64,000 nt of DNA from Candidatus Poribacteria bacterium (GCA_965214095.1 OZ243938.1:1696001-1760000), one strand, 5' to 3'. Shown: positions 1 to 64,000, counted from the stretch's first letter. Numbers and translations are program-made. The notes: generated from the letters alone by a model not told the origin.

Positions 1-3000
1 TTTGCAACAGAAGAGTTTAAGAATTATCCTGAACTACAAGCCGAATCAATGTATAAAGCTGCGTTCTGCTTGAACCAACTGGACAGACATGATGAGGCAA
101 TCAGTCGTTACACGAACTTTATTACACAGTTTCCAGACCACAATCTCGTAACCGCGGCATATTTTGATCAGGGTGTGATCTACGCAAAGCAGAAAGACTA
201 TGACAACGCACGCGTTAACTACGAGTTGGCAATGCAAAATACAGCAGATCGTGCACTTCAAGCTGAAATTCAGTCTGCTATTGGACAAACATATTTTGAG
301 CAAGCAGATTATGAAAACGCTGTTGTGGAGTATACCAAACTCTTAGAAGAATACCCAGAGAGTACCTTCATCGGTGATGCACGCCTTGGTATAGCAGATA
401 GTCAGTACAAATTGGAACAATGGATTGACGCAGTTGAGTCATATCAATTGGTTATTGAATATGAACAAGGTGAAGGTGGTGGAGAAAACGCAGAACTTGA
501 CTATACACCTTACTGTTCATTTCAAATTGCTGAAGCATACTTTCAACAGGGCACAAATCAGGACGATGCTGGTCAGGAAGTAGAGGCAAATGCAACTTTT
601 GTACTCGCTTTGGAATGGTACCAGAGAACAGTTGACAATCATCCCGATAATCCTGTCGCACCGCACGCATTATACGGTGCTATTTGGACACTAAACGAAT
701 TAGACCGTAAGGAAGAATTGGAAAGAGTTGCTCGGGATTTTATTGATAAAAACAAGGAAGATAACGAGTACGATATTATGGCAGCTGAGGTACAACTACG
801 TTTTGCAGACATGAAGCGTACCGAATTCAATCAATATCTGGAAGCTGCAGAAGAATACGCAAAAATATGGGAATACCGTCCACTTCCAAAATTCCATGTC
901 GTCAAGTTGATGGGAAAATTCTTTGAAGGACGTTCCTACTATGAAGCAGCAAAACCTGAAGGATATCAAGAAGGAGATCCATCCTTAAACTTCAATACTG
1001 AATACCTTCAAAAATCTGTAACGGCATATCAGGATGCAATCAACATGTTTGCCGATGAGACGTTCCTTCCTGGCATTGCTGAAGGACGTTATCAAGACTT
1101 CCCAGAACGGATTGCACAAGTAGAAGCATGTCTAATGAATGAAGCACTTTCACACGAAATGCTTGAGGCGTGGGATACTGCACGTCAACGTTACGCTGCA
1201 ATTCCTGACACGAGTGAGTATTACCAACGCGCACTCCTGCTCACAGCAGATAGTTATGTGAAGCAAGGCGATAAAACACAAGCCATTACGTATTACAACG
1301 GTATCTTATCTGAACTTACCGATGCCAACAATCTGTCGTTAGCGAAAATTAAACTTGCTGACTTGTTGCGTGCCGAAGGTCGTTTTGAAGATGCCGCCGT
1401 TCAATATCAGGCAGTCGTTGATGATGACCCGACTGGTGAATATGCAGATGATGCTTTATATCTTGTCGGATTGTGTTACTATAATGCATCCGAGAATAAT
1501 CCTGATCTCGTAACATTGTCCGAAGACGCTTTCAACAAAGTCATTGCTGAACATGGCAATGAGGCGAATGCAATTGATGCATATTACGGTTTGGTGCTGC
1601 TCTATCGGGATTCTGCACAAAAACAGGGTGATACATCCAAGTGGTCACTTGTGATGCAAACTGCAGAAGCTGCAAGCCAAGCATTTGCAGATAGCACCGA
1701 TGAACAAACCCTAAGGACACTCGGACACATTGAACTCATCAAAGCAACAGCAATAGAAAACACCAACGCTGATGATATTGATAGTCTGATTGCCAGTTTG
1801 AAACAGATTGTTGACAACCCTGGCGCGCCCGACGATGCACGCATCCGATCACAGCTCAAGATTGGGCACACGTACTACAAAAAAGAACGGTATGATGAAG
1901 CACTTGCTGCGTATAAAATGTTTGTAGATAATTTCCCAGACAGTGAGATTGCACCTGGGGCACAGTATCAAGTCTCAGTTTGTTATTACCAGATTGCTGT
2001 GAAAGCGGGGGAAGCAGATGATACCGAATCTGCCCAACTTGCTTATACCAATGCTATTGGCGCATCTATGAAAGTTGCTGAGATGACCAATAATGTTGAC
2101 AACCTTGTCAGTGCAGGTTATACGCTCGGATTGGCTAAATTGGGATTGAAAGATAACAAAGGTGCTATTGAGGCATTCAAGCAGGTTACTGCTTTGGAAG
2201 GTCAAACTGAAGATGAAGATCGAAAGAATCTTATCTCCCAAGCACATTCAAGACTTGCTGAATTACACAATAATGTTGGTAATTATCAAGATGCTGTAAA
2301 AGAGTATCAATACATTATCACAAATACTGAAAACCCCGACCTGAAGGGCCGTTCCTACTTCGCAATAGCGTATGCTCAAGATGAACATCTTAAGATGTAT
2401 GATGGCGCATTGCAGAATTATCAAAACGCGGTTGACTTGGCAGACAACGTTGTCAAAGCACAATCCTACTATAGAATGGGATTGATTTATCAAGAGAAAG
2501 TCAATGAACTGGATAAAGCGTTGGAAGTGTTCCAAACTTTGATTGCAAATCATAGTACAGAACAGAACACTGGTGTCGCTTCAATGGTTGCAGATGCAAG
2601 CCTACGACGTTCTGAACTATATGTCAAATTAGGACGGTTAGATGAGGCTATCGCTGAAGCAGTGAGTTCAGAAGTACTCAAAGAAAATTCATCCGCATCT
2701 GTTTCACAGAAAGCTGCTGCACAATATAACCTCGGCTACCTCTATTCTGATAAAGCACGGTCACTACTGCCACCAGAACCGACTCCAGGTTTTGATGCAA
2801 AACCTTACATAGATATGAGTGGACGCGCAGCCGCTGCGTTCTATGAAGTCAGCAAACTTGCTGCACCTGTTGAAAAAGCAGACAAGCAGACGGTCATACC
2901 CTATGTGCAGATGTCGCTTTTCCAAGCAGGTCAGATATATTACTCTGTCGGTATAGGTTTCAAACGCAGACCAGAGTTATTACTCTCTATTGACCCGATT

Positions 3001-4056
3001 GCTGATTTCATCAAACATGCAAACGCAGGTGTATTTCCAACATCACCTGAGCTTGCAAGCAATGTACAGACTGCATCAACCTATTTGGCATCCGCCAACT
3101 TTGACCTCGGTCGCATGCAAGTCGGTCTAGATGAGGAGATGTCTACGCAAGCAGTCGCATACTTCAATAAATCGGCTCAGTTATTTAAAGGGTTAGTTGA
3201 GAGTTACCCAAATGCTGAAGATGCTGCACTCTGGCAATATCAAGCAGGTGAAGCGTTTTATACTACGGAGCAATTTGATAAAGCGATTGCTGAATACAAT
3301 AAGGTCAGACGGGTAAATAAGACGCACGAAAAAGCCGCTGAATCCTTATACGCTATCGCTACCTGCTACCAATACCTTTCTGAAACAGCGAAAGAAGCAG
3401 GGAACGCAGCTGAAGAACAAACGAACCTTGACAAACTATTTGCAACAAACGAAACGCTTGTCAATGAATATCCGAATAGTAAGTTCGCTGGTGAAGCCTT
3501 TATTAATATCGGTAACAAGCACTATAATGCAGCATTGGATCCCGATCTTGAAGCAGAAGAGCAAATTCGTCTTTTCCGAGAAGCAATCAAGAATTATCAA
3601 CGAGCATTGTCTTCTGCAGGTATCAGTTCAGAATCAAAAAATAGTGCACAAACTTACATTAATGAGACTGCCGGCATACTTGCACATAACGAATACAAGT
3701 TTGCGGATACATCACTTGGTAACGCACAAAAATCTGGCAAAAAGACTGACATTGAAGATGCAATTAAGCTTTTCAAGACAATTGCTAAAGATTATTCAAT
3801 GACAAAGTACGGCGATCTTTCTTACGGTAAATTAGGTGAAGCATATACAATCCTTGCAAATAATGAGGAAAACTATTATGCAGATGCATTGTATTACTTC
3901 CAAGTATTACCTAAGAAATATGCGACAAGGCCACCACCTGATACGCAGGTTGAAGATGTTATTAACTACTGTATTCAGAAGGCAAGTGAGATTAAAAGTT
4001 ACATGAGGTCGCAGAACATTCCAGAACGGCAAGCTCCGCCAGACGATAGCGAATAA
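1..4056 (+). CDS. Large tetratricopeptide-repeat (TPR) protein, 5'-partial
   Basis: 1335-aa ORF of TPR-like repeats; the frame is open back to base 1, so the true start lies upstream of the window. Confidence 0.85.
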   Translation, partial: FATEEFKNYPELQAESMYKAAFCLNQLDRHDEAISRYTNFITQFPDHNLVTAAYFDQGVIYAKQKDYDNARVNYELAMQNTADRALQAEIQSAIGQTYFEQADYENAVVEYTKLLEEYPESTFIGDARLGIADSQYKLEQWIDAVESYQLVIEYEQGEGGGENAELDYTPYCSFQIAEAYFQQGTNQDDAGQEVEANATFVLALEWYQRTVDNHPDNPVAPHALYGAIWTLNELDRKEELERVARDFIDKNKEDNEYDIMAAEVQLRFADMKRTEFNQYLEAAEEYAKIWEYRPLPKFHVVKLMGKFFEGRSYYEAAKPEGYQEGDPSLNFNTEYLQKSVTAYQDAINMFADETFLPGIAEGRYQDFPERIAQVEACLMNEALSHEMLEAWDTARQRYAAIPDTSEYYQRALLLTADSYVKQGDKTQAITYYNGILSELTDANNLSLAKIKLADLLRAEGRFEDAAVQYQAVVDDDPTGEYADDALYLVGLCYYNASENNPDLVTLSEDAFNKVIAEHGNEANAIDAYYGLVLLYRDSAQKQGDTSKWSLVMQTAEAASQAFADSTDEQTLRTLGHIELIKATAIENTNADDIDSLIASLKQIVDNPGAPDDARIRSQLKIGHTYYKKERYDEALAAYKMFVDNFPDSEIAPGAQYQVSVCYYQIAVKAGEADDTESAQLAYTNAIGASMKVAEMTNNVDNLVSAGYTLGLAKLGLKDNKGAIEAFKQVTALEGQTEDEDRKNLISQAHSRLAELHNNVGNYQDAVKEYQYIITNTENPDLKGRSYFAIAYAQDEHLKMYDGALQNYQNAVDLADNVVKAQSYYRMGLIYQEKVNELDKALEVFQTLIANHSTEQNTGVASMVADASLRRSELYVKLGRLDEAIAEAVSSEVLKENSSASVSQKAAAQYNLGYLYSDKARSLLPPEPTPGFDAKPYIDMSGRAAAAFYEVSKLAAPVEKADKQTVIPYVQMSLFQAGQIYYSVGIGFKRRPELLLSIDPIADFIKHANAGVFPTSPELASNVQTASTYLASANFDLGRMQVGLDEEMSTQAVAYFNKSAQLFKGLVESYPNAEDAALWQYQAGEAFYTTEQFDKAIAEYNKVRRVNKTHEKAAESLYAIATCYQYLSETAKEAGNAAEEQTNLDKLFATNETLVNEYPNSKFAGEAFINIGNKHYNAALDPDLEAEEQIRLFREAIKNYQRALSSAGISSESKNSAQTYINETAGILAHNEYKFADTSLGNAQKSGKKTDIEDAIKLFKTIAKDYSMTKYGDLSYGKLGEAYTILANNEENYYADALYYFQVLPKKYATRPPPDTQVEDVINYCIQKASEIKSYMRSQNIPERQAPPDDSE

Positions 4057-4086
4057 CCGAGGTATACGAATACCTTATTTCATTAC

Positions 4087-4119
4087 ATAGGGATAGGTCT
4101 GATACCTATCCCTATTTTC
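4087..4119 (+). terminator. Intrinsic terminator
   Basis: ATAGGGATAGGT/ACCTATCCCTAT perfect stem followed by T residues. Confidence 0.7.
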
Positions 4120-4138
4120 TTGAAAGGAGTTTCAAAAA

Positions 4139-5320
4139 GTGTATGATGAACTGAAAGTACCACCACGTATCCTTCTCGGTCCTGGACCAAGCATAGCGAA
4201 TCCGCGCGTCCTCAAAGCAATGACAACACCGATGCTTGGGTATTTGGATGCAGATTTTGTTGAGATAATGGATGATACTGTCGCTTTGTTACGACAGGTG
4301 TACGGCACTCAAAACACAATTACATTCCCTGTCTCTGGCACTGGCACTGCAGGGATGGAAACAGCCCTTACAAATGTTATTGAACACGGTGATCATGTAA
4401 TCGTGGGGATAAACGGTTACTTCGGCAGTAGAATCGCAGATATTGCAGAAAGGTGTGGTGCGACAGTTACACCCGTGCATGCTGAATGGGGAGATATTAT
4501 TAAACCGGAACAGATCGCCGATGCGTGTAAGCAAGTATCACCGAAATTGGTCGCAGTAGTCCACGCAGAAACGTCTACAGGTGTTTTACAGCCTTTAGAA
4601 GAGATTATAGAGATTGCACATCGGCACGATGCACTATTACTTGCGGATTGTGTCACATCGCTTGGGGGACAACCTGTGGAATTAGATGCGCGTGGTATTG
4701 ACATCGCCTATAGTTGCACACAAAAGTGTCTCGCAGGTCCACCCGGACTCTCACCTATCAGTTTCAATGATCGCGCAGCTGATGTGATTCGGAACCGCAA
4801 AACGAAGATTCAAAGTTTCTATATGGACGTTACACTACTTGAAGAATATTGGATGGGAACTACCCGAAAATATCATCACACCTTGTCTATGTCCATGGTT
4901 TACGCGCTCCGTGAAGCACTCCGTGTGGTTATAGAAGAGGGTGAATCAGCGCGATATGAACGGCATGAACGCAATGCGCGTGCTCTGATCGCAGGGGCAG
5001 AGGCTATCGGTTTGGAACCTGCCGCTGTCGAAGACCATCGCGTACCGATGTTAACAACATTACGTATCCCTGATGGCATTGACGACGGAACCGTCCGAAA
5101 ACGTCTCATTCAGGACTTTAATATTGAAATCGGTGGTGGATTAGGTGTTTTCGCTGGAAAGGCATGGCGAATTGGTCTTATGGGTGATGCTGCAAATGAA
5201 CAAAACGTACTACTCGTTTTGAATGCTATTGAACAACTCTTAATCGAGTTTGGTCATAACGTTGAAATTGGAACAGCCGTGAGTGCCGCTGCTGCAGCAT
5301 ATCAGAACAGTAATGACTAA
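4139..5320 (+). CDS. Alanine-glyoxylate/serine-pyruvate aminotransferase (class V PLP enzyme)
   Basis: LLGPGPS, GTGTAGME, VHAETSTG, SCTQKCL (PLP lysine) and WRIGLMG motifs; AAGGAG RBS. Confidence 0.9.
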   Translation: MYDELKVPPRILLGPGPSIANPRVLKAMTTPMLGYLDADFVEIMDDTVALLRQVYGTQNTITFPVSGTGTAGMETALTNVIEHGDHVIVGINGYFGSRIADIAERCGATVTPVHAEWGDIIKPEQIADACKQVSPKLVAVVHAETSTGVLQPLEEIIEIAHRHDALLLADCVTSLGGQPVELDARGIDIAYSCTQKCLAGPPGLSPISFNDRAADVIRNRKTKIQSFYMDVTLLEEYWMGTTRKYHHTLSMSMVYALREALRVVIEEGESARYERHERNARALIAGAEAIGLEPAAVEDHRVPMLTTLRIPDGIDDGTVRKRLIQDFNIEIGGGLGVFAGKAWRIGLMGDAANEQNVLLVLNAIEQLLIEFGHNVEIGTAVSAAAAAYQNSND

Positions 5321-5387
5321 GGACACATCCTAGTGTAGGAAGGGTTTCTAATCCCAATGTTAAAGTCTATTTCTCTCAAATCGTTGT

Positions 5388-5502
5388 TATACCATTTTTA
5401 ATAGAAAACGCCGCATTTTTGTAGCATAAACTGCCAGTTTGTGCAGTCCTTCAAGAGATTCTTAACAAATGTTAATGGGACAAACATTTTTAGAAATGGT
5501 GT
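5388..5502. mobile_element. Putative MITE (TATACC-type ends) enclosing a GTAG hairpin
   Basis: Left TATACCATTTTTAA and right TTAGAAATGGTGT form imperfect TIRs; internal GTAGCATAAACTGCCAGTTTGTGC. Confidence 0.5.
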
Positions 5503-5521
5503 TAGAAACCGAAGTTCCTGG

Positions 5522-6334
5522 TTAATGAAATTTATTTGCTCGTTTTACCGCTGTTTGGATAGATAACATGTGCGTTTTGACGCGAGTATCCAAATCTAAT
5601 TTAGTTGGTGTTTCAAGAATCAGGCAACGTGTATTAATCTGTTCAGCCAAATATCTGCCGCGTGTCCATCCTTTTGTTGTAACTGAGTCAAGAAGTGTTA
5701 TTACACCGTTATCATTCCGGTGGTCTTCAATCATGCACTTCTGATTAATCGTGCATACCTGTCCAACTTGCTTCACAACTTCATTACCAATCGGTAGAGT
5801 CGTAGAAGCACGACGTTCCCATAGATAGAACCCGATGCTGTCTCTATCTTCGTGTAAATCCAACGCGAGTCTGACTTCAGTATTGTTGTTTTGTATTTGT
5901 GTACGTAGGAGTGATTCTGCAATGAAGGTTGTTTCAGTATATTGGCAGGGGTGTTCAAACATCCGATTGAGGTCGAGTCCAGCAGCATTTTCTCGGATGT
6001 CATGTTCATACCCGTAAGGGTTGTCGCAAGGTGAGATGATCCAATTGTATTTGTCAAACGGAAATGGAGACAAATCGTACTGTTGTGCTTCTGCCAGCAA
6101 TTCAATAAGGCGGATTGCACATTCAACACCTGCTGGTTCATCACCGTGTATTCCTGCAGATACATATATCAAGGCTGCATCCACTTGCTTCGCAGCGTAA
6201 TGCACACAGTACAACGGATATGATTGAGATGAACTTCTGTGCCAGACGGTGAGACGGTCAGATTTTTCAAGAGCAGTAAGGATGCGGGTTACAACATCTG
6301 TATAGTTTCGGACTTCCACCCGAATTACTCCCAT
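5522..6334 (-). CDS. M14-type zinc carboxypeptidase / succinylglutamate desuccinylase-like protein
   Basis: [20 protein letters not shown] and LET motifs; overlaps the guaA stop. Confidence 0.8.
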
Positions 6335-7866
6335 TCAATCGTACTTGGCGGTTTTGAACTGATGTCGTAAACAACGCGGTTGATACCTTGTACCTCATTG
6401 ATGATTCGTGTGGAAATCCGTGCTAATACGTCGTCGGGGATTCTCGCCCAATCCGCTGTCATAGCATCACTGCTTGTGACAGCACGTAGTGCAATTGCAT
6501 TTTCATAGGTGCGTTCATCACCCATCACACCGACGCTTTTTACTGGCAGAAGTACTGCCAACGCTTGCCAAATCTCATCATATAAACCTGCATCTTTGAT
6601 TTCATTGATGAAGATTGCATCCGCTAAACGTAAGACTGCTAAACGTTCTGGTGTAACCTCACCGATTATCCTAACAGCGAGTCCTGGTCCGGGAAACGGA
6701 TGTCTGCCGAGGACGTGTGAAGGCACATTTAGTTCTGCTCCGACTGCTCGTACTTCATCTTTGAAAAGTTCACGGAAAGGTTCAATCAGTTCAAATGGCA
6801 TATCTGGTGGGAGTCCACCGACGTTATGATGCGTTTTTATGGTAGCGGAGGGTCCTTTTGTGGAAACGCTTTCTATAACATCTGGGTAAAGTGTGCCTTG
6901 TGCGAGAAAGCGACAGGCACCAAGCTGCTTCACTTTTGCTCTGAAGGTTTCAATGAACTGTGCTCCAATAATCTTACGTTTCTGTTCAGGATCGACGACA
7001 CCTGATAATGCATTGAGGAATGAGTCTGTTGCATCTGCAAACTCAATATTAATTCCGAGTGTCTTACAAGTAGATAAAACTTGTTTCGCTTCATCCTGTC
7101 GTAGGAGTCCATTATCTACAAAAACAGAGATCAGATTATCGCCTATTGCTTTGTTGAGCAGTGTCGCTAACACCATTGAGTCTATTCCACCACTGACAGC
7201 ACAAAGGACTCTTTCGTCTTTCACCGTTGCTTGGATGTGCGCTATGGCTTCGGTGATAAACGCACCCATTGTCCAAGTTGCTTCACATCCACAGATTTTT
7301 CGGACGAAGTTGTGTAAGATTCTATCAGCATCGCGTGTATGTTCAACTTCAGGATGAAATTGTAATCCGTATAATGTGCCATCTGCGTTGACCATCGCTG
7401 CAATAGGCGAGTTCTCTGTTTGAGCGATTGTGTGGAAGCCATCTGGAGGTATGTCGATTTTATCACCATGGCTCATCCATGCGGTTACTTCCGATGAAAG
7501 CCCATCAAACAAGGGTTCAGAAGCGGCATTGACTTGGAGTTGCGCGTTGCCATATTCTCGCTCAGAGGCAGGATGCACTTTGCCGCCTTCCAACAGATAA
7601 GCGATGAGTTGCATACCGTAGCATATTCCTAAAACTGGAATGCCGAGTTTGAAAAGTGCAACATCTATCTTGGGGGCATCTGTCTCGTAAACACTCGCGG
7701 GGCCACCGGAAAGGATAACACCTTTTGGTGCCATCTTTTCAATCTCGGTAAGGGGTAGGCTGTAAGGTTGTATCTCACAATAAACCTGCTGTTCCCGAAC
7801 ACGTCGAGCAATCAATTGCGTATATTGCGAGCCAAAGTCTAAAACGACAATAGCGTCACGCTTCAT
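6325..7866 (-). CDS. guaA: GMP synthase (glutamine-hydrolysing)
   Basis: [34 protein letters not shown] and KPPSTIEWE motifs. Confidence 0.98.
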
Positions 7867-7988
7867 GTCATTTCTCCATTTTCGATAGTTGGGTTTGAAC
7901 AGAAATGATTGAATGATATATCAGGTTTCGTTCAGTTAAATACCTATTTATAGACTTCAATGATGTTTAAAATATAGAATCTCACAAA

Positions 7989-8273
7989 TCATCGTTTCGG
8001 ATCACAGTCAATGATCTCACCAGTTTCAGGTGCAAAGATCACACCGTAATATCCTTGCGGAGCAAATTCCACATCGTCCCACATTGCTAAGTTTGTATTT
8101 GCATCTTGTAGATAGTAGCAGCCTGTGTATGGATGTCCTTCTGCTTCAATTGTCCGTATATGATAGCAATGGTTATGGAACTGGATTGTGTTTCCGTAAA
8201 TTATGATGTATCTGTCACCAAATAAGTTATGGGCAATCTGATTGACTATATAAGGATCAATTGTTTTCTGCAA
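7989..8273 (-). CDS. Hypothetical protein
   Basis: 94-aa ORF co-oriented with neighbours; TTG start uncertain. Confidence 0.55.
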   Translation of the reverse strand: MQKTIDPYIVNQIAHNLFGDRYIIIYGNTIQFHNHCYHIRTIEAEGHPYTGCYYLQDANTNLAMWDDVEFAPQGYYGVIFAPETGEIIDCDPKR

Positions 8274-8302
8274 TAGCTGCGATGCCTATAGTATGTAATT
8301 AT

Positions 8303-9961
8303 CTATTGTGTTCTACTGATGACTATGTCTATTCTGCGGTTTTTTTCATGTGCGTCTTCATCAATCAGTTGTGATTCCCCTAATCCGACAGCAGTCATGC
8401 GATTTTCGGGTACTTTTCCTGTATCAATCAGAAAAGTTTTGACAGCATTTGCGCGCTTTTCTGTCAATGCCAAATTTGTTTTCTCTTCACCAAGTGTATC
8501 GCTATGACCTTCTATTCTCACAACATAACTACCAAATTCATCTTGTAGCAATATAGCAGCAAGTTTTATGAGTGTTGGATAGAATTCTTCTTTAAGCCGT
8601 GTGCTGGTTGTTGCAAAAAGGTTTCCGCTAACTCTGACGATAACACCTTCCTCAAGTACTATGATCTCAGCTTTTGGAATTTGCTTTGTAGCTTCAATGA
8701 GAGTTGTCTGGGCAGTCTTCTGCAGTTCAGTTTTTTCAATAGCGCGTTGAAGGTAATCACTGCTTTGTTGTGCGGCATCTATAGTAGCGGAATATTCCTT
8801 TTTTGCGAGTGCTTCTTCCGCAGTTGCAAGAGCTGATTCTGCGAGTTCAAATAGTTGTGGTGCGATCTGTGGGACTTTCGTTTCTCTCTGTTCTTCAATA
8901 GATGCTTTGATTGATGCGACATCATTTTCCGCTCTTTTGATTCTGGCTGTGAGTTCCTGTTGTGCTCGCAGACGATATTCAGCAACTTCAGAAGTCGTAA
9001 TAACTTTATCTGCAGTCTGCTCAGCACTTCCAGCAGCTTGCTTGGCTGTATTATAACGTTTTGCTTGTAATTCTTTTTTCGCTTTGTCTAATTGGGTTTG
9101 TGCTTGTTGGAATTGTTTTGGATCGTGTGTAGGTGCATTTAGTGCTTCTGCTCGCTGTACTTTCAGTTCTGCGCGTGTAATAGCAATACGGGCACCGGTT
9201 TCTGCAGTTGCACGATTCTGCTGATTCTGTGTTGCGAGATCAAAGAGTTTATCGGCTTGTGATTGTGCATCTTTCGCGATTTTTTCCGCTTGATCGAACT
9301 CCTTCCGTTCAAGATGAGATTTTGCTTGTGTAATTAACGCTTGAACACGTTCATGCTCTGCAGTTTCCACAATTTCAGGATAAGTACGTATAGCAAAATT
9401 AACGACGATTTCTGCTCCGGTAATCGGTATGTTGATTACCGCATGACGAATGGCATTGTTTGCATCTGCCAGATCGGATGTGAGTGAACCGGCGCGTTTT
9501 CTCTCTGTTTCAATTTCTTGCATCGCTTGTGCATTTTCCGCTGCTTTCATCTCATTACGTATCTTTACCATTTCTATTTCATAGTCTTTTTGTGTGATAA
9601 CTTCTTGGTACAGTTGTTCTTGTATTGAGATGAGTTTTGTGCGTGCTAACTGTTGTTTTGTTTTGTATAAAGCGATGTTTGCTACAAGTTCAGCTTGATA
9701 TGCGAATTCCATGCTCTGTGCGATGTCTTCGCGATCCTGAGCTTGCTGTGCAAATTTCAAGAGTTTTAGGGCGCGGTTGTAATCTTCGGTTGCTAATTGA
9801 TCAGCCCCCAATTCTCCTGCGTTTGAAATTGCCTTTTGTCCATTTTGAAGTTGTGTATCTAAAATGACAGTATCAATCGGAGGACGCGAAGCACAACTAT
9901 AACTTATCAGACTGATAATAAGAAGAAACCATACATAAAACCGCATTGGACTATCCTTCAT
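8303..9961 (-). CDS. OmpA-family lipoprotein with DUF4398-like helical repeats
   Basis: Lipobox-like SYSC, helical repeats, C-terminal OmpA domain (IEGHSD...NLALTEKRA...NRRIDI). Confidence 0.85.
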   Translation of the reverse strand: MKDSPMRFYVWFLLIISLISYSCASRPPIDTVILDTQLQNGQKAISNAGELGADQLATEDYNRALKLLKFAQQAQDREDIAQSMEFAYQAELVANIALYKTKQQLARTKLISIQEQLYQEVITQKDYEIEMVKIRNEMKAAENAQAMQEIETERKRAGSLTSDLADANNAIRHAVINIPITGAEIVVNFAIRTYPEIVETAEHERVQALITQAKSHLERKEFDQAEKIAKDAQSQADKLFDLATQNQQNRATAETGARIAITRAELKVQRAEALNAPTHDPKQFQQAQTQLDKAKKELQAKRYNTAKQAAGSAEQTADKVITTSEVAEYRLRAQQELTARIKRAENDVASIKASIEEQRETKVPQIAPQLFELAESALATAEEALAKKEYSATIDAAQQSSDYLQRAIEKTELQKTAQTTLIEATKQIPKAEIIVLEEGVIVRVSGNLFATTSTRLKEEFYPTLIKLAAILLQDEFGSYVVRIEGHSDTLGEEKTNLALTEKRANAVKTFLIDTGKVPENRMTAVGLGESQLIDEDAHEKNRRIDIVISRTQ

Positions 9962-10359
9962 TATTTCTGTGCATCCCGTTCTGATTTGAGCCTTTCAAGG
10001 TTGTTGAGAACACCTTCTGTTGCCTGCTGTTGGAGTTCTAATCCGGCTTGTGCCTCTAATACTTGTGATTCTTGTCGGACTGCTAAAGCTTTCTCTGTTG
10101 CGATTCGTGCATGGAGAAATGATCGTAGACCGAGACGATATGCGCGTTCTACATTGCCAGATTGCAGGGAGTGTTCTGCGTTGATAAGCATGTCTTCAGC
10201 GGATTTGATTTCTGTAGTGGCATCATCGCGCGCGCCAACTTTCTCTGCAGAGTCAATACTAACACGTGCATTGTTCATCGTTTCAATAGCTAATTGATGG
10301 ATTTGTGTGCCATTACATCCGACTGTGATTAGAAATATGAGTGGGATAATCCATTTCAT
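9961..10359 (-). CDS. DUF4398-like lipoprotein
   Basis: TVGC lipobox, helical, translationally coupled to the OmpA gene. Confidence 0.7.
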   Translation of the reverse strand: MKWIIPLIFLITVGCNGTQIHQLAIETMNNARVSIDSAEKVGARDDATTEIKSAEDMLINAEHSLQSGNVERAYRLGLRSFLHARIATEKALAVRQESQVLEAQAGLELQQQATEGVLNNLERLKSERDAQK

Positions 10360-10463
10360 TTTAAGTTCCTCAGTATGATGTTAATCTGGGGTGAACCCCT
10401 TCCAATTGAACGAATAACAATCACTGCATTTATCTGCGGAATTGATTGCATAGTGCAATAAGC

Positions 10464-10493
10464 AAAAAAGCCTCACACGGAGGTGAGGCTTTT
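10464..10493 (-). terminator. Intrinsic (likely bidirectional) terminator after rpmA
   Basis: AAAAAAGCCTCAC...GTGAGGCTTTT. Confidence 0.8.
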
Positions 10494-10503
10494 TACGGTA
10501 CGT

Positions 10504-10770
10504 TTAGAACGCAGGTCGTTCAGTATAAACACTCACCTTACGACGGAATTTGTCTTTTCGTTCAAACCAGACAAATCCATCAATTTTTGAGAAGAGGGTA
10601 TAGTCTCTGCCAACTCCCACATTATTTCCAGCGTGCAGATGTGTTCCCCGTTGTCGGACGAGAATACTGCCGGCGGTGACGTAATTTCCCGAGAATCTTT
10701 TTACACCAAGCCGTTTCCCGATACTGTCACGACCGTTCCGAGTACTTCCTCCACCTTTCTTATGTGCCAT
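10504..10770 (-). CDS. rpmA: 50S ribosomal protein L27
   Basis: [16 protein letters not shown]...ILVRQRGT; start at the ATG at 10770 with GGAGG RBS. Confidence 0.97.
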
Positions 10771-11122
10771 CGTTTTCGACCTCCTCTCCGTCATTAGCGG
10801 TTGTTTCCTCACCACCAATTGCGGTTATTTTAATTCTTGTATATGATTGTCTGTGTCCCGATTTACGTTTGTAACCTTTTCGGCGTTTGGACTTAAAGAC
10901 GATTATTTTCTTTGCCCGTCCTTGTTCAACGACTTCACCTGTAACCTCGATGTTTTCAAGGTATGGTGTTCCAGTTTGCAATTGACCATCTTCACCGGCA
11001 ATCGCTAAAACGGAGGGAAATGTAACTGTTTCACCGACAGCATTGTCTAACTTTTCCACATCTATGAGGTTTCCTACCTCAACCCGGTGCTGTCTCCCGC
11101 CGCTTGCAAATACTGCATACAT
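10760..11122 (-). CDS. rplU: 50S ribosomal protein L21
   Basis: [14 protein letters not shown]...GHRQSYT. Confidence 0.97.
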
Positions 11123-11262
11123 ATTGTTTTCACTCCTTTTAGGTGTAGAAACTCCGAAGAATATTTGAGAATGTTCTATTTTCTATTTTGTGCTCTGGAC
11201 TGCATTGTGAAGTGAGCGTTGGGCGCACCTATCCGCCCATGTTTTGTAATTCAGTCAAATAC

Positions 11263-11291
11263 ATTATGCCACATTTTTGTGTGAAAGTCAA
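11263..11291 (-). promoter_or_regulatory. Sigma70-type promoter of rplU-rpmA
   Basis: TTGACT-17 nt-CATAAT with TG extension. Confidence 0.65.
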
Positions 11292-11319
11292 GTCTTTTTG
11301 TAAGAAGCAAGGATGAACA

Positions 11320-12867
11320 TTAATCCAAAAAGAGTTCTTCACCGTTTGCGGCAAATATGCGATAGTCTTCAAGATGGAGGTCTGCGTCTGATTCAAGTGA
11401 CAAATCAAGTTTCAACGATTTTTTTAGATCACGATATTTTGCGGACATCTGCGTGTTGAGATGTGTGACAATGTGGTCATTCGCGATGATTCTCAGTTTA
11501 GATTGTCGTGTTTTGCGATGTGCTCTTTTTATTGTGCGGAATAGGCTTATAACAACAGTTTCTATTGAAAGTACTGTGCCATGTCCTTCACAATATGGAC
11601 ACTGTTCAGTTAACAGTGTTGAGAGGCTTGGCCGTGTGCGTTGTCGCGTCATCTCAACGAGCCCCAAATCAGAAAAGTGTAAGATATTGGTGCGTGCTCT
11701 ATCCTTTCTTAATGCCTCTTGCAGCATTTTGAAGACCTGTCTCCGGTGTGAAGGTTCGTCCATGTCAATGAAATCAACGACGATAATTCCCCCTAAATCT
11801 CGCAATTGGATTTGTCTTACGACTTCATCAACAGCTTCAAGGTTCGCGCTCAATATAGTATTATCAGGGTCAGACTTTCCGACGAATCGTCCTGTGTTGA
11901 CATCAATGGAAACCATTGCTTCAGTCTGTTGAATAATGATGTGCCCACCACACTGCAGCCATATTTTTTCGCTGAGAGCTTTTTGCAGTTCTTGGTCTAC
12001 GCTGTAAGCAGCAAAGAGTGTAGTGTCTTCATCATAAAGGGTAATCCGCTCTTTCATACTTGGCATTACAGAGGTAACATAATCAATCATTTCCTTATAG
12101 CCGGTTTTTGAATCAATGAGAAGATGTTTGACATCTTTGGTAAATTTATCACGTACAATTCGGTTTATAAAGCTGAGGTCTCTACCTACTAAACTTGGTG
12201 CGGTCTTATGTTTTGAACGTTGTAATGACTGTTTCCAGTGATTGATGAGGTATCGTATTTCAGCTTCATATTCCTCTTCGCTTAAGCCTTCTGATGCTGT
12301 TCGGATAATAAATCCGCCTTCAACATCTTCTTTAAAGGTTTGTGCTAAGTTCCGCAATCGTTCACGTTCACTTTCGGATTCGATTCTTCGTGAAACTCCG
12401 ATAGTAGAAGAGTTTGGTAGATAAACGACATACCTTCCGGGGAGTGTAATATTGGTTGTGACTCGTGCTCCTTTACTCCCGATAGGTTCTTTGCCGACTT
12501 GTACGAGAAGCTCTTGATTTTTCGAGATGAGATCAGTTATAAGATACGGAAATCCTCTTCCCCCGCGTGTTTTGTTTGCTGGCGTTGCCTGCAAATCAAT
12601 AGTAGGTAATCCATCATCAGCATTTCCATCTTCAGCGTTATTGTATTTCAGGTCTGAAATGTGTAGAAAAGCGTGGCGTTCTAATCCGATGTCAACAAAA
12701 GCGACTTGCATACCCGGTAAGACGTTTTCAACACGTCCTTTGTATAGGTTTCCTAAAACAGGTTTTACCGCTTTCCGTTCAATTTGAATTTCGTTTAGTA
12801 CTCCTTTTTCAAGAACAGCACACCGCGTTTCAAACTCATCGTCAGAAATAAGTATCTCCTTTTCCAT
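11320..12867 (-). CDS. rng: Ribonuclease G/E family
   Basis: GNLYKGRV, AFVDIG, IDVNTG, GGIIVVDFIDM and CPYC motifs. Confidence 0.9.
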   Translation of the reverse strand: MEKEILISDDEFETRCAVLEKGVLNEIQIERKAVKPVLGNLYKGRVENVLPGMQVAFVDIGLERHAFLHISDLKYNNAEDGNADDGLPTIDLQATPANKTRGGRGFPYLITDLISKNQELLVQVGKEPIGSKGARVTTNITLPGRYVVYLPNSSTIGVSRRIESESERERLRNLAQTFKEDVEGGFIIRTASEGLSEEEYEAEIRYLINHWKQSLQRSKHKTAPSLVGRDLSFINRIVRDKFTKDVKHLLIDSKTGYKEMIDYVTSVMPSMKERITLYDEDTTLFAAYSVDQELQKALSEKIWLQCGGHIIIQQTEAMVSIDVNTGRFVGKSDPDNTILSANLEAVDEVVRQIQLRDLGGIIVVDFIDMDEPSHRRQVFKMLQEALRKDRARTNILHFSDLGLVEMTRQRTRPSLSTLLTEQCPYCEGHGTVLSIETVVISLFRTIKRAHRKTRQSKLRIIANDHIVTHLNTQMSAKYRDLKKSLKLDLSLESDADLHLEDYRIFAANGEELFLD

Positions 12868-13253
12868 TATTAGTGTTTCCTCCTATCATGCCTTTCACCT
12901 GAAAGACATCTCGGTTAGTGAATTCTGTCATTTCAAAAAGCGGCAGCTTTATGTATGATAAATTCCGATGTTTCAATTTCTGTGGTATGATGGAAGGAGA
13001 ACGGACAGAACGTTGATGCTCGGATCGTTGCATATTGCAATGAAAAGGGTTAACATTGATTACCATAGTCATTATATTTCCTGATAGATTATAGTGGTTA
13101 ATACCACTAAAAATAGTCATTTTTTCAAGAGGCGTGTTCTCCGATGCCGATCAAGTGTGTTGATAATCGGGGTTCGGAGTTTCGTCCTATATGTCAATAA
13201 TGTCCAAATAAAGTCTATCATATTTCAGTTTGGAAACGGATAGATAATGTATC

Positions 13254-14828
13254 TCATCTGTTTCTGGGAGTTAGGGTTACCACAGGTGTGATCAGTTCTC
13301 CTAATGAAATACCACCATGTTGGAACCCACCCTGAAACTGCCGCTTGTATTTGTAAAAGTCGTTTGGATAGACGAAATAATAATCGTCTTTTGCGAGAAT
13401 ATAATCCTTGCTTGCGGTTTCAGCGGGTAGTTGATAATCCAGTGGATTCGGAATATATACCGCTTGGTTATCATCGCAAGCCAAGTTATTCCCAATTTTA
13501 AATCGGAGGCTTGTGCTTGTGTCTCGATTGCCGTAAGCCCGTGTTGCTCTGTTGCAGAACTCAGAACCGTGGTCGGTTGTGAGGACTACGTGTGCCCCTT
13601 GTTCAGCAATGAGTCGTAAAATATCAAAGAGTGAAGAATGTGCGAACCAAGAACGTGCTAAAGCTCGGAATGCGGGTTCATCTGGTGCAAGTTGTTGCAA
13701 TACTTCCGATTGTGAACGTTGGTGTGTTAGTATATCTATGAAGTTAACAACTAATGCTGATAAACCGACTCTTGTGGCAGCTGCGACACGTTTTTTATAT
13801 TCAGTTCCTCCGCGTAGGTCAAAAATTTTGAAATATTGGACTCCAGGTTTTATCCTGATTCCATTCCTTTTTAAGTATTCTTCCAGCATTTGTCGTTCAA
13901 ACTGGTTTGTGCTTGTACCTCCATCAGATTTCTCTTGCCAAAATTGCGGATAATTTTTCGCCAATTCTGCTGGAAACATTCCGCTAAATAAAGCGTTCCG
14001 TGAATACATTGTTGCACTCGGCAAAATTGAAAAACTATAGTTTAAATTGATAGAGAAATATGGATATAAGAGTGGTTCTATTGCCATCCAATGGTCAAGC
14101 CTGAAGCAGTCAACGACAATAAAATAGGTTGGGACTTTATCTTGTAGTAGTGGCATCACATGCCGGTCTAAAACATCAACAGACAATGGGGGTCTTTCTT
14201 GTCTACCATTTACCCAATCGGGATAATTTGCTTGAACATAATCAGAGAATTCAGCATTACACTCTTTTTTCTGTTCTATATGCGTTTCTTCTAAACCTTG
14301 TTGAGCCAATTGGTCCGATAGGAGATCCCATTCCAATAGTTTCACATAAATGTCAACCCAATCTTGCCAAGTTGGTTGAGATGCCTTCACCGTACTAATC
14401 TTGTTAAAGTCGTTAGTGTATCTTCCAGGTATTTGTGTTTCCACAATATGTTTTTGGTCAAGTACCCTTTTTAACGTAGAAGCTATCTGTGCAACTCCGA
14501 TAGGTTTAACTAAAAAATCCGTCACCTGTTTTCCAAGTGCGACATCAACAAATCTGTCGTCACTTGATTGTGTTACCAGAATGACAGGTACTTGTGTGTT
14601 AATAGTTCTAATAATATCTAATGTTTCCATGCCATCCTTACCGGGCATAACTTGGTCAAGTAGAATAGCATCGTATTGATTATCGGTCTGTTTTAGCAAT
14701 TCAATTCCGTCTTCACCGTTTGTAGCAGGGGTGACCTTGTATCCGCGTTTTTCAAGGGAATGTCTATGCGGCAGCAGTGCCTCTACTTCATCATCTATCC
14801 ATAGGATTTTATGAGTTTTTTGTTGCAT
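13254..14828 (-). CDS. PorX-like response regulator (receiver + PglZ/alkaline-phosphatase domain)
   Basis: ILWIDDE receiver; PglZ motifs SILPSAT.YSRNALFSG, TTDHG and FQHGGIS. Confidence 0.85.
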   Translation of the reverse strand: MQQKTHKILWIDDEVEALLPHRHSLEKRGYKVTPATNGEDGIELLKQTDNQYDAILLDQVMPGKDGMETLDIIRTINTQVPVILVTQSSDDRFVDVALGKQVTDFLVKPIGVAQIASTLKRVLDQKHIVETQIPGRYTNDFNKISTVKASQPTWQDWVDIYVKLLEWDLLSDQLAQQGLEETHIEQKKECNAEFSDYVQANYPDWVNGRQERPPLSVDVLDRHVMPLLQDKVPTYFIVVDCFRLDHWMAIEPLLYPYFSINLNYSFSILPSATMYSRNALFSGMFPAELAKNYPQFWQEKSDGGTSTNQFERQMLEEYLKRNGIRIKPGVQYFKIFDLRGGTEYKKRVAAATRVGLSALVVNFIDILTHQRSQSEVLQQLAPDEPAFRALARSWFAHSSLFDILRLIAEQGAHVVLTTDHGSEFCNRATRAYGNRDTSTSLRFKIGNNLACDDNQAVYIPNPLDYQLPAETASKDYILAKDDYYFVYPNDFYKYKRQFQGGFQHGGISLGELITPVVTLTPRNR

Positions 14829-14847
14829 CTAATTTCCTCTGCAGTCG

Positions 14848-16332
14848 CTATGAAACGCTTGTTGGCAACCGTATTTCAAAAGTTGTCTTACCTGGTCTAC
14901 TTTCGATTAATCGTATGCTACCGTGATGATATTCCCTAATAATTCTTTGTACAATTGTCAACCCAAGTCCCCATCCGTGCGTTTTTGTCGTCATTCCTGG
15001 TTCAAAAATGGACCTTTGATTTTCGCTTGGGATTCCGCTACCGTTGTCGGAATATCGTATGATAACTTGTTTCTGCCGTTCATCATAGGTCGGCTCAATT
15101 TCAATGTGTCCTGCTTTTTTTTGTATTGCATCAAGTGAGTTACGAATTAAGTTCTCAAAAACCCACTGTAGCAAAAGTGCATTTGCCGAAATTGAAGGTA
15201 CATCATGTAGTTTAATATTTATATCTATATTGCGACTGATCTGTGGTAGTCGTTTCTCAAAATATGCAAGAACATCGGCAAGAACTTCCTGAATGTTTAC
15301 CGTAGTTTTTGTTGGTTCTGTGCCGATCATTCCAAATCGTGTCGTTGTTTTTTGCAGGCGTTCAAGGTCGCTCTGCATGTTTGTAGAAAGTTCAGCAAGA
15401 ACATGATCTCCGGTCTCTTGGCTTCGCTCATCTAACAGTTCTGACCATGCGAGTAATGCAGAGATAGGCGTTCCGAGTTGATGTGCGGTTTCTTTTGCTA
15501 ACCCACCCCATATTGCTGCATGTTCATAAGATTTTATCCGTCGATAGACAAGAATAGAACCAAATGCGAAGAGTGGCAAGACAATAGAGAGTACAATTGG
15601 TGTAATCAATAAACCGTAGAACGATTTAATTTCGTAATAGAAATACCCCTCTTGCCAATCAGGTGTTGTTTGAAGTGCAGCGAATGCGGGTGTATTTTGA
15701 ATAAAGATTTGGGCACGTTCTTTTTCCTCTGGTGTTGCATTCTCTGCAGTGATGACATCTTTCCACATCTGCCATTTTTGAGGTATTTTTTCAGTGTCAG
15801 TTATAGCAAAAGGGAGTTGTGCCATTTCACTTGGTGATGCATCTCCATAGTAGAAATACCCGGTTATCTCTCTATCTTCTTTTAGGAACGGTATCTTTCG
15901 TCGCTGATTCTTGTTTTTCATCCGTTCCAATGTTGTTGTTAGTAATTCCTCCTCATCATGTGTTAACGTAACGATGTCACTTTCGTTGACCTTCTCATCC
16001 AATTGCGTCTCAATACCTTGTACAATTTCCCATTTTCCATCTGCATCAGTGATAATAAATGAAAACCTTCTTGATCTATTTTCGGCGTATAATTCCTGTC
16101 TCACGACAGTGAGAAGTCTTTGTTGTAGGTCTCTGTTTTCAATACTTGGCAATTCAACTACGAGACTAACGAAAATTTCAATTTGTGCTTCAATATCAGC
16201 GTTTAATTGAGAAATTTGACGCGAATAATACGTAAAAACGAGGACCAATATACATACTCCGACACCGAAATATATGATCATTAGTCGTCCAGTTGAATAA
16301 GTAGAAGTAATACTACGTTTCCACCTCGACAT
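14848..16332 (-). CDS. Membrane sensor histidine kinase
   Basis: Two TM segments, ETAHQLGTPIS H-box, ENLIRNS, DNGSG and GWGLGL. Confidence 0.92.
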   Translation of the reverse strand: MSRWKRSITSTYSTGRLMIIYFGVGVCILVLVFTYYSRQISQLNADIEAQIEIFVSLVVELPSIENRDLQQRLLTVVRQELYAENRSRRFSFIITDADGKWEIVQGIETQLDEKVNESDIVTLTHDEEELLTTTLERMKNKNQRRKIPFLKEDREITGYFYYGDASPSEMAQLPFAITDTEKIPQKWQMWKDVITAENATPEEKERAQIFIQNTPAFAALQTTPDWQEGYFYYEIKSFYGLLITPIVLSIVLPLFAFGSILVYRRIKSYEHAAIWGGLAKETAHQLGTPISALLAWSELLDERSQETGDHVLAELSTNMQSDLERLQKTTTRFGMIGTEPTKTTVNIQEVLADVLAYFEKRLPQISRNIDINIKLHDVPSISANALLLQWVFENLIRNSLDAIQKKAGHIEIEPTYDERQKQVIIRYSDNGSGIPSENQRSIFEPGMTTKTHGWGLGLTIVQRIIREYHHGSIRLIESRPGKTTFEIRLPTSVS

Positions 16333-16615
16333 AACGTCACCAAGTAAATTTATTACACTTCATACACAACGGCATATTAATATTATATCCTAAATAGAAT
16401 GATATTTCAAGGAAGTTCTGCATTGAGGGTGTGTTGTAGTAATGCATAGAATGTGCTGAAGTCAAGCGGGACAAGGAAGAAGATGTGTTTCTGCATTTCT
16501 TCTTATGTTCTTAGTTTACTATGGACATTCTGTACGCTATTTTGCGTATATTCATTATGTAATAATACTTATAACACAAATAAATGTGTTTGTCAAGTTA
16601 GATTAATATGTGTAT

Positions 16616-16661
16616 AAAAAAGGCGATTATTTGTCCGATTGTTTTGGACAAGCAATCGCCT
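16616..16661 (-). terminator. Intrinsic terminator after the sulfite reductase gene
   Basis: AGGCGATT...AATCGCCT stem followed by a U-tract on the minus strand. Confidence 0.7.
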
Positions 16662-16709
16662 AATCTTCAATTTGCAATACTAAGAAATCTGTAGGTGTTA
16701 TTCCAAAAC

Positions 16710-19154
16710 TTACTCACCTTTCTTAATGGTAAGTCGGTAGTGTTTTCCGATCTTCTTAGTGTCAAGAATGTCATGCCCATCGTTTGTAAGACTCTTTGGG
16801 ACGTTCTCAAACGGTTCGCCGTCGTCAATTGTGATCTCTAAGAGTTGACCAACATCCATTGTTTCCAGCCGAACTTTCGCTTGGACATAGTTGAATGGAC
16901 ATGCGACACCTTTTAGATCAAGACTATCAGCGATTTCCTGAACAGGTTTTTCTTTTTTGATGACTTTCGGTTTGGCTGCAGGACGAGATTTGCGAGTTTT
17001 GCGTTTACTGGCTTCCTCTTCCTCTTGTTTGATACGCATACGATTATAAACATTATGCGATTCTTCTACGAAGAGGGTAGCTTCTTCCACGCGGCGGTGC
17101 GCCAATTCTTGGTCAAACGTTGAGGCATCTTCTTCTGTTGCCTTGAACAGATGTGCGCCGTATCCTACAAAGAAGTTGCCCGGGTCAAAGAAATGTTTTC
17201 GGAATTCTTCAACCGTTGTTGCATCGTCAATGTATTGCATGCCGACTGTCGTTAGGAGTCCATCAGCAGCTCGTATCATAGCATTAAATGCTGTATTTGC
17301 ACATTCTTGATAAATGCCTTTTTCCAAACTTAGACCAGATTCATAAATAAGTCTATCGGCTTCTTCCAACTTCATAGAAACAAGCGCGACCACCTTTCCA
17401 GCACATTCGCCGACACCTGTTTTGAGTTGGAAATCTTTCGTATCACCAGTGTCTACATAGAATTCAGGTGCTTCTTCGTAACTTGGTATGGTATCGTACT
17501 TAGATAGTATTGTCTTAATTTCCGCTTTACCAAGCCGCGCCACATAATCTGTGAAGGTTTCCGCATCTTGCTTTTCATCGCTATATTTGCCAGTTAATTC
17601 CTCAATGAATTGGGGAATAAATTTGCCGTGGATTTTTCCTGTAGCGAGTCCATAAGAACTTGCGTTTTCCACCATATGTCCACCAAGTAGCACTTGGTAA
17701 TAGGGTGCGGTACGTCCATCTATACGACGAGTAGAACCGAAGAATCCTATATTTGCTATGTGGTGCTGTCCGCATGAATTGGGACATCCACTAATCTTAA
17801 TTCGGAAGTCCTCAATCTCATGCTCCAAACCGTTTTCAATGAAATGGTTTCGTAGATGTGCTGCCAAACCGCGTGAAGAAGAAACACCGAGTTTGCAAGA
17901 GTCAGTACCGGGGCAAGCGACAATATCTACTAATGATTCAGCACCTGGTTCTCCCAGACCGATTTCCTTTAACTCCTTATAAAGAGCAGGCAAGTCTGTC
18001 ATTGTCACCCAACGAAGTACAATGTTCTGTTCCACGGTTGCCCGTATTGTGTCTTTCACATATTTTCGTGAAATGTCTGCCAAAGCCCGTGTTTGGTCAG
18101 CAGTAATATCTCCCAGCGGAAGTGTTATTGTCACAAATGCGTATCCAGGCTGTTTCTGTAAGCGGATATTGGAATCATACCACTCATCAAACCCTTCAGG
18201 TTTTGAAGCACCGTTTAGTTGTGTCGGAGGTTTTAGTGGACTTTCATCGTAAGCATCTAAATTGTCAAGATATGCTGTCCATTCAGGATCGTGTCTGAGT
18301 GTTTCACGGTCTTCATAGACAAGTCTACGGAATTCTTCAATACCGTATTTGGCAATTACAAACTTCAGACGTGCTTTATTCCTATTTCTCCGTTCCCCTA
18401 ACCGTGTGAAAACTCTGCAGATTGACTGTGAAATTGGTAGGAGTTCTTCAGCAGGGAGGAATTCATCAAGAATCTTCGCTTGATGTGGCACCGCTCCGAG
18501 TCCACCACCGACATAAAATTTAAATCCTTTTTTGACTTCACCGTCAACTTCTTTGACAGCAGCCACTGCCCCGATGTCATGCATATTCGCTAAACCACAT
18601 GCGTGTTCTTCGCATCCAGAAAATGCGATTTTGAACTTACGTCCGAAATCTTTTGCATCTTCATGTCCTAATAGGAACGCGGACAACGCTTTGGAATAGG
18701 GTGTTACATCAAATGTTTCATCATGACAAACACCGCTGATGGGGCATGCTGTGACGTTCCTCACGACATTGCCACAAGCTTCTTTCGTAGTAATATCAAC
18801 GCTTGCAAGGCGGCGCATCAACTCTGGTGTGTTTTCAATATCTACATAATGGTATTGCACATCTTGTCGTGTTGTTATGTGGATGATATTGTCCGAAAAT
18901 TCTTCAGCAACATCCGCTAACATTTCAAGCTGCACTGCGGTGAGTCCGCCAAATGGGATTTTGACACGGATCATCTGCGACCTATCATCACGTTGTCCAT
19001 AAACCCCGTGCCGAAGTCTAAATTCTGTCCAAGTAGCCTCTTCAACTTGACCCGCTTTAGACCGATCAAATTGTATTTCATAAATCTCAATTTCGCGGGC
19101 AATATGAGCGGGAATAGCCGATGCATCGTAAGCTCCCGCATATTCAATAGCCAT
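16710..19154 (-). CDS. Siroheme nitrite/sulfite reductase fused to a HEPN-like helical domain and a C-terminal TusA/SirA domain
   Basis: HITTRQ, CPGTDSC...SGCPNSCG siroheme/4Fe-4S ligands; LDLKGVACPFN TusA motif. Confidence 0.88.
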   Translation of the reverse strand: MAIEYAGAYDASAIPAHIAREIEIYEIQFDRSKAGQVEEATWTEFRLRHGVYGQRDDRSQMIRVKIPFGGLTAVQLEMLADVAEEFSDNIIHITTRQDVQYHYVDIENTPELMRRLASVDITTKEACGNVVRNVTACPISGVCHDETFDVTPYSKALSAFLLGHEDAKDFGRKFKIAFSGCEEHACGLANMHDIGAVAAVKEVDGEVKKGFKFYVGGGLGAVPHQAKILDEFLPAEELLPISQSICRVFTRLGERRNRNKARLKFVIAKYGIEEFRRLVYEDRETLRHDPEWTAYLDNLDAYDESPLKPPTQLNGASKPEGFDEWYDSNIRLQKQPGYAFVTITLPLGDITADQTRALADISRKYVKDTIRATVEQNIVLRWVTMTDLPALYKELKEIGLGEPGAESLVDIVACPGTDSCKLGVSSSRGLAAHLRNHFIENGLEHEIEDFRIKISGCPNSCGQHHIANIGFFGSTRRIDGRTAPYYQVLLGGHMVENASSYGLATGKIHGKFIPQFIEELTGKYSDEKQDAETFTDYVARLGKAEIKTILSKYDTIPSYEEAPEFYVDTGDTKDFQLKTGVGECAGKVVALVSMKLEEADRLIYESGLSLEKGIYQECANTAFNAMIRAADGLLTTVGMQYIDDATTVEEFRKHFFDPGNFFVGYGAHLFKATEEDASTFDQELAHRRVEEATLFVEESHNVYNRMRIKQEEEEASKRKTRKSRPAAKPKVIKKEKPVQEIADSLDLKGVACPFNYVQAKVRLETMDVGQLLEITIDDGEPFENVPKSLTNDGHDILDTKKIGKHYRLTIKKGE

Positions 19155-19335
19155 TCTATTCTCCTTATAACCTCATAATTGTAGCGTACATAAATTAACG
19201 TCCAGTAAACATTGATTTTGGTTAAACTTGCAAGCCGATATAACTCCTGATTTCCATGCCGTAAATAAAGGAAACATCGTATTAAGTAGTATAGTTTACA
19301 TTAAAAAGCAACCATAGTCAAGTGTAATTAACCTC

Positions 19336-20430
19336 TTAATCTTTCGGGGCATCCCCCCAATCTGGAATTGGTAGTAATTCGCCGTCTCTTAGTGCAGATT
19401 CATGTGCGACAATTCCAGGGGCACAATAACGTACTGCCTCCCATACGTTGATACGCGGCAAACGTTGACGATTGACTGAATCCACGAATTCATGGACCAG
19501 ATATGCGTGGGAACCGCCATGTCCACCTAAATTATCCTTAAGCTCCTCTGGCAGGAATTCGTGCATTTGTTCAGCTTGGACAGGCTGTGAACCTTGCTTA
19601 TCTGCCCACACCTTTCCTGCAAGACTCTGTTCATAACTTCCTTCCGTACCATAGATTCCGCTTACGCGTTCACTTCCGGGGTGACCAATTCGTCTGAACT
19701 CACAGATCTGCATTGTGGCACCGTTGCTCATCTTGAATAGACCGACCTCATTGGAAAACGGGTTTTTGTAAATAGTGTCTAACCGAAACCAATCATCGTT
19801 GGGATAGATATATCCTTGTGCGGAAACCGATGTGGCGTGTGCATTCATTACAGAGATTGGGAAACAAGTTGAGTGTGTTGGATAATACATTGGTATGAAA
19901 CCAGTTTTATCCCGACCAAACTGATCACCCCAACGGTTTTTTAGCACGTTATATAGTCCATGATCCATGTCATGGAAGTATTCGGCGCGACAGTGCACGA
20001 ATTCACCAAATGCGCCTTCCGCGGCTTTTTGTCGGCAAAATGCGGTTTCTGGACGAAAATAACTTGTCTCACCGTTCATGTATATCATGCCGGTCTTTTC
20101 TACTGTTCTAATCAACTGTTCACATTCGTCCAATGATACCGCAGCGGGAACAGCAGTGTAGACATGCTTTCCGGCTTCCATTGCCTGGATAGCTTGCAGT
20201 GCGTGCATCCAATGCTGTGTTATGATAACAAGTGCATCCAGATCCGATTTGCATATTTCGTCAAGACTTGTATAGGTTTCAGAGATCTCAAACTGTTGTG
20301 CCCATTTTGACAATCTGTCAGGTTGTAAATCGCATAATGCAAGACGATGTACATCTGGATGTGCTTTGTAGGACTGGATAAATGAGGGACCGAACATCCC
20401 TAAACCTACCATTCCGATGCTAATACTCAT
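19336..20430 (-). CDS. Gfo/Idh/MocA family oxidoreductase
   Basis: IGMVGLGMFG Rossmann motif, AGKHV and GGHGGSH; start at 20430 with GAGGAG RBS. Confidence 0.88.
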   Translation of the reverse strand: MSISIGMVGLGMFGPSFIQSYKAHPDVHRLALCDLQPDRLSKWAQQFEISETYTSLDEICKSDLDALVIITQHWMHALQAIQAMEAGKHVYTAVPAAVSLDECEQLIRTVEKTGMIYMNGETSYFRPETAFCRQKAAEGAFGEFVHCRAEYFHDMDHGLYNVLKNRWGDQFGRDKTGFIPMYYPTHSTCFPISVMNAHATSVSAQGYIYPNDDWFRLDTIYKNPFSNEVGLFKMSNGATMQICEFRRIGHPGSERVSGIYGTEGSYEQSLAGKVWADKQGSQPVQAEQMHEFLPEELKDNLGGHGGSHAYLVHEFVDSVNRQRLPRINVWEAVRYCAPGIVAHESALRDGELLPIPDWGDAPKD

Positions 20431-20519
20431 CCGGTTGCTCCTCAAGATAAAATATGTGAGTGATAATTGATGCAAGATAGCATGTATACGAATTGGTGTC
20501 AAGGGAATACTTTGTAAAT

Positions 20520-20548
20520 TTGACATTTCTTTGAAACCCGTGTATACT
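20520..20548 (+). promoter_or_regulatory. Sigma70 promoter of tRNA-Leu
   Basis: TTGACA-17 nt-TATACT, 13 nt upstream of the tRNA. Confidence 0.8.
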
Positions 20549-20561
20549 AATTCATTGTGAT

Positions 20562-20647
20562 GCCGGGATGCTGGAATTTGGTAGACAGGCTAGATTCAGG
20601 TTCTAGTGTGCAATTTGCGCGTGAGGGTTCGAGTCCCTTTCCCGGCA
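20562..20647 (+). tRNA. tRNA-Leu(CAG), CCA not encoded
   Basis: GCCGGGA/TCCCGGC acceptor stem, CTAGA-TTCAGGT-TCTAG anticodon arm, long variable arm, GGTTCGAGTCC T-arm. Confidence 0.95.
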
Positions 20648-20675
20648 TATCATTTTTGAGGGTATTGGTTAAGTT

Positions 20676-21518
20676 ATGAAGCAATTTTACTCACTAAAAC
20701 TTTTTACCTTCTTCCTACTTATGTGTATGTTGATATTTTTGAGTTGTTCAGAAAAACAGACAGATCGATTGATAATTCGCGAGGAATCTGATGATCAGAA
20801 ACGTTGGAATTACATTTATGATGAAGAGAATGTCATCATACCGCCACTCCCTGAAGTGACACATACGAAATTATTTGCTGAACTTTCTCAACTCAGACAA
20901 CAATTCCCCGGCAATCTTTCAGAGGATAACTTTCATATCCTCCGAAATCTCACTTCCTCACAAAACTATATTTCGTATTTAACAAAGACAATCACCAGAG
21001 ACAAACATTTTGAGACGCTTGAAGAGTTTTGGAAATTACAACCACCCGATACCAATCAAATCCGCTTATTGTTTGATAGTCTCCTTGAAAACCCAGACGC
21101 TAAACAGATTACTTACGTACATTTTGGGATTCTATCTTGGCAATGCAGCATATTGGACACTCTCATAAACCAAAGTTTGCAGAGCAAATGTGGGGTAAAT
21201 CCTTTTTCTACCAATATTAAGTTCAAACTATCTCCCGCCCTTCAAAACGCAATTTATTTTGGATCTCATCAAAATCTTTGGGATTTGGCACCAGGTGAAG
21301 AATGGGGAGAACCTTGGATTGAAGATCTTCAGGGTCGATATCAAAGATATGCAGAAAAAACCGTTCACATTAATAGCAAAAAAATACGCGGTTTTTTCAG
21401 TATATATGGTGTTAACAACGGTCTCTTATGGTTAGCAATACAGGATCCAGATCTTGTAGGTTTCGTCCTCAGCAACTTTACAAATGAAGACCTATTTCAG
21501 TGTTGGATTAATCATTAA
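20676..21518 (+). CDS. Hypothetical lipoprotein
   Basis: 280-aa ORF with signal peptide and FLSC lipobox directly downstream of the tRNA. Confidence 0.7.
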   Translation: MKQFYSLKLFTFFLLMCMLIFLSCSEKQTDRLIIREESDDQKRWNYIYDEENVIIPPLPEVTHTKLFAELSQLRQQFPGNLSEDNFHILRNLTSSQNYISYLTKTITRDKHFETLEEFWKLQPPDTNQIRLLFDSLLENPDAKQITYVHFGILSWQCSILDTLINQSLQSKCGVNPFSTNIKFKLSPALQNAIYFGSHQNLWDLAPGEEWGEPWIEDLQGRYQRYAEKTVHINSKKIRGFFSIYGVNNGLLWLAIQDPDLVGFVLSNFTNEDLFQCWINH

Positions 21519-21562
21519 TCTTCGGGCATTCCTCCCAATCTTTTAGGTTTGGGTGCTATGAC

Positions 21563-22741
21563 TTATTCTCTTTGTAGGGTCTCAGGAACTAACCAAAGGA
21601 AGATAATGACTGCCAAATAACCGATTCCCCCTAAAGCGAATCCAGAATACCCCAATCCGAATAGGTCCGCGATATTGCCGACGACAACAGGTCCTGCTGA
21701 TCCTCCAAAGTCTCCAGTGAGTCGCCATAACCCGAGGAATTCTCCTGTGCCATCAGTTGGTGCTAAATCTGCCCCGAGTGTCATCATTGTCCCCGATGCG
21801 ATACCGTTCCCGAATCGCATCAGAACTGCGGCAAGGAGAAGCCATGTAAAAGAGCCTGTAAACGGCATCAATAACATACCCGTAGCAAAGATAGATATTC
21901 CGGGTACCGTTGCATATCTCCTACCGAAGCGATCCATCATTGCACCTGCAACAGGAAACATTGACATATCCACTGCAGAAGAGATCATTTCCACCAAACG
22001 GACACCTTGTGTGCTTAAACCTACTACATCTTTAGCGTATAACGGAATAATAATATGGCATCCGCGCCGTAGTGTCTGAACACAGATCTGTCCGACACCT
22101 GCCGTTGCAAGTAGTTTATAGTGTTGTTTAGAGACGTGGATAAGCTGCTTTAGATAGGGTTGTGTGTTTTGTGTATTATCCTTTGATTCTCGTTTTGTAT
22201 CCGATATTGAGAATATACAGATAATAAATGTCAGTACAGCAATTACTGCATAAACGAAAAATGGAAGTTGTAGATTTGCTCCGAGGAAGATTGCCCCAAA
22301 CTTTCCTGCGAAAGTTCCCATACGATTGACACCACCGAACAAGGCAATAGACCTACCCCGCTTTACCAGTGGAATTACATCTGTCATATATGCATGCCGA
22401 GAGAGCATCCATAGCGCATTACCGATACCACCGATCAGTTGTGCAATGACCAAATGTGTAAGCTGCTGTGCTATTCCCATTCCGATAGCTGACACGGCTA
22501 TTAGGAATAATCCGAGCAACATTGCGGATTTTCTGCCTATTCGTTCAACCAGAATTCCTGCGGGGATATTTCCAACAACACCGACAGCTATGACAATAGT
22601 GGTCAAGGTGTAGGATATATTAAAAGATTTTATGTAGATTGCATGCGTGGGTGAGATGATTCCCGCGCCTGTTGAAAGGAAAAACGCGGGGAGGTAGATA
22701 GGTAGAATTAGTGAGACACGACTAAATTTATTGGATGCCAA
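21563..22741 (-). CDS. MFS transporter
   Basis: Multi-TM protein with G.LVERIGRK and MDRFGRR motif-A copies. Confidence 0.9.
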   Translation of the reverse strand: MASNKFSRVSLILPIYLPAFFLSTGAGIISPTHAIYIKSFNISYTLTTIVIAVGVVGNIPAGILVERIGRKSAMLLGLFLIAVSAIGMGIAQQLTHLVIAQLIGGIGNALWMLSRHAYMTDVIPLVKRGRSIALFGGVNRMGTFAGKFGAIFLGANLQLPFFVYAVIAVLTFIICIFSISDTKRESKDNTQNTQPYLKQLIHVSKQHYKLLATAGVGQICVQTLRRGCHIIIPLYAKDVVGLSTQGVRLVEMISSAVDMSMFPVAGAMMDRFGRRYATVPGISIFATGMLLMPFTGSFTWLLLAAVLMRFGNGIASGTMMTLGADLAPTDGTGEFLGLWRLTGDFGGSAGPVVVGNIADLFGLGYSGFALGGIGYLAVIIFLWLVPETLQRE

Positions 22742-22782
22742 ATTGGGATTGACTCCTTAGGAGTGTCGTATATTATCTATGG

Positions 22783-22885
22783 TATAGTAGATTTTGAAAT
22801 TACTTGAACACTCTGCATCGGCGAGGTTAGGAGACCTCGCCTACCGTGGGTCGAAAGTGTCAACTAATATTTATAATTCACTATA
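22783..22885. mobile_element. 103-bp Correia-like MITE, copy 1
   Basis: TATAGT...ACTATA ends; near-identical to 41735-41837 and 45077-45179. Confidence 0.85.
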
Positions 22886-22948
22886 AATGTATGTTGTGAG
22901 AACTACGGTAGGTATGAATAAAGTAACCACACCTACCGTAAAAACAAT

Positions 22949-23941
22949 CTATTCGTCAAGCCAACTCATCATACTGCGTAGGTTTTTGCCAACTTCTTCA
23001 ATCTGCTGTTCTGATTCCTGTCGACGTAGTGCTTGCAGGACTGGTTGATTTGCTTGATTTTCCAGTACCCACTCACGTGCGAAGATTCCACCTTGCACGT
23101 CTTTAAGAATCTGACGCATTTTTTCGCGAACACTATCGTCAATGAGTACGGGACCACGCGTTAAATCACCATATTCTGCAGTGTTACTAATATCGTTTCG
23201 CATTTTGCTGAGTCCTCCTGCATAGAGTAGGTCAACAATGAGCTTCAATTCGTGTAGGCATTCAAAGTATGCCATTTCAGGTTGATAGCCTGCTTCAACG
23301 AGTGTATCAAATGCGGCTTTGATGAGGGCAGCAGTGCCACCACATAATACGGCTTGTTCACCGAATAGGTCGGTTTCAGTTTCTTCACGGAACGTGGTTT
23401 CAATCACCCCTGCGCGTGTACCGCCAATACCTCTTGCATAAGCGAGTGCGATATCTCGCGCAGTACCTGTTGTATCTTGATGTATTGCGATGAGACACGG
23501 CACCCCACCACCACCTTCAAACACATCACGGACAAGTGAACCGGGCCCTTTCGGTGCAATCATGGTCACGTCAATATCGTTAGCAGGTACAATCTGACCG
23601 AAATGTACGCTGAATCCGTGCGAAACCATGAGCATGTTGCCTGCTTGCATATTCGGTTCAATCTCATCTTGGTATACAGCAGAATGTTTTTCATCGGGGA
23701 TGAGTATCTGAACAATGTCTGCCATTGCTGATGCTTCTGCAACATTCTTGACGGTAATCCCATCTGCTTCGGCGCGTGGTATAGAACGACTACCTTCGTA
23801 TAATCCAACAACGACGTTTGCACCGCTATCTTGAAGGTTAAGTGCTTGTGCTCTGCCTTGTGCACCATAACCGATGATGGCGACGGTACGTTCTTTCAGT
23901 AAATCAAAATTGGCATCACTATCGTAATATATTGTTGCCAT
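22949..23941 (-). CDS. ilvC: Ketol-acid reductoisomerase
   Basis: [30 protein letters not shown] and SNTAEYG motifs. Confidence 0.97.
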
Positions 23942-24003
23942 AAGTATGTTCCTCTCTTACGAATTTTCCTAATAAAGTTATATTTAATCAATGCTAATGT
24001 GAT

Positions 24004-24915
24004 TCATTTTACTCTTTCAAGTTGCAGGTTCACCAGATAAATTCCTACTGCCACTAATCCAGTTCCCGCTAATAAGTTGAAAGACAGTTTATCTCCTAAT
24101 AACAAGCTGCTAAACAACACTCCCGACACTGGCATGAGAAAAGAAAAGACCACCAGTTTGCTTGCTTTGTACTTTCTTAGCACAGATGTCAAGGCTAAAA
24201 AGCAGAAACCTGTTATAACCCATCCTTGATAGAGCAAACCCATACTGCTTGCATAAGACCACTCAATTGCTTTCTCACTCTCAAAGAGATAACTTAAAAC
24301 GAAAAAAAACGGAGCACTTAAACCTAATAACCAGACGAGTAGTCGATATGGGTAAATCTCTTGAACAAACAATTTTGTGAGTGTAATGCGAAATGCCAAC
24401 AAACCAGCCGATAGCGTTACAATCAAGTCTCCGATTAAGTATTCTGCCCCACCGATTCCTTGTAAATTTGGTGCAAGTACTACAAATATCCCACCGAAGG
24501 CGGCGAGAATTCCAAATAACTTTGTGGTAGAAAGTCGATCACCTGGTAGTAAGAAATGACCGAACAGAACCACAAATACTGGATACAGTGTATGACAAAT
24601 AGTAGAATGTGAAGCCGTCGTGAATTGAGTACCGACATTCATTGTAATTATATGTAATGCTTGGAGTGCTGCCAGCAAGAGTAACCGGGGAAATTCTACC
24701 ATGCGCATTCGCATGGACACGCCATAGATGAATCCTATCCCTCCAACAGCGATAACACCTAATATGCTGCGAAACAGTGCCATTTTTAGTGGTGGGAATC
24801 CTTGTAAACCAATTTTTACAGATAATGATCCCGCGCCTAAAAGGGAAACAACAAGGAGTATGAGGCCTATAATCTTAGCAGGAGGGTCTTCATTTCTAAA
24901 TTCTTTTTCAAGCAT
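24004..24915 (-). CDS. EamA/DMT family transporter
   Basis: About 10 TM segments in two EamA repeats; likely start MLEKEF at 24915. Confidence 0.85.
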   Translation of the reverse strand: MLEKEFRNEDPPAKIIGLILLVVSLLGAGSLSVKIGLQGFPPLKMALFRSILGVIAVGGIGFIYGVSMRMRMVEFPRLLLLAALQALHIITMNVGTQFTTASHSTICHTLYPVFVVLFGHFLLPGDRLSTTKLFGILAAFGGIFVVLAPNLQGIGGAEYLIGDLIVTLSAGLLAFRITLTKLFVQEIYPYRLLVWLLGLSAPFFFVLSYLFESEKAIEWSYASSMGLLYQGWVITGFCFLALTSVLRKYKASKLVVFSFLMPVSGVLFSSLLLGDKLSFNLLAGTGLVAVGIYLVNLQLERVK

Positions 24916-25158
24916 AAATACTTTCTTTCCCTCTATTGTTTCATTAAACTCCAATAATTCTATAGAAGGAGAATTGTGTTTTCTGTTCTTCTGTGTGGCG
25001 TATTTATGTTGCAGTACAAAATACAAAACATAACACAATCAAATTGCTTCGTTTCTAATATTACCTCCGTTGTTATGATACAATCTATCTTTAGGAAACT
25101 GTTTGAATTCTATAATGAATAGGAATGTATGAAAATTGAAAGGTTTCACTATCAAGTG

Positions 25159-25656
25159 CTAATTTGTGCCACCGCGCATCATTGCAATTTTGCCGGTACG
25201 CGCTAATTCAAGGATACCGTAGGTGTTAAAAATCTCTATTGCTGCTTCTAATTTCCCTTCATCACCGGTAATTTCAAGCACGAGTGAGGAAGGTTTTGTA
25301 TCTATAACGCGTGCACGGTATACCTCTGCGACTTGTAGAATCTCCGCACGTTTTCGAGGATCATCCGTGCTAATCTTGAGAAGTAGGAGTTCTCGTTCTA
25401 CATGAGTGCCTGTGGTGAGGTCTGTAACCTCAATGACATCAATAAGTCTATTTAGGTGTTGATAGATTTGCTCAATGATCTGGGCATCCCCATGTGTAAC
25501 CAAGGTGATCTGTGAGACGCTCTTATCATGTGTTTCCGCGACGTTAAGGCTGTCAATATTAAAACCGCGTCCACTAAAAAGTCCTGCGACGCGCGCTAGG
25601 ACTCCAAATCGGTTTTCAACCATTACCGAGAAAATGTGTCGTTCTTCTTTGCTCAT
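25159..25656 (-). CDS. ilvN: Acetolactate synthase small subunit
   Basis: VENRFGVLARVAGLFSGRGFNIDSL ACT domain; ELARTG. Confidence 0.95.
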   Translation of the reverse strand: MSKEERHIFSVMVENRFGVLARVAGLFSGRGFNIDSLNVAETHDKSVSQITLVTHGDAQIIEQIYQHLNRLIDVIEVTDLTTGTHVERELLLLKISTDDPRKRAEILQVAEVYRARVIDTKPSSLVLEITGDEGKLEAAIEIFNTYGILELARTGKIAMMRGGTN

Positions 25657-25728
25657 TTTATTTAGTATTACTTCAATAGTTGTCCGTTGTTATGGCGCAC
25701 TTTGAAAGCGCGCCTACTGTTTTGAAGA

Positions 25729-27405
25729 TTAAGAAAGCCCGCGAATTACATCTCCAAGACCTGCGCCTGCGGGAACCATCGGAAATACGTTCTCCTCTTC
25801 AGCAACGATGAAATCAATCACGACAGGACCATCATTGATGCCTTTTGCCTTTAGTAATGCAGGTTCAACATCTTCGGGATGTTCCACTCGGAGACCAGTT
25901 GCCCCGAATGCCTGTGCCAGCAACGCAAAGTCAGGATTGTCGTGGTAATCAACAGCAGAGTAACGTTTATTATGGAACAGTTCCTGCCATTGTCGGACCA
26001 TGCCTAAATACATATTGTTGATGATGAAAATCTTAAGTGGGAGTTTCATCGTAATCGCAGGTACTAACTCCTGAATAGTCATGATGTAGGATCCGTCACC
26101 ATTGATATTCACAACGGTTTTATCAGGACATCCGAGTTGTGCCCCTATTGCTGCAGGCAAACTGAAACCCATTGTGCCAAGTCCGCCTGAGTTTAGCCAA
26201 GTTCTTGGGTCTGTAAATTTGAAGTATTGTGCAGCCCACATCTGATGTTGTCCAACATCCGCAACGACTATGGCATCACTATAATGCTCATAGATCTTTT
26301 CTATGACATATTGCGGCATGACTTTATTGCCTTTCTGCTCGTATTCAAACGGATATTTCTGTTTCCATTCCTGAATTTGATTACGCCAGGGGTCAATATC
26401 TGCGGTATCAACCAACTTATTTAATTCTGTAAGTACGTTCTTGGCATCCCCAACAATAGGCACATCAACAGGTACATTTTTTCCGATACAGGATGGGTCA
26501 ATATCAATGTGGATTTTTTTAGCTTTTGGTGCGAATTTGCCGAGGTCTCCTGTAACCCTATCATCAAATCTTGCGCCGATAGCAACAACAAGGTCTGCAT
26601 CTGTAAATGCGTAATTTGCACAGCATGAACCGTGCATTCCAGGCATCTCCATCGCCAATGGATGTGTTTCTGGAAATGCCCCAAGTCCCATCAACGTGAC
26701 AGTAATAGGTATCTGTGTATTGAGGGTCAATTTTCGAAGTTCTTCACTTGCATTTGCGAGCACAACCCCACCACCAGCATATAACATCGGACACTTCGCT
26801 TCTTTAATTAAAGCTGCCGCTTTCGCAATTTGTGCTGGGTCACCATTCACTTGTGGTTTGTAGCTGCGGAGATCAACTGTTTCCGGATATTGAAATAGTG
26901 TCTCTTCTCTTTGTGCATCCTTAGCGATGTCAATAATGACGGGACCTTGTTTTCCTGTGCTGGCCAGATGAAATGCTTCAGCGACAACATCTGCGACTTC
27001 ATCGCAACTTTTGACAAGGTAACTATGCTTACAGATTGGTCGGGTAACACCGATAACATCACATTCTTGGAATGCATCACTCCCGATAAATTGCGTCATT
27101 ACCTGTCCAGTTATTGCAACCATAGGGATTGAATCCATATATGCAGTTGCAATTCCGGTAACAAGATTTGTTGCTCCGGGACCGGATGTTGCGAGTGCGA
27201 CTCCAACTTTACCAGTGGCGCGTGCATATCCATCTGCGGCATGAGAAGCACCTTGCTCATGACGCATAGGGATCAATTTTACTTCTGTTTCATCGTAGAG
27301 GGCATCGAAAATCGGCATTGCCGCGCCACCGTTCACACCGAAGATATATTCGACACCTTCACGTTTGAGACCATCAACCAGGATTTGTGCTCCTGAAAGT
27401 TCCAT
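25729..27405 (-). CDS. ilvB: Acetolactate synthase large subunit
   Basis: RHEQGA, TSGPGATN, RFDDRVTG, GDGS...NN and GMVRQWQ; start MELSGAQ at 27405 with GAGGA RBS. Confidence 0.96.
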   Translation of the reverse strand: MELSGAQILVDGLKREGVEYIFGVNGGAAMPIFDALYDETEVKLIPMRHEQGASHAADGYARATGKVGVALATSGPGATNLVTGIATAYMDSIPMVAITGQVMTQFIGSDAFQECDVIGVTRPICKHSYLVKSCDEVADVVAEAFHLASTGKQGPVIIDIAKDAQREETLFQYPETVDLRSYKPQVNGDPAQIAKAAALIKEAKCPMLYAGGGVVLANASEELRKLTLNTQIPITVTLMGLGAFPETHPLAMEMPGMHGSCCANYAFTDADLVVAIGARFDDRVTGDLGKFAPKAKKIHIDIDPSCIGKNVPVDVPIVGDAKNVLTELNKLVDTADIDPWRNQIQEWKQKYPFEYEQKGNKVMPQYVIEKIYEHYSDAIVVADVGQHQMWAAQYFKFTDPRTWLNSGGLGTMGFSLPAAIGAQLGCPDKTVVNINGDGSYIMTIQELVPAITMKLPLKIFIINNMYLGMVRQWQELFHNKRYSAVDYHDNPDFALLAQAFGATGLRVEHPEDVEPALLKAKGINDGPVVIDFIVAEEENVFPMVPAGAGLGDVIRGLS

Positions 27406-27464
27406 GTCAATTTCCTCATAGACGGTAGTAGACACATTCTTTTGTGCCGTAGGTTGTTGAAAGT

Positions 27465-27830
27465 AAAAAACCTTCTCGTTCCAACTTTGGAGACGAGAAG
27501 GATGCGGCTTTAATAGCACGTTTCGGCTTGTGTATATTACCGAAACCGACCTTACCGTGGTACCACTCCAATTCCTTCCCTCGTTCACTATGGAAATAAG
27601 ACTTTTGAACGACCACTAACGAGGAAAAGCACTCTTTGGGATGCGATAACGGACATCACACCGACTAACCCTACTGATGTATCACGATTGGGAAATCACT
27701 CTAACAACATGTTCAGATTAGTTGCTCCAGGGCGACCTTCAGCCTTAGGAACTTGGGGTGACCTTTCAGCCTATGAGTCACCTTCTCTTACAAGTCCAGA
27801 GGACCTACTTCTCCCCTTCTCCGCATTTAC
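27465..27830 (-). ncRNA. T-box riboswitch leader of ilvB (probable specifier GUC, Val)
   Basis: Stem I with AGAGA and GGCTGAAAG, specifier loop GAAG-GTC-G-CCCT, AGTA and CCGTTA boxes, T-box GGAGTGGTACCACGG (27555-27570), terminator CCTTCTCGT...ACGAGAAGG-TTTTTT (27465-27501). Confidence 0.9.
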
Positions 27831-27905
27831 TTATATTCAATCTTTTATGTACACCATTCTTATATATCTGTTAGGTGTTTGCGAAATTTTCTCTATACCG
27901 ATGTA

Positions 27906-27934
27906 ATTATAATACTTCTCAATGAAAAAGTCAA
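27906..27934 (-). promoter_or_regulatory. Sigma70 promoter of the T-box/ilv operon
   Basis: TTGACT-17 nt-TATAAT. Confidence 0.75.
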
Positions 27935-28611
27935 GAAAAATCAGTGTTATTAGTTTTATAAATTGCCAGTTGATGAGTTTTACTAAGAGTTAGGTTTGAA
28001 TTGTAGCGATGCATAGTTGTAGGCACACGCCGTGTACCGTAATTTCCTCTCAGGTGGACGGCATGCGGAGCGTACCTACTACCATGTTTGTTCACAAGCT
28101 AACCCGCAAGTGGGCATTGGTCAGAAAACAGCAATTACTCAACGATTGAATACCTCTGCGTATGTCATGAATGTTTGCATTAATTGCATTAATTTCTATT
28201 ATAATTTGGATTTATTTATGAAAAAACCTTCGCGAAAAAATAGAGTTAGATTCAGTCATAATAAGAGATTATCAGTGATCTGGGTGTACTTCTGAGAGTT
28301 ATACCAAATTAATCCGATTTGTAGCGCATGGAAAATAATTGATGCGAAAATTTCTGAGTGTTTGAGGAAATAAAAACGCAGACTTGCCAATGTGTACTGT
28401 CAGTTTACTATATTAACGCAAGTTGCTACCTAAACAATATAACGGTTCGTCCAGCCTGTTCAGGGTTCTTTCACATACCGCTCCAGCTGAAGATTAAGAA
28501 ATAAATTGGGTAATTTCTTGAGGGGTCTGTCAGCATAAGCGTTAGGTATGCTGAATTGGTTAGGAAACCGCACCTAACGGGGAGTGTGCATGTATTTTTA
28601 TATTTCAACAT

Positions 28612-28641
28612 AAAAAGGGGTAGTTAGGACTACCCCTAAAA
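28612..28641 (-). terminator. Intrinsic terminator after sod
   Basis: AGGGGTAGT/ACTACCCCT stem with a U-tract on the minus strand. Confidence 0.75.
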
Positions 28642-28653
28642 GTAGGTCAGGTT

Positions 28654-29265
28654 CTACGCATTTGCCTCATAGATTTCATTGACCTTTGACCAGTTGATGA
28701 CATTTTTCCACGCGTCAACATAATCTGGACGACGGTTTTGATAGTTCAGATAATAGGCATGTTCCCATACATCAATACCGAGTAGCGGGGTATGTCCCTG
28801 CATAATTGGACTATCTTGATTTGCTGTAGAGTAAATCTCTAATCCACTATCACCGATAACCAACCATGCCCAACCGGATCCGAAACGTTTGGTGGCTGCC
28901 GTAGTGAATTCTTCATTGGCTGCTTCAAGTGATCCAAATGCAGATTTTATCGCGTCAGCAAGTGCTCCACCTGGGTTACCGCTATCGCCTTCGGGACACA
29001 TGATAGACCAGAAGAGTGAATGGTTTGCATGTCCACCACCGTTGTTGATGACTGCTTGCCGTATGTCTTCTGGGACTTGGTCAATATTTCTAAGTAGTTC
29101 TTCAACATCTAATTTTGCGAGGTCGTCATGACCTTCTAATGCAGCGTTGAGGTTATTGACATATCCTTGATGGTGTTTTCCGTGATGAATTTCCATCGTT
29201 TGTGTGTCAATAATAGGTTCTAAAGCATCGTGTGCATAAGTGAGTTCTGGTAATGTGTGTGCCAT
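28654..29265 (-). CDS. sodA: Superoxide dismutase, probably Mn-type
   Basis: [15 protein letters not shown] (Mn-type GGG), FGSGWAWL and DVWEHAYY. Confidence 0.93.
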
Positions 29266-29534
29266 TTATAATAATAGCCTCCTTAAGTATTTTGGTTGTA
29301 GGAGAGTATAACAGAATTGCACAAAGTGTGCAAGGATTTTGTTATTTCTACAGGATTCTTTAGGCTTCGTAATTTTAGTGAATTCTTATCACAACCCATT
29401 GTTTTCAGAATCACGGATTACACAGATTTGGCTGATTATTGAGTTTGTACTAATAAATTCCTATTGAAGGTTTGATCAAAATCTTATGAAACGGAATGTG
29501 TCCTCCCTGACTCCCATCCGTATAATCCGAGGCC

Positions 29535-29630
29535 GGTAGGTTCGGTTTCCTAACCGAACCGAATTTGTGCCAATAGTGTTCAAAAAGGTTTTCGCAGAAG
29601 ATCCGGTTCGGTTAGGAAACCGAACCTACC
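29535..29630. repeat. GTAG-family REP doublet (REPIN-like)
   Basis: Perfect 27-bp inverted repeat GGTAGGTTCGGTTTCCTAACCGAACCG with a 42-bp spacer. Confidence 0.85.
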
Positions 29631-29712
29631 TGTCCAGGAAGGACGCTAAATTGACTCTTATGATGCCAAAAACTTTACACGCCCCTACTTGTAATCTATT
29701 GAATATTGTGTT

Positions 29713-30108
29713 ATGTTTTCATGTATGATAGTATTTGATAATTACCCTTATCAAACTCACAGAATCGGTATCCCAAACCCAAAAATAGCGTCATATAAAG
29801 CCCGAGGCAGTGTGTGGCATCAAAAAAACCGAAAAGCGAACCATATTCCCGAAGGTGGACGGAACCTTGATACCGATGCGAGTTGGTCAACAAGCAAGTA
29901 TTGTGGATGGATTTATAGTTATGGAGTGCATTTGACAACCACTGCCAACGGGTTTCCGATACTCGCAAATGTTCGGACCGCTTCTGTGAACGAAAAACAG
30001 GATTTGATCAAAAGACTGAGGCACTTCTGGCGAGAAATATCAAATATGTCGTGGTGGATGTCGGATATTCGGTATAAAGGAGTGTCCGCGTTGTTTGGTG
30101 GTAAGTAA
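29713..30108 (+). pseudogene. DDE transposase fragment
   Basis: D.DASW...GWIYSYGVHL segment typical of DDE_Tnp_1-like enzymes; truncated and frameshifted. Confidence 0.6.
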
Positions 30109-30198
30109 TAGTTGACTGTCGCAGCGAAGCCTCATACATCGATTCAATGATTTGCTCTGCATGCCCCACCGTGAGATGTTTATCTATGAACTCATATT

Positions 30199-31177
30199 GA
30201 GTAAAACATAAGAATGCTGTCCAATAGGGAAACACAAGAGTTTATTTATGTCCTATTCTTTCACTTCATATCTATAACTTATTGAAAGGTGTTGTTATGG
30301 TAGACAAGGTTCAAGAGTCCCTTAGATACAATGGTATTCCGAAGCAGGTTTCACGTAAGGATTTTAATCGTTATATCAAACCTCATCTAAAGAAACGCAT
30401 AAAAGGTCCCAAACCGAAACTGTCTTTCTATAAGATATTCAACTATATCCTCTATGTTGGACATACCGGTATTCAATGGAATCAACTCCGCACACGGCGT
30501 CCTGAACTCCATTGGTCTAACGTCTATAAATGGCATAATCATTGGTCAAAAGATGGTTCTTATGAGAAACTTTTTGAAGCATCTGTCGGACATCTTCATG
30601 ATAGTGATCAACTTGACACCTCTTGTTTACATGGTGATGGTTCAAACACTGTTGTAAAAAAAGGGGTGACACCATAGGGTATTCAGGTCATAAACATCAA
30701 AAAGGTGAAAAAGAGGTGGCTATCACCGACAATAAAGGTTTTATCATTGGTCCAATAACCCTCAAACCAGTGAACCAACATGATACAACGATTTTGCCCG
30801 AGGCATTGACCGAACTCATCTCCTTCAGCAATCGCATTGGCATGGCACTTGGTGGTTCCGCGCTAACGCTGGATTCTGGTTTTGATTCCAAGGTGAATCA
30901 TAAGATTATTAAAGAACAAGGACTGATCCCAGTGATCTATCCTAACAAACGAAACACTAAAGAACCTATCGCTATCGCTCGCAAGTTCCGGTGGTTTAGA
31001 AAAGATATATACAAAGACCGGTATAAAGTAGAGCGAACTTTCGGGTGGAAACCAGATACCTACCAAAGACTCGTTCTAAGTTATGATAAACTCAAAGAAA
31101 CACGTTTAGGTTTTCGTAACTTAGCATATTCAATGATTAATTTTCGGGCAACTTTCAACGATGCTTAGATGTTACTC
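30199..31177 (+). mobile_element. IS5-family element with two ORFs (30282-30677, 30716-31168) joined by a -1 frameshift
   Basis: TGIQWNQL, HGDG, LDSGFD and RYKVERTFGW motifs; A7G4 slippery site at 30656-30666; weak TIRs GAGTAA...TTACTC. Confidence 0.8.
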
Positions 31178-31235
31178 GCTATGAATTCTATGTAAACCAT
31201 TGATCTATTTTCTCCTTTGTTTTTGCTATGGAAGC

Positions 31236-32160
31236 CTATGCATCACCTTTTTCCTTGAACCTCGCAATCGCACCACGTTCTGCCATCTCCGCTCTTGCAT
31301 AATGTGCGGGCATCTGTGAGTTCTTCCATCTGCCAGCGACTTGTAAATCTACAACTGTTGCACCGGCTTTCGCGAGAGAGACCGCAGAACCGACACGCAA
31401 GGAATGTCCAGAGATAAATCCATCCACACCGGCATCCGCAGCCCGTTTTTTGATAATCCGTCTGGCAGAGACATCCGCAAGCCTACCCGGTTGAATATGG
31501 TCACCACGACGAACTGGACGGAATAATGCACCGCGAGTAATACCCGATTTCTCTTGATACCGACTAATCACCTTACGTGTATCACTGGTAACATACAAAG
31601 CTACACCAGAACCCTCTTGATCTGTCTTGGAACGCTGGACAACCAAAGTATTCTGTTTGAAATGCCCACAGTTGACAGCGACAACTTCAGAGACACGCAA
31701 CAAGCAGTCAGACATCAGCCTAATCATCGCACTATCCCGAAGCCCCGCTTATTGGTGTTATCTGCTTCAGCAAATGCACACACGCGTTCAACGTCAGCCC
31801 ACGTCAAGCCGTCAACTTGACCCCGTCCCCGACCCTTTGCATCTCTGCGGATTGTCCGTAATCGCTTTTGACTCATCGGGAATTGGACATCAACGGCTCG
31901 CACATTCACAAAATACCATTTCACTGCTGCGACACACATACTGAGCGTGGCTGGGGCAACGCCTTGTGTGTCTAATGTGGACAGGTAAGCTGCTAATTGC
32001 ACATCTGTCAGATCGCTCAATGTCGCGTCTTTAGAGGATAACCATTCTGAAACAGCACGCCACGCGGGCTGATAGGCACGTCTGGAGTTGGGAGATAGGG
32101 CATCTCACGCAATACCAATACGAAGTTTATCATCATCAGTGAGTTGTAAGTCTGTTCTCG
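31236..32160 (-). pseudogene. Cre-like tyrosine recombinase, frameshifted
   Basis: Catalytic motifs LLRVSE, SKTDQ, SGHSLRVG, GRW and HY present; SAM-like N-terminus split over frames. Confidence 0.85.
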
Positions 32161-32162
32161 TT

Positions 32163-32877
32163 TCAATCGGTACTAATGCTTGCATCGTCTTTGTCCTCAT
32201 CCAGTTGTTTATTTTCTTCTGTAACAGGGTCTTTTTCTAAAAGTGGATTTGCTCCTTTGTGGTGGTTTATCAAAACACAATTCTCAATAGTTAGGTGGTA
32301 CCAGATATAGCCATACTTGCCTAAACTATGGGATACAACGTTTCCGCGTATCTCTACAAAATCATCCGTATTAAGATGGCGAAGTGAATAGGTTTGATCA
32401 CGCCTAAATGAGCAACGCACTTCATCACCACGAAGCATAATTCCGATTTCACTTCTAAGTCTACTTTGCTCCAGTAGTCGTTCATATTCACTCTCTATGT
32501 GCTTCGTGTCATTTTCTATTTTGGCTATCCGCATTTTCATTACAGCAATATGAGGTGAGGGATCCGCTCCCCAAAGCACAACGGTCGTTTTATATTGATT
32601 GACAAATCCAATATGAGACAAGTCTTTTTTATCTATCCTCTTGATCTTACCTTTGACAATGTATACTTTTAGGGGAGTGACCGGGTGGCAAAGCAATACG
32701 CGGAACACCAGGTTGAATTGAATCATCGCTATATTTCTTGTTGGCACCGTATGCATCCCTACGATAATGAGACATCAATTCTTCCGCACTCACGCTCACA
32801 ACATCTGATGCTTTCTCACTCACAACCTCTGATATATCATCTTTGTTTTCTGAATGTTGATGTTGCTTGTCTTTCAT
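32163..32877 (-). pseudogene. Frameshifted OB-fold (tRNA_anti-like) protein
   Basis: VSAEELMSHY...ANKKY fragment in one frame, OB-like C-part in another. Confidence 0.5.
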
Positions 32878-33159
32878 TATATAACGCTAGTTTAACGTGA
32901 TTTTGAACTGATCTTGGGTCATGTCTCTCCGAACTGTGTTCACTAATTAACGATGTATCCGTGCGGGGATGCTATTCCAAAGGGACAGGGCGGTTTTCAC
33001 CTTTTTAAACTAACTCTTTCTTTCGTATTCCTACCTAAAAACGCCTGTCCTGTTCATATCTTACCTACTCAATCGATAAGGAATGCTAATACTTGTCTAT
33101 GCTATTAGATAGCAAGGGATGGCTGATTCCGCAGGGTAACATTCATCTTTTGTGGGATG

Positions 33160-33556
33160 CCTATAACCATATCTTGGATAACGGGCAGATAACTTTTCTA
33201 TCTCCTTTTGGAGCACCGCTTCACAGAGGGGATTTTTGGGTTCATAATAGAGACTGCTTCTATTGAAACCGAGTTTGTCACAAATCTGTCGCACAGAGTA
33301 ATCAGTTCACAAAGTCTGGACAATGCCTCGTTTTTCAGCCGAGGTCAACTTAGCAAGGTTGAGAGACTTTTTTTGGATGTCCAATTCCAAGGTCAATTTG
33401 CCAACAAGTTGTTCAAGTTGAGTGATTCGCTGTTGAAACGCATTGGTCTGTTTATCAATAGGTTCAAAGAGAGTTGCCGCATTTTCAAGAAGTTGGCGTT
33501 TCTACTTTGAGAACTGGACATCGCTGAGGTTATGTTTGCGACACAGTTCCGCTGGC
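33160..33556 (-). mobile_element. IS3-family remnant
   Basis: orfA-like ELCRKHNLS...KRQLLENAA and orfB-like ICDKLGFNRSSLYY...YPRYGYR, both truncated. Confidence 0.75.
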
Positions 33557-33919
33557 AGTACATCTATTATAGTTATATAAAGACTGTATTCAAGTATAAC
33601 TTGATTAATATAATAAATTGGCGTATTATAACTATATTTATATGAATTATCATGTTATTGTGTTTGATAACTCATTATCCTGAACCATTATACAAAGATA
33701 TAATGCGACACAGTTATCTGAGAATAATTTTACATTTCAAAATCGCAGTTATGATTTATCTAATAAGAAGATAATCCTGTGATTTTTTATGTTCTTACAC
33801 AACCTACTCATACAATGATCAGAGTGGACGGTGTATTCTGATCATTGCTTTTTAACATATTGCAGGAGTATTTACGATGAGAAAGTATTCATGGATTTTA
33901 TTTATCGCTTTAAGCTGGA

Positions 33920-35025
33920 TTGCTGCACGGAGACCCATCCGCAGCTTCTGCAATTGGACGGCAGCACGGAGCTGAACTTGTCATCACTGGAAAAGCGTTT
34001 CCGAATGATACACTGATTAGTTTCGGTCTATATACCAGCCGGGCAACAACCGAAATACGGATGTTAGATGTTGACACTGCAACCATATTCGTTGCCAAAT
34101 CTCAAACGGGTAGCGGGTCTGATCTCACACAAAACATGGCAACGCAAAAGGCGTTCCAGAATGCTGGAGAACTCCTCGCTGATTATCTGATGAAACAGAT
34201 TGAGGATAATTGGAAAAGACATGCACCGAAAGCCTACGAAGTTTCGTTGAGTGTGTCTGAACTAACTTTTAGCCAACTTGTGCAGTTAGAGCAACTCCTA
34301 CAAAATTGGAGAGGAATTGATGCTGTTAATTTACGAAGTTTTGAGGCTGGCACTGCTGTCATTGGTGTTGAAACAGGAATCAGTGCACAACAATTAGCAG
34401 GACACCTTGTCACAAAACCGCTAAATCAGTTTTCGTTGGATGTCAAGAACTTCACCACTATGCAAATTGATATTGAAGTGAGAAGAGCCGTCGCACTCTA
34501 CGATATACAATTGGTTATCGCGAATATGACTTTTGAGGAACTGATCCTACTTGAACAAGCATTGAAAAAATGGGAGGGATAAAGTCTGTCTCCCTTCAAG
34601 CTTTTGATGATGGGAACGCTGTGTTTGATATACATGCTGAGCAAGATGCACAGCATTTAGCACATGAACTGGAACGAAAACCGATCAATGCGTTTGCATT
34701 AGATGTTAAGAATTTCACACCAACTCAGATCAATATTAATGTGATAAGAGCAACCAGCGTTAACGATATGCAATTAATTATTTCACCCTTGGCTTTCAAT
34801 CAGTTGGTCAAATTCCAAAAGGTATTAAAAGAATGGACAGGGGTTAATACGGTATATCTTAGAAGTTTCGACTCGGGTGTTGCGATTATTGAATTACACA
34901 CCGAGAACGGCACACAGCAGTTAGCAGAAGAGTTGGCAAGTAAACCGTTCAAGGCGTTTGCTCTAAATGTCACCAATTTTACGCCTGACCGGATCAACAT
35001 CAGTGTAGAAACTGAAGCTGAATGA
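33920..35025 (+). pseudogene. FlgT/CsgG-like domain plus three ~78-aa repeats; 5'-truncated, frameshift near 34575
   Basis: The second repeat continues across the two ORFs (KKWEG / IKSVSL). Confidence 0.65.
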
Positions 35026-35050
35026 TAAAATATCAAAGGAAATACTACTC

Positions 35051-36544
35051 ATGAAAAAGATCTTGTTCACGAATGTTTTTATATTTCTAATCGTTTCCAC
35101 TAACTATCTACCAATATGTTTTGCACAAGACTATACGCAATGGAACCTACCTGAAGGTGCGAAAGCACGACTCGGGAAAGGTTCAACCTACGAAATAAAG
35201 TATTCCCCCGATGGTACCAAATTAGCAGTGGCAAGCAACATCGGTATATGGATTTACGATGCACAGACTGGACAGGAATTGGATCTATGGCATACGGGTT
35301 CGGTCTACAGCGTAGCGTTTAGTCCGGATAGAAACACACTCGCAACTGGGGGTTATGACGGAACTATCCGGCTGTGGAACGCACACACTGGACAACATAT
35401 CAGAACACTCACGGGGCATACGGGTTCAGTCTTCAGCGTGGCGTTTAGTCCGGATGGCAACACAATCGCAACTGGGAGTGCGGACGGCACGGTGCTGCTG
35501 TGGGAACTCAATCCTACACCAACATCAAACACCGCAGTCAGCCTTTCACCAGTTAGTGTTGCGTCCCCAGGTGTCGGTGAGCAACTCACCTTCACTCTCA
35601 ATATCACAAAAGGTCAAAACGTCGCGGGTTACCAAGCCACTGTGCAGTTTGACACAACTATCCTTCGCTATGTAGAGAGTGCCAATGGCGACTATCTGCC
35701 TGCCGGTGCGTTCTTCATTCCACACGTTGTTGAAGGCAATACTGTATAACTTGCAGCGTCCTCTCTTGCGGGGGAAGCGATGGGAGATGGCGCGCTTGCT
35801 ACCATCACGTTTGAAGTTGTTGCTGTCAAAGCCTCCACCGTGAGTCTGTCTGACGTGCTACTAACAAACAAGGATGGTAATAGTTCAACGCCACAAATAG
35901 AAGCCGCAGAGATTACCGAACCCTCGCAATTACCGGAGGATGTCAATGGTGACAGTGTTGTGAACATTGTAGACTTAACCTTGGTCGCCTCTAACTTCGG
36001 TAAAACAGGAGAGAACGCTGCGGATGTCAATGGAGACGGTGTCGTGAATATCGTCGATTTGACACTGGTAGCGGCTGCGTTTGGAAACACAGCCGCCGCA
36101 CCTATTATCTGGAGTTTCGATTCGAAGATCGCTCCGACAAGAGCGGATGTAGCAGCATGACTAAACGAAGCACGGCAGCTAAACTTAGCTGATCCTGGTT
36201 TCCAGCGTGGTATATTGATATTGGAACAACTCCTTGCATGGCTTACTCCGAAAAATACCGCATTGTTACCGAACTACCCAAACCCATTCAACCCGGAAAC
36301 ATGGATACCTTATCAACTTGCAGCCCCTGCTGATGTCAGTATATCAATCTACACAGCAGATGGTAAGTTGATACGAACATTGGACTTAGGACACCAACCT
36401 GTTGGCATATATCAACATCGTAGCCATGCAGCCCAGTGGGATGGTAAAAACGCACAAGGTGAACTTGTCGCAAGCGGTGTGTATTTTTATATGCTCACTG
36501 CAGGAAATTTCACCGCTACACGTAAAATGTTAATAAAAAAGTAA
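35051..36544 (+). pseudogene. Secreted WD40-cohesin-dockerin protein with NPFNP C-terminal domain; two in-frame stops
   Basis: Three ORFs in one frame separated by TAA (35747) and TGA (36158). Confidence 0.85.
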
Positions 36545-36589
36545 ATTTATTATCGGTGTGACTTCTGTGCTTTCTTCGGATAGAGATAG

Positions 36590-38761
36590 ATGTCACACCT
36601 TACAAAACAGGAGAACTCACACTTGAAAACGAGACTATGTTTCACACTACTTACTTTTGTAATACTTATGTTTGTGCCGAACAGTTTTGCACAAGACACG
36701 ACACCTGAATATGTTGTGCGTGTCATCTATTTTATCCCAAATGACCGTCAACCTAAGCCTGACATAGACAAAGTATTGGATACACATATAAAAGAGGCAC
36801 AGCAATTTTTCGCAGACCAGTTGGAGGCTCACGGGTTTGACAGAAAAACATTTAGAATTGAAACCGATGATGCCGGAGATGCTATTGTTCATCATGTTAA
36901 CGGACAGCACGACGATGCATATTATCAGAATCCTTCTATTGGTGGATCCGGCAGCACCGTGAGCGAAATTGCAGAACAATTTGATATGTCAAAAAATATC
37001 TATTATATTGCTTTGGATAGTAGTAGTGTTTACCTTGATAGCGGACAAACAACGGGTTGGGCTTATGGAAATAGCGTGAGCGGCGTAACGTTTGTTACAG
37101 TGCATGAGAATGTTCCCACTATTCATGAACTCGGACATGCTTTTGGATTGTCACATGATTACCGTTCTAACTTTAAGGCAAAAAGAATTTACACTAATTC
37201 AAACTTCCGCGAACTGATGACAACCACTTTCTGTGCGGCAGAATGGTTATATGCACACCGATATTTCAACTCAAATCCAGGTGAAGTTAATAACAACACG
37301 GATATTCAATTTCAGCCTGCCGAACTTATTGAACCACCGACTAAAATACGTCTCCGATTTACATTAACTGATCCTGATGGTCTCCACCAAGTACAGTTGC
37401 ATCATCCGCAAGGGTTTCTACCAGAAGAATATAGTCATCTTGCAGGAAGAAACGAGTCAACTTTAGCTGCTTTTCAAAGATTGAGCGGTAATCATGATAC
37501 TGCAGAATTTGTAACTCGTGATTTGGTAGGACCTGATAATTTAACTTCTGAATCCATCAGAATATGGCTGGGAGTTATGGATATGCATGGAAACTTTACA
37601 AGGCATCCGTTCGATATTGATATGACGCAGCTTCTGTCACCACATGCTGATGTTTCAATACCTGATCCGAATTTAGCATCGGTAATCCGAGAAGAACTCG
37701 GTTTGGCATCCGATGATGCAATAACGAATCTGAATATGTTGCAGTTAACGAAACTCTTGGCTGTTGATCGTAATATAAAGAACCTTACGGGGCTTGAAAG
37801 GGCAATCTACCTGCGTGAATTAAATCTGTTAGCTAATCAAATTAAGGACATAACCCACCTCTCACAATTGACACATTTGACAGACTTATCTCTTGGGTTT
37901 AATGAAATTCGAGACATCACACATCTCACAGATTTAAACCAATTGAGAAGTTTATTTTTAGGGGATAATCCTATCAGTGACATCACAGTTCTCACATCAT
38001 TGAACAGCTTAAAGAGTTTGTCCATCATGGGTACGAACTCCAGTAATAAACCGATCTTTGATATCAGTCCAGTCTGGGAGTTGACACAACTGAGTTATTT
38101 ATCACTCAGATCTTTAAAGATTAGCGATCTTTCTCCGCTCACAAACTTTACAGACTTAACACAATTACAACTCTCTAATAATCTAATCAGCGACATTACG
38201 CCGTTGACAGGATTGACAGGATTAACAAAAGTAAGCCTCAATGGCAATGTAATTAGTGATGTAAGCCCCCTCACAACATTAACAAATCTTAATGTCTTAA
38301 ATCTACAAGATAATCCAATTAAGAACAGAAAACCGCTCTTTGAACTTTTGAAAAAGAATCCAGACATCGAAATAAACCTTAAGTGGGGTGGAAAACCGTT
38401 ACCCGTTAATCTATCTCACTTCCGTGCAGAACAGACCAATGCAGGTGTTTTGCTCAAATGGACAACCGAATCAGAGGTAGATAACGCTGGATTTTATATT
38501 TACCGCAGTGAAACAAAGGATGGTGAATTCAAAGTTGTTAATCCTCAAATGATACGGGGTGCTGGCACCATAGGTGAACGTAACGAATACACGTGGACAG
38601 ATACCACCGCTAAACCGAATACTGTCTACTATTATCGGATAGAGGATGTCTCACATGCGGGTGTGCGGGAACAGTTAGCAACAGTTCGCTTGAAAGGGTT
38701 TATGTCGGCTAAGGATAAGTTGTTATTGAAATGGAGTGATTTGAAATATCTTCGTCAGTGA
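36590..38761 (+). CDS. Secreted zinc metallopeptidase-LRR protein with LPVxLS-type C-terminal domain
   Basis: Signal peptide, HELGHAFGLSH metzincin motif, internalin-like LRRs, LPVNLSHF...ESEVDNAGF. Confidence 0.85.
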   Translation: MSHLTKQENSHLKTRLCFTLLTFVILMFVPNSFAQDTTPEYVVRVIYFIPNDRQPKPDIDKVLDTHIKEAQQFFADQLEAHGFDRKTFRIETDDAGDAIVHHVNGQHDDAYYQNPSIGGSGSTVSEIAEQFDMSKNIYYIALDSSSVYLDSGQTTGWAYGNSVSGVTFVTVHENVPTIHELGHAFGLSHDYRSNFKAKRIYTNSNFRELMTTTFCAAEWLYAHRYFNSNPGEVNNNTDIQFQPAELIEPPTKIRLRFTLTDPDGLHQVQLHHPQGFLPEEYSHLAGRNESTLAAFQRLSGNHDTAEFVTRDLVGPDNLTSESIRIWLGVMDMHGNFTRHPFDIDMTQLLSPHADVSIPDPNLASVIREELGLASDDAITNLNMLQLTKLLAVDRNIKNLTGLERAIYLRELNLLANQIKDITHLSQLTHLTDLSLGFNEIRDITHLTDLNQLRSLFLGDNPISDITVLTSLNSLKSLSIMGTNSSNKPIFDISPVWELTQLSYLSLRSLKISDLSPLTNFTDLTQLQLSNNLISDITPLTGLTGLTKVSLNGNVISDVSPLTTLTNLNVLNLQDNPIKNRKPLFELLKKNPDIEINLKWGGKPLPVNLSHFRAEQTNAGVLLKWTTESEVDNAGFYIYRSETKDGEFKVVNPQMIRGAGTIGERNEYTWTDTTAKPNTVYYYRIEDVSHAGVREQLATVRLKGFMSAKDKLLLKWSDLKYLRQ

Positions 38762-39044
38762 TCTACGTGCAACAGAGGATAGTGATTTTTGTGTAAACAA
38801 GATCCTTGAATGGAGAGAAGAATAATGTATGAACGATCATAAGTCTGTACTCACATATCTAATCAGATTAAGGTATTGTCAGATGCCAAGGCATTCGGAT
38901 GCAGCAGTTCAAGAACAAATAACAAATGATCTAATAGAAATCCTGCGGAACAACATCACGCTCTTGTAGGGCTAAGTTAACCTGCCCTGCAGCGCGCAAA
39001 TAATTATGGGGTTACTATAACATAAATTTTATAAGGAGATATCA

Positions 39045-39503
39045 ATGCAACAACTGAATCTAACTCTCACAGTTATATTATTATTCAGTCTTACTATTGG
39101 CTGTTCAAGGATAAAAAGTACTTCCGTTGACGAAGGGCAAGAAGAATCTGGGACACAACTTAAACTTGACCAAACATACGATACAATCAGAAAAGGTACG
39201 CGCCTCATCATGAGTTATAACGTACAAACCAATACCTTTGAAGGTACGGTGGAAAACACCACTGGCGAAACGTTGCAACAAGTCCGCGTTGAAGTCCATT
39301 TATCTAATGGGGTAGAACTTGGACCAACACCATCGGTTGACCTGTCACCTGGTGAAAAGAGAGATGTTAAACTTACTGCAATAGGTAAAGATTTTAACGG
39401 ATGGACACCCCATGCCGAAGTTGGGGACGGTGAACATGGTGGTGAGGGTGAGGGTGAGGATGAACATGGTGGTGAAGGTGAGGGTGATGGTGAACATCAA
39501 TAG
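39045..39503 (+). CDS. Lipoprotein with Ig-like domain and Glu/Gly/His-rich tail
   Basis: TIGC lipobox; 30-bp tandem repeat at 39431-39497; paralog at 49000-49447. Confidence 0.8.
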   Translation: MQQLNLTLTVILLFSLTIGCSRIKSTSVDEGQEESGTQLKLDQTYDTIRKGTRLIMSYNVQTNTFEGTVENTTGETLQQVRVEVHLSNGVELGPTPSVDLSPGEKRDVKLTAIGKDFNGWTPHAEVGDGEHGGEGEGEDEHGGEGEGDGEHQ

Positions 39504-39527
39504 CTGATGCCCCCACGAAAGAGGAAA

Positions 39528-40125
39528 ATGATTGACAATCAACGAATTATACGAACGCGTTACATTCTATGCTTATTGATAAACCTTTACCTTTTCTCAT
39601 GTGGCAAAAGCGTTGATTTTATCAAATTGGATACGTCAGTTAAAACCATTTTGTCACAAGTCGCCTTACTGTTCCAAAGATAGAAGTAACGGAGCAGGAA
39701 CATCCGATTCAATTTGTTATCGAGAGCAAAAAGAATCAATATCAATCAGGTATCTATTATGGTCAGATTTGGTATAAGAATAACGAAGGTAAGCCGCAGG
39801 TTTTTGACTACTTGGTACATTTTTCTGATGCTGTGCAGACGGATAGGTATATTTTTGTGCCTGTTCGTTATGGATGGGGCGGAACGGGAATCTTTTACTA
39901 TTTGACAGCGATTGATAAACGGAACTTGATAGGTGCGAATTCTGCGTATATCGGGATCGTGTCAAAATTATCAATGTCAAAGTGATTGACACAAGCACTG
40001 ATACTGTCTCTATCACCTACATTGAACGCGAAGCAGGTGATACATATCCAACCGTGAACAAGCGTTTCAAAAAACTGGCAATTGAACAAAACCTGAAAAT
40101 ATTGCTGTTATTAGAAGAAAACTGA
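39528..40125 (+). pseudogene. Frameshifted paralog of the 49691-50281 lipoprotein
   Basis: High nucleotide similarity to the reverse complement of 49691-50281, with multiple indels. Confidence 0.85.
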
Positions 40126-40179
40126 ATAATTGAAACTTCCTGCAGCAGATGTGATTGTAGTATTTAATTCTCAATCGGT

Positions 40180-40340
40180 CGGTGTGTAAGTTTCTTACAT
40201 GATTACTCTTTTCTTTTTTAGGAAGGTTTCAACCTTGACACATGCTCCACAAGCGTTTGTTGTTGATTTGAATAAAACGGGTTTACAAAGTCCACCTACA
40301 AGAGAAATGATATGGTTAATGCCAAGATACTTACACACCC
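40180..40340. mobile_element. 161-bp MITE with GGTGTGTAAG ends
   Basis: TIR GGTGTGTAAGTTTCTT / AAGATACTTACACACC (15/16); flanks TCAATCGGT / TTACTCGGT resemble a decayed 9-bp TSD. Confidence 0.7.
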
Positions 40341-40796
40341 TTACTCGGTAAAAGTCCTGATTACTTTGACTTTGAGTCTGCCGTTGCAAGCTTCTGAGGA
40401 AGCAAAGTTGAAAGCAGTTTAAGATGCTAAACAAGATTTCGAACCTTTCAGATGGATTGCTACAAGTATCGGATGTACAATTTTTGGATGCCTTGCTGGA
40501 GGTTTAACAGCGGAAGGTCTTGACAGTAGTGGGGAGTTGATATAACAGACATGGTTGTAGTTTCATCTATGACAGGGACTGCATTAGCATGTTTACCTGC
40601 ACTTGTGTTGTCGAACTCAGTTCCAGTCCATCCATTACCTGATAGGTTATTAGGTAAATCCCCAGAATATATAAACGCCTATTCTATGGAATATTCGTCA
40701 GAAATCAAGGGGTATAGAAGGACACGATTATTAACTGGTACTATTATTACAACGGGTGGTTTTTTAGGTGTGACTTTTATTATGAATAGAAATTAG
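40341..40796 (+). pseudogene. Decayed hypothetical membrane protein
   Basis: Protein-like frame with a stop next to the MITE; C-part is ORF 40551-40796. Confidence 0.45.
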
Positions 40797-41465
40797 CATA
40801 CATCTTCACATAAATTTTGAAAGGATATATATGTTTATTCGAAAGATTGTTACTATTTTAATTGTGTTTACATGTGTGATTTTGTCCAGCTCCGCATCTG
40901 CCTCTGACAGAAAATGGTTATATTATTGCTCAATATCATTCTTATCTTCTAAACTCTTTTCTATAATATCAACCTACCTCTGAAGTTCTTCACTTTTATT
41001 AGTGCTTGATTTCAATTTATTCAAAAACTTTTCGATATCCTTCTCAGAAGCCATAATATTGATACTTGATGCTAAATTTCTCTGAGAGTCCCAATAATAA
41101 TTATATGTTCTGTAGTGTGTAATTGCATATATAGATTCTACAAAAGATAGTGAAGATATAGTACATATAATTATAGCATAGTATTTCTTCAAGTTAATCA
41201 CCTCCTTATATTTCTAGAGCGTAGCTCATAAATCATTTGTAAGGCGATGTCCCTGTGCCTCGCCATCTCTCACAATGTAACTATAGTTATAATAAGTCGT
41301 TTTATTATATTAATTATACAATATGTTAATAGAGTTTATATATAACCTAATATAGTATTTTTGGAAACAAGAGCGTATCTCGCAAATAACGTGAGTTCTA
41401 TAAGATGCGTTATAACGGTAGTTGAGGCGGGATTCCGCGGAGTGTTTTCGGGCTTTTTCACTGAT

Positions 41466-41677
41466 TATTGATACTCTTTCACCAGTGTTTTCAAGGGACG
41501 GATGTTTCTTGGCGGTGTCCTGATACTATTCCAATCGGTGTCATCAATCAATAGAGAGTCTTGGACAAGGGGTGTTGAAAGGATGGTCAAGGTATATCAA
41601 GTCCACCGTTTCAGACTCCATGCCCGCATAATATCAAGATTATCTACCACGAAAAGCGTTTGGTTTTGTACGTTCAC
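41466..41677 (-). pseudogene. Relic of an N4/N6 DNA methyltransferase
   Basis: NQTLFVVDNLDIMR / MESETVDLIYLDHPFN (degenerate DPPF motif), frameshifted and internally deleted. Confidence 0.65.
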
Positions 41678-41734
41678 AATAGCAACTCCAAGTATCTCAT
41701 GCTTTCGGAAACAGAAGATCGTGCCCAAATATAT

Positions 41735-41837
41735 TATAGTAGATTTTGAAATTACTTGAACACTCTGCATCGGCGAGGTTAGGAAACCTCGCCTACCGTG
41801 GGTCGAAATTGTCAACTTATATTTATAATTCACTATA
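41735..41837. mobile_element. 103-bp Correia-like MITE, copy 2
   Basis: Near-identical to 22783-22885. Confidence 0.85.
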
Positions 41838-41932
41838 ATCATAATTCGTATAGTTAACATACAAACTTCGTACACGATGGTAAGTAACAGCATCATATAG
41901 ATTTATAGGAAATCAAAGGAAATTTTGAAACC

Positions 41933-42619
41933 ATGAAAACAAAACATTTATCATTAGCCTTAATCGGTAGTATTCTGATTATAATTTTTAGCATAACAGG
42001 ATGTTCCGAGACGCCTTATACAGGTCCGGTCCTCTCTATTGACCACATAGATACATACCTTAATGCAACAGGTGAAGATACCGTTTGCCTGCAGGACGGA
42101 TTTGATTCCGTTTGCGTCAAACTTGATCTGGATAAAATAGAGATTGATGGTGCAGATATAGGTTACACACCTACTGTCCATGTGCATCCAGAAAACATTG
42201 CTTATGTATTTGAGTATCAAGGAAGTCCTATTTTGCAAGCCAAAAGAACAATGGATACCACAGAACTCGTGCAGCAATTAGAAGATGCAGGTAAAGTTAA
42301 TCTACCCTCAACCGGACATAATCTGAACGTTGCCTCCATTCCTGAAGGATGGACTATCCAGATATATTCCACTGCTCCAATGAATGTCAGAGTTGTAGAA
42401 GGATTAACCATAGGCACTAACAAGAAAAAAGACCTTGGGATAACCCAAACGACACACATTGAGGGTGGCGTTCAATTTTCCGTTGAAACGAAGGTCGCGG
42501 AAATAACGATTCAAGTCAATGGGTTGATCCCAGGCAACACAGCTACATTCCATATCAGTGCAGATAGCATTGATTCTGATGATAACACTAATATTTTGAA
42601 GTTAGAACCGGTACAATAA
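41933..42619 (+). CDS. Hypothetical lipoprotein
   Basis: ITGC lipobox; N-terminal domain paralogous to the next gene. Confidence 0.8.
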   Translation: MKTKHLSLALIGSILIIIFSITGCSETPYTGPVLSIDHIDTYLNATGEDTVCLQDGFDSVCVKLDLDKIEIDGADIGYTPTVHVHPENIAYVFEYQGSPILQAKRTMDTTELVQQLEDAGKVNLPSTGHNLNVASIPEGWTIQIYSTAPMNVRVVEGLTIGTNKKKDLGITQTTHIEGGVQFSVETKVAEITIQVNGLIPGNTATFHISADSIDSDDNTNILKLEPVQ

Positions 42620-42640
42620 CCATTAAGAAAGGAGTAATAC

Positions 42641-43489
42641 GTGGCAAACTTACAGAGTGTCATGTCAAGAATTCAACTATTATTGTTCGGATTCATCAGT
42701 AGCATACTAATTGTTCTTTTCAGTATAGTAGGGTGTTCCGATCCTTCCCATACGGGGTCGATTGTTTCATCTACAGGTTCAATGCTAACACATGCGGATG
42801 TGGACGATTATCTCACCTCCATTCGTGGTGGGAGATATTGCATTCATAATGACACGGATTCCGCCTGTATTGATCTTGTCCCACTTGTAAATGGCGCGGT
42901 AGATACCAATGGACCTATCATCCACATTTATCCAGAAAAAACAGTTTATCTGTTCCATTATGAAGGCAAACCAATTGTGCGAGCCGAAAGGGTAGGGGAT
43001 ACCACCGACTTTGTTGAGAAATTGCCAGATGCAGATCAAGACCCGCCTAAAAGGGGACCGTCTACTCCCGGAAGCAATAACAACGGCGATGACGACAATG
43101 ATGTCAACAACGACAACAGCGATGATGAAACACCTGCGAATCCCGATGACAACAATGACGAAAATCCTGATAATACCGATCCCACTGATAACACCAATGA
43201 TGGACATGGATGGCTTATCTGGATATACTACCCAGAGGGTACAGCACCAATAAATCCGCCAACGCTTAGTGAAAGTAATGTGACAGTTACAATAAATGGT
43301 AAACAATTAACGGATGAAGACATAACAGGCTTTGCACAATTCATCGGAATCGAAGGCGAAAGAGGTATTCAGTTTTTCTATCCAACAGAATCCGCAGAAC
43401 TTTTAGACTTAAAGGTTCAAATGGTTGGAATAACTGATCGTCAAGGTAATGTCCGATTTAATATTAACTATTTATGGAATTCATATTAA
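42641..43489 (+). CDS. Hypothetical lipoprotein with Asp/Asn-rich linker
   Basis: IVGC lipobox, GGAG RBS, shares a two-Cys domain with the upstream gene. Confidence 0.8.
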   Translation: MANLQSVMSRIQLLLFGFISSILIVLFSIVGCSDPSHTGSIVSSTGSMLTHADVDDYLTSIRGGRYCIHNDTDSACIDLVPLVNGAVDTNGPIIHIYPEKTVYLFHYEGKPIVRAERVGDTTDFVEKLPDADQDPPKRGPSTPGSNNNGDDDNDVNNDNSDDETPANPDDNNDENPDNTDPTDNTNDGHGWLIWIYYPEGTAPINPPTLSESNVTVTINGKQLTDEDITGFAQFIGIEGERGIQFFYPTESAELLDLKVQMVGITDRQGNVRFNINYLWNSY

Positions 43490-43834
43490 CATAATATCAT
43501 CAGTTCTCTGGTTGTGTACATAACGAGAACAGGAAAAAAGAACTTAGGCTAACATAAAATGCATACCCTGTCTCACGTAAAACACCACGAGGGATACCTC
43601 CTAAAAATGCGTTAGAAGCGAGTCTGAACCTTTTTATTTCAAATGCGTCTTCACCTGAAGGCATGCAGGAGGATTATTACACGGAACGGGGAAGGTGTCC
43701 GGGTAGCAGCCATTTGTCTGCAGGAACTTCACTCGTTCGCTGGACGCTTACGTTTTATTCTCAGGGACAAGAGGACATTATTTTAAGACGAACCGAATGC
43801 CGTTGTTTCATCTTCTGCTTGTTGCAAAGTTTAC

Positions 43835-44158
43835 TCATTGTTTCTTGACGAATGTCTCAACCAATCCTGATATTTTATTAAGTTTTTCATTCATCGCATT
43901 CAGATAATCCGTGATCAAATCTTTGTTCTTAACCGGTAAGTTGTAGTCTCCCCTAATAATTTCCTTACGCCACTGTTCACATTCTGCCTTTGTGCCGTAT
44001 GTGATGTTAATATAGGCTTGATCCATGCTACCGTCTGGTTTGGTATAAACGAGAGTCAGGCATGCTTCCAATTTAGCATTCTTCTCTGTGCCCGTTATTT
44101 CAAAATGCGTAACTTCATCTAAGTTGAAAGTTATGCCTTGAAAATCTATCCAATTCAT
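43835..44158 (-). CDS. Hypothetical protein
   Basis: 107-aa ORF with AGGAGA RBS. Confidence 0.7.
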   Translation of the reverse strand: MNWIDFQGITFNLDEVTHFEITGTEKNAKLEACLTLVYTKPDGSMDQAYINITYGTKAECEQWRKEIIRGDYNLPVKNKDLITDYLNAMNEKLNKISGLVETFVKKQ

Positions 44159-44265
44159 TGTAATATTTCTCCTTTAGAAAGGGTTTAAGATTCGTTTTTG
44201 TAGGTGCTATGTGTATATGATCCTTATTATTCTGTGATGGCTTCAATAACCAAGGTCGTATCTCG

Positions 44266-44778
44266 TCAGAAATAGCTGATTTCACGAAAATCAAGTTGGA
44301 AGTTTTCGCTATATTCTGTCCCTCTAATATTTTGATATGTCACATCAAATTTCACTCTTGATTGCTTGTTTTTATACCAATCGTCAGTATGTAATTCGTC
44401 TAACCGGCCTACAACAGAAGAGACTATGGCAGACATTGTTTGTCCTGAGACAAGGACTTCAATTCCGTTTGTAAGGAAGTTAATATTTTTGAGGGAACTG
44501 CTATACGCTGGCTTAAAGGAAAAATCACCATCAAACCAAATCCTATGGGCAGCTCGTGTTCCTACATTCTGCACACATAAAAATGTATCAAGATAATAAC
44601 GTTGATTTGCTTGCCGTTTTTCAAGTGTCAAAAAGAGCACGACTTCCGGTCTGTGCGTTTCGTCTGCTGTTCGCTTTGTTTCTTGCAGCAGTTTATGTGT
44701 TATGATCACATAAATTCCAGTTAGGACTACAAGTAACAAGGTACTACTTGCTATTATTAGACTGATAGTCCATTCCAT
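44266..44778 (-). CDS. Hypothetical protein with N-terminal TM anchor
   Basis: 170-aa ORF, GAGG RBS. Confidence 0.7.
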   Translation of the reverse strand: MEWTISLIIASSTLLLVVLTGIYVIITHKLLQETKRTADETHRPEVVLFLTLEKRQANQRYYLDTFLCVQNVGTRAAHRIWFDGDFSFKPAYSSSLKNINFLTNGIEVLVSGQTMSAIVSSVVGRLDELHTDDWYKNKQSRVKFDVTYQNIRGTEYSENFQLDFREISYF

Positions 44779-44851
44779 TTATTATCTACCTCTTTTCGTT
44801 TCTAAATTCTTTTTCCAGCATAAATATCAGTTCACTTATTATTTTTTTTAG

Positions 44852-44938
44852 TGCGAGGGTTTTACATCTCCCCGCAGGATGGAAAGAACACCTTGTTTAT
44901 ATAGGGCATATTTTCTTTACACGCCGCCCTCGTAGCGA
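44852..44938 (-). ncRNA. Unassigned two-hairpin leader motif, copy 1
   Basis: AGGGC-GGCGTGTAAAGAAAATAT-GCCCT and TGCGGGGA-GATGTAAAA-CCCTCGCA. Confidence 0.6.
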
Positions 44939-45076
44939 AATGGCGCGTGCGGTAACTCCGGTATAACACCCCGCACGCATAAGGTGGTTATTGCATCTCC
45001 GGATTAGCATCACTTTAAGGTAATATCCCACGTTAATCCGTTCTGTGTTCTATTCTGTATATTTTTCTTTTCAGAT

Positions 45077-45179
45077 TATAGTATATTTTGAAATTACTTG
45101 AACACTCTGCATCGGCGAGGTTAGGAAAACTCACCTACCGTGGGTCGAAAGTGTCAACTTATATTTATAATTCACTATA
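45077..45179. mobile_element. 103-bp Correia-like MITE, copy 3
   Basis: Near-identical to copies 1 and 2. Confidence 0.85.
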
Positions 45180-45380
45180 ACATAAAGCGAAAAGAACTTG
45201 GATGTGTTCAAGCCAGCACTGCATGAGTGTACCGATAATGCTTCTTAGAAAAATAATATATTCCGTCTTTGTAGACTTCGGTTGACTTACACTATAGAGT
45301 CTTAACTCTTCTCAAATGAACTAAAATTCTATGGCACGAGTCTATGTGGTTGTCCCCGCAGCTAAAGCAGTGGGATTGTT

Positions 45381-45530
45381 ACGACTTGTGCTAGTTAACA
45401 CCGAGTTGATTATGAATTCACATATATCGTCCCTACGGGACTAAAGAGCATCTTAAGAGAAAGATATACGGACAATATAACCTGAATGTGTGAAGTAATA
45501 CTTAACATTTAGTTATTTAGCACAAGTCGT
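45381..45530. mobile_element. 150-bp MITE with 7-bp target-site duplication
   Basis: 13-bp perfect TIR ACGACTTGTGCTA; GATTGTT direct repeats at 45374-45380 and 45531-45537. Confidence 0.85.
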
Positions 45531-45539
45531 GATTGTTCG

Positions 45540-48500
45540 TTAATTTCCTTCATGGCTGCCTTTAACTTCACTCCAGCTTAGTAACACCTTATCCTTCGCA
45601 GACACAAGCCCCCTCAACCGAACAGTCGTGAGCTGTTCACGGATGCCGTCATGTGAGACATCTTCTAACCGATAATAGTAGACAGTATTTGGCTTAGCCG
45701 TAGTATCTGTCCACGTATATTCAGTGCGTTGACCTGTCGTGCCTGCACCTTGAATGAGTTTTGGATTGATGACTTTGAACTTGCCATCATTGTTTCGACT
45801 GCGATAGATGTAAAAACCCGCATTGTCCACTTCTGACTCCGTCGTCCATTTCAAAAATACACCCGAGAGGGTTTGCTCCGCACGGAAACTGGACAAGGAT
45901 ACGGGCAAAGGTAGGTTGCTTGACGCGTCCCATAACTGTACCTTTCCGTCACTGGCAGCTGCGAGCATCTGTCCATCGGGATGAAACGCTAAATACGAGA
46001 CACCCCCAGACACCTTGAGTGTTTTTCTGTGTGTGCCTGTCCTGACATTCCACAAATAGACAGGAGAGAGTCCACTTGCGAGCGTCTTGCTATTGGGATG
46101 AAACGCCAAGCTATTACTCACGCTGAGATGTCCTATAAGTGTATGCAGCAGTCTACCAGTGCGCACATCCCATAGACGGACAATTGTATCTGACCCCGAA
46201 CTCGCAAGGATTTTACTATCCGGACTGAACGCCAAGTCATTAACTGAATCTTGATGTCCTATGAGTGTGTGTCGGATTTTACCTGTGCGAACATCAAATA
46301 AATGGATACGACCATCCCATAACCCGCTTGCGAGCGTCCGCAAATCTGGGCTGAACACTTCTCCTCCAGTCAAAAGCTCTACGGGACTGTCTGATTGGAT
46401 TCTTCCGGTGTGAACATCCCATAAACGGATACTACCTTTTGACCTGGTTTTTGACTGAATCGCACCGGCAAGCGTCTGACCATCAGGAGAAAATGCGACG
46501 CTCCCCGCTGTTTCATTATCTGGTATGGGTATGCCCCGTTGGATTTCACCTGTGTCAACATCCCATAAATAAATGCTATTCTCGTCCAGCCATACCTCCC
46601 CTGCGATTGTCTGACTATCCGGAGAGAAAGCAAAGGATACCCGTTGTCCTATCCCTGCCAAAGTATGTCGCACTTTATGCGTGCGAACATCCCATAACCG
46701 TATGACACCTGCCTCCTTAGTTGCGAGTGTCTGTCCATCCGGACTAAACATGATCATGCCGATACCACCCACCGTAAACTCTTTGAAGGTATGACGTGAC
46801 AAACCTGTATCAACATCCCATAAACAGATGTTACTATCTTCTGAACTTATACTTGCGAGGGTGTTACCATCTGGACTAAACACAACGCTTGAGACAATAT
46901 AAGGAATATGTCCATCAAGTGCTTGTTGGATGTCACCTGTGCCAACATTCCATAAACGGATACTACCTATCCCCGAACTTGCAAGCGTTTTGCCATTAGG
47001 GCTAAACGCCACGTTAAAAATCCATCCCTGATGATGAAATCTGTCCCGAATCGCACCCGTGTCAACATCCCATAAATAGACGGTGTCATCAAAACCACCG
47101 CTTGCCAACGTCTCACCATCCGGACTAAACGTTACACTCTTAACCCTGTGCTGATGGTCTTTGAGGGTGTGCAGGATGTCACCCGTGTCAACATCCCATA
47201 AACGGACGGTGTCGTCCCCTCCACCGCTCGCTAATGTCCGGCCATCCGGACTAAACGCTACGCTATTGATATTCACGACAGTATCTATGAGTGTGTGACG
47301 AATTATGTTTTTGCTGTAATCCCATAAACGAATACTACCATCCGAACCCGCAATCGCAAGCAACTGCCCATCGGGAGAAAACGCTAAGTCAAGCACGTAA
47401 GTCTTACCTGAACGTGTATGTAGTATTTTCCCCGTGTGAACATCCCATATATACGCATACTTCCAATAGCCACCCGAGATGCGCTGTCCATCCAGACTAA
47501 ACGCAATATTGCCGATGCCCCCATCTGCCCCCGTTAATAGATCAACGGGATGCTGGGTCTGTGCATCGTAGAGCGTAATCCCATCCCCCGCAACCGCAAA
47601 ATGCTGCCCATCGGGAGAAAACGCTATATCAGAAGCACCGCCTTTCCCCAAAGCCCGTGTTGGCTCGTAGAAATCGGACTCTGCCTGCAAGAAAGGTATA
47701 ATGTCAATTGGGAAATACTGTGTGCGTATCATGACACCGGACGTATCAATCAGCTGCAGATAGACGTTGCGATCATCGGGTAACAATGCAACGGTGACAA
47801 ACTCGACAATGCTATTAGGTGTCGTGGCTAAACGTTTGCCAGCAACAAAATCAGGGTATTGGCTGTAAGAATTCGCCGGTCTCAGTAATTGTGCTTGATG
47901 CAGCAGTCCATTAGAACCAGTTATTTCAAAACGAAGCCGTATCGTATTCGGAGACGCTGTGGCACTCAGGGGCAACATCTGAACCGTGGGCACCTGAACG
48001 CTGTCTAAATCAATAGGAGTGCGTGGCGGATTGAATGCAGCATGCACATCAAGCCAATGGGCAGTCCAATATGTGTTGAGCATTCGATCATGACTAAAAG
48101 AGACGACTGTTTTGTTTTCAATGTCCCGACTATAGAACCCGTGATTTAATCCAAAGGTATGTCCGAGTTCATGCGCAATCGTATCCACATCAAAGCAGTC
48201 CCCGGATGCAGGCACAAGTGCCTGTCCCGCGTCGTTCCATCCTGAACCACGACCGCAAGCTTCACCACGATCAAGTATTTCACTGCTTATATCTATCGCC
48301 GCGAGATAGATGTTCTTTGACGTGTCAAACTTTTCTTCTATTTCAGATCACATATCAAACGTGTATTGTAAATTATTATAATATTCATCTGTGAATTGTC
48401 CGGTGACATGATGCACGACTGCTTTACCGCTGGCATCGGTTTCGTAGAGAAAAGTTTTTCTGTCAAACCCGTGTGCTTCCATCTGATTGGCGAACAGCAT

Positions 48501-48680
48501 CTGCGTATCCTTTATTAGCGTATCTAACTTATTATTGATGTCTGGCTGCGGATCACGGTCTTTTGGCAGAAAATAGATCAGTCGAACTATAGGACGTTCG
48601 CGCTGTTCTGCAGATGAAAAAGTGACAATCCCAAAACTTAGCAAAACGGCAACGATAAGAAAAAGTTTTCTAAATCTCAT
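45540..48680 (-). pseudogene. Secreted metallopeptidase-WD40 protein with LPVxLS-type C-terminal domain; one in-frame TGA at 48348-48350
   Basis: Both ORFs share a frame; readthrough gives TFDM*SEIEEKFD, homologous to 36590-38761; HELGH motif, many WD40 repeats. Confidence 0.85.
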
Positions 48681-48822
48681 AAAATACTCCAATATTACGT
48701 GATTTGTAAAATCATACTGTGTTGAGTTGTTATCGGAGTTCCCTCCTACAACGACAGAGCTATATTCAGTAGGAGCGATCTCCGAATCACGATATTTACC
48801 TGCCAAATAAGAGTGGACACAG

Positions 48823-48934
48823 CACTAGTGGTCTGTCTACCTTATTTTAAGGGTAATATAATCGTAGGGGCGAGGTCACCTCGCCCTCTTCCAAATCATA
48901 TACCCACAATTTTAGTATGGACAGTCCACTAGTG
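48823..48934. mobile_element. MITE with CTAG-containing ends enclosing a GTAG hairpin
   Basis: CACTAGTGGTCTGTC / GACAGTCCACTAGTG TIRs; internal GTAGGGGCGAGGTCACCTCGCCCT. Confidence 0.75.
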
Positions 48935-48999
48935 ACAAGAAAGTGCCCGCGCAGGCATAAGAGAATTAGTATAACCTACGAGCTGTTGCAGAGGTAAGT

Positions 49000-49447
49000 T
49001 TAGTTATGTGCGTCGCCAGCATGTTCCCCACCTGTACTATCACCACCACTGCCAACTTCGGCATGCGGAGACCATCCAGTGAAGCTTTGCCCTGTCGCAT
49101 CTAACGTGACGGATTTCTTTTCACCAGCTGCAAGGCTTACATTTGGTGTAGGTCCAAGTTCTACCCCGTTAGAAAGGTGAATTTCAACCCTGACCTGATC
49201 GATGGTTGCATTGGTAGTATTCTCTATAGTCCCTTCAAACATACTATTCGCAGGATTGTAGTTTATTACCAGCCGAACTCCAAGTCTGACCGTATTATAA
49301 GTTTCATCCAGTGCGAGTTGTGTTCCTGACTCTTCGCCACCTTCACTGCCTTCACCAGTAATTGGAGTGCTTGACCTTGAACAACTAATCATAAAAACCA
49401 TGCATGCGACTGCGATTATGGTTGAGAGATCCAGATTTTAAATTCAT
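49000..49447 (-). pseudogene. Paralog of the 39045-39503 lipoprotein with a frameshift in the signal peptide
   Basis: The RBS-preceded ATG at 49447 is 46 nt from the in-frame ATG at 49401; shares EESGTQL...QVRVE.HLSNGVELGPTP...W.PHAEVG. Confidence 0.7.
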
Positions 49448-49475
49448 TTTGATTCTCCTTTTTCATATTTAATGT

Positions 49476-49510
49476 GATCGCTATTGTTTACACGCCGCGA
49501 CCGAAGCGAG
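49476..49510 (-). ncRNA. Leader motif copy 2 (first hairpin only)
   Basis: GGTCGC-GGCGTGTAAACAATA-GCGATC. Confidence 0.5.
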
Positions 49511-49690
49511 ATTGTTACGACCCCATTTCCAAAGTTTTCCTATCAAGTAAAACATACTTATGTGTGCCATCTGTAATATATATGTCAACTATTTCAACAG
49601 ACATCAATTCACCATATTCTACGTTGCATCCGACAAGTCCTCAAGTGATATAGATGCCAAATAATAAAAGTATCTTTTTTTAATTATGTT

Positions 49691-50281
49691 TTATTTTTCT
49701 TCTAACAACAGCAACATATTCAGGTTTTGTTCAATTGCCAATTTTTTGACACGCTTGTTCACAGATGGATATGTATTGCGTTCAGTGTATGTGATAGAGA
49801 CAGCATCAGAGCCTGTATCTATCACTTTGACATTGATAATTTTGACACGATCTCCGATATACGCTGAATTCATTCCTATCAAGTTCCGTTTATCAATTGC
49901 TGTCAAATAGTAAAAAACACCTGTTCCGCCCAAACTATAGCCAACAGGAACAAAAATATATCTGTCTGTCTGCACAGCATCAGAAAAATGAACCAAATAG
50001 TTAACAATATGGGGAACGCCTCCGCTATTCTTATACCAAGTCTGACCATAATAGATGCCCGCTTGATACTGTTTTTTTCCGATCCCGACGACAAATTGAA
50101 CCGGATGTCCTTGTTCAGTTGCTTTTACTTCTGGAACAGTAAGAGTAGCTTGTGGCAAAATGGATTTCATTGGCGCGTTTAATTTGATGAAATCTACCCT
50201 TTTACTGCACGATAAAAGATAAAGAGTTATAAATAAAAACAGGATATAACCTGTTCGTATAACACGTTGATTATCATTCAT
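49691..50281 (-). CDS. Hypothetical lipoprotein
   Basis: Likely start MNDNQR at 50281; LLSC lipobox; intact paralog of 39528-40125. Confidence 0.75.
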   Translation of the reverse strand: MNDNQRVIRTGYILFLFITLYLLSCSKRVDFIKLNAPMKSILPQATLTVPEVKATEQGHPVQFVVGIGKKQYQAGIYYGQTWYKNSGGVPHIVNYLVHFSDAVQTDRYIFVPVGYSLGGTGVFYYLTAIDKRNLIGMNSAYIGDRVKIINVKVIDTGSDAVSITYTERNTYPSVNKRVKKLAIEQNLNMLLLLEEK

Positions 50282-50522
50282 TTTTGTTTCTGGCATGCTA
50301 CAATCTGTGGTTTCCTTTTTTAAGCAATTCATATTAATTTGCGAGTTTGCATGAAATGGTGATGAGTCTAACTGATTTCGCAAGTGTCATCAATTAATGG
50401 TGTTCATTTCCACTTTTACCGCACGGAATTGGGTGATGAAAAATATAGTTTTTTCACAAGTTCTTAACTACTTATTACTAAATTTTATATCGTCTTATCA
50501 TCGTGATCCTCTTTTGTGAGTA

Positions 50523-50601
50523 TGCGAGGGTTTAGCGTCTCCCCGCAGGACGTGTGAAACGTTTTTGTTGTGGATATTTTTACACGCCTCCACGGGGCGA
50601 G
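50523..50601 (-). ncRNA. Leader motif copy 3
   Basis: GTGGA-GGCGTGTAAAAATA-TCCAC and TGCGGGGA-GACGCTAAA-CCCTCGCA. Confidence 0.6.
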
Positions 50602-50884
50602 ACCTTAAATTTCGCGATTAATTATCATCACTCAAGGAACTGTTGTTGATTATCAACTCACCCAATAGGTTCTCAACTTATTCTTAGCAGAAAACCTTTC
50701 AATCGTTGTATCCGAGAGTATCCGTTGTTCACCAACGAAAGACATATCTTCAATCCAATAATAACGTTGCAGATATATCTTTCCACGTATACTCCGTGCG
50801 TTCACGTTTTGGATATATCACATGTTTCCTGAGCAATGATTATATGATCTCTGAATGCAATGAATTCTCCTTTGTCCTGTCAAA

Positions 50885-51214
50885 TTACAAAAGATCATTG
50901 CAAATCGGTTCTTGTCTTTGTATCAGATCATGGACAATCTTAAGTCGACAAGCAGAGTCATCCTCAAAATGGACACATACTCCATTCGCAAACCATATAT
51001 TCATGCACATCCATTTGTCATAGAGCAAAAGATGACTACCAAGTTTATCTGTCTCTCCAATATGCAACGCATCATAGAAACCATTATCTGCTTTGATGTA
51101 AATGTAAATAGCACCCGTATCCGGTAAATCTGCGTGTAGCGGATAAAGCGTAAACAGATAATAATGACCTGAGATGCCAGCAAAATAGACCTCTTTATTT
51201 TCCATTTCCGTCAT
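50885..51214 (-). CDS. Small GIY-YIG-like protein
   Basis: GAIYIY...LHIGET..L pattern; possibly catalytically degenerate. Confidence 0.55.
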   Translation of the reverse strand: MTEMENKEVYFAGISGHYYLFTLYPLHADLPDTGAIYIYIKADNGFYDALHIGETDKLGSHLLLYDKWMCMNIWFANGVCVHFEDDSACRLKIVHDLIQRQEPICNDLL

Positions 51215-51357
51215 AAGAAACCTCTATTCGTATATAACTCACCTTCTGTTTATCTTTTCATCACACCATACAATTCCACATATCGTTAAGAATGCCAAAA
51301 TACATATTACTATTATTGAAATCATCGTTTCTATTCCGATAACCAGTTTCAATAGAA

Positions 51358-52163
51358 CTATTCAAATTTTGCTATACCTTTATTTGTGATATACCAAGCA
51401 TCTAAACCAAACGGAGATATAAGTCCCTCCTTCTGAAGTTTATTAAGTATATTGCGAACGACAACATAATCAGAATTACTATCTTCAGTGGGTGTTAAAA
51501 GGATACGGATAACCTCGCTAATATCTTTCGTTGAGAGACGATCTCCTTGCTTTTCAAAAGCATATACTTGATACAGGACAGTATTTTTAAGTTCAGTATC
51601 TGTGAGAACAGTATTGATGAAAGGGATATTGTGCTGTTCCCAGCCTGTACGTAATAAGTTTACTATTAGATCATTGTATCCGTTTGATTTTGGGTTTAGT
51701 GCAATGTCTGTGTTCCATTTGTCTGTATTTTCATTGTGGATGACACTAATAATTATCTTTAATGTTTGGAGTGATCCATCGCCCTGGTAGATGTAAAGAT
51801 ATGGAAATACGGAGTTACCTGTATATATCCAATCTACTGGAGAATTTGGGATAATTGGTGTGTCCTCTCTAGGTCTATAGGTATGCACTATTGGAATACC
51901 AAATGTGTCGTCATGCTTAATTGAAGGTCCTAAATCTACCCAAGCGATTTGTTTCGCTTTTTTCTCAGTTTTGAAAGATTTTTTGAAAACCAATGATTCA
52001 TCTCCATATCATGTTTTTCACAGCGATTGCATGGACATTTTTCATCACACCGTGCGTATTCGCCTCTCAGATAATCTATGCTCACGCCAATCAGTACAAA
52101 CCCGATAGCACTAAAAACACCCCCCAAAACGTGTAATCCGATTGTAATAAGAGCATCAAGCAA
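51358..52163 (-). CDS. Hypothetical protein with C-terminal winged-helix-like region, possibly frameshifted (ORFs 51936-52163 and 51358-51993)
   Basis: Overlapping ORFs; C-terminal LNKLQKEGLI...WYITNKG. Confidence 0.45.
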
Positions 52164-52226
52164 GGTATATTTTCCTCAATCCACCGAATAGTGTTATTTT
52201 TATCAACTGAAGCCACATAAATCATT

Positions 52227-52317
52227 GTAGGAAAGAACTCCGATTCCCGATAGGTCTCAAGTCGGAGATCGCTCCTACAGGTTTGTTGAACATATTTTGC
52301 CAAAAACTTTACACACC
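52227..52317. repeat. GTAG REP doublet followed by an orphan ISKra4-like terminal repeat
   Basis: GTAGG...TCGGAGATCGCTCCTAC related to 48732-48792; TGCCAAAAACTTTACACACC is the reverse complement of 56685-56704. Confidence 0.65.
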
Positions 52318-55314
52318 TTATTTCCTTATCAACATCTTGCGCGTAGCAGAATAATCTCCCGCTGTTAGTGTATAGAAATACACACCACTTGCGATACGTT
52401 CTCCTAAACTATTGTGACCATCCCAATATGCTGCACGTTTCCTGTCAGTGTAAAATCCAGCTGATTGATGTCCAAGTGGAAGTATACGAACTACACGTCC
52501 TTTCATATCATAAATTGTTATCTGAACATTGCTGGTGTTTGCTAAGTTATACGGTATCCACGTCTCAGGATTAAACGGATTCGGATAGTTCGGCAATAAT
52601 GCAGTTGTTTCTGGATGCAACGAATTCAAGAGGTTTTGTAGCGCATGGATACCTCTGCGAAAAGCAGGACTCCCATCATCCGCTTCTATCGCTTGTTCTC
52701 GCCAACTTTGTATTTGGTCGGCAGTTGGACTGTTGGCAGATGGTGCAGCTATATCTTCTTCACCGAAATGGCTGGCAACTACCACTAAATCTAAAATATT
52801 GACAGTGCCATCACCGTTGGCATCTGCTCTTTCGATCGACGTGTCAAATGTAGCAACGATAACGAGATCCAATATGTCAATCACACCATCTTCGTTGACA
52901 TCGTACTCACTATATTCAGGTTCACTATCTACTTCAAAACGTACGATTTCGGTAAAGTCCGCAAGGAGTTTATTTTGCGCCTTATCAAATACAGTCATTT
53001 GTGCAATTCCCCACGTACCAGGGATACTGCCAACAGGTAAGATAATCGTTTTGTAGTAGGTATCATAGACAGTGGGGTCACCTAAAAAATAGATTTTGTA
53101 AAAATCTTCATGGTGGTGTCTAAAGAAGTGTGTCACACCTTGAGGGTCACGTAAATAGATCTCTGTTTTTGAATATCCACTAATATTGTCTTTGACCTTA
53201 AAAGTAATATCTACTTGTGTTTCACCATTTGGTTGTTCAGGATTTGTTGGCACAGCTGTTACAGTAATCCGGTTCAAATCCAGCACCGGCGGTGTGCTAT
53301 CAGGGTTTATTGATTGTACCTCAATAGTGGCAGGTAACTCATCAACGATCTCCTGATCTTCTCTTAAAACGCCAAATGATTTGGTAAAGTATACACCACG
53401 TTTGTTTCGTCCTATATCGGTCATACTAATATAGTTAACCGCATAGGTCCCGCTCTGATAGTAGTCGGGAATTATGAGTTCAACAGTCGCTTCACCCGTA
53501 TCTTTATTGTATGTTCCCCATTTTTCCGATCTACGAGAGTAGGTTTCATCGTTTACATCATTTGCTCGTGCTAAGACACCTACAACATCATTTTCTTCCA
53601 GAATCTGCCAACGAGCAGTAATAATTTGGTAACGTTTTCCATCTTCCATACTGTCTGACAAGGAAAGCTTCATTGAGTTTTTGACATAAATCGGAGCTTC
53701 ATCGTCTGCCAGCGGATTGTTCATATAGAGTTTCCATCCAAAATCGACTTGGGATTGATGCCGCTCATTGCCTTGTGAGTCACCGAGGGTAATTGCGTCG
53801 GGTCCCCAATAACCGTGCGCCGCATAGCGTGATATCGTCTTCTCACCTCGTAGCAGATGTGACGCATCAACGCGATGTCCACTATCGGTGTCAATAGGAA
53901 GAAGCCAGATGTCAAAGTACGTACCTGTTGGACTTAAACTTCTGACAAGCGACGCTTGTGCGTTGTCAAAATCACTCGTCTTATGAAGCTCAAGTTCAAT
54001 CACAATATGTTTATCCTCTTCCGGTTCACCATTCACCTGTATATCCACCCGGACAATCCTTCCCGGATACACAACATCTGGATACAGGTTGTAAACCTGA
54101 AATGTCAAATCTTCGCGTATCCGCGAGATGTATCGTGTTCCGTGCATAATCCTGTCTTGTATGAATTGATATTTGGCGGGAGAACGTGAGCGGAGTTTGT
54201 CCGGATTTACGATATAAAAGCTAATGCTCTCTGCCATATCCTCATTCGGGTTCACACCATGAGCATAAGCGGAGACAAATTCTGTCTGCTTCGTCGTTGA
54301 CCAACCATCCTCATCGTCTGGGTTTTCATACCAGCCACCGAGTTCAATCCAATCCTGTATGAGTTGATCATCAAAGAGGTGTTCCCATAAAAAGTGTGCC
54401 TTTTCATGTAGAATCAAGCGATTGATATAGTCTGCACCTTGTACCTGAAAAGCGGATTCCATAAATTCAATGTAGCCACTCAATGGCCACGCAACCGCAG
54501 GGGCTACCGGATAAAGCGGATGTGGTGTTCCATCTAAACGTCGAACCAGATAATTAAGCCCCGCTGTTTTATGCATGCCTTGCGGATATTCCTCAAACAT
54601 CGTAGCAATAGCAATGAGTTCTTCGTTTTTGAATGTTGTGAAACGTGCAGCATGCTCACCGGTTGTGTAGCGTGTCAGTTCGGTATAATCCGGGACGTTT
54701 ATGCTGACCGCATAGCGTTCTTGCAATATCCGTTCAAGTGCCACTCTATCAGCACCATCATCCGTTACAAACCGAACGACAGCATGATGTAGTCGTTTAG
54801 AAAAATACCTGCCACGCACACCTTCAATCTCCGCTAACAGTGGGGATGCATACGTAAATGCCTCTTCTGCAATCGTCACAACTTTCTGCCTATTTTTAAA
54901 TTCAATATTGATGTCATCTTGAACATGACTATCAGTTAGCCGCCACAAAGAAGCGGACACTGATGGAATCTCTTTATAAGGATCGTTCACTTCTTGCGGT
55001 ATCGTTTCAAATGTGCTTAGCAACCTGTAGGCTTTCCCCGCATTCCACTCTGGACCGAGATGGACAGAATATTTCTGCATCAACCGTAAAGACGCGCTGT
55101 GCGATGGCACTTGTATCACCTCATCTAACAGCACTACCTTGACAGGTTCAATCACAGTTGCACTTTCACTACCTTCGGGGGTCTCATCTATCTGCCAATT
55201 GAAGTTATAGGTGATGCCTTGAGAAACAACACCGCTTAAAAGGATAACGGAAATTAACACTATTCTATAAGTTCGCAACATCACCGGTTTTTGTGAACAT
55301 AATTTTGTGAACAT
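52318..55314 (-). CDS. Secreted zinc metallopeptidase with dockerin and NPFNP C-terminal domain
   Basis: HEKAH...EDMAES gluzincin-like motif, DVNEDG/DANGDG dockerin pair, NYPNPFNPETWIPY...TRKMLIRK. Confidence 0.85.
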   Translation of the reverse strand: MFTKLCSQKPVMLRTYRIVLISVILLSGVVSQGITYNFNWQIDETPEGSESATVIEPVKVVLLDEVIQVPSHSASLRLMQKYSVHLGPEWNAGKAYRLLSTFETIPQEVNDPYKEIPSVSASLWRLTDSHVQDDINIEFKNRQKVVTIAEEAFTYASPLLAEIEGVRGRYFSKRLHHAVVRFVTDDGADRVALERILQERYAVSINVPDYTELTRYTTGEHAARFTTFKNEELIAIATMFEEYPQGMHKTAGLNYLVRRLDGTPHPLYPVAPAVAWPLSGYIEFMESAFQVQGADYINRLILHEKAHFLWEHLFDDQLIQDWIELGGWYENPDDEDGWSTTKQTEFVSAYAHGVNPNEDMAESISFYIVNPDKLRSRSPAKYQFIQDRIMHGTRYISRIREDLTFQVYNLYPDVVYPGRIVRVDIQVNGEPEEDKHIVIELELHKTSDFDNAQASLVRSLSPTGTYFDIWLLPIDTDSGHRVDASHLLRGEKTISRYAAHGYWGPDAITLGDSQGNERHQSQVDFGWKLYMNNPLADDEAPIYVKNSMKLSLSDSMEDGKRYQIITARWQILEENDVVGVLARANDVNDETYSRRSEKWGTYNKDTGEATVELIIPDYYQSGTYAVNYISMTDIGRNKRGVYFTKSFGVLREDQEIVDELPATIEVQSINPDSTPPVLDLNRITVTAVPTNPEQPNGETQVDITFKVKDNISGYSKTEIYLRDPQGVTHFFRHHHEDFYKIYFLGDPTVYDTYYKTIILPVGSIPGTWGIAQMTVFDKAQNKLLADFTEIVRFEVDSEPEYSEYDVNEDGVIDILDLVIVATFDTSIERADANGDGTVNILDLVVVASHFGEEDIAAPSANSPTADQIQSWREQAIEADDGSPAFRRGIHALQNLLNSLHPETTALLPNYPNPFNPETWIPYNLANTSNVQITIYDMKGRVVRILPLGHQSAGFYTDRKRAAYWDGHNSLGERIASGVYFYTLTAGDYSATRKMLIRK

Positions 55315-55638
55315 AATTATCTCCTATTAGTATATTTAGTATATAAGGTTACAAGTGTTCAGTATTTTCTGTTCAGGTCGACTCTCGCAAACTCTACCTC
55401 ACCTACAATAATTGATAAAAATAAGTTTTATGCTCTAAAGTTGACAGCAGCGTGCCACGCGCACGCTGTGTTGATTTGACTGAATACTAAAAAGGCATTC
55501 AGAGTGTTGATTCGGGTTTTGCTATATTCTATCCAACCGTGGACACCTTTATCCTGTGACTCTCTTCTATAAAACTCTGTATCAGCAAGTCGTCAAAAAG
55601 GCAAAAATCCGGAAATTGATTAACGATATTTATATTTT

Positions 55639-55929
55639 CTACCTACGTTTTTGCCGTTTACGATATTCTGCATCGGCGATTCGCCAATAAGGATTATGTT
55701 TATGACCGTCCCGCTCAATCCTCCCTGTTTCATGCAATGCGTTTAACATTATTTGAACAAATTTATAATGCCAATTTGGATGGCTTGGCAGTCCAAGTGC
55801 ATGATGGATATCTGCGTCGTTCAACCACACATCACCATCGTCTAATCGGGTGATATATAGAAATTCCAATACTGCATCTTCAACAAGATATAAGCCGATT
55901 TGGGCTTGTCTGCTTATTGCTTCGTCCAT
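55639..55929 (-). CDS. Small winged-helix-like protein
   Basis: ADIHHALGL...LNALHETGRIER pattern. Confidence 0.6.
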   Translation of the reverse strand: MDEAISRQAQIGLYLVEDAVLEFLYITRLDDGDVWLNDADIHHALGLPSHPNWHYKFVQIMLNALHETGRIERDGHKHNPYWRIADAEYRKRQKRR

Positions 55930-55963
55930 GCCATATCCTGTTCTATCTCTTTCCTGTTGTTAG

Positions 55964-56040
55964 TGCGGGGGTTTAGCGTCTCCCCGCAGGACGTGTAGTG
56001 AAACGGGTCGCTATTGTTTACACGCCGCGACCAGAGCGAG
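55964..56040 (-). ncRNA. Leader motif copy 4
   Basis: GGTCGC-GGCGTGTAAACAATA-GCGACC and TGCGGGGA-GACGCTAAA-CCCCCGCA, about 35 nt upstream of the ATG. Confidence 0.6.
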
Positions 56041-56384
56041 GTCTTGTGTTGTCTTATCAAAATAATCAAAGAACCAATCTCCAATCTATTACATGTGTGA
56101 CCTTCTCATGCAACCAGACTACTTTAATCCGTTTGGAACGTATCGCTCCCATCATCAGTATTCACGTTACCTTGAATGTCAACAGTAAATATCGTTACGC
56201 TATCCGTTCCAATGAGACCTTTTTATCAGGTCCGTCATTTCACATCCTCATCAAGTTGGAGACTATAACACATAATGTCACCTTACAGGGGAGATAGAGG
56301 ATCATTACATGTTATAGCCTTGTAAGTGGCAGAACTCCTTATTCTCGCCTCTGCCTGTAGCGAGGTGTAAAAGCCTTGCGTTTG

Positions 56385-56525
56385 ATTATTTCCGTATTGA
56401 CATGTTCCGTGTCGCAGTGAAATCACCTACTGTGAGTATAGAAATACACACCTGCCGTGTTCCTCTCACCAAACATATTCGATCATCCCAAATGGATAAC
56501 ACGGTTTCTGCTACGATACACACCT
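56385..56525 (-). pseudogene. Orphan relic of an NPFNP-type C-terminal domain
   Basis: Translates with indels as GVYRSRNRVIH...GE...GVYFY...GDFTATRNMSIRK*. Confidence 0.75.
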
Positions 56526-56683
56526 TCCATAAATCCGCATAAATTATCGTAAAACAGTTAATGTGCTGTGTAGTTATAATAAATCATATTATCATATTAA
56601 TCGAATTATTTTATTATTAAGTCTATATCCAACTAATTATGATACAATATTTTTAGGTAATAAACAAGTTATGTCCATGAATA

Positions 56684-57547
56684 GGGTGTGTAAAGTTTTT
56701 GGCATGAAATTGCCTTGAATGGAGTTCTTGCTTTGCATGTATACACATAGTATCCTAACCTAATAAATAAATCACAATTTTAGGAGAGGATACCAATGTC
56801 AAGTCCATCATTGAGTGTTCATGAAAGCAACGATTGCGAAGATGATTTTAGAAAGATTGTCAAAGAAGTAAACGATCTCTATGGAGACATCAATGTTGAC
56901 GAGAGTTTATCTTTAGATGATGTTGAAGTTCGTGTTTTTGAAGCATTTCGTTCTCTTGAACAAAAGTTTTTAGAAATGTGTGTCTCTAAAAAGGCAGGTA
57001 AGAAAGAGAGTGAACCTGTTGAATGTCCGGAGTGTCCAGCACCTTGCCGTCTATTACGCAAGCGTGCGAAACATCTAACAACTCTTTGTGTCAAAATAAG
57101 TCCAAGGCGTTGGGTGTATTGTTGTGAACACGGACATAGGCATGCCCCGTGGGAAGTCAAACAGAAGTTATCGGATCAATTCGCTGAAGCGATGTGTCGT
57201 TTGTCTACGCGGCTTGCCTATAGGGAAGCATCAGAGGAGTTGTCTCATCAAGGGATAGAAGTGAGTCACACGACACTTCATCAAAGCGTGTGTCCGTGGT
57301 CAGAAGATTTGGATGTCCGTGAACAAGTAGAGGTTCAAGAACTTGCGGAAAATCAGCATTGGTATGTGAGTTGCGATGGGTGCCACACGAACTCTCCGGA
57401 TGGGTGGAAAGAGGTGAAAGTGGGGTGTATTTACAGAGATTATCCACAACCTGTTTCGGGTGGGACCCGAGTGTGAGAACAGAAAGTATTCGGTATGTTG
57501 CGGGTCGTCAGAATGCTGAAACTTTTGGTAAAAAGTTGTCCGCGTGA
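56684..57547 (+). mobile_element. Truncated ISKra4-like element
   Basis: Left end GGGTGTGTAAAGTTTTTGGCA; transposase from 56796 with CPEC, YCCEHGH and SCDG...GWKEVKVG; frameshifted and truncated. Confidence 0.75.
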
Positions 57548-57590
57548 AGTGCCAACGGTAATTCAGAGAGTTAACCACATATTTAGGAAA

Positions 57591-60500
57591 CTACGAACAC
57601 TGTTTTGGGAGTGTATATACACCTCGCTTTACCTTTATAATTTCACCGATGTTTACAAGCCGTGTGAGTTCTGTATTTATTGCTTTTGGATGTCCTTGAA
57701 TTGCCGCGGTGATTTCTGGTGTTTTTTTCTCTCCGTCAGCGAGAAGTGCGATAATTTGTTCACGGAAAGGAACACGTGCGAGTTTCCCGCCCCTCATTCT
57801 TTGCAACACTCGGTTTGCCTGCCTTGTGGAGCATCCCAAAATTCTCTCTACCTCTTTTCTACTGGATTCAGGTGTTAGCTTGTCGCGTTCCGTCTCAAAA
57901 CGTTGGCGTGTTGCTATTACCTCTGGAAGTTTGTCTAACCCACCGGCAACATCTAAATCTTCCCAGTCAAAAAGTAGCGTTTCAGGTCTGTCGGTAATCT
58001 CAGGAATGTGCAAAGCCGTCATCAACATAATTTTCTTGTTTGGCAAACGGTTCAGTTGAGCGAGTTCTATAATCTCTGTGAATATACGGAAGACCGTTAT
58101 TTCGTAAACGCTCTGGACGCGTTTGTCTTTGTAACGGTAGGACTCAGGTTCCATTTCATAAGAGAGGGGTTCTCCATCGTTTCCGAATAACATTTGTGTG
58201 CGTTTTAAAATGGCGCGTGGTCCCATATCCGGCATGCCGATCATCCAGATGACCTGTGCTTCTTGAAAAGCGTTTTCTAATCCTTCTGTCTCACGATAAA
58301 TCGTCAAGAAACAAACGTTCTTATGACTTTCGATATCTTCCAGTTGTTCAATTGCGTGAGGATGGACTATCATCCCATGCTTAATAGTTGGGTCTCTTTC
58401 AATTTCAGCTTGAATTCTCCAAAAAATGTGCTGTCCGGTTTTAGAAATCCCGAAAACGTCCCAAGTGTTGTTAGTGTCTACAATTGTCTTCCGTGGATAG
58501 ATATCAGTGCGGATCTGAAAGATGCGATTTCCAGGAATCCATGCTTCTGATGGTGTACGAAGGATTGCAGCTTCCGTATCTAAGAACGTACGACGGAGGT
58601 GTTCGTTGTGGAGAACTGGTGCGGTGACCAAAAGGCGTTTGACGTTCGGATGTAGGACTGGCGGCATCCAGAATGTTAGGACTTCATCCTCCCATCGCAT
58701 CGGTGCATCAGCGTCCCTCGTGTAATGTGCAAAGAAATGTTTGAGTTGATGCCAAAATGTCCAATTTGGATTTCGACAAACCGTTGGAAATTCTTGAATG
58801 GTTTCAACAGCTGTCGCGTCTAATATACCTAATCTGACGGCATCTGCCATTGACATCAAGATATTCATGTCTTCGTTAGGAACAAAAGTGTTGAGTTGGA
58901 AAAAGGGCAACTCTTGTGCCATCAGTTTATCCTCAGCAGTAGGATTCAAAGGAATATAAGCAGAGATACCTCGCTCAAACTCAATTGTAAAACGTGCTAA
59001 TTCCTCTTTGGTCTCCGCATCAGTAATCCCTCGTGTGACCACCCTGCCGCGTACATTAACGGCGCACATCTGATGGATGATTTCTTCTTCCAACCATTCA
59101 AACGTCTGTATAACTGTACGGAGGCGTCTGCTGAAAGTGTCGTGGGATTTGTCTCTGATTCCCAATACATTTAGTAGAACTATGGCAAAGTTTCCTAAAG
59201 CATTACCTTGCCAGTTGACGTTCCACTTCTTCAATGTGGTTTTTGATAGTTTACATTCAAGAAACAGTCTATGTTCTCTCGTGGCATTGATGATACAAAG
59301 CCGTTGTGTTCCATCGTGTGCTTTGAGAAGTTGTTCTGCTATATTTGCGTATTGTGGGTCCAAAAACAGACGATGATCCTCTATTATTTGTGTTTTGGCA
59401 GTTTGTAATGCGGAGGGTTGTGATAAATAACCACGTTCCTGACATGTTGTATAGACTCGGCACTTCGGACAGATAATTTCGCTCGGATTACCACCCTTTT
59501 TCTCAAGTGTTTCACACCGATCAGCATCCTCACAGACGTTTCCATGTTGAAAGGGGTTTGCCATGCGCTCGTCAATGGGAATATCTTTCACCTGATCCCA
59601 TAGATACATTCGATTCCGCCAACGTGCGAGGGATCCCACATTTCGCTTTTGAAAAAAATGTTCTGCTTCTGCCGCAAGTTCAGTATTTGAAGCGTTGAAA
59701 CAGATTATCTCACCATTCCGCAGAAGGGATTCTACTTCAAGTTTTTTCTCTGAGTCTGTTTCGGGAATAAGTCCAAGAACACGCACGTTCCTGTCAAAAG
59801 CACGCTGTATCTGAACGGTAATTTCTTGTCGTGTTTCATCAATCTTATTGGTGGGGTTTGACTTGTGTAACACCGGAGGAGGGCGTTTTATTGCCAGCGG
59901 ACTGAGTTTACCTTCCCGCATGGCGATTACGTTATCGTCTATGGGGAGCCCCGTTGCGGGGAGCGGTGGCAGAATACCAGTATCCTTCCAAACATCTGTT
60001 ATGAGTGTTGCCTCCGTTGGTATCACAGTATCGGATGTAGATGCACGGACCCATACGGCACCTTCGCTCTCCCACAATGCTACTTCTGTGTTGTCAATCT
60101 CACTACCCTTTTGGTTCCAATAGTAAAATCCATCCTCTTGTTTGACATAAGAAAACCCGCGCTTGAGAAATGCTTCTTTAGCGAGGTCAAGTTTACACGA
60201 TCCGAGAGTGTATGGCGGGTCGGGGATGATCACATGGTGTGCGTGTTCGGGAACAGGTTCGTGAAACGTAGCACGAAGTGCATTGATAGGGGCAAAGAAA
60301 ACCTCTTTAGATACCACAGGCGGATCTAACAGATCTCCAAGTAGAACTTCATAGCGTGCATCCCAACAATTGTATCCCTGATCACCAAAAATTTCAATAT
60401 ATGCTTCGTGTTTGTGTGGGTTCTCTGCTGTCGGTGTCTGTTTATATACAAACAACCGTTCCCGATCGGTATTCGGGTGCAGGTATCCCGGTATCCTACA

Positions 60501-60986
60501 AGAAAAGCGTAGTCCACCAGACTTTGTCATTGTCAATAATGGGTTTGCGACACTGTCAACAAGTGCTTGAATACAAGCAATAACGGCATCAGGTGCTGCG
60601 CAGAGTGCCTCATATTTGAAGTCAATATCATGCCATGGCGCGTCATCGCGTGCTGAGGGTGTACCTGTATATATCTGTATTCCCCACGACTTGTGTAATC
60701 GGATGGAATCCCAGTCCGTCGCTTGTTGCCGTTTCAGGAACCGTTTTCCTCCAAAATGCCGTGGGGGACGATCGGTGCCGGGAGCCTGTCCTATCGGCAT
60801 AAAAGATATACCTGCCATCTCCAAGTCTTGAAGCATCACAGGATATGTGTGTGCACAATAGACTGTGAAGTGGTAAGGAAGCCCTTTGTAAAGCGAAGGT
60901 TCTGAGATCGTTTTCTGTTGCTTCAGTGGCTTCTCGTGCCGTCGGTGGCAGCGTGAGATAATATTTTGTAGGACATTGGTTGTCAT
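57591..60986 (-). CDS. Large Prim-Pol-like / Cys-cluster helicase-like / HTH protein
   Basis: GIQIYTG...HDIDF...TKSGGLR, Cys cluster C-x5-C-x13-CPKC-x5-C, two C-terminal HTH-like segments; likely start at 60986 with GAGGA RBS. Confidence 0.6.
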   Translation of the reverse strand: MTTNVLQNIISRCHRRHEKPLKQQKTISEPSLYKGLPYHFTVYCAHTYPVMLQDLEMAGISFMPIGQAPGTDRPPRHFGGKRFLKRQQATDWDSIRLHKSWGIQIYTGTPSARDDAPWHDIDFKYEALCAAPDAVIACIQALVDSVANPLLTMTKSGGLRFSCRIPGYLHPNTDRERLFVYKQTPTAENPHKHEAYIEIFGDQGYNCWDARYEVLLGDLLDPPVVSKEVFFAPINALRATFHEPVPEHAHHVIIPDPPYTLGSCKLDLAKEAFLKRGFSYVKQEDGFYYWNQKGSEIDNTEVALWESEGAVWVRASTSDTVIPTEATLITDVWKDTGILPPLPATGLPIDDNVIAMREGKLSPLAIKRPPPVLHKSNPTNKIDETRQEITVQIQRAFDRNVRVLGLIPETDSEKKLEVESLLRNGEIICFNASNTELAAEAEHFFQKRNVGSLARWRNRMYLWDQVKDIPIDERMANPFQHGNVCEDADRCETLEKKGGNPSEIICPKCRVYTTCQERGYLSQPSALQTAKTQIIEDHRLFLDPQYANIAEQLLKAHDGTQRLCIINATREHRLFLECKLSKTTLKKWNVNWQGNALGNFAIVLLNVLGIRDKSHDTFSRRLRTVIQTFEWLEEEIIHQMCAVNVRGRVVTRGITDAETKEELARFTIEFERGISAYIPLNPTAEDKLMAQELPFFQLNTFVPNEDMNILMSMADAVRLGILDATAVETIQEFPTVCRNPNWTFWHQLKHFFAHYTRDADAPMRWEDEVLTFWMPPVLHPNVKRLLVTAPVLHNEHLRRTFLDTEAAILRTPSEAWIPGNRIFQIRTDIYPRKTIVDTNNTWDVFGISKTGQHIFWRIQAEIERDPTIKHGMIVHPHAIEQLEDIESHKNVCFLTIYRETEGLENAFQEAQVIWMIGMPDMGPRAILKRTQMLFGNDGEPLSYEMEPESYRYKDKRVQSVYEITVFRIFTEIIELAQLNRLPNKKIMLMTALHIPEITDRPETLLFDWEDLDVAGGLDKLPEVIATRQRFETERDKLTPESSRKEVERILGCSTRQANRVLQRMRGGKLARVPFREQIIALLADGEKKTPEITAAIQGHPKAINTELTRLVNIGEIIKVKRGVYTLPKQCS

Positions 60987-61728
60987 GAGATGGATGTCCT
61001 CAAACTTAGTATTTTGACAGTATTTAAGAGTATATATTATCAAGAATCCTATTTTCTGTCAAATGTTTGAAGATCTGCGCATGGTTATTTATGGTAAAAC
61101 GGACAATTAATGAAACATATTGTCCCAATTGCTTATTTATATAATGTCCGAGGTGCAATGAATTGCGCGACTACAAACGCGTTTTTCTAAATGTAAAGTG
61201 TATTGTTAATTTCAAATTTCACTATAAATAACCTTAGACATAGTAGTATTTGAAAAGAGAGCTTTCTGACAAGAAACGGACTAAAATGGTATACGTTTTC
61301 AGGTAAAATTAGCAATCTTCATAGACATAACTTGTTTATTACCTAAGAATATTGTATCATAGTTAGTTAGAAATAGTCTTTATAGTAAAATAATTTGAAT
61401 TTATAAATAAAATGACTTATTATAACTAATTAGCACATTCGCTGCCTTGTGATAATTTATGCGAACCTATGGAAGGGGTGTATCAAGAAATGACGCCACA
61501 AACAGAAACAGGTATCGGTGTCTATCCACTGCTGTATAATCGGCAGACTGAACCGTTGGATACTCGCTTGGATAATCATACATGTTGAAGTGTAAATATA
61601 CATTATCCAACGCGTTGTGTGTGCAAGGGTGATGAGACTATTCAGTTAGAGATAGTGCGTGATCTGATCTCTCAAGAATATCCATTTTGTATAAAGTAGT
61701 ATTACATTTGAAACAAAATAAGGAGTTT

Positions 61729-63324
61729 ATGATGAAACCCCTAATAGAACAACAAAAATACACTAAACTGATTCTGACGACATTATTGATGGTTATTGGT
61801 ATACAGGTGACAAGTTTGGCAGATATTACGCCTGTAAGTGACCGCACGCCGCAGGTGCGCGATGCTATTGTGGCTGCGGTGCCTGGCGTAAATAATGCTT
61901 CCGATGTGACTGAAGCACATCTCGCATCAATTACGGAACTGAACTTACGTTACACAAGTATCAGTGCCTTAAAAGTAGGTGATTTTTCGGGGTTGACAGC
62001 ATTGACAAATCTAAATTTATATGACAATGATCTGACAAGTCTCCCAGAAGATGTGTTTGATGGACTCACTGCTCTGATAAGACTCGAACTGTCCACTAAC
62101 GATTTGACTTCTTTACCCTCTGGTATCTTTGACGAACTCACTGCTCTGACAGCTCTCGGGCTGTCCGGAAACGATTTGACTTCTTTACCCTCTGGTATCT
62201 TTGACGAACTCATTGCTCTGACAACACTCAATCTGAATAGCAACGATTTGAGTTCATTACCCTCTGGTATCTTTGACGAACTCATTGCTCTGACAACACT
62301 CAATCTGAATAGCAACGATTTGAGTTCATTACCCTCTGGTATCTTTGACGAAAACACCGCTCTGACTTATATCGCTCTGTACAATAATGATTTGAGTTCA
62401 TTACCCTCTGGTATCTTTGACGTAAATACCGCACTGACAACGCTCTATCTGGAGCGCAATGACTTGACGAGTTTGCCATCGGGGGTCTTTGACAATCTCA
62501 CAACACTGACAAGGCTCACTCTACATAGTAATCAAATCAGCGATGTATCGGAACTAGAAGATTTGACTTCACTGACAACACTATACCTATCTGGAAATCC
62601 CATTTCAGATTACGGTCCCCTCCGCAATCTCAAAACAACCATTGAGGCAGCCGGTTCTAGTATTTCTATTGATATTGATATTGATAACAACCCACCTGTG
62701 TTCAGTGATGGCGACAGTACCACGCGCTCCATCGCAGAAAACACGGCATCAGGTCAAAACATTGGAGATGCGGTAGCCGCGACAGATGCGGATACCGATG
62801 ATACCTTGACCTATAGTCTCGGTGGCACGGATGCGTCATCCTTCAGTATTGTCAGCACATCTGGACAGCTGCAAACCAGTGCAGCGTTAGACTATGAAAC
62901 AAAGTCGTCTTACACGGTCACCGTTGACGTTTCTGATGGCAATGATGGCTTAGATCGTATCACCGTCACAATCAATGTCACCGATGTGGAAAATGCTGCG
63001 CCATCTGTTGAAACACCTCCTATAATTCCTGAGAATACCGCACTCCTGACCAACTTCCCCAACCCGTTCAACCCAGAGACGTGGATCCCGTATCAGTTGT
63101 CCAAATCTGCGGACGTTACGCTGACGATCTACAATATGCGTGGTGTCGTGGTGCGTGAGTTGAAGTTGGGGCATAAACCTGCGGATGTGTATACGAGTCG
63201 TAGCCGTGCTATCCATTGGGATGGTAGAAACAGTATCGGTGAAAAGGTTGCAACAGGTGTGTATTTCTATACACTTAAAGCGGGTGATTGGACTGCTACA
63301 CGCAAGATGTTGATATGGAAGTAG
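61729..63324 (+). CDS. Secreted LRR-cadherin protein with NPFNP C-terminal domain
   Basis: Signal peptide, 24-aa LRRs (LTSLPSGIFD), cadherin (ENT...ATDAD...LDYE), NFPNPFNPETWIPY; AAGGAG RBS. Confidence 0.9.
   Translation: MMKPLIEQQKYTKLILTTLLMVIGIQVTSLADITPVSDRTPQVRDAIVAAVPGVNNASDVTEAHLASITELNLRYTSISALKVGDFSGLTALTNLNLYDNDLTSLPEDVFDGLTALIRLELSTNDLTSLPSGIFDELTALTALGLSGNDLTSLPSGIFDELIALTTLNLNSNDLSSLPSGIFDELIALTTLNLNSNDLSSLPSGIFDENTALTYIALYNNDLSSLPSGIFDVNTALTTLYLERNDLTSLPSGVFDNLTTLTRLTLHSNQISDVSELEDLTSLTTLYLSGNPISDYGPLRNLKTTIEAAGSSISIDIDIDNNPPVFSDGDSTTRSIAENTASGQNIGDAVAATDADTDDTLTYSLGGTDASSFSIVSTSGQLQTSAALDYETKSSYTVTVDVSDGNDGLDRITVTINVTDVENAAPSVETPPIIPENTALLTNFPNPFNPETWIPYQLSKSADVTLTIYNMRGVVVRELKLGHKPADVYTSRSRAIHWDGRNSIGEKVATGVYFYTLKAGDWTATRKMLIWK
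62185..62352 (+). repeat. Exact 72-bp tandem repeat (2.3 copies) inside the LRR array
   Basis: Identical units start at 62185, 62257 and 62329. Confidence 0.9.
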
Positions 63325-63419
63325 CATTTTCACAAAACACGGAAGGGTGTAGGTTAACACCCTTCTATGAACAACCTGATTGCATATTGTGATCAGGGGT
63401 CCATAAAGAGGAGTTTTTA

Positions 63420-63690
63420 ATGAAAAACGTTAGATGTAAATCAAAGAAAATCGGACCTTGACAAGCGTTGGAATCGGTTTTGGTTATCAGTGGCGTATAG
63501 GACATGCTTTCGTGTTAAGGACAGAAGCGCAGTATCAACGCGTGTTCGTTGAAGATGAAGACGCTAATGAGTTCTCACTCATTCTCGGGATTGGCACTCG
63601 GTTCGGAAATGGTAAATCCAGCACCACTGAAGCACCGAACACGCAATAGCGATTTCACCGCGACGCGGAAAATGTTGATACGGAAGTAGA
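63420..63690 (+). pseudogene. Outer-membrane beta-barrel 3' fragment followed by an orphan C-terminal-domain tail
   Basis: GIGFGYQWR...LRTEAQYQR...GIGTRF, then DFTATRKMLIRK*. Confidence 0.6.
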
Positions 63691-63821
63691 AATATATCGG
63701 CGGAAGTATGGAAGCGAAAGGAAGTATGGCGGATGCGATTCCTACCCTTTCATACTTCCAATCTTCCACTCAACAACATGATTGCACATAACAATCAATT
63801 GTCCAAAATAAGGAGTTGATT

Positions 63822-64000
63822 ATGAACACATACATTCTAAAACAAAAAAGTTTTGTATTCATACTGGTTACCATTTTGATGGTTACCCTTGGGACGCAAA
63901 GTATCAGTTACGGACAGGAAGCAAACCCAACAATCACAGCATCTGTTGAAGTGCCATTGACGGAAGCAAATCTTAATGAGCAAACAGTTACAATTACGCT
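63822..64000 (+). CDS. Secreted protein, 3'-partial
   Basis: AAGGAG RBS, ATG, signal peptide MNTYILKQKSFVFILVTILMVTLGTQSISYG; open to the window end. Confidence 0.75.
   Translation, partial: MNTYILKQKSFVFILVTILMVTLGTQSISYGQEANPTITASVEVPLTEANLNEQTVTIT

What the first reader, a model, noticed from the sequence alone, without database searches (positions are those of the whole stretch)
44852..56040. Four-copy structured leader motif with covarying stems and an invariant GGCGUGUAAA loop
Seen: minus-strand copies at 44852-44938, 49476-49510 (partial), 50523-50601 and 55964-56040 share UCGC-N3/4-[stem]-GGCGUGUAAA(N)AUA-[stem']-linker-UCC-UGCGGGGA-GA(C/U)G...AAA-CCCYCGCA. The first stem changes sequence but keeps pairing (AGGGC/GCCCU, GUGGA/UCCAC, GGUCGC/GCGACC, GGUCGC/GCGAUC). 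The variable stem positions give G-U pairs on the minus strand and A-C mismatches on the plus strand. Each copy lies about 20-35 nt upstream of a co-oriented ATG, in front of unrelated accessory genes or mini-ORFs. I do not recognise it as a named riboswitch. Inference: a cis-regulatory RNA (ligand-, protein- or antisense-responsive, loosely like phage P1 C4 / P4 CI systems), or a single-stranded DNA recombination site that travels with cassette-like genes.
Basis: partly seen in the sequence, partly recalled or inferred. Interest (0 to 1): 0.85.

Follow-up and report, generated by a model that had tools for sequence, protein, structure and literature searches.

The report
Poribacteria two-module structured mRNA leader
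A short, folded RNA element found only in one family of sponge-associated Poribacteria sits just ahead of the ribosome-binding sites of many unrelated genes, most of them for exported or surface proteins, and probably controls their translation.

Summary
The four minus-strand copies are real. The element has two modules. M1 is a covarying hairpin with a GGCG-UGUAAA-AUA loop. M2 is a GC-rich hairpin, UGCGGGG/CCCCGCA. Each module may also form a 4-bp pseudoknot helix (weak support). Rfam 15 has no match. This genome holds 7 M1 and 10 M2 copies. A model of M2 hits 31 of 37 other genomes of the genus, 12 of 57 of a sister genus, and 1 of 56 elsewhere in the phylum. A pattern scan hit no viral contig. 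Stems covary: M1 95.4% paired, 62 double-change cells; M2 pair 15-47 GC73/CG27/GU15. G-U outnumbers A-C 3:1 on the sense strand. A large ORF starts within 60 nt downstream in 47 of 101 units (mode 15-20 nt), against 4 on the divergent strand. Downstream genes are unrelated and enriched for exported proteins. Some arrays carry one copy per gene, and 27 of 125 units are intercistronic. My reading: a lineage-specific cis-acting RNA operator at the 5' edge of the ribosome-binding region, effector unknown. Not supported: an attC-like site, a c-di-GMP riboswitch, CsrA, a phage origin. No RNA data were available. A recalled 'Poribacteria-1' motif could not be checked.

The parts
56004..56041 (-). Copy 4, module M1: hairpin GGUCGC/GCGACC with a GGCGUGUAAACAAUA loop. 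The 5' CGCU can pair with the loop's GGCG.
   Evidence: sequence; R2 hit at 50.1 bits
55962..55998 (-). Copy 4, module M2: hairpin UGCGGGG/CCCCGCA. The 5' CGUC can pair with GACG in the loop.
   Evidence: R1 hit at 52.2 bits, E 3.1e-10
50567..50602 (-). Copy 3, module M1 (stem GUGGA/UCCAC)
   Evidence: R2 hit at 46.1 bits
50521..50557 (-). Copy 3, module M2
   Evidence: R1 hit at 50.3 bits
49474..49511 (-). Copy 2, module M1 only (stem GGUCGC/GCGAUC, one G-U pair). It is followed by AGGAG and the ATG at 49446.
   Evidence: R2 hit at 49.9 bits
44903..44940 (-). Copy 1, module M1 with a longer loop (stem AGGGC/GCCCU)
   Evidence: nhmmer hit E 2.4e-5, but this copy was part of the seed. R2 did not find it at E<=1.
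44850..44886 (-). Copy 1, module M2. Its candidate pseudoknot helix reads CAUC/GAUG, a change on both sides compared with CGUC/GACG.
   Evidence: R1 hit at 47.0 bits
44945..44978 (-). Optional upstream hairpin (M0), GCGUGCGG/CCGCACGC, directly 5' of copy 1
   Evidence: sequence. A similar hairpin lies before 3 of 37 M1-led units elsewhere.
55639..55929 (-). First gene after copy 4: 96 aa, no Pfam family
52318..55314 (-). Second gene after copy 4: 998-aa secreted protein with a dockerin and a type IX secretion C-terminal sorting domain
49691..50383 (-). Gene after copy 3: 230-aa frame with an internal lipoprotein-like signal, no Pfam family
49000..49446 (-). Gene after copy 2: lipoprotein-like, 84% identical to an M1-led ortholog in a relative. 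In this assembly it is frameshifted near codon 7.
44266..44778 (-). Gene after copy 1: 170 aa with an N-terminal membrane helix, no Pfam family

Best explanation
This is a lineage-specific, modular, structured RNA element that acts in cis on the gene that follows it. It is transcribed as part of the mRNA, either as a 5' leader or between cistrons. It folds into one or two compact hairpins, M1 and M2, and each may close into an H-type pseudoknot. M2 ends about 5-10 nt before the Shine-Dalgarno sequence and 15-20 nt before the start codon. That places it at the 5' edge of the stretch a 30S subunit covers (recalled knowledge). I think it most likely works as a translational operator. A trans-acting factor binds M2, with M1 as a second site, and changes ribosome loading or mRNA stability. 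A protein is more likely than a metabolite, because M2's stem is conserved in sequence as well as in pairing. The genes it precedes mostly encode exported and surface proteins. Shown here: the structure, the strand, the position, the distribution and the kinds of genes. Inferred: that the element is transcribed, that a factor binds it, and the direction of regulation. The confidence given is for the general claim (a functional cis-acting RNA element tied to the downstream cistron); the protein-bound operator version alone I would put near 0.3.
For: Structure. The M1 stem is 95.4% paired over 36 distinct copies, with 62 double-change cells against 19.3 in shuffles (0/500) and 28-47% paired when the partner is slid. 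The M2 stem is 93.9% paired over 122 distinct copies, and pair 15-47 reads GC73/CG27/GU15/UA1. Strand. G-U versus A-C cells are 52:18 in the M2 stem and 18:6 in the M1 stem. Position. Of 101 units with at least 700 nt on both sides, 47 have an ORF of 100 aa or more starting within 60 nt downstream on the same strand, peaking at 15-20 nt. Only 4 have one on the divergent strand. An SD-like motif precedes 55 of 65 of the downstream starts. Constraint. Across three genomes that share the upstream gene, M1 is invariant at 32/38 positions and M2 at 27/32. The upstream coding end is invariant at 44/60, and the stretch after M2 at 9/56. Among units sharing the downstream gene, similarity begins at M2 in 5 of 6 groups and at M1 in 1. 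Distribution. M2 is found in 31/37 genomes of the genus and 12/57 of a sister genus, with up to 22 copies per genome. Gene content. Downstream genes include T9SS cargo, LRR, cohesin/dockerin, binding proteins, proteases and lipoproteins. N-terminal hydrophobic segments occur in 37/64 against 952/3186 in a crude genome background, Fisher p 6e-6. Intercistronic use. 27 of 125 units start within 40 nt of an upstream same-strand ORF end. One array has a copy before each of five successive ORFs and a sixth copy after them.
Against: No transcript data were obtained. No RNA run holds the region, and the one possible RNA run laid nothing. No sequestering of the SD and no terminator is visible, so no switching mechanism can be read from the sequence. 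Single-sequence folds are not unusually stable (z -0.95, -2.72 and -1.26 on the sense strand), and the minimum-energy folds differ from the covariation-supported hairpins. Support for the pseudoknot helices is weak. In M2, pair 7-22 reads GC96/AU7/GU2 but 16 cells are unpaired, and G-U versus A-C is 27:23. In M1, 2 of 36 rows show a double change and 2 show a mismatch. Folded single-stranded DNA would give the same covariation. Three of the four window copies are atypical: one lacks M2, and two sit 72 nt or more from the real gene start. The loci were chosen by M2 hits and the genomes are related, so the counts are not independent.
Confidence: 0.5

Rival explanations
1. It is a small-molecule or second-messenger riboswitch. 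M1 and M2 would be tandem pseudoknot aptamers whose ligand-stabilised fold changes ribosome access.
For: M1 has conserved loops and a freely covarying stem. The modules are small with an H-type topology. They lie in 5' leaders, occur in many copies per genome before diverse genes, and appear in tandem. The MFE folds show competing pairings between the M1 loop and the 5' side of M2.
Against: The downstream genes share no metabolic theme. No SD-sequestering or terminator platform is visible. The competing pairing is not conserved across subfamilies (sequences). The c-di-GMP idea fails: no GGDEF domain and no c-di-GMP-I or -II match in a genome that is 94% complete. No Rfam family matches.
Confidence: 0.15
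2. It is a DNA-level recombination site or cassette junction, either attC-like site-specific or an anchor for homologous exchange. Genes would be swapped at M2.
For: Arrays carry one copy per gene. In three genomes the upstream gene plus M1-M2 is conserved while three unrelated genes follow, with the break at the 3' end of M2. In units that share the downstream gene, similarity starts at M2. Module orders M2-M1, M2-M2 and M1-M2-M1 exist. The region is not syntenic across the genus. A similar layout led Weinberg et al. to consider attC for their DUF1874 motif (PMC5737381, passages read).
Against: The genome has only three tyrosine recombinase hits. Two are split genes and none scores as an integron integrase. 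One relative has 7 copies and a single recombinase at least 600 kb away. Only 1 of 5 relatives has a recombinase within 10 kb of an array. No RYYYAAC/GTTRRRY core sites are seen at the edges (read by eye). The favoured strand is the sense strand, whereas attC folds on the bottom strand (recalled). The unalignable DNA upstream of M2 may simply be fast-diverging non-coding sequence. Spacing to the start codon is tighter than spacing to the upstream stop, which has a median of 138 nt.
Confidence: 0.12
3. It is an RNA-processing module, either a self-cleaving ribozyme or a nuclease site. It would cut polycistronic transcripts before each cistron and leave a protective 5' structure.
For: It sits between cistrons in 27 of 125 units. 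It lies directly before ribosome-binding sites, occurs gene by gene in arrays, and has very high sequence conservation and a candidate pseudoknot.
Against: Rfam 15 has no match; I did not check that it holds every ribozyme class. No cleavage-site signature can be read from the sequence. No RNA ends were available.
Confidence: 0.08
4. It is a selfish or neutral repeat, for example a miniature mobile element or mobile promoter, with no RNA function of its own.
For: It is multi-copy, patchy within the genus (absent from 6 of 37 genomes searched) and lies in variable regions. An IS-like repeat lies beside copy 4.
Against: It shows strong orientation and fixed spacing to start codons: 47 against 4. 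Its stems covary. It is more conserved than the neighbouring coding sequence. No terminal inverted repeats were seen. Sigma-70-like promoter hits are at shuffle level, 37 against 38.3.
Confidence: 0.1

Closest known systems
DUF1874 RNA motif (Weinberg et al. 2017, PMC5737381; passages read)
   Same: A structured motif with highly conserved loop nucleotides in likely 5' UTRs. It recurs in consecutive intergenic regions (motif, ORF, motif, ORF) with no integrase at the end of the run. Its function is open between RNA and an attC-like DNA role.
   Different: The lineage and the sequence differ. Here there are two separable hairpin modules with a fixed spacing to the ribosome-binding site. I did not compare the two motifs directly, and I do not know whether DUF1874 is in Rfam 15.
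Integron attC sites
   Same: Repeated structured sites between co-oriented genes in arrays, with homology breaks at the site.
   Different: There is no integron integrase and there are no R''/R' core sites. The element is not one long imperfect palindrome. The favoured strand is the sense strand. Many copies are solitary, or lead units of several genes.
Small H-type pseudoknot riboswitches (preQ1-I, SAM-II, guanidine-III; recalled, not compared beyond Rfam)
   Same: About 35-40 nt, the same helix order (S1, S2, S1', A-rich loop, S2'), placed just ahead of the ribosome-binding site.
   Different: No Rfam hit even at E<=10. The SD lies outside the fold. The downstream genes are not metabolic. 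The pseudoknot helices are only weakly supported.
Protein-bound translational operator pseudoknots (phage T4 gene 32 leader, E. coli rpsO/S15; recalled)
   Same: A pseudoknot upstream of an A-rich spacer and the SD, which could act by occupying the ribosome landing zone.
   Different: Those are single autoregulatory sites. This element precedes dozens of unrelated genes, so it would be a regulon-wide operator with an unknown binder.
c-di-GMP riboswitch regulons / CsrA-bound leaders
   Same: Many copies per genome before adhesin, protease and surface-protein genes. M2 contains a GGA next to its loop.
   Different: No GGDEF domain, no c-di-GMP-I or -II match and no CsrA gene were found in this genome.
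'Poribacteria-1 RNA motif' (name recalled from memory only)
   Same: I recall a candidate structured RNA reported from Poribacteria.
   Different: This could not be checked. The word 'Poribacteria' does not occur in the main text of PMC5737381, supplements are closed, and Rfam 15 gave no hit on the window or on 18 Poribacteria loci. If it is the same element, this finding is a rediscovery with far more copies and context.

Membership tests
Any Rfam 15 family | Covariance-model match at the gathering score | tested here: not met
   The window gave only a tRNA. At E<=10, region 44000-57000 gave two chance-level hits away from the copies. Eighteen Poribacteria loci (135,758 bases, many copies) gave 0 hits.
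Integron attC site | An integron integrase (intI) beside the array | tested here: not met
   There are 3 tyrosine recombinase hits in the genome. The two tested are split genes and score far below the cut-offs of every recombinase/integron-integrase model in NCBIfam. In 5 relatives only one array has a recombinase within 10 kb.
Integron attC site | R''/R' core sites (RYYYAAC ... GTTRRRY) flanking one imperfect palindrome | tested here: not met
   Read by eye. There are no such cores at the edges, and the element is two separate hairpins. The consensus itself is recalled.
Integron attC site | Folding of the bottom strand (antisense to the cassette ORFs) | tested here: not met
   G-U versus A-C is 70:24 in favour of the sense strand. 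That attC uses the bottom strand is recalled knowledge.
Integron attC site | Arrays of co-oriented cassettes separated by the site | tested here: inconclusive
   Arrays exist. But units often hold several genes, many copies are solitary, and the gap to the upstream stop is long, with a median of 138 nt.
Riboswitch (generic) | Conserved core with covarying stems in a 5' leader | tested here: met
Riboswitch (generic) | Association with genes of one pathway or ligand | tested here: not met
   Downstream genes are unrelated: T9SS cargo, LRR, cohesin/dockerin, binding proteins, proteases, a CoiA-like protein and hypotheticals.
Riboswitch (generic) | Ligand binding and an expression platform | not testable with these tools
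   No SD sequestering or terminator is visible. Binding needs bench work.
c-di-GMP riboswitch | Match to RF01051 or RF01786, and a c-di-GMP synthase in the genome | tested here: not met
   none found in a genome 94.47% complete.
CsrA-regulated leader | A CsrA protein in the genome | tested here: not met
   No PF02599 match. The genome is 94.47% complete, so absence is not proven.
REP / MITE-type repeat | No fixed orientation or spacing relative to genes; terminal inverted repeats | tested here: not met
   47 against 4 for orientation, and a 15-20 nt spacing peak.
H-type pseudoknot | A second helix between the 5' flank and the hairpin loop, kept by covariation | tested here: inconclusive
   M2: 91.5% paired, AU7 against 16 unpaired cells at pair 7-22. 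M1: 34 of 36 rows pair fully, 2 rows show a double change.

The most novel reading that the evidence does not exclude
M1 and M2 are the operator sites of a regulon-wide post-transcriptional switch. It would work cistron by cistron, even inside operons. It would set the output of the secreted and surface host-interaction proteins of sponge-symbiotic Poribacteria: T9SS cargo, LRR, cohesin/dockerin, proteases and lipoproteins. It would answer to a still unknown protein or small signal. Because it is the only sequence shared between otherwise unrelated genes, it would also be the junction at which such genes are exchanged.
Probability: 0.25. Interest if true: 0.8.

Novelty: new member of a known kind. 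Interest (0 to 1): 0.55.

Why it matters
Poribacteria are uncultivated sponge symbionts, and how they regulate their genes is essentially unknown. This element is a compact RNA tag carried by many of their exported and eukaryote-like surface-protein genes. It gives a concrete handle on how that protein repertoire is controlled. It can be tested in vitro or in a surrogate host without cultivating the organism. It adds a well-populated family to the candidate structured RNAs, with more than 120 distinct copies. It is also a second case, after the DUF1874 motif, of a structured element that recurs gene by gene in arrays. That layout raises the question of whether such elements serve RNA control, gene shuffling, or both.

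Tried and rejected
Phage origin. Megablast of 44000-57000 against phage records gave no match, and the motif pattern hit 0 viral contigs.

Promoter reading. A sigma-70-type scan gave 37 sites against 38.3 in shuffles. I also looked by eye for ECF- or sigma-54-like boxes and found no constant spacing. Stem covariation is not expected of a promoter.

Linker pairing. I tested whether the M1 loop pairs with the GUUUCAC linker, or with the 5' side of M2, as the MFE folds suggest. Loop variants are not compensated in the linker (sequences), so I dropped the idea.

c-di-GMP and CsrA are rejected. An integron is not supported.

Transcripts. No RNA holder was listed for 46500-56400. Laying three runs gave 0 contigs from the one possible RNA run; the other two cover the region (their kind is not on record). 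This says nothing about expression.

Technical dead ends. A strict regular expression for M1 found only 2 of 7 copies. A five-sequence full-length MAFFT alignment misaligned M1, so I modelled the modules separately. Copy 1 was left out of the M1 seed because its longer loop misaligned. Flank homology 'upstream yes, downstream no' (90 pairs) turned out to be partly shared T9SS sorting-domain coding sequence: 5 of 10 upstream ORF ends tested. It is not orthology.

Outside Poribacteria. The pattern scan gave 12 of 67 stretches from other taxa. About 9 are expected by chance from the pattern's information content (my estimate). In one search only 5 of the 10 such loci searched gave hits, at 22.7-33.7 bits.

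Literature. Searches for 'Poribacteria-1', 'Poribacteria' plus 'RNA motif' and 'Poribacteria' plus 'riboswitch' (one unrelated paper) found nothing. One search was too loose to be useful. Supplements of PMC5737381, which may list a Poribacteria motif, could not be read.

Rows dropped. L012 (a duplicate of L002), L060 and L099 were left out to meet the 100-source cap. One search used 65 of 107 ORFs (start within 60 nt, at least 60 aa), reduced to 64 after removing a duplicate. One search used 101 of 125 units.

Full report
WHAT IS THERE. Reading them together with further copies shows a modular element.

Module M1 is about 38 nt. It has a 5-6 bp hairpin whose stem differs between copies. Its loop begins GGCG, continues UGUAAA and ends AAUA. 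A 5' flank, CUCGCC or CUCGCU, has a CGCY that can pair with the loop's GGCG.

Module M2 is about 37 nt. It is a 7-bp GC-rich hairpin, UGCGGGG/CCCCGCA. Its 5' flank CGUC can pair with GACG in the loop, and an A-rich stretch follows. In both modules the helix order is that of an H-type pseudoknot.

Copy 2 (49474-49511) has M1 only. Copy 1 has an extra upstream hairpin at 44945-44978. A fifth exact GGCGTGTAAA at 29674 is not a copy.

The motif occurs more often than chance would give (4 matches against 0.51 expected). Model hits reach E 1e-6 to 1e-10 against the whole genome.

WHERE IT OCCURS. The window is part of a 5.2-Mb genome with GC 0.41. Titles of related public contigs name Candidatus Poribacteria. 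The genome holds 7 M1 copies by nhmmer (6 of them plus a weak extra hit by the covariance model). It holds 10 M2 copies plus one weak hit. The copies lie at six separate places. The window and the 20 kb after it hold most of them.

With the M2 model, 29 of 36 other genomes of the genus matched in a first draw, with up to 22 hits per genome. In three other families of the order, 1 of 24 genomes matched, and weakly. In a phylum-wide draw of 150 genomes, the genus scored 31/37, a sister genus 12/57, one genome of another family matched (1/26), and 0 matched in the remaining genera.

A 21-nt degenerate pattern found 67 stretches in one-genome-per-species contigs. Of these, 55 are Poribacteria; the other 12 are near the number expected by chance. 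The same pattern found none in viral contigs.

Rfam 15 has no match on the window, at E<=10 on the region, or on 18 related loci.

IS IT A STRUCTURE, AND ON WHICH STRAND. Model searches over the window and 99 loci gave 143 M2 hits (122 distinct) and 53 M1 hits (36 distinct). The loci were picked by M2 hits and come from related genomes, so the counts are not independent.

The M1 stem is paired in 95.4% of cells. Five of its 6 pairs show changes on both sides (62 cells against 19.3 in shuffles, 0/500). Pairing falls to 28-47% when the partner is slid. The M2 stem is paired in 93.9% of cells, and pair 15-47 reads GC73/CG27/GU15.

G-U cells outnumber A-C cells 52:18 in the M2 stem and 18:6 in the M1 stem. 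So the strand that folds is the one given, which is also the sense strand of the downstream genes.

The two candidate pseudoknot helices are compatible with the data but weakly supported. Single-sequence folding is not informative.

RELATION TO GENES. Grouping hits gave 125 distinct units: 84 M2 alone (some with a decayed M1), 34 M1-M2, and a few M1, M2-M2, M2-M1, M1-M2-M1 and M2-M1-M2.

Of 101 units with enough flank, 47 have an ORF of 100 aa or more starting within 60 nt downstream on the same strand, with a peak at 15-20 nt. Only 4 have one on the divergent strand. An SD-like motif precedes 55 of 65 of the starts. The distance to the upstream stop is broad, with a median of 138 nt. But 27 of 125 units begin within 40 nt of an upstream same-strand ORF end, which makes them intercistronic. 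Five of 10 such upstream ends that I tested are type IX secretion sorting domains.

One locus has a copy before each of five successive ORFs and a sixth copy after them. Arrays of 3-7 same-strand copies occur in several genomes.

Downstream proteins are unrelated to one another. They include T9SS cargo, LRR proteins, cohesin/dockerin proteins and fusions to binding proteins, proteases, an acetylesterase, lipoproteins, a CoiA-like protein and small hypotheticals. A crude test finds N-terminal hydrophobic segments in 37 of 64, against 952 of 3186 background ORFs.

CONSERVATION AND BREAKPOINTS. Three genomes share the upstream gene. Across them M1 is invariant at 32/38 positions and M2 at 27/32, against 44/60 for the coding end. 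Similarity stops at the 3' end of M2 (9/56 invariant after it), and three unrelated genes follow.

In six groups that share the downstream gene, similarity begins at M2 in five and at M1 in one. The modules are therefore under constraint, and they mark the edges of shared sequence.

This could mean recombination at the modules. It could also mean that only the functional element stays alignable in fast-changing non-coding DNA. The window region has no synteny elsewhere in the genus.

MECHANISM. I favour a cis-acting RNA operator that ends a few nucleotides before the ribosome-binding site. I think it is bound by an unknown factor, a protein rather than a metabolite, because M2's helix is conserved in sequence. 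No SD-sequestering platform is visible, and the genes share no pathway.

Three specific ideas were tested and failed: c-di-GMP sensing, CsrA and an integron. A riboswitch for another signal, a processing or ribozyme module, a recombination junction and a selfish repeat all remain possible at lower odds.

No transcript evidence could be obtained.

KNOWN OR NEW. Nothing in Rfam 15 or in the searchable literature matches. The nearest described case is the DUF1874 motif, which also recurs in consecutive intergenic regions and was discussed as a possible attC (PMC5737381, passages read).

I recall from memory that a 'Poribacteria-1' motif was named in that paper's supplement. I could not check this. 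If it is the same element, the present work adds the two-module anatomy, the distribution, the spacing to start codons and the gene classes.

I rate it a new member of a known kind (an orphan structured mRNA leader), with interest 0.55.

Noticed in passing
window 56684-57500 and beyond: A multi-copy repeat lies next to copy 4. Copies at 93-95% identity occur elsewhere in this genome and many times in relatives. Its 226-aa ORF (56796-57476, +) has no Pfam family, so it may be an unclassified IS-like element.
   Followed up: partly
window 49381-49446 (-): The mini-ORF after copy 2 is the N-terminus of the lipoprotein gene 49000-49401, shifted out of frame near codon 7 relative to an 84%-identical ortholog. 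This is either a pseudogene or an assembly error.
   Followed up: yes
window 31236-32020 (-); also G000:C1:386804-387277: Two tyrosine recombinase genes, each split into two ORFs. One is 13 kb from copy 1, the other 3 kb from another M2 copy. A tRNA-Leu lies at 20561-20648.
   Followed up: partly
window about 29536-29631: A long inverted repeat with arms of about 26 nt, separated by about 45 nt, in an intergenic stretch.
   Followed up: no
window about 45105-45180: A short stretch with very high summed contig depth in the covering runs (bin 44901-45367: 4646 against about 32 nearby in X1). Contigs break on both sides, so it is a highly repeated short sequence in the sample.
   Followed up: no
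G000 contig C2: A 32-kb contig with GC 0.64, against 0.41 for the main contig. It may be foreign or mis-binned.
   Followed up: no
window 45540-48215 (-) and G000:C1:364089-367108: The 891-aa WD40 gene has an 85%-identical paralogous stretch elsewhere in the genome. A weak M1-like hit lies right beside it at 364010-364045.
   Followed up: no
window 55639-55929 (-); L026, L073, L077: Small proteins of about 90-100 aa recur directly after M2 in several genomes; by eye their sequences look like winged-helix DNA binders. The window's copy has no Pfam family; the others were not scanned.
   Followed up: no
L068, L070, L086 (one non-Poribacteria bin): Three contigs of one bin labelled Alphaproteobacteria carry weak M2-like hits (22.7-27 bits), two of them with an insertion of about 14 nt. 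This could be chance, mis-binning or transfer between sponge symbionts.
   Followed up: no
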